Source: Candidatus Thorarchaeota archaeon (GTDB lineage Archaea > Asgardarchaeota > Thorarchaeia > Thorarchaeales > Thorarchaeaceae). Taken from it: 20,051 bases of DNA. Position numbers and translations under genes: made by a program. The DNA is taken from contig RDOC01000012.1 of the NCBI GenBank assembly GCA_011364985.1, forward strand, positions 1 to 20,051. Direction: 5' to 3'. The notes under the pieces are model-generated. The model was given only the letters and a program-made list of their open reading frames with translations. It was not told the origin of the DNA and did no database searches. Shown piece by piece: positions 1-20,051 of the stretch (positions within the stretch are counted from its first letter, which is position 1; each line of letters opens with the position of its first letter).

Positions 1-800
1 GCAAGGCATCCACGGACTGTGCCGTCGCTTTGAACTCCAAGCGTTGAGATGCCTGCTTGGCACCCCCTCCAGGGAGTCAGTTGCACTGGAGGAAGTAGCT
101 TTGAGAAGTAGCCCATGTCGTGAGCCCCCGCGACCATAATCTGAGACTTTGAGTAGCTCTCTCTTGTGTGAGCAATGAACATAGCGACAGAGTAGAACTC
201 CTTCTTTGAGAGAACGTATTCCTGCGTGAGACGACCATACGGTGTTGCCATCTGAATCTGCCATGCGACTCCTCTCCTAAGGAGCAGCTGCCTTATTCCT
301 TTCAGTTCCTGCAGGTTCAATTTATGGACTGTTGTTATGACCCCCGTCGGTAGCCCCATCTCAAGGAACCTAGCAAGCGTTGATACTGCCTCATCGAAAG
401 AACCATCTTTGCCCCTAATATGGTCGTGTACCTCTGACGAAGCCCCATCAATACTGACTGTGACAAGCTCAGGACCAATCTGCTTGAGCTTATCGAATGT
501 GCCTTCTGAGATGGCGAATCCATTGGTTATGATTGACAGTTCCATTCCAAGTTCTCGAATTCGTGAGGCAATCTGAGGCCAGTCGCGTCTGGTGAATGGT
601 TCTCCCCCCATCATCGCAACACCTTGTGTGCCAATGGATTTCAGCTGGACGCATAGGTCTAGTGCTTCTGCGGTTGAGAGCTCGTCTTTCCTAGCAGTCC
701 CTGCTGCAGATCCGCAGTGAATACAGTTCAGATTGCACCGGAGTGTAGTCTCCCAGACGGCACAACCAGGTCCAGGTCGTTTCAGGGTATGTTCCTCCAT
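1..800 (-). CDS. Radical SAM/SPASM-domain protein (PqqE-like peptide-maturase superfamily), 3' end runs off the window
   Basis: Absent from the ORF track because it has no stop in the window. Manual translation from ATG at 800 gives MEEHTLKRPGPGCAVWETTLRCNLNCIHCGSAAGTARKDELST...MMGGEPFTRRDW...IITNG...VSIDG...HDHIRG...WQIQMATPYGR...WRGCQAGISTLGVQSDGTVRGCL. It has the CxxxCxxC motif, the GGEP motif and the start of a SPASM domain. An alternative in-frame ATG lies at 893. Confidence 0.93.
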   Translation of the reverse strand, partial: MEEHTLKRPGPGCAVWETTLRCNLNCIHCGSAAGTARKDELSTAEALDLCVQLKSIGTQGVAMMGGEPFTRRDWPQIASRIRELGMELSIITNGFAISEGTFDKLKQIGPELVTVSIDGASSEVHDHIRGKDGSFDEAVSTLARFLEMGLPTGVITTVHKLNLQELKGIRQLLLRRGVAWQIQMATPYGRLTQEYVLSKKEFYSVAMFIAHTRESYSKSQIMVAGAHDMGYFSKLLPPVQLTPWRGCQAGISTLGVQSDGTVRGCL

Positions 801-1035
801 ACAGATCTTGCTTGTATCGGCATCGACAAGAAGTTGTATACTGAGTAGTGCAGCACCACGGTCTCTTTCTGTTTTTTGACCAGCACACTGCATGTTGATA
901 GACTTCGTTTCCTCATTTCACATTATCCTTCTTAATCTACGATATCCATCATGGTACGAAAGATCCGAGGCATGGTGACTAATCAGTCATTCGCGTCGTA
1001 GGAAGAAAGAGACTCATTCTCTCTCTTGTCAGGGT

Positions 1036-1578
1036 TCATTCATGAACTGACTCGGGATAGTCCCTCTGCAGGTTCTGCCAGTATAGAGCAATTTTGTTGA
1101 CTCTGTCAAATCCAACAGCCTCGTAGGCTCTACGTGCAGGAATATGGGCGTCATCTAAGTCTACCTCCACCATGGCAACCTGCACGTCGTGTTCTCTTAG
1201 GTATCGAAGTACATGACGATACATGAACGTCCCCAATCCCTTTCCTGTATGCTCGGGAAGTATCCCATTGTTCAGAATAATGCCAAGATGCTTCTCGCTT
1301 TGAATCCTGAACGTGACATACCCAATGATGCCATTGGCACTTTTCAAGACCCAGACCCACTCAGGATGTTCTGTGAACAACTCATGATTCTTGGCGTTCT
1401 TCCTTTCCTGCCAGCTCTCCTTCGGGTCATTGAGTATGTCATAGATATCCTCGCCCTGCAGGATCTTCCAGCTCTCATGAATTGCCTTGTAGCAGACGGC
1501 CGTTATACTATCTATTTGGAAAAGATCTTCACGATTGGCAAATCTGAGAATTGTGCCATTCTGCACTGCAATATTCAT
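1036..1578 (-). CDS. GNAT family N-acetyltransferase
   Basis: Motif A 'ILPEHTGKGLGTFM' (acetyl-CoA binding Q/RxxGxG-like) and motif B 'PARRAYEAVGF'; GGGAGTGA RBS-like sequence upstream. Confidence 0.9.
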   Translation of the reverse strand: MNIAVQNGTILRFANREDLFQIDSITAVCYKAIHESWKILQGEDIYDILNDPKESWQERKNAKNHELFTEHPEWVWVLKSANGIIGYVTFRIQSEKHLGIILNNGILPEHTGKGLGTFMYRHVLRYLREHDVQVAMVEVDLDDAHIPARRAYEAVGFDRVNKIALYWQNLQRDYPESVHE

Positions 1579-1924
1579 CGTATATCACTCCCACTGCTCC
1601 ATCCAGAATCGAAGTTAATCCTTGTGGCTTTGTTCAACAAACTGGCTTCTTTACCAAGAGGCATGCTTTGATTGGCATGATCTTTCCTGTTCATTGCAAG
1701 AACAAGACAACCAATTCTTCCGAAATAGATGCTATGATATTCTGCGAATCTAGGCTTTGGCAGCAGTCTTGAGGTACTCCTACACAACATCATCTTTCAA
1801 CGTTGTATGATAGATGTGGATTCTCAATCTCCCCAACAATAGAAGCATCACAAAAGGACTAGAATGTGCTCTTAGGATTCTCGCACTCAAATCAGAACGG
1901 CATCTGGTTCTCTTTGTAGCACAA

Positions 1925-2389
1925 CTACATCAAACCAGCGAGTTCTACACCTATTTGCTTGAATGCCTCTTCTGCTCCTTCTTCAAGCGGCCCCTCTTTG
2001 CCCAATACAATCGCTGAGATGGCCGGCTTGGCAACAACAAGGCCCATGTTCTTCAGTTTCTTCTCAATCTTTCCGCCAGCAGATCCAGCGAATCTGCTCC
2101 TGAGCTTGGTGTCAAATGCAAATGCTTTCTTACCGCTCAAGCCATCTAGACTCTTCAGACTGTCAAGGAATTCCCTCGCAGGTTTCGCTGCATTCCAGGC
2201 GTGCACAGGAGATCCAACGCACAGTAAATCAATCTCGCCTAGCTTGTCAAAGCTGACGGCGTCAACCTTGGCAGTGTCTGTGTCAATCCCTACGCTCTGC
2301 AGACCCGCGGCCAGTGCCTTCGCCAACTTCTCTGTATTGCCATACGTGCTGTAATAAACGACCAGCGCCTTCGTCAAACCTTTCACCAT
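1925..2389 (-). CDS. Flavodoxin-like (FMN-binding) protein
   Basis: N-terminal FMN phosphate loop 'VVYYSTYGNTEKLA', plus 'VGSPV' and 'GKKAFAFDT'. Confidence 0.9.
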   Translation of the reverse strand: MVKGLTKALVVYYSTYGNTEKLAKALAAGLQSVGIDTDTAKVDAVSFDKLGEIDLLCVGSPVHAWNAAKPAREFLDSLKSLDGLSGKKAFAFDTKLRSRFAGSAGGKIEKKLKNMGLVVAKPAISAIVLGKEGPLEEGAEEAFKQIGVELAGLM

Positions 2390-2410
2390 GCAGACAATAC
2401 ACTAGGACAA

Positions 2411-2418
2411 CATATAAC
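2411..2418 (-). promoter_or_regulatory. Putative TATA box of the flavodoxin gene (leaderless-type spacing)
   Basis: Minus strand GTTATATG, 22-29 nt upstream of the ATG at 2389. Confidence 0.5.
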
Positions 2419-2464
2419 CCCTCCGCAAAAAGCAGCAGGAGCTTATGGCCATCTCAGATGCTTA

Positions 2465-3280
2465 TCATATCCTTCCGAAGTCCTTCAACACTCTTATGGC
2501 ATCGACAGTAGTCATTCCTGAGTATTCAGCTCCTTCCGCTGAACTCCAGCTGCCATTCGCTTGCTGCATTCTCTCAAGAGCATCGAGGGCTCGTTCGACA
2601 AGACTGCTCCCGCTATCTAGACCTGCATCTCTCAGGCAACGTAACAACCATGCTAGGTCCACTGCATCATGTATCTCTGGCTTGAAGTTCTCTCGCACTG
2701 CTTCCAGCAGATTCTTGAATACATCAGAGTCCGGTCCCGGATGATAATCGAACATTACCAGCGCGTCCCAGCTGGCATAGCGATATCCAGTAATCAGTCC
2801 AGATGATGTCACATTCTCCATAAGAAACTCTGCTGGACATCCCTTCGCCCCAGGCGGCTCAGCACGGCCAAATCGAATGAACCAATGGGCACAGCAGGCA
2901 GTCAGCCACGTCCTTGTGCTTGTCTTCCCGGGAAGCATATACGGCGGCGGGTCGAACATAATCACATCTGAAACCTCATCCCACCCGCCATCCTCTTGTT
3001 GAAAACTAAGGAGGAACTCGAATGTCTTATCGACTGCGGCTCCACTTCGCAGAAACAGGTCATCAAACCAGCCCACTATGTTCAGGGTCGTCGTGATGCT
3101 ACTGACATCTTCATCCCAGAAGGCAAATCCCCCATCGGACTTCCTCATCTCCTCCAGTGCATCGAACACCGATTTCTTGGGTTTCTGGTTATGCATTACG
3201 GATTCAAGACGAGCCTTCAAGATTCTGTCCTGCAAGCTTCCGATGAACGTGGATGCCTTCTGCAAATCAACTAATGGCAT
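2465..3280 (-). CDS. Prenyltransferase/squalene-cyclase (PFTB/QW) repeat protein, alpha/alpha toroid, function unknown
   Basis: Three QW-like repeats: 'EMRKSDGGF', 'SFQQEDGGW', 'RMQQANGSW'. No canonical DxDD cyclase motif. Confidence 0.75.
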   Translation of the reverse strand: MPLVDLQKASTFIGSLQDRILKARLESVMHNQKPKKSVFDALEEMRKSDGGFAFWDEDVSSITTTLNIVGWFDDLFLRSGAAVDKTFEFLLSFQQEDGGWDEVSDVIMFDPPPYMLPGKTSTRTWLTACCAHWFIRFGRAEPPGAKGCPAEFLMENVTSSGLITGYRYASWDALVMFDYHPGPDSDVFKNLLEAVRENFKPEIHDAVDLAWLLRCLRDAGLDSGSSLVERALDALERMQQANGSWSSAEGAEYSGMTTVDAIRVLKDFGRI

Positions 3281-3475
3281 TCTCTCTCAAGTCTGTAATA
3301 CTTCAAGCCCAAATATCTGTTGCGACTTCAAGTATCCTCTACCTGAAATAAGCAAGTCTTTGACTCATCCGTTCTGGAAACTCGACTTCGCAACTCTCTT
3401 GTGGCATGAATGTTCTTTTGTATCTTAGATAAGACCTTAAGCAAGAATTTCCAACAATGAATTGATGTAACCGAG

Positions 3476-3979
3476 GTGGCTGAATCAGACTACACTTCTG
3501 AAGGCAATGTGGTGTACGCAGAGTCAATCAGGGCCGGCAGAGCAGTGAGAACCTTCGTCACATGCATCTACCTCGTACTCTTTGCGCTATCTGTTGCTGT
3601 TGCCATTATGAACTCCCAGTTCATCCTGATGTCCACGGTCATCATCATTTGTGTGACGCTAGCCTTTGGATTACTGTATTTGAATTTCAGAACCTTAAGG
3701 ATCACAATGACTCCGAGTCGCCTTGAAGTGACCTATGGCAAGTTGAATCGAAAGGTAATCTCTCTTGAGCAGATTGTTGACTGTGAGCACATCCAGATTC
3801 GGCTCAAGGAATACGGCGGAATCGGAATACGCTTGGGGCGAGATGGAACCTGGGCATACAACACATCTCTTGGCGATGCAGTCAGGGTCACCATTACTGA
3901 TGACCGGCCGTTCGCCTTTTCAACGGCCCATCCTGAGAGGGTGTGCAAATTGTTACAGAAACTCAGTTTCCGTAGGTGA
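3476..3979 (+). CDS. Small membrane protein with 2 TM helices followed by a bacterial-PH-like beta domain (DUF3093-like)
   Basis: Two hydrophobic segments, then 'LRITMTPSRLEVTYG...YGGIGIR...FAFSTAHPERV'. GTG start. Confidence 0.7.
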   Translation: MAESDYTSEGNVVYAESIRAGRAVRTFVTCIYLVLFALSVAVAIMNSQFILMSTVIIICVTLAFGLLYLNFRTLRITMTPSRLEVTYGKLNRKVISLEQIVDCEHIQIRLKEYGGIGIRLGRDGTWAYNTSLGDAVRVTITDDRPFAFSTAHPERVCKLLQKLSFRR

Positions 3980-4016
3980 CCTGATTCCTTGATATGCAGG
4001 TATCGTTTTGCTGCTT

Positions 4017-4682
4017 CTATGGAGATTCTTCTTTCCTCTTCCCATATTTGCGAAGATAATACTGCCTCATCAAGTGAGCCTCGAATTTGTTGATGGTTTT
4101 GGCACCTCCGAGGAACTCAGCCTCTATGAAGGCCTTACAGGTCTTCTCAAGCACGAAGGTGCATGTGAAGGCCTCTTCCATATCGCGCCCGATGCACACG
4201 GCGCCATGATTCGCCATCAGCGCTGCATTTCTCCCCTTGAGTGCTTTCATGGTCTTCTTGACGATCTTCTTTGTGGAGGGAAGCGCATAGTCTGCCACTT
4301 TGATGGTCGGACCGATGATCTGAACCATGTCGTCGAGGATCGGGGGCACCTCGCGTCGCGCAACAGCGACGGTAGAAGCATTCATCGAATGTGAGTGGAT
4401 GATCGCACTAATGTTCTTTCTCTCACGGTAGATTGCGATGTGAAGTTTCATCTCTGCAGAGGGTTTGTGCTTTCCTTCCCATGTCACATCATCTGAACCA
4501 AAATTAACAATGGCGATATCATCGGGACCAAGTGTCTCGTAGCTCATTCCAGAAGGCGTGATTGCCATCGTTGTATCACTTATCCTGCAGGAGATGTTCC
4601 CCCAGGTCCCTCCAACCAAGCCATTTGCAACGAGTCTCTTGCCTGCATCACTGACAATCTGTCTAGCCCTGTCTGTGTCCAT
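4017..4682 (-). CDS. Class II aldolase/adducin family protein (L-fuculose-1-phosphate aldolase-like)
   Basis: 'GNISCR', 'ITPSG', 'PSAEMKLH' (catalytic Glu), Zn ligands 'HSHS' and 'NHG'. Substrate cannot be fixed from sequence. Confidence 0.92.
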   Translation of the reverse strand: MDTDRARQIVSDAGKRLVANGLVGGTWGNISCRISDTTMAITPSGMSYETLGPDDIAIVNFGSDDVTWEGKHKPSAEMKLHIAIYRERKNISAIIHSHSMNASTVAVARREVPPILDDMVQIIGPTIKVADYALPSTKKIVKKTMKALKGRNAALMANHGAVCIGRDMEEAFTCTFVLEKTCKAFIEAEFLGGAKTINKFEAHLMRQYYLRKYGKRKEESP

Positions 4683-4708
4683 GATGTCCTCTCTATGAAA
4701 CCTGTCGT

Positions 4709-4714
4709 CTTAAA
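4709..4714 (-). promoter_or_regulatory. Putative TATA box of the aldolase gene
   Basis: Minus strand TTTAAG, 27-32 nt upstream of the ATG, with a GAGG RBS-like element in between. Confidence 0.4.
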
Positions 4715-4746
4715 CAATACTTCTCAGCAGATGAGGAACTTAACCA

Positions 4747-7371
4747 TCACGATTTCTGACTCTGCCGTGGTTTCACGAAGGCAAGATAAATCATAGCAAC
4801 CGCCACCACACCAATGACTACTGCAGCTCCAATGATGAGCGGAAGAGCGTCAGAAGGCGGCGCTGTCGAAGTTGTGGTTGTTGAAGTTGTTGTTACTGGA
4901 TTGTAGACGACAAGGCCCATTTCGCCCCATACAGTGTTATTGGCAGCATCATGGACTGTGACGCTAATGGAGTATTCCCTGTTCATGGACTTAGTGGTAT
5001 CCCACCAGACAGTGATTTGTACATATTCTCCAGGATCCGATGGAGGGCTAATCGGCTCGCTTACGGATGTTCCGCCATAATAGATCTCCACTAGACGGAC
5101 TCCGCTGCCTGAATCACTTACTGTGATATTGATTCCTATAACCCCTCCGACCTGACTGCCGCTTATCGCAGCCATTCCCTCTCCCCAGGTGAATGTTGGT
5201 TTGATTGTATCAACAGTAGTATAGTTCTCGTATACTCCCTCCTCAGGGATTCTTACTGTGTCGCCGGTCCCATCCACTGCAGTGACATAATACTCCACAA
5301 GGGCATCATAGGGTTGTCCCGGTATTGACCCATTATATGTGGTTCCTGATTCATGGAGCATAGGCTCTTGTTGCCATGCTCCTCCCTCAACTCTGTAATT
5401 GATGTAGAGTCCATCTAATGAGAAGTCATAGGCATCAGCCGTAACAGGTACGGGCTCAAATGCTTCGGGTGCTGTAGTCGGGCCTTGTATACTCTCTAGA
5501 ACTGGATACGTGTCATCGTAGACGTAGAACTCATCAAGAAGTAACGTAAGAAGTTCTCCAGGCATACTAACGACCATAAGTGATACACTGACAATTTCAA
5601 TTCCATCAGGATTGCCAAAGTAACTGGTATAATCTGTGACAAGATTGCGTTGAGCCCTTATCCACTCATGAGTAGTACCTGCCATAGGAAGGTCAATGTG
5701 CATTTCAGTGCTACTATTGCTTACCGGATTATTTCTAGCAAAGTAGTAGTATATTTTGTACCCATTGGCAAACTCGAAAAACATCGTGGCCCAAGTTCCA
5801 TCTTCCTGCAAATATGATTCAAGTCGCCATGTGATATCAAAGACAGTCTGGGTTTCGTTTCGCATTGTTATTGCTAATGGCTGGGTCAGATATGGGTCGT
5901 AATCCTCCCAGACTGTGATATTCGCTGCCTTGGTTCCATCATATGAAAAGTCTGTGACTAGAACTGTTTCATGATCATCATAGCCTCCACTTGGACTATT
6001 CCATCCCAAGATTCGTTCCCCAACTGCACCTTGGTCCTCATACCCCATATCATTGACACGTGCAGAAACCATCTCAAAGTCATCGACAAGGATCTCCATA
6101 CGTCCTCCCTTTTCTGAACTCATAGCATAAAGAGAAATCCTCTCTAGGCGAATCTCGTCTGTATTGAAGTAGGCTACAGCATCTGAACAGATACTCTGAT
6201 TGAAGAGAGTCCATCCTCCCGTGATATTGAATGCTGTTGGATGGATGACTAGGCGATAGGTTTCGTTCGTTTCTGGCATCCCTATACCACCATGGGCGAA
6301 GTAGTAGTAGATGTCAAAATCATCAGTTGTATTCGTGCACTCAATTGCGACATAGGCATAGGTGTCTATGCTTGCCTCTGTCCAATCAGCAATGTTGTAC
6401 CAGAATCTTAGTGTTCCGGAATTAAGGGGCGTTAGTCGCCCACAGACATCCTGCCATACGCCACATAGACTATCGTTCCCATTGGAATCGACCGTGAGAT
6501 TTAGACTCCAATCACCAGTGTGGGCAACTGCACTCTGAGAAACCTCTGCATGGTCACTGTCAGGCATCTTTATCCAATAGTAGGTACTCTCTAAATTGCC
6601 ATTCCGTTCCCAATCTCCGATGTGCACGTCCGCGCCATACTTGAGCCATACATCATCTATGAATCCTCGGATGTACTGATTGACTCTGCCTGTTGAGTGT
6701 ATCCAGAAATACAGAGTAGAAATCCTGATTGAAGATGTTGGTTCACCGAATTCCGGGAGGTCCTCATAGTCTGCCGTGATATTGCGGCTAAAGGAGTTCC
6801 ATGTCTGTGAGGGACCCCCAATCTTGTAGAAACCATTTGTACTGGAGTTTGACCCACCAGTTGTGCCATTCAAGAAGTAATAGATGTTTTTCCCATCAGT
6901 CAGCCGTATCCAGAGATAGAAGGTATCACCGTACAGACCGGGGTCATGGTTCTCATAAAGATACCAGCGGAATTCCAGAGTCGTATTGTCTATCTGTGTG
7001 TTTGGCAGTTGTGCCCAATACGTATTTGATCCAAGCCATTCATCTGTGGCACGAGCCTGCAGACCACCTGAATGGGACCCTTCACTTACAGGCCACGGGG
7101 CGCTAGCAAGCCAAGCATATCTCTCACGGGCTTGAAGGTTTGACATTGCAGCTGGCGAAAGCGGATTGCCCCACCGCTCAAAATCTCCATTCTCGAACCG
7201 ATTTCCTGTCCAGTTGACGGGATCAAGGTTCAGACTTGAAGTCTGTGTCATTGAATTCGAACCCATATGATTCAATATTCCTATTCTGCATTCTTGATTG
7301 CTACCAGTCATGAAAACTAGTGAGAGGATCAGTAGCACAGCAATCATAGTTCCAGCCTTGAATCTTAGCAC
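4747..7371 (-). CDS. Membrane-anchored cell-surface glycoprotein: signal peptide, 3 tandem CBM/galactose-binding-like repeats, 2 Ig-like domains, Thr-rich linker, C-terminal TM
   Basis: Hydrophobic N-terminus. Repeats begin NGDFE/NGNLE/NDMGYE and end FIDDV/LVDDF/LLDEF. Many N-x-S/T sequons. 'PVTTTSTTTTSTAPP' precedes the TM and a basic tail. GGAGGT RBS precedes the GTG start. Confidence 0.85.
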   Translation of the reverse strand: MLRFKAGTMIAVLLILSLVFMTGSNQECRIGILNHMGSNSMTQTSSLNLDPVNWTGNRFENGDFERWGNPLSPAAMSNLQARERYAWLASAPWPVSEGSHSGGLQARATDEWLGSNTYWAQLPNTQIDNTTLEFRWYLYENHDPGLYGDTFYLWIRLTDGKNIYYFLNGTTGGSNSSTNGFYKIGGPSQTWNSFSRNITADYEDLPEFGEPTSSIRISTLYFWIHSTGRVNQYIRGFIDDVWLKYGADVHIGDWERNGNLESTYYWIKMPDSDHAEVSQSAVAHTGDWSLNLTVDSNGNDSLCGVWQDVCGRLTPLNSGTLRFWYNIADWTEASIDTYAYVAIECTNTTDDFDIYYYFAHGGIGMPETNETYRLVIHPTAFNITGGWTLFNQSICSDAVAYFNTDEIRLERISLYAMSSEKGGRMEILVDDFEMVSARVNDMGYEDQGAVGERILGWNSPSGGYDDHETVLVTDFSYDGTKAANITVWEDYDPYLTQPLAITMRNETQTVFDITWRLESYLQEDGTWATMFFEFANGYKIYYYFARNNPVSNSSTEMHIDLPMAGTTHEWIRAQRNLVTDYTSYFGNPDGIEIVSVSLMVVSMPGELLTLLLDEFYVYDDTYPVLESIQGPTTAPEAFEPVPVTADAYDFSLDGLYINYRVEGGAWQQEPMLHESGTTYNGSIPGQPYDALVEYYVTAVDGTGDTVRIPEEGVYENYTTVDTIKPTFTWGEGMAAISGSQVGGVIGINITVSDSGSGVRLVEIYYGGTSVSEPISPPSDPGEYVQITVWWDTTKSMNREYSISVTVHDAANNTVWGEMGLVVYNPVTTTSTTTTSTAPPSDALPLIIGAAVVIGVVAVAMIYLAFVKPRQSQKS

Positions 7372-7489
7372 GCATCGCTACCTCCCTTATTGCCGCAGCG
7401 GCCTCACGGACGTTATATCTATACCACCTAATATCTTTCATCTTTTCGTGAATTTCCAGTGAATACCTTTCTACCATGCCCGTGTCCGA

Positions 7490-7546
7490 TAGGCCTTCAT
7501 GGCTGGTAAATCTGAGGATTGTTTCATCTCGTATTGCAATCTTCAT
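7490..7546 (-). pseudogene. 5' fragment of a GNAT paralogue (relic related to 1036-1578)
   Basis: MKIAIRDETILRFTSHEGL vs MNIAVQNGTILRFANREDL (10/19 identical). Ungapped hand alignment of 7490-7547 to 1522-1579 gives 42/58 nt identity; similarity then ends. Confidence 0.7.
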
Positions 7547-7561
7547 CATGAGTCATTTTCG

Positions 7562-7830
7562 TTCTCTGAAGATAGTACTACCGCATTAGGTAGACTTCAA
7601 ACCTGTAAATGGCCTCGCCCTTCTCCGAAGAACTCCGCCTCAATAAAAGCTTCGCAGGCCTTCTCAAGGATGAAAGTGCAGGTGAGGACCTTTCCATGTC
7701 AATCCGATGCACATAGCATCATACTTCACTATCAACACCGTAATTATTCCCTTGACTACCTTCATGGTTTTCTTCACTACTCTCTCTGTAGAAGGTAGAA
7801 CATGGTCTGATATCTTAACCGTCGGACTTG
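7562..7830 (-). pseudogene. Degenerate 3' half of a class II aldolase paralogue (relic related to 4017-4682)
   Basis: Pieces SPTVKISDHVLPSTERVVKKTMKVVKG..MCIG / LTCTFILEKACEAFIEAEFFG / AIYRFEVYLMR*YYLQ align to GPTIKVADYALPSTKKIVKKTMKALKG..VCIG / FTCTFVLEKTCKAFIEAEFLG / TINKFEAHLMRQYYLR. Frameshifts lie near 7700 and 7620, a TAG at 7578-7580, and the NHG Zn ligand is lost. Confidence 0.9.
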
Positions 7831-7844
7831 CTTGACCACGAAAG

Positions 7845-8030
7845 CTAGTATTGGCTCATAGATTCTCTACAATCCCTCACCTTGCGTATGTCGATTCTGC
7901 CCTGTCCAACATCCATGAACTGCCACGCACATCCGCACTTTGTACATTCAATTCTTCCTGTCTGGTTCTGGTAGGACGTTCTTATTGGATAGTACTTCCC
8001 GCAATGGCATAGAATCTCGGATTTCCCCAT
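7845..8030 (-). CDS. Small Cys-rich zinc-ribbon-like protein (61 aa)
   Basis: CHCG...CTKCGC knuckle pair. ATG at 8030 has GGATGA upstream; alternative ATG at 8045. Confidence 0.6.
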   Translation of the reverse strand: MGKSEILCHCGKYYPIRTSYQNQTGRIECTKCGCAWQFMDVGQGRIDIRKVRDCRESMSQY

Positions 8031-8212
8031 GGTATCATCCTTCATGATTGTGAGTCAAAACAGATATGGTAGTTCAAATATGTTTCGAGGCAATGCTCCT
8101 TTCGGTCGCTTTCGTGAATTTTAATTCGATAGTTTCTGATTGCATTATCCTGACCATAGTATTGTTGATACCATGGATGACGATAGCACCGCTAGATTGA
8201 TTTTGTTTCTTG

Positions 8213-8503
8213 TTACCATGACCTTCCAGGGCTGTCCATCTTCTCAATTGCCTTGAATACTCCGTCAATCTCCTTATTAGAAATAATCTCCCTAATGGCA
8301 TTAAGCTCATCAAGGTTCTGTATTATTACTCCTATCTTCTTAGTCGGATTTCCATGTTCATCAGTGGGGTTGATTTCAACAGCCAAGTAAGCTGGCTCAT
8401 CCCCTGATCTGGGTATCTTTCTGACGAACACTCCAGGTTCATCGGTTCTCATTCGTTCGAATTTTCTCCCATGCTTGAGCATATCTCTCAGCGATGCTTC
8501 CAT
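8213..8503 (-). CDS. Conserved archaeal hypothetical protein
   Basis: The pattern 'T..PGVFV.K.P......LAVEINP.DE.GNPTKK.G' resembles a small uncharacterised archaeal family as I recall it. TTTATC TATA-like element upstream. Confidence 0.7.
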   Translation of the reverse strand: MEASLRDMLKHGRKFERMRTDEPGVFVRKIPRSGDEPAYLAVEINPTDEHGNPTKKIGVIIQNLDELNAIREIISNKEIDGVFKAIEKMDSPGRSW

Positions 8504-8646
8504 TCAAATCACAAATCTTGCCTACTCGGCTACCTTGATAAACTGTGCCGCAGCTTTTCTCGTTCCCTTTGTCTGTGTGCCAAGTCTGCGCTCCTCATTG
8601 ACATGGTAGGCATCTAGGTTCTCCTTCTGTGGGCAGTCAATTCTAT

Positions 8647-9258
8647 CTAGTGGTCTAGGAATGTCATCACTCTTTCAAGGAGGTAGCATGGCGTCTTGCT
8701 CAAAGTCTTGCTAACATTGCCTTTCGAAGTCCTTGTGGCTTTTGCAATCTCTGAGATTCGTTTCTTCTCCCATATGTAGTAATAGCAATGATGTAACTGA
8801 ACAGTACTCATGCCGAGAAGTGATGTGTATAGGAGGACAGAACTAGTTACTGCCATTCTCTCATCATTTGGACTTGTCTCATCAATCCTAAATGCGGCAG
8901 ACCTATTCATGTACTTGGTCCTCTTTATTCCATCAAGCGCCTCTCTTGCATTCCAGAAGGCCTGTCCATCACACTCGTCTGCGTTCTCCTTCTGGATGAT
9001 AACATCCCCAGTTCCAAGCCCTACTCGAAACTCCACGTCTTCCATCAGAAGCCTATGAAAGAGAAACACAATCGGCTGCCAACTATTGACCAGAAGTTCA
9101 ATGCTGTCGCCTTGGGTCAGGGAGGGTGTAGCAATGCAATTCTCCTTGAAGCCTTCTATTGTTTCCTTTAGCAAGGCTCGTAGCTCTTTGTCCAATCTCC
9201 TTCGTTCATGAGCATCGACGTTTCTGGACGACACGATGTCAACAATAGCTGCAATCAC
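8647..9258 (-). CDS. satD: SatD-family protein: class III nucleotide-cyclase-like domain plus C-terminal HTH
   Basis: GTG at 9258 follows a GGTGAGG RBS. Motifs 'AIVDIVSSR', 'TQGDSIE', 'FRVGLGTG', 'DGQAFWNAREAL'; HTH 'ISEIAKATRTSKGNVSKTLSK'. Confidence 0.82.
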   Translation of the reverse strand: MIAAIVDIVSSRNVDAHERRRLDKELRALLKETIEGFKENCIATPSLTQGDSIELLVNSWQPIVFLFHRLLMEDVEFRVGLGTGDVIIQKENADECDGQAFWNAREALDGIKRTKYMNRSAAFRIDETSPNDERMAVTSSVLLYTSLLGMSTVQLHHCYYYIWEKKRISEIAKATRTSKGNVSKTLSKTPCYLLERVMTFLDH

Positions 9259-9265
9259 TGACGCC

Positions 9266-9757
9266 TCACCCTGCCAGTAGAAATCTGAAGACCCACCACG
9301 ACAAGGCAAGGGCCATGGTTATGCTCATCAGGGTCCCGAGAATGTACCAGTCGGCGCATGCACGGTCACTGGATTCCCTACTTGAGTAGCGGAAAATAGC
9401 CTTACCTGCAATGATGACCGAGAGAAAGCTGAGAATGGCTGCATACGACAACGCACTGTCAAAATAGGCTATCATAATGGCTAGGAAAATGAGACTTCGC
9501 TCTACATATCCGATCAAATATCCTCCATATTGCAGACCGCCGCATCTTGTTGCAATGCTTTCTTCAAGTCCTTTCCCCAGTTCTGTAAATGTCAGGTCGA
9601 TCACTAGGCTTGGCAAAGACAGCACCAAGAGGTATCCTGAGAAAATGATGGGCAACTCTACGTTCATCAGAGCTACTTGAAAGAGGACAATCAGACTCAG
9701 AAAAACAACACTCAGCAATGCAACAAGTGCACCGAGCCCTCGTTGAAGCATCTTCAT
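9266..9757 (-). CDS. Multi-pass membrane protein resembling the C-terminal half of DUF3307/SatE-like proteins
   Basis: ATG at 9757 follows GGTGG. About 4-5 TM segments with 'GGYLIGYVERSLIF', 'IAGKAIFRY' and 'ADWYILGTLMSI'. Stop is 7 nt before the satD start. Confidence 0.75.
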   Translation of the reverse strand: MKMLQRGLGALVALLSVVFLSLIVLFQVALMNVELPIIFSGYLLVLSLPSLVIDLTFTELGKGLEESIATRCGGLQYGGYLIGYVERSLIFLAIMIAYFDSALSYAAILSFLSVIIAGKAIFRYSSRESSDRACADWYILGTLMSITMALALSWWVFRFLLAG

Positions 9758-9800
9758 AGTGCCACCACACAAATGGTGATATCGCTACTCTCTCGCTAGA

Positions 9801-9806
9801 TTATAA
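9801..9806 (-). promoter_or_regulatory. Putative TATA box for the membrane protein-satD operon
   Basis: TTATAA, 44-49 nt upstream of ATG 9757, directly abutting the first operator-like box. Confidence 0.5.
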
Positions 9807-9883
9807 GTTTACCTATCTAATTAACAATACATTATGTTGACTTATAAAGTAAACAAAATAAGATGTTTACCGATATGGTTAGA
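9807..9883. promoter_or_regulatory. Three phased palindromic operator-like boxes GTTTAC-N7-GTAAAC with 29-bp period
   Basis: 9807 GTTTAC-ctatcta-ATTAAC; 9836 GTTGAC-ttataaa-GTAAAC; 9865 GTTTAC-cgatatg-GTTAGA. The 10-nt linkers are aatacattat and aaaataagat. Confidence 0.7.
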
Positions 9884-10024
9884 TAAAGAAATGATTGCAC
9901 TTGTCTCTCCTGTCTACAAACCGGAAGATAACAAGATTACTGAGAGCAGTAGGCATTTGAGGCAAGATGCTGTCATTCTTTGCTCTGACAAACAGGGATT
10001 GAAATAACATATGCTAAGACACCA

Positions 10025-10454
10025 TTGAAGGGCAAATCGACGAGAAATCTTGAGTCTCTAACAGGTCACTGGAAAGGAGAGAAAGCAGACGGTATGATCA
10101 AGGAATATTGGCCAGCTGAAATGCATTCCAACAAGGCAGGCGTCTTTCGCTGGATCAAGAATGACGATGTCTACATCTATGAAATCATTGCCATTGTTGA
10201 GCAATATGATGAGATTCACATGCTTCTTTGTCACTTCGATAGACTTCACAGCTTTGGAGAAGAAGGATGGTCCCTTGGACTTTGTTGTGACAGAGCTGTC
10301 AGAAACCGAAGTGGTCTTCATAGATATGACAAAACCAGGTGATGGATTTCTTAGATACAACGTGCGTAAGAAAGACATGCTTGAGTTCTTTTCCTATGAA
10401 CCAGAAGAATCTGTTCATTTCTTGCTCTTCTTCAAGAGAGTCCATGAGGACTGA
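10025..10454 (+). pseudogene. Frameshifted DUF6265-like (lipocalin-like beta-barrel) gene
   Basis: ORF 10025 (LTGHWKGE..IKEYW..GVFRWIK..YEIIAIVE..LLCHFD) continues naturally into the frame of ORF 10161 (DFTALEKKDGPLDF..). Restoring 2 nt at about 10241-10244 (AGAC to AGAGAC) gives HFDRDFTALEKKD. Confidence 0.7.
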
Positions 10455-10779
10455 AAGACTAAGCGACCACAAGTCCTGTGTATGCCTGAACGCGTCAGGA
10501 AAGAATGAGGGTTCTGTTAATCCCAGAGAAATTCTCCTTATGCTTCACGTCTGTCGACATATTTTTCCATCTCTCCGTGGTAGCACTACAGCAGCCACCC
10601 AAGGTGTAATCCATGTGATAGGGATTATAGCACATGTTACGATGACTAGCATTCACGGGTTTCAATAAATTGGAATACCTTCCTGACCTTATGATGAATC
10701 ATCAATTCCGAGGCTTTTCCGAATTCAGACTATGCTAAGAGCAGATTGATATACTTTGAGCACCAAGCATATATAGTAA

Positions 10780-10803
10780 ATATGTTTCTTATAACAAACA
10801 TAT
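10780..10803. promoter_or_regulatory. 24-bp near-perfect palindrome (operator) in the promoter of the wHTH-tldD-tldE operon
   Basis: ATATGTTT-C-TTATAA-C-AAACATAT, 22 of 24 positions self-complementary, centred on a TATA-like TTATAA. Confidence 0.7.
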
Positions 10804-10824
10804 AAGCCGAAAGAGGTTGATGGT

Positions 10825-11580
10825 TTGCTTGTGGATATGCCTGACACCCTACGTGAGATTGTTCTCACGCCTGCAGGAAAACAACCAATGAAGGAAGTAA
10901 TGTTCATCACTGATCCCGATTCTGGTTTGGCCTTTGACCATAAGGCACGTATCGCAATCCTCACTATTCTTGCGAGAGGAGTCCCTGATACTAGTACAAC
11001 GGTCGAATATGACCAAGCAACTGACGTTACAACTGAAACTCGCAGGAAGACCGTACGATATGCCCTCTCAGTCATCGAAATCATGAAGATGTCGAACGAG
11101 TATGAAGGTTTCAAGAAGCTGACTAGAAATCAAATATACCATCATCTACAAGTGATGATTGATAGCGGAGTCATAGTCAAGCACGGGACGGTTCAGAATG
11201 GAAATAGATTCACAGACTACTACAGACGAACTGCAAAGAACTTCGTCTTGACCTTAGAAACTCCTAGCTACGGAGCTGAATTCCTTAAGGATCATGAGTC
11301 CAAGCGTCTGGAAGGACTCCTCTCAATGTTTGCTTTCAAGCTGAATAGAAGTCAAAAGGAGAAGTTATTGGAGTTGAGAATCAAGACTCAGAAGCTTCAG
11401 GATAAATGGCGTCCTATGATTGCCAAACTGACCCAAGACGATGTAGCAGATCAAGAAGTCATATGCTTCTATCATTGGTTGGTTGACGTATACTCTCTGA
11501 CATGCCCGGAATATATTGAGTTGGGCAGGAATGTTGCAGCAATCCTATTCCCACATTCTCTGGAGGACCAGAAATGTTAG
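10825..11580 (+). CDS. ArsR-like winged-HTH transcriptional regulator with helical C-terminal domain
   Basis: 'AFDHKARIAILTIL', 'LTRNQIYHHLQVMIDSGVI', wing 'TDYYRRTAKNF'. Start ambiguous (TTG 10825, GTG 10831, ATG 10837). Stop overlaps the tldD start. Confidence 0.8.
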   Translation: MLVDMPDTLREIVLTPAGKQPMKEVMFITDPDSGLAFDHKARIAILTILARGVPDTSTTVEYDQATDVTTETRRKTVRYALSVIEIMKMSNEYEGFKKLTRNQIYHHLQVMIDSGVIVKHGTVQNGNRFTDYYRRTAKNFVLTLETPSYGAEFLKDHESKRLEGLLSMFAFKLNRSQKEKLLELRIKTQKLQDKWRPMIAKLTQDDVADQEVICFYHWLVDVYSLTCPEYIELGRNVAAILFPHSLEDQKC

Positions 11581-12959
11581 AGGCTGGGAATCTAGCAGTC
11601 GAAAGTGCTCGTGATATTGGCGCAAGCTTTGCTGACTGTCGTGTTGAACAAACGCAGGTTTTTCAAATTGAAATAGTCGATGGAGTCCCTAAGAACTGTC
11701 AAATCGCGAAGATCAAAGGTGCAGGTATCCGAGCTCTCATAGATGGTTCGTGGGGATTTTGCCCTACCTCTGATTTGAATCCAGATAGTATTCGAAATGT
11801 GGCAGAATCAGCTGTGGACCTTGCAATATCTAACAAGGATCGAGTTAGTGATATATTCGATGTAGAGGTCGGGTCTTGGAAAGACAGTGCGAAGACCGTG
11901 ACCAAGATTCCGTTACAGAGTGTTTCAATAGAGGAGAAGATGTCTCTTCTCAAAGAGCTGGACAAGGAAGCACATAGTTTTGATTCGAGGATATCCAGTT
12001 CAAAAATAAGATATGAAGAAGCAATAACTGAACTTCATATAGTGAATTCTCTTGGTACAGATATCCATCTTGAATTATCGATACCATGGCTTGTGGTCAT
12101 ACTGACTGCATGTGACGCTTCTAGTAGTCAGCGAGGTGTCGCTAGGCTGGGAGGAAGTGGGGGATTTGAGCAGATAGACTACGAGAGTGCCCGAGTTACT
12201 TTGAATGAATCAGCAACATTGGCTTTGGACAAGCTAGATTCCATTTCCCCTAAGGGTGGAACCTACGACATAATCACTGATCCCGATTTGACTGGAGTTC
12301 TTGCGCATGAGGCCTTTGGACATGCATGCGAAGCAGATAATTGGGTATCTGATGTCACAATATTCAGAGGCAACTTGGGCAAGAAGCTAGGGTCTGAGGT
12401 CATCAACATCAATGACGATCCGACCATCCCAGGATTAAGAGGGTCATTTGATTATGATTGGGAAGGAACAAAGACAAGGCCCCGTGAGCTGATTAAGGAA
12501 GGAGTACTAAATGAACTTCTCCATACTCTTGAAACGTCATCACGTATGAATTTAGAGTGCACTGGTGCAGCTCGTTGTCAATCGTTCATGTTTGAACCAA
12601 TTCCTAGAATGGGGAACACTTTCTTCAAACCCGGTGATTGGGACTTTGAGGAACTAGTAGAGGATACAAGATCAGGTATGATTCTTTGTGGGATTGGGGG
12701 AGGATATACTATGTCAAGCAAAGGGGTGTATGCTTTCATGTCGACTCATGGTTATCTGATAGAGGATGGTGAGCGCGGCCACATGCTGAGGGGTACAACG
12801 ATTTCAGGGGAACATCTCACTACCCTAAGCAAAATTGATGCACTATGCGATGATTTTCGCATGAACTCTGGAACTTGTGGAAAGGGTGAACAACATGTTC
12901 CTGATATGTCTGGAGGACCGCATATGCGTATATGCAAAATGGTGGTTGGGGGAAATTAG
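11574..12959 (+). CDS. tldD: TldD metalloprotease subunit (TldD/PmbA family)
   Basis: Catalytic 'LAHEAFGHACEAD' (HExxGH), 'DDPT', 'PIPRMGNT', C-terminal metal-ligand 'GTCGKGEQ'. Confidence 0.95.
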   Translation: MLEAGNLAVESARDIGASFADCRVEQTQVFQIEIVDGVPKNCQIAKIKGAGIRALIDGSWGFCPTSDLNPDSIRNVAESAVDLAISNKDRVSDIFDVEVGSWKDSAKTVTKIPLQSVSIEEKMSLLKELDKEAHSFDSRISSSKIRYEEAITELHIVNSLGTDIHLELSIPWLVVILTACDASSSQRGVARLGGSGGFEQIDYESARVTLNESATLALDKLDSISPKGGTYDIITDPDLTGVLAHEAFGHACEADNWVSDVTIFRGNLGKKLGSEVININDDPTIPGLRGSFDYDWEGTKTRPRELIKEGVLNELLHTLETSSRMNLECTGAARCQSFMFEPIPRMGNTFFKPGDWDFEELVEDTRSGMILCGIGGGYTMSSKGVYAFMSTHGYLIEDGERGHMLRGTTISGEHLTTLSKIDALCDDFRMNSGTCGKGEQHVPDMSGGPHMRICKMVVGGN

Positions 12960-14309
12960 ATGAAAGAAACTCTCTTTGAGATTGGTGAAAAACTCCTCAG
13001 CAGGTCCTATCAAAACAACATCGATCAGGCAGAGATCTACCTTGAATCGGTAGAACGCAAGAATCTACGAGTCGTAAATGGTTCGGTGGGAACTGCAAAA
13101 CAGATTGTCAATCAAGGAGTTGGAATACGAACTGCAATCAAAAAACAACTTGGTTTCTCCTACGCTACGACCCTTTCACTTGAGGATTGCATAGATATTC
13201 TGGAGAAATCTGCCACGCTTGCGCGCGTGAGTGATGAAACTCCTACCTTTGTCGAGTTTCCTGGGAAATCCTCTTCCTATCCTCACGTATCCGGACTCTA
13301 TGACAGAGCAATCGCGGAACTCACATCAGAGGAATTGTCTGAACTCCTCTATCGTGCAATTGAAGAAAACCAGAGTTGTTTTGCGAATCAGGAAACAATC
13401 ATATACGGAAGCCTAGAGACTGCTACCAAAACCATCGCAATTCTAAATACAAATGGAATCCTAGCGCATAATGAAACCACTAGAATTATGCTCAGTATAG
13501 ACTCAACTCTGAGGAAATTCGGAGAACAGCTGGATAGCTCTGAAACCCAATATGGTACTAGACTCACAGATATTGATCCAGAATGGATTGGCAGGAAAGC
13601 AGCTGAAAATACATTTAGAATGGCAGGTCCTAAGCCAGTGGAGAATAAGCAAATGCCCATTATCCTCTCACCTTTGACACTACGTTCAGTATTCCGAGAT
13701 GGGCTAACTCCTGCCATCAATGCCGAGAATTATGCTGTTGGTCAATCATATTTGAATGGACTACTAGGCTCACAAATCGCGTCAGAGCAACTTGTGATAG
13801 TTGATGATGGTACTCTTGAAGGCGGCTACAACTCTTCTCCATTTGATGGTGAGGGAACTCCATCAAGAAGAACCGAAGTGCTAACAGGAGGTGTTCTGAA
13901 GAACCTTCTTCATAGCTCCTACACAGCAAGTGCATCTGATTCTACAAGCACAGGGAATGCTGTTCGTGAGTCATATTCGACTCCTCCGGCTGTTGGATGT
14001 ACGAACCTTAGAGTTCAACCAAGAAGAGGAACGCTAGACGATCTATTCTCGGAGATTGATGAGGGGATTTATTGCCATTTCGCATTGGACTATCCAGATC
14101 AATTAACGGGAGATATTAGCGCATTGATCTTGGAGGGATTCCTTGTCATAGACGGTGAGATTCAGCATCCTCTAAAGAACACGTTTTTCGTAGTCAATAT
14201 GTGTGACCTATTGAAACGAGTTGTGAGCATCGGTAATGATACACGCATGTTAGAGGGAATTGTAAGCCCGAGCATTTTGATTGATTCCGTAGATATTGTT
14301 TCCGAATAG
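12960..14309 (+). CDS. pmbA: TldE/PmbA non-catalytic partner subunit
   Basis: 'GVGIRT', 'SPFDGEGTP', 'STGNAVR', 'SPSILID'. Lacks HExxH. Starts immediately after the tldD stop. Confidence 0.92.
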   Translation: MKETLFEIGEKLLSRSYQNNIDQAEIYLESVERKNLRVVNGSVGTAKQIVNQGVGIRTAIKKQLGFSYATTLSLEDCIDILEKSATLARVSDETPTFVEFPGKSSSYPHVSGLYDRAIAELTSEELSELLYRAIEENQSCFANQETIIYGSLETATKTIAILNTNGILAHNETTRIMLSIDSTLRKFGEQLDSSETQYGTRLTDIDPEWIGRKAAENTFRMAGPKPVENKQMPIILSPLTLRSVFRDGLTPAINAENYAVGQSYLNGLLGSQIASEQLVIVDDGTLEGGYNSSPFDGEGTPSRRTEVLTGGVLKNLLHSSYTASASDSTSTGNAVRESYSTPPAVGCTNLRVQPRRGTLDDLFSEIDEGIYCHFALDYPDQLTGDISALILEGFLVIDGEIQHPLKNTFFVVNMCDLLKRVVSIGNDTRMLEGIVSPSILIDSVDIVSE

Positions 14310-14327
14310 GAATCAGATGTCTCTGAA

Positions 14328-14590
14328 TCATGAATTGAATGAAAGAACATCAAGAATGAAGGCGAAGTGAAACGCTGAATGCCTACGTGATTCATACCTC
14401 CCGCTCTTCCCGCTTGCCATCTGCGTTCTGAGGAGCAAGACGTTATCATCAGTCCTTACTGCATGGACCTTAGTGCACGGAGTTTGGCAGTCCACTTGGA
14501 AGGTCTTCAATATTGCATGCAGGAATCATCTAGTCCGGCAGTCACCATGATATGCGGGTATACGACATCGGCAATGTCGTCCTATGGCGG
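14328..14590 (-). pseudogene. ptrB: Relic C-terminus of oligopeptidase B (protease II, S9A)
   Basis: Minus-strand translation PP*DDIADVVYPHIMVTAGLDDSCMQY*RPSKWTAKLRALR / TDDNVLLLRTQMASG-KSGRYES..AFHFAFILDVL matches the PtrB pattern SPYDN..YP..LVTAGLND.RVQYWEP.KW.AKLR..KTD.N.LLL.T.M..GHGG.SGRY...AF.YAFIL. Two stops, one frameshift, catalytic His deleted. Confidence 0.85.
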
Positions 14591-14930
14591 CTTTGCTTTC
14601 TCGCACAACTCCTAGAGTGTGAACGCATTACAATTTGTACTGCCTAATAGCAAGACAGAGCGAGATTCTCATTGCTACAAAGGAATGGGTTATTGTGAAT
14701 ATCTTCAAAAAACAAAGAGCGAAAACTTGGCACAAGCACTTGGAATAGCAGGGCCTCTACGATTGCACTGTCTAGGAAAACGAGAGAGAAGAGAGCAAGA
14801 CCTCTCTGGATTAGTTTTGAGACTTTGCATTGGTTCTTGCGCCAAACAGAACTCTAAAGGTAATACTCAAGCTTGCCAATTTAGAAGGATTTGTAGAATT
14901 TCCGAATGAACCTCTCGGACGGATTTGATC

Positions 14931-15791
14931 ATGGAAGTGGTTGGCAATTCGGAGGAAAGAGAACTTATTCTCTTTTTTGCCATAGCAGTATCTTGGACGT
15001 GGCTATTCTGGGGAATTCCTGCACTAGTATCAAATGGGTTACTGTCGATTCCAGTATCACCTGACATCTTTACAGCTCTCGGAGGGCTTGGCCCATTTCT
15101 AGCTGCATTGCTTCTAACATATTCCAAGAACGGACAAAATGGCGTTGTCATCCTACTGAAACGAGGGACAGACTATCGCTTCGAAAAGAAGTGGTGGTTA
15201 CCAATCCTTCTTCTAATTCCGATGGTCTTCTTGGTGTCTTATTTTATCGTTGGTTCTCTCCAGGTCGTTCCGCCTCTTGATGTCAATCGAATTCTCTTCA
15301 GGTTTCCAATGCAGTTCATCTACTTCTTTCTGGGTGTTGCTGTGGCAGAGGAATTCGGCTGGAGAGGATACTCCCTAGATAGATTGCAGAAGAGGTTTCA
15401 AGATCATAGATTCACTGCGGTCATCTCAAGCGTGATTCTTGGAGTCATATGGGGATTCTGGCATCTTCCCTTCTTCTTCACAGCGGGCACTTCACAAGCA
15501 GGATGGTCCTTCTGGCATTTCTTGTGGTTGACCCTTATGGTGTCAATTCTGTTCACATGGTTGCATAACAATACCGAAGGAAGCGTGCTGACTGCACTCT
15601 TCTTTCATACCTCATTGAATCTCTGTGTGAACTTCGTGCCAATCCTCTTAATCCACTTCTACTACCCTACCCTCACGACCGACTTGGCATTTATTGTAAT
15701 GAATGTAATCACAAGTGCTATTGTTCTGCTTGTCGTGGCTTACTGGGGGCCTGATACTCTAACTCGGAAGGAGGGAAGAAGAACCGACTAG
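14931..15791 (+). CDS. CPBP (CAAX protease/Abi, Rce1-like) intramembrane glutamic endopeptidase
   Basis: Motif 1 'AEEFGWRGY', motif 2 'IWGFWH', motif 4 'LFFHTSLN'; about 8 TM segments. Start uncertain (14925/14931). Confidence 0.92.
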   Translation: MEVVGNSEERELILFFAIAVSWTWLFWGIPALVSNGLLSIPVSPDIFTALGGLGPFLAALLLTYSKNGQNGVVILLKRGTDYRFEKKWWLPILLLIPMVFLVSYFIVGSLQVVPPLDVNRILFRFPMQFIYFFLGVAVAEEFGWRGYSLDRLQKRFQDHRFTAVISSVILGVIWGFWHLPFFFTAGTSQAGWSFWHFLWLTLMVSILFTWLHNNTEGSVLTALFFHTSLNLCVNFVPILLIHFYYPTLTTDLAFIVMNVITSAIVLLVVAYWGPDTLTRKEGRRTD

Positions 15792-15998
15792 TCAAGGTAG
15801 AATCTCTCTCGAATTGAAGCTCTAAGGGCACGTATTCTGAACCAACAGCCTCCCTCTTCATGATGCCTCTAATTCAGATAGGTTAATGTTACTGAAATCA
15901 CAGAGAAGTAGTCCAAAGAAACAACGTGAGTGTCATCCAGTGATGAATGATTTCTCACATATGCATCCTTCTCCAGAAGTCTTGAGAGTTCTCGACTC

Positions 15999-16655
15999 TC
16001 ATGATGAGTTTTGATCAATCTCCTTGATGGTTTCTACAAAGGATTCTATCATCAAGTACGATGATGTTGCTCCTACATCTTGATGACCCAGAGTCTTTTC
16101 TCCAAGATACTTTGCTCGACCCTTCTTGGCAACCATTTGTTTAGTACTCTCCAATCCTTTCTTTGCAGCTTCGAGGCCACGATCCAGTGTATCAGCAAAG
16201 TGGAGATTCTCTTCTGTGGCCTCTCTCAAGGCTACGGAGAACGGGTGAATTGTGTCAAGCATGGTCTTCTCACCCACATCTACTTGACCACGGCTCCTGA
16301 TTGCTCCCTCCGCCGCATCTACCATCCGGACTAAGTCGTCTAGAGATATCTCTTTCTTGTCTCCCACAGCTTTCCCTGCTTCGATGATTGCAGAGCCATA
16401 GAGCACTCCCACAGAACCACCTACCGTTTCGAGCAAAGACCGGCCTACTTCCACAAGTATCTCATGAATCTCCTTATCTTTGAAGCTAGGCAACTTGTCA
16501 TTGAGAGAATCGAAGCCTCTTCTGAGATTCACTCCGTGATCACCATCACCAATTGCTGAATCGAGTTCTGTAAGATAGTTCTCATTTTCCGCGATGATTT
16601 TGGATATGTTGCCTAGAGCTCTAAGCAAGTCCTCTTTTTGGATGGAAGTAATCAA
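15999..16655 (-). CDS. dhaL: Dihydroxyacetone kinase nucleotide-binding subunit L (DAK2 domain)
   Basis: 'LTELDSAIGDGDHG', 'GEKTMLD', 'KKGRAKYLGE..LGHQDVGA'. TTG start at 16655 follows a GGGGTGA RBS. Confidence 0.92.
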   Translation of the reverse strand: MITSIQKEDLLRALGNISKIIAENENYLTELDSAIGDGDHGVNLRRGFDSLNDKLPSFKDKEIHEILVEVGRSLLETVGGSVGVLYGSAIIEAGKAVGDKKEISLDDLVRMVDAAEGAIRSRGQVDVGEKTMLDTIHPFSVALREATEENLHFADTLDRGLEAAKKGLESTKQMVAKKGRAKYLGEKTLGHQDVGATSSYLMIESFVETIKEIDQNSS

Positions 16656-16671
16656 GAAGTCACCCCTTGAA

Positions 16672-17676
16672 TCACATCTTGAAATAGGGGGTATCCGCAG
16701 GTGCATCGAATAGCTCTTTCAATTCGTCATCAAGCCGCATAAGGCTTAGCGAACACCCCATCATATCGATAGAGGTGCAATAGTTGCCAATAAGGGCCTT
16801 GTGGATGTCGATTTTCTTGCTAGTCAGAATTTCTTCAATCTTCCGGAATAGTATGAAGAGCTCCTGCAACGGAGTACTCCCTAATCCATTCAGCAAGAGA
16901 GCCACTTCATCATTACCTTTGAAAGGTAAGTCGTTCACTACTTTCATGGTCAAGATCTCTGCGACTTCGTCAGCTGACTTGACTTTCGTCCTTTCAATAC
17001 CTGGCTCGCCATGAATCCCCATTCCAATTTCCATCTCATCCTCGGAAATAGTGAAATTAGGCCTTCCTGTGGCTGGTAGAATGCAAGGTGACAACGCAAC
17101 GCCCATCGTTCGTGTGTTACTATTCGCCTTAAGGGCGGCATTCTTTACTTCCTCCAAGATTCCTCCTTGTTCAGCCTTTGCCCCTGCAACCTTTATTACG
17201 AATAAGTTTCCTGCGATGCCCCTTCTCTCCTGAGCTTGACTGGGAGGTGCAGATGCCACATCATCTGTCACATTAACAATCTCAATTGGAATACCTTCTG
17301 CTTCAGCTCTCTCCTTGGATATTCCAAGATTCATCTTGTCCCCTTCATAATTGCCTAGCAGGTAGAGCACTCCTTCTCCGCCATCTATCGCCTTTGTGCC
17401 CTTGTATGCGGCATCAGGAGTGGGAGAGGAGAAAATCTCGCCAACAATAACTGCATCGTACATTCCTTCTCCAGTGTATCCGAACCAGAATGGCTCGTGA
17501 CCACTTCCGCCCCCTACGAGAATGCCGACCTTTCCCTGAACAGGTGCATTCTTTCTGACAACAACGCGTACATCTTCCAGTTTCTTTACGTACGAAGGGA
17601 ATGCTTTAACAAATCCCTCCACTTCTTCATCAGCTACTCTTAAGGGGTCATTGATGAGCTTCTTCACTTTCCTCAT
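16672..17676 (-). CDS. dhaK: Dihydroxyacetone kinase substrate-binding subunit K (DAK1 domain)
   Basis: 'KKLINDP', 'GGGSGHEP', 'NYEGD', 'RRGIAG', 'GMGIHGEPG' (substrate-binding His), 'NGLGSTP'. Confidence 0.95.
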   Translation of the reverse strand: MRKVKKLINDPLRVADEEVEGFVKAFPSYVKKLEDVRVVVRKNAPVQGKVGILVGGGSGHEPFWFGYTGEGMYDAVIVGEIFSSPTPDAAYKGTKAIDGGEGVLYLLGNYEGDKMNLGISKERAEAEGIPIEIVNVTDDVASAPPSQAQERRGIAGNLFVIKVAGAKAEQGGILEEVKNAALKANSNTRTMGVALSPCILPATGRPNFTISEDEMEIGMGIHGEPGIERTKVKSADEVAEILTMKVVNDLPFKGNDEVALLLNGLGSTPLQELFILFRKIEEILTSKKIDIHKALIGNYCTSIDMMGCSLSLMRLDDELKELFDAPADTPYFKM

Positions 17677-17724
17677 TCCTCAATACTTGCTGTACATAGT
17701 GTGAAATTCTTTTGATGATTCTTC

Positions 17725-18615
17725 TTAAGCCTCTCGCTGTTCTTCTCCGAATAGGCCTGTGGGCTTGACCAGAAGAATTAGTATCATGAAAATAAAACCG
17801 TAAATGTCTCTATACGATGAGACAAACAATACAGAAGCAATGGCCTCGATCATTGCAAGTAGGACCCCTCCAACCAATCCTCCCATAATCGATCCTACTC
17901 CACCGATGACTATTATTTGAAATCCCTTCATGGTTGATATTTTTCCAGATTGAGCAGTGAGGGGAAAGACAGCAGCAAGAAGCGCACCTGCGGCTGCTGC
18001 AAATGCGACTCCGATGGCAAAGGCAATCATATCGTATTTGCGTAAGTCCATACCTATGCTCTCTGCAGCCACTCGATTTTGCGCACAAGCCCGTAGACCC
18101 TTGCCGGTCCAAGTATACTTCGTTGCTATGAGAAACACGGCAATGATAAGGATAGTGGAGAAGAGGGCGATTATCTTATTGCCGTCGATAGACATGCCAA
18201 AGAAAGTGACTACTCCCCAGTATGATGGAGGGGCATGATAGGTGGGACCTAGTAACCAAGCTAGAAGGTTTATGATTAGGACAGAGGTGATGATTGTAAT
18301 GATAGTTGCGAATTCTTCTTTCTTTTCACCGCTCTCAGAATACATGGGTTTCAGTAGGAATTTCTGATATAGTGCTCCCAAGAGAGCTACAGACCCCATT
18401 GAAATAATGATTGCCACCCACCAGAGTGAGGGACCAAGAAAGAGCACTATCAAGTAGTATTGGACGTATCCGCCAATTAGATAAAACTCACCCATTGCCC
18501 AGTTTATGATCTTGACCACATTAAGTACGAAATTTATGCCAATTGCTAACAGGCTGTAGATGAATCCTGTGACAAAGGCTAGAAAAATCATATGGAAGAT
18601 GGTTGCTACGTCCAT
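17725..18615 (-). CDS. livH: Branched-chain amino acid-type (HAAT) ABC transporter permease, LivH-like
   Basis: 'IYSLLAIG', 'IINWAMGEF', 'TWTGKGLRACAQN..AAESIG', 'IVIGGVGS', 'LVKPTGLFG'. ATG at 18615 has GGAGG 8 nt upstream; alternative start 18630. Confidence 0.9.
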   Translation of the reverse strand: MDVATIFHMIFLAFVTGFIYSLLAIGINFVLNVVKIINWAMGEFYLIGGYVQYYLIVLFLGPSLWWVAIIISMGSVALLGALYQKFLLKPMYSESGEKKEEFATIITIITSVLIINLLAWLLGPTYHAPPSYWGVVTFFGMSIDGNKIIALFSTILIIAVFLIATKYTWTGKGLRACAQNRVAAESIGMDLRKYDMIAFAIGVAFAAAAGALLAAVFPLTAQSGKISTMKGFQIIVIGGVGSIMGGLVGGVLLAMIEAIASVLFVSSYRDIYGFIFMILILLVKPTGLFGEEQREA

Positions 18616-18649
18616 ACATCCAGCCTCCATATGATCTTTCTATTTGAGT

Positions 18650-19891
18650 TTATCCTTCCAGTATCTCGACCCGAGTCTGGTAGTCTCCGGTCGCCTTATC
18701 TGCAGGAAAGATAATGGTTGTGTCTTCGAGAGCCTGGCCATATTCTGTGAATTGGCACATCATCACTGGTGGTGATGCTTGGTGATAATATGGTCCAAGG
18801 GTCGTACCGAAGGTTATTGTTGATCCCCAGCGTTCCAATGGATTCCCTTCCAGAGCATCTCTGATGGCTTCTGAGTTTATTGAACCAGCTAATTCGATAG
18901 CTTGTGCGACGCACATGACATCGCTGTAACCGTTAAGACCATAATATTCTGGGGCAGATCCGTACTCGATATACCATCCTTCGCAGGCGCGATCACCTTG
19001 TTCTGTCAAGGTCATCCCCGGATGATATGACTCAGTTTCAACAATTCCTATACCTGCGTCACCTACGGCTTCCCAAGCTCCCTCTTGTGGCATCTCGGGC
19101 GCGGCCGCCACAAAGGCAGTTTCGTTGGATAGACCAATCTCAGCCGATTGCTTGGTAACTAGGTAAAAGAATAGTTGACTTGCGATTTCTAATACCATGT
19201 CAGGTTCCCAATCTTTTACTTCGAGAAGCTGTGGAGTGTAGTCAATTGATTCTCTGCTAACCACCCATGACTCAATTACCGCTTCTGGATACACGTCAGG
19301 CTGTCTCTTTTCAACCCACTCAATACCTCCAACACCCCAGTCTGTATCTTCTGCAACAATGGCAATCTTTGTCCAATTCATGTAGTCCGCAAATTCCAGC
19401 CATGCTGTAGCTCTGTCGATGTCTGTGATGTGGGCTCTGAATGTATAAGTCAAGTTCTTTGCTGTGATCATGACGTTTCCAGCGCCACTGGCTAGCAACG
19501 GAACATGGTATTGTTCACAAATATCTTGAACTGCTAGGACAACTGAGCTGTGAAGCATCCCTACTATTGCCGCCACATTGTCCTCGGTAATTAGCTTAGT
19601 AGCTGCAGCTACACCTTTTTCGACCTGCCCGCTTGAATCGCCAATAACAAGTTCAACGGGGCGTCCAAGCAGACCTCCGTCTTCGTTTATATGCTGTACG
19701 GCTAGCTCGGCGCCTCTTTTTATATTAGCGGCACACAAGTAAGCTCCTGGTGGGGAAAGTCCTGATATGAACCCTATCTTGATTGTCTCTTCGGCAGCGG
19801 GCGCCATAGAACTCCACAAGACTATTCCACCAACTGTACCTATAGCGATAATTGCTATTACAACGATCGCATAGGTCTGATTTTTCTCCAT
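18650..19891 (-). CDS. Liv-type (LivJ/K, periplasmic binding protein type 1) ABC substrate-binding protein with N-terminal TM anchor
   Basis: ATG at 19891 follows GGAAGGAG. TM 'YAIVVIAIIAIGTVGGIVLW', then 'IKIGFISGLS', 'INEDGGLLGRPVELVIGDS', 'HSSV', 'YTFR'. Confidence 0.9.
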   Translation of the reverse strand: MEKNQTYAIVVIAIIAIGTVGGIVLWSSMAPAAEETIKIGFISGLSPPGAYLCAANIKRGAELAVQHINEDGGLLGRPVELVIGDSSGQVEKGVAAATKLITEDNVAAIVGMLHSSVVLAVQDICEQYHVPLLASGAGNVMITAKNLTYTFRAHITDIDRATAWLEFADYMNWTKIAIVAEDTDWGVGGIEWVEKRQPDVYPEAVIESWVVSRESIDYTPQLLEVKDWEPDMVLEIASQLFFYLVTKQSAEIGLSNETAFVAAAPEMPQEGAWEAVGDAGIGIVETESYHPGMTLTEQGDRACEGWYIEYGSAPEYYGLNGYSDVMCVAQAIELAGSINSEAIRDALEGNPLERWGSTITFGTTLGPYYHQASPPVMMCQFTEYGQALEDTTIIFPADKATGDYQTRVEILEG

Positions 19892-19926
19892 TTTGGTGCT
19901 CCTTCCTATATCATCGTAGCCCCATT

Positions 19927-19983
19927 GGGCTTTACGAGTTACTTTTTGTAAAATCAATCGGGCTTATTAACGTTTTTGTAAAA
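19927..19983. promoter_or_regulatory. Imperfect direct repeat / candidate operator upstream of the transporter-dha cluster
   Basis: GGGCTT..TTTTTGTAAAA occurs twice; the TTTTTGTAAAA cores at 19943 and 19973 are 30 bp apart. Confidence 0.4.
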
Positions 19984-20051
19984 AGGTGAGCGTATTATAA
20001 CATAATGCACTAAATCACGCATCGAAATTTAGAACTAATGCAAAGTATTTA

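What the first reader, a model, noticed from the sequence alone, without database searches (positions are those of the whole stretch)
8647..9757. Candidate nucleotide-signalling or toxin-antitoxin module: membrane protein + SatD cyclase-fold/HTH protein in an archaeon
Seen: a tightly coupled two-gene operon (7-nt gap, RBS overlapping the upstream stop). The SatD protein keeps equivalents of class III nucleotide-cyclase motifs: first metal Asp in DIVSS, second in GD, RVGLGTG strand and G-x-AFxNAR helix. It is fused to an HTH. The partner carries the conserved intramembrane polar motifs IGxxER, K-x-IFR and Y-x-x-GT. From recall: SatD and DUF3307/SatE genes co-occur in bacteria without a defined biochemical function, usually with satD first and a longer partner having an N-terminal His/Asp metal motif. 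Here the order is reversed and that N-terminal half is absent. Inference: a minimal nucleotide-synthesising or -sensing protein paired with a membrane effector, architecturally like cyclase/mCpol + TM-effector anti-viral systems, and self-regulated through the HTH. It sits in an accessory patch between pseudogenes.
Basis: partly seen in the sequence, partly recalled or inferred. Interest (0 to 1): 0.75.

Follow-up and report, generated by a model that had tools for sequence, protein, structure and literature searches.

The report
Minimal SatD regulator-membrane cassette, Asgard form
A Thorarchaeota genome carries an intact, apparently self-repressing two-gene unit: a DNA-binding protein built on a nucleotide-cyclase fold, plus a small membrane protein. 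It is a stripped-down, gene-order-reversed version of a widespread cassette of unknown function, and nothing found here ties it to virus defence.

Summary
Window 8647-9757 (minus strand) carries two translationally coupled genes: a 163-aa five-helix membrane protein, then a 203-aa SatD protein (Pfam PF16264, 56.9 bits).

SatD's N-terminal half models confidently as a class III cyclase/GGDEF/Cas10-type palm domain. The two canonical acidic positions, D7 and D51, are invariant in 76 loci from archaea and bacteria. Its C-terminal half is an HTH.

The membrane partner has no Pfam match. A profile search shows it is homologous only to the C-terminal four-helix module of bacterial SatE/DUF3307 proteins, so the His/Asp DUF3307 half is absent. 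Membrane-gene-first order is confined to Thor-type archaeal loci.

The proximal one abuts the TATA-like box. The array is unique in the 1.7-Mb assembly and conserved in relatives.

The pair is accessory: 12 of 23 high-quality genomes in the family, the two genes found in the same genomes bar one. Its neighbours are transporters and regulators, not defence genes.

Best reading: a self-repressed, nucleotide-binding regulator working with an obligate membrane partner. Defence and toxin-antitoxin roles remain unsupported. This scan has noted the cassette family over 100 times on other DNA; this is a derived minimal variant.

The parts
9266..9757 (-). Membrane partner gene (163 aa, five predicted TM helices). 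It is homologous to the C-terminal four-helix module of SatE/DUF3307 proteins and has no DUF3307 half.
   Evidence: ORF and translation. No Pfam, NCBIfam or PADLOC hit. 79 Asgard homologues. Profile search finds 5212 representatives in short and long classes. 16 of 20 long forms carry DUF3307, in the N-terminal half where inspected. AF2 model has pLDDT 83.2 and five helices.
8647..9258 (-). SatD gene (203 aa, GTG start): palm/cyclase-like domain (about residues 1-130) plus C-terminal HTH (about 131-203).
   Evidence: Pfam SatD at 56.9 bits. AF2 pLDDT 93.5. Foldseek top hits are Ma1120 adenylyl cyclase and GTP cyclohydrolase III. VIA Z is 12.1 for 2qv6, about 10 for cyclases and about 9 for GGDEF. 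Weak HTH hits to MJ223, YlxM and Lrs14.
9264..9270 (-). Shine-Dalgarno-like GGTGAGG for SatD. It overlaps the partner's TGA stop (9266-9268), giving translational coupling.
   Evidence: Read from the sequence. Gaps of -8 to +7 nt in most relatives.
9807..9825 (.). Operator O3 (promoter-proximal palindrome, GTTAATT-AGATA-GGTAAAC on the minus strand).
   Evidence: The proximal site ends GGTAAAC-TTATAA in many relatives.
9836..9854 (.). Operator O2, 29 bp from O3.
9865..9883 (.). Operator O1 (distal), 29 bp from O2.
9800..9806 (-). TATA-like box (TTATAAT) directly 3' of O3. The GTAAAC half-site sits where a BRE would be.
   Evidence: Sequence. The promoter assignment is inferred from archaeal promoter architecture and was not measured.
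9762..9766 (-). Shine-Dalgarno-like GGTGG, 4 nt before the partner's ATG.
   Evidence: Sequence.

Best explanation
This is an intact member of the SatD-SatE cassette family in a derived, minimal Thorarchaeota-type form.

Shown:
- Two coupled genes.
- SatD combines a palm/cyclase-fold domain, with both canonical acidic positions retained, and an HTH.
- The partner is the universally retained four-helix C-module of SatE plus one extra N-terminal helix. It has no DUF3307 His/Asp half.
- Three palindromes in exact 29-bp phase sit at the operon's promoter.

Inferred:
- SatD dimers occupy the three palindromes. Because the proximal site covers the BRE/TATA region, they repress the operon.
- The palm domain binds an NTP-Mg complex (catalysis is possible but unproven). 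That occupancy sets SatD's oligomeric state or DNA affinity.
- The membrane partner communicates with SatD through its conserved charged cluster (E86/R87, K119/R123, R132/D136). I place this cluster on the cytoplasmic side by the positive-inside rule. The pair would then couple a membrane state to transcription, much as a co-transcribed regulator and membrane anti-regulator do.

The only target detectable in this assembly is the cassette's own promoter, so the cassette's physiological output is most likely the membrane protein itself.
For: - Identity and fold.
- Conserved D7, S11, G50-D51, G98 and R105 in 76 archaeal and bacterial loci.
- Partner homologous to the C-terminal half of DUF3307 proteins.
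- Pair adjacent in 76 of 80 loci. At least three of the four exceptions are cut by a locus or contig end.
- Co-occurrence in the own family: 28 SatD against 27 partner among 81 genomes, the same genomes bar one.
- In-frame SatD+DUF3307+C-module fusions in a Chloroflexia MAG and a Fibrobacteraceae MAG (L094, L096).
- The three operator sites are the only matches in the window.
- They are also the only sites within 100 bp of each other in the 1.7-Mb assembly.
- 29-bp spacing recurs in nearly all 34 Thor-type loci.
- Lag 29 is the best autocorrelation lag upstream of satD in 21 of 50 satD-first loci, against 1 of 42 control regions.
- The array follows the promoter, not satD, when gene order is reversed.
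Against: - No experiment exists on any member. DNA binding by SatD, nucleotide binding and the SatD-partner contact are all inferred.
- Residue-level superposition of D7 and D51 on cyclase metal ligands could not be done. Only their topological positions are known: the end of strand 1 and the strand 2-3 hairpin in the model.
- A repressor whose only target is its own operon gives no obvious benefit, which is what one also sees in addiction or defence modules.
- The HTH assignment rests on weak sequence hits (E 0.02-0.1).
- Membrane topology is derived by hand from the positive-inside rule.
Confidence: 0.55

Rival explanations
1. Nucleotide-signalling abortive-infection system. SatD synthesises a cyclic or linear nucleotide signal, constitutively or on infection. 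That signal gates the membrane partner, which then depolarises or permeabilises the membrane, as in Panoptes, Pycsar or CBASS systems with TM effectors.
For: - Palm fold shared with cyclases, GGDEF, Cas10 (Cmr2 Z 9.3) and mCpol (9mnr Z 8.0).
- Invariant Asp pair.
- Two-gene enzyme plus membrane-protein layout, patchy distribution and no stable synteny.
- Earlier scan notes report relatives inside restriction and BREX loci (untested here).
Against: - The partner has no soluble sensor domain. OptE of Panoptes binds its signal through a soluble domain (PMC12657218).
- No PADLOC hit.
- No defence genes among 150 neighbours in 24 Thor-type loci.
- No viral-contig relatives.
- SatD carries an HTH and an operator array, features of a transcription factor and not reported for OptS in the Panoptes abstract.
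- The best structural match is a non-cyclase palm enzyme.
- SatD-partner fusions make a diffusible messenger unnecessary.
Confidence: 0.15
2. Toxin-antitoxin-like addiction module. The small membrane protein is toxic. SatD neutralises it and represses the operon as a type II antitoxin would.
For: - Compact autoregulated two-gene operon.
- Accessory and patchy.
- Context differs even within the genus.
- One relative (G266) has a partner gene broken by stop codons while SatD is intact.
Against: - The partner's conserved charged cluster and its universal retention across bacteria and archaea point to a specific function rather than generic membrane damage.
- Single-polypeptide fusions of SatD and partner exist.
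- Rare on plasmids (5 of 72,556 records) and not found in viral contigs.
- An invariant metal-nucleotide site in an antitoxin would be unexplained.
Confidence: 0.15
3. Metabolic or enzyme pair. SatD is an NTP-processing enzyme, for example GTP cyclohydrolase III-like chemistry, with an HTH for end-product feedback. The partner is a membrane enzyme or transporter acting on the product.
For: - The top structural match is GTP cyclohydrolase III MJ0145 (Z 12.1, rmsd 3.1 over 114 residues), more than 1 Z above the next hit.
- Long-form partners carry a His/Asp motif suggestive of a metal hydrolase.
Against: - The Thor-type partner lacks that His/Asp half entirely, yet the pair is maintained.
- Distribution is patchy, about half of high-quality genomes in one family.
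- No metabolic genes are consistently linked.
- Identity to MJ0145 is only 18%.
Confidence: 0.1

Closest known systems
SatD / SatE (DUF3307) cassette, named after satD-satE of the Streptococcus mutans sat operon (Pfam PF16264 and PF11750); function unknown
   Same: - SatD passes the Pfam cut-off.
- Same palm+HTH architecture.
- Obligate adjacency to a homologous membrane protein.
- Upstream array of palindromes in 29-bp phase.
   Different: - Gene order is reversed (membrane gene first).
- The partner lacks the DUF3307 His/Asp half and gains one N-terminal helix.
- The hairpin motif is GD-S-I-E instead of GD-E-F-Q.
Class III adenylyl/guanylyl cyclases (e.g. Ma1120 4wp9, Rv1264 1y10, Rv1625c 7yzi) and GGDEF diguanylate cyclases
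   Same: - Same beta-alpha-beta-beta-alpha-beta palm core (Z 9-10.4).
- Acidic residues at the end of strand 1 and in the strand 2-3 hairpin.
- A Gly-rich strand 4.
- An Arg-bearing helix.
   Different: - No Pfam Guanylate_cyc or GGDEF hit at E<=1.
- 12-18% identity.
- Fused to an HTH.
- Substrate-specifying and Asn transition-state residues are not recognisable.
- Activity untested.
GTP cyclohydrolase III MJ0145 (PDB 2qv6)
   Same: Best structural match (Z 12.1, 18% identity). An archaeal palm enzyme that binds GTP and metal ions.
   Different: MJ0145 is a two-domain enzyme without an HTH, with no membrane partner and no operator array.
Panoptes optSE (mCpol + TM effector; PMC12657218, PMC12657230)
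   Same: A two-gene operon pairing a minimal palm-domain protein with a membrane protein. The palm fold is related (9mnr Z 8.0).
   Different: - Per the paper's abstract, OptE binds the signal through a soluble domain; the partner here has none.
- The abstract describes OptS only as a minimal polymerase (mCpol) domain and mentions no HTH or operator array.
- No PADLOC match and no defence context here.

Membership tests
SatD (PF16264) | Match to the Pfam model above its gathering score | tested here: met
   E 3e-15, 56.9 bits against a cut-off of 29, residues 2-132. One copy in the own assembly.
SatD (PF16264) | N-terminal palm/cyclase-like domain followed by a C-terminal HTH | tested here: met
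   AF2 model at pLDDT 93.5. Fold hits. Weak HTH hits at residues 139-200.
SatD-SatE cassette | Adjacent, co-oriented SatE-type membrane gene | tested here: met
   7-nt gap. Partner homologous to SatD-adjacent membrane proteins in other Asgard lineages and in bacteria.
SatD-SatE cassette | Upstream array of palindromic sites in about 29-bp phase | tested here: met
   Sites at 9807, 9836 and 9865. Family-wide lag-29 signal in 21 of 50 loci against 1 of 42 controls.
DUF3307 (PF11750) | Match to the Pfam model | tested here: not met
   No hit at E<=1 for the partner. No DUF3307 match in the own assembly, which is 74% complete.
DUF3307 (PF11750) | N-terminal His/Asp motif block (H-x3-D ... H ... 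DQ-x2-H) | tested here: not met
   Absent from the 163-aa protein. It aligns only to the region after that block in long forms.
Class III nucleotidyl cyclase | Cyclase-homology-domain fold | tested here: met
   Foldseek E 8e-4, probability 1.0 to Ma1120. VIA Z 10.4-9.0 to several cyclases over about 125 residues.
Class III nucleotidyl cyclase | Two metal-binding Asp (strand 1 and strand 2-3 hairpin) | tested here: inconclusive
   D7 and D51 occupy those topological positions in the model and are invariant. No residue-level superposition was possible.
Class III nucleotidyl cyclase | Sequence-family membership (Pfam Guanylate_cyc) and substrate or transition-state residues | tested here: not met
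   No such Pfam hit at E<=1. Arg105 is conserved, but the Asn position varies (R, H, A or K in other lineages).
Class III nucleotidyl cyclase | Cyclic-nucleotide synthesis | not testable with these tools
   Needs purified protein and LC-MS.
Panoptes / mCpol systems | mCpol-type synthase | tested here: inconclusive
   9mnr at Z 8.0, rank 48, within the range of general palm-fold matches. No PADLOC hit.
Panoptes / mCpol systems | Membrane effector with a soluble signal-binding domain | tested here: not met
   The partner model is five helices with loops of 17 residues or fewer. OptE's soluble domain is described in PMC12657218.
Type II toxin-antitoxin | Toxicity of one product neutralised by the other | not testable with these tools
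   Only indirect hints: autoregulation, patchiness, and one broken partner gene in G266.

The most novel reading that the evidence does not exclude
SatD-SatE would be a new, bacteria-to-Asgard class of signal-transduction unit. In it, an NTP-binding or nucleotide-synthesising palm domain fused to an HTH is controlled at the membrane by a four-helix partner. The Thor-type cassette would define its irreducible core: palm-HTH, four-helix module and a 29-bp-phased operator array. The DUF3307 His/Asp half would be an optional accessory.
Probability: 0.25. Interest if true: 0.8.

Novelty: new variant of a known kind. Interest (0 to 1): 0.55.

Why it matters
The SatD-SatE pair is common. The partner profile alone finds over 5,000 sequence clusters, in both bacteria and archaea. 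Yet the held literature has almost nothing on it: one incidental mention of DUF3307.

The Thorarchaeota form is a natural deletion experiment. It keeps SatD, the operator array and only the C-terminal four-helix module of the partner. This shows which parts are indispensable, and that the conserved His/Asp centre of DUF3307 is not.

It also gives a small, well-defined set of reagents for a first biochemical test: an 80-bp operator fragment, a 203-aa soluble protein with two obvious point mutants, and a 163-aa membrane protein. That test would ask whether a cyclase-fold domain can act as the ligand module of a transcription factor.

Tried and rejected
- Direct Pfam, NCBIfam and PADLOC scans of the partner found nothing.
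- Foldseek and VIA-align searches with the partner model gave only generic helical-bundle matches (best E 0.36; Z at most 8.3 at rmsd about 5 A). No fold assignment was made.
- The ESM Atlas search of the partner gave no hit at 0.9 or above and no named cluster.
- A PDB sequence-profile search with SatD found only weak HTH hits and no cyclase.
- Literature searches for SatD, SatE, DUF3307 and PF16264 returned satellite-DNA and unrelated acronyms. There was one incidental DUF3307 mention.
- The listing of cluster members gave no organism names for short-form partners.
Context was taken from the genome search, the fetch from genomes and the search for related loci instead.
- Defence-island idea: PADLOC hits among 150 neighbours were mad3/mad8/AriA/AbiLi and Csa3/CasR. 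Their member counts match the ABC-transporter ATPases and winged-helix regulators seen in Pfam, so I read them as generic.
- The 96-aa gene downstream (8213-8503) was considered as a third cassette gene and rejected. It is conserved but lies on other contigs or 30 kb away from SatD in relatives.
- Viral carriage: no relative in IMG/VR with Thor-type patterns.
- Plasmid carriage: 5 hits in 72,556 records with a bacterial SatD query.

Full report
**What is there**

On the minus strand the window holds two genes.
- The first runs 9757 to 9266 and encodes a 163-aa protein.
- The second runs 9258 (GTG) to 8647 and encodes a 203-aa protein.
- They are 7 nt apart. GGTGAGG (9270-9264) overlaps the first gene's TGA and lies 5 nt before the GTG.
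- Homologues of the second protein begin at the same residue with ATG.

The organism is a Thorarchaeota-type Asgard archaeon. All close homologues of both proteins come from Thor-, Hermod- or Promethearchaeota MAGs. The window is the start of contig 3 of a 1.7-Mb, 74%-complete assembly.

**SatD**

The 203-aa protein matches Pfam SatD above the curated cut-off (56.9 against 29 bits). It is the only copy in the assembly.

An AlphaFold2 model built on 31 sequences is confident (pLDDT 93.5, pTM 0.90). It shows a beta-alpha-beta-beta-alpha-beta core (residues 1 to about 125) followed by five helices.

Fold searches place the core firmly in the palm superfamily:
- Foldseek puts class III adenylyl cyclases (Ma1120, Rv1900c, Rv1264) and GTP cyclohydrolase III at the top (E about 8e-4, probability 1.0).
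- The Foldseek-independent search gives 2qv6 (GTP cyclohydrolase III) at Z 12.1.
- It gives cyclases at Z 9-10.4, GGDEF domains at about 9, Cmr2/Cas10 at 9.3 and mCpol (9mnr) at 8.0.

The best match, however, is a palm enzyme that does not make cyclic nucleotides.

Key residues are conserved. In 76 SatD genes from archaea and bacteria fetched here:
- D7 and S11 are identical in all 70 that align.
- G50-D51 are identical in 76 of 76, G98 in 75 of 75 and R105 in 72 of 75.
- D7 sits at the end of strand 1 and G50-D51 in the strand 2-3 hairpin. From established knowledge, class III cyclases and GGDEF domains hold their metal ligands at these positions.
- I could not superpose residues, so this last step is inference.
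- A lineage-specific change is visible. Thor-type proteins read GD-S-I-E where nearly all others read GD-E-F-Q, so the second carboxylate has moved two positions along strand 3.

The C-terminal helices give weak matches to winged-helix and sigma-70 region-4-like HTH proteins (MJ223, YlxM, Lrs14, GerE; ECF sigma model E 0.05).

**The partner**

The 163-aa protein has no Pfam, NCBIfam or PADLOC hit. It has 79 Asgard homologues at 49-71% identity.

It is homologous to the 130-140-aa membrane proteins encoded just after satD in other Asgard lineages (27% identity, E 3e-7). Invariant residues across both groups are G79, G83, E86, R87, K119, R123, R132, G141, T142 and S145.

A profile of these sequences, searched against 1.84 billion representatives, found 5212 relatives. 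They fall into two length classes: 116-187 aa, and 206-330 aa with the match in the C-terminal half. Of 20 long forms, 16 hit DUF3307. In the member inspected the match covers the N-terminal half, which carries an H-x3-D ... H ... DQ-x2-H block.

So Pfam DUF3307 models only the front half of SatE-type proteins. The window's protein corresponds to the unmodelled back half plus one extra N-terminal helix.

The model (pLDDT 83) has five long helices. No structural search gave a specific match. By the positive-inside rule (my own reading of the sequence) the N-terminus is cytoplasmic, and all invariant charged residues lie at the cytoplasmic ends of helices 3-5.

**Gene order and distribution**

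In 80 loci recovered from one genome per species, SatD is adjacent in 76. At least three of the four exceptions are cut by a locus or contig end.
- Membrane-gene-first order with a short partner occurs in 21 of 22 loci; the 22nd is cut before SatD.
- Those 22 loci are Thor, Hermod, Prometh and Njord MAGs, plus one MAG labelled Thermoproteota and one Nitrososphaerota.
- Methanobacterium, Bathyarchaeia and Zixibacteria have short partners but satD first.
- Nearly all Bacillota, Chloroflexota and other bacterial loci have satD first and a DUF3307-bearing partner.
- Two loci (L094 Chloroflexia, L096 Fibrobacteraceae) encode SatD, DUF3307 and the C-module in one open frame. This argues for physical association.

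Within the window's own taxonomic family, sensitive profiles find SatD in 28 of 81 genomes and the partner in 27. These are the same genomes bar one, where I suspect the contig ends before the partner. Among genomes at least 90% complete the figure is 12 of 23; in the own genus it is 5 of 16.

None of the window's other genes recurs within 10 kb of the pair in 12 relatives, including three of the same genus. Some relatives share an ABC/FtsX transporter, an ArsR-type regulator and large beta-helix surface proteins.

- Upstream of the partner gene lie three sites fitting GTTWACC-N5-GGTWAAC, at 9807-9825, 9836-9854 and 9865-9883. They are exactly 29 bp apart.
- They are the only matches in the window (chance mean 1.0, scattered).
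- In the whole assembly they are the only such sites within 100 bp of one another, out of 58 sites in total.
- The proximal site is followed at once by TTATAAT. Its GTAAAC half-site occupies the BRE position, so occupancy should block TBP/TFB (inference).
- The same motif at 29-bp steps is present in nearly all of the 34 Thor-type loci examined.
- In satD-first loci of bacteria and other archaea the site sequences differ, but the phase is kept. Lag 29 is the best autocorrelation lag in 21 of 50 upstream regions, lag 28 in 6 and lag 58 in 3, against lag 29 in 1 of 42 control regions.
- The array thus stays with the promoter whichever gene comes first.
- SatD's HTH is the only DNA-binding domain that travels with it.

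**Defence or toxin-antitoxin?**

- Neither protein hits PADLOC.
- Of 150 flanking ORFs from 24 Thor-type loci, PADLOC hits were limited to models whose member counts match the generic ABC ATPases and winged-helix regulators seen in Pfam.
- Pfam tallies of those same ORFs are led by ABC_tran, FtsX, PadR and transporters.
- No relative was found in IMG/VR. Only five plasmid records matched a bacterial SatD.
- The partner lacks the soluble ligand-binding domain that the Panoptes effector has (PMC12657218).
- One relative has a partner gene broken by stop codons beside an intact SatD (G266). This fits a toxin-antitoxin reading but is a single case.
- Fusion proteins and the specific conserved charged cluster argue against a generic membrane toxin.

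**Conclusion**

The structural and comparative parts of the interpretation are supported, and the antiviral/TA function is not.

The most likely mechanism is a self-repressed regulator whose palm domain binds an NTP-metal complex and which works with an obligate membrane partner. This mechanism is inferred.

The cassette family is already recorded in Pfam and was seen more than 100 times by this scan. This instance is a derived minimal variant, and it shows the DUF3307 half to be dispensable.

Noticed in passing
window 10001-10442 (+): The gene divergent from the cassette is frameshifted. An intact 152-aa relative (L108:1498-1956:-) aligns to 10001-10243 in frame +2 and to 10245-10442 in frame +3. 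This is either a pseudogene or an assembly error.
   Followed up: yes
window 8213-8503 (-): A 96-aa gene lies 143 nt downstream of SatD. It is intact and conserved in 17 of 60 family genomes, but there it sits on other contigs or about 30 kb from SatD. It is not part of the cassette and has no Pfam hit.
   Followed up: yes
window 7845-8045 (-): A 66-aa ORF with CxC...CxxC cysteines weakly matches the first 55 positions of the 177-position DUF7351 model (E 0.0035). It may be a truncated remnant.
   Followed up: partly
window 4747-7371 (-): An 874-aa protein with an N-terminal hydrophobic segment, many N-x-S/T sites, a Thr/Ser-rich linker and a C-terminal membrane anchor; it looks like a surface protein. 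Other Thor loci have large NosD/beta-helix or arylsulfotransferase-like surface proteins just downstream of SatD (L015, L021, L022, L023).
   Followed up: partly
window 10825-14309 (+): A PadR/HTH_20-like regulator gene overlaps the first gene of a TldD/PmbA metallopeptidase pair (11574-12959, 12960-14309) by 7 nt, which suggests one operon.
   Followed up: no
L094:2396-4258 (+) and L096:2492-4219 (+): Single open frames of 620 and 575 aa contain SatD, DUF3307 and the C-module in that order, in a Chloroflexia MAG and a Fibrobacteraceae MAG. These are natural fusions of the two cassette proteins.
   Followed up: partly
SatD residues 52 and 54 (window about 9097-9105): All 21 Thor-type SatDs read GD-S-I-E. 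51 of 55 others have E at the position after GD and 54 of 55 have Q two residues on (GD-E-F-Q). The second carboxylate of the hairpin has shifted two residues along the strand.
   Followed up: partly
G266:C12:6476-6939 and L018 (G103:C8): In G266 the partner gene is split by TAG and TAA stops next to an intact SatD. In G103 the partner carries an insertion of about 60 aa between helices 2 and 3 (ORF of about 230 aa).
   Followed up: no
L057 (Bathyarchaeia MAG), upstream of satD: Two sites, TTAACCTCTATAGGTTAA and TGAACCTCTGAGGGTTAA, lie 29 bp apart. Their half-sites resemble the Thor-type GTTAACC/GGTTAAC, whereas bacterial cassettes use unrelated half-sites at the same 29-bp phase.
   Followed up: partly
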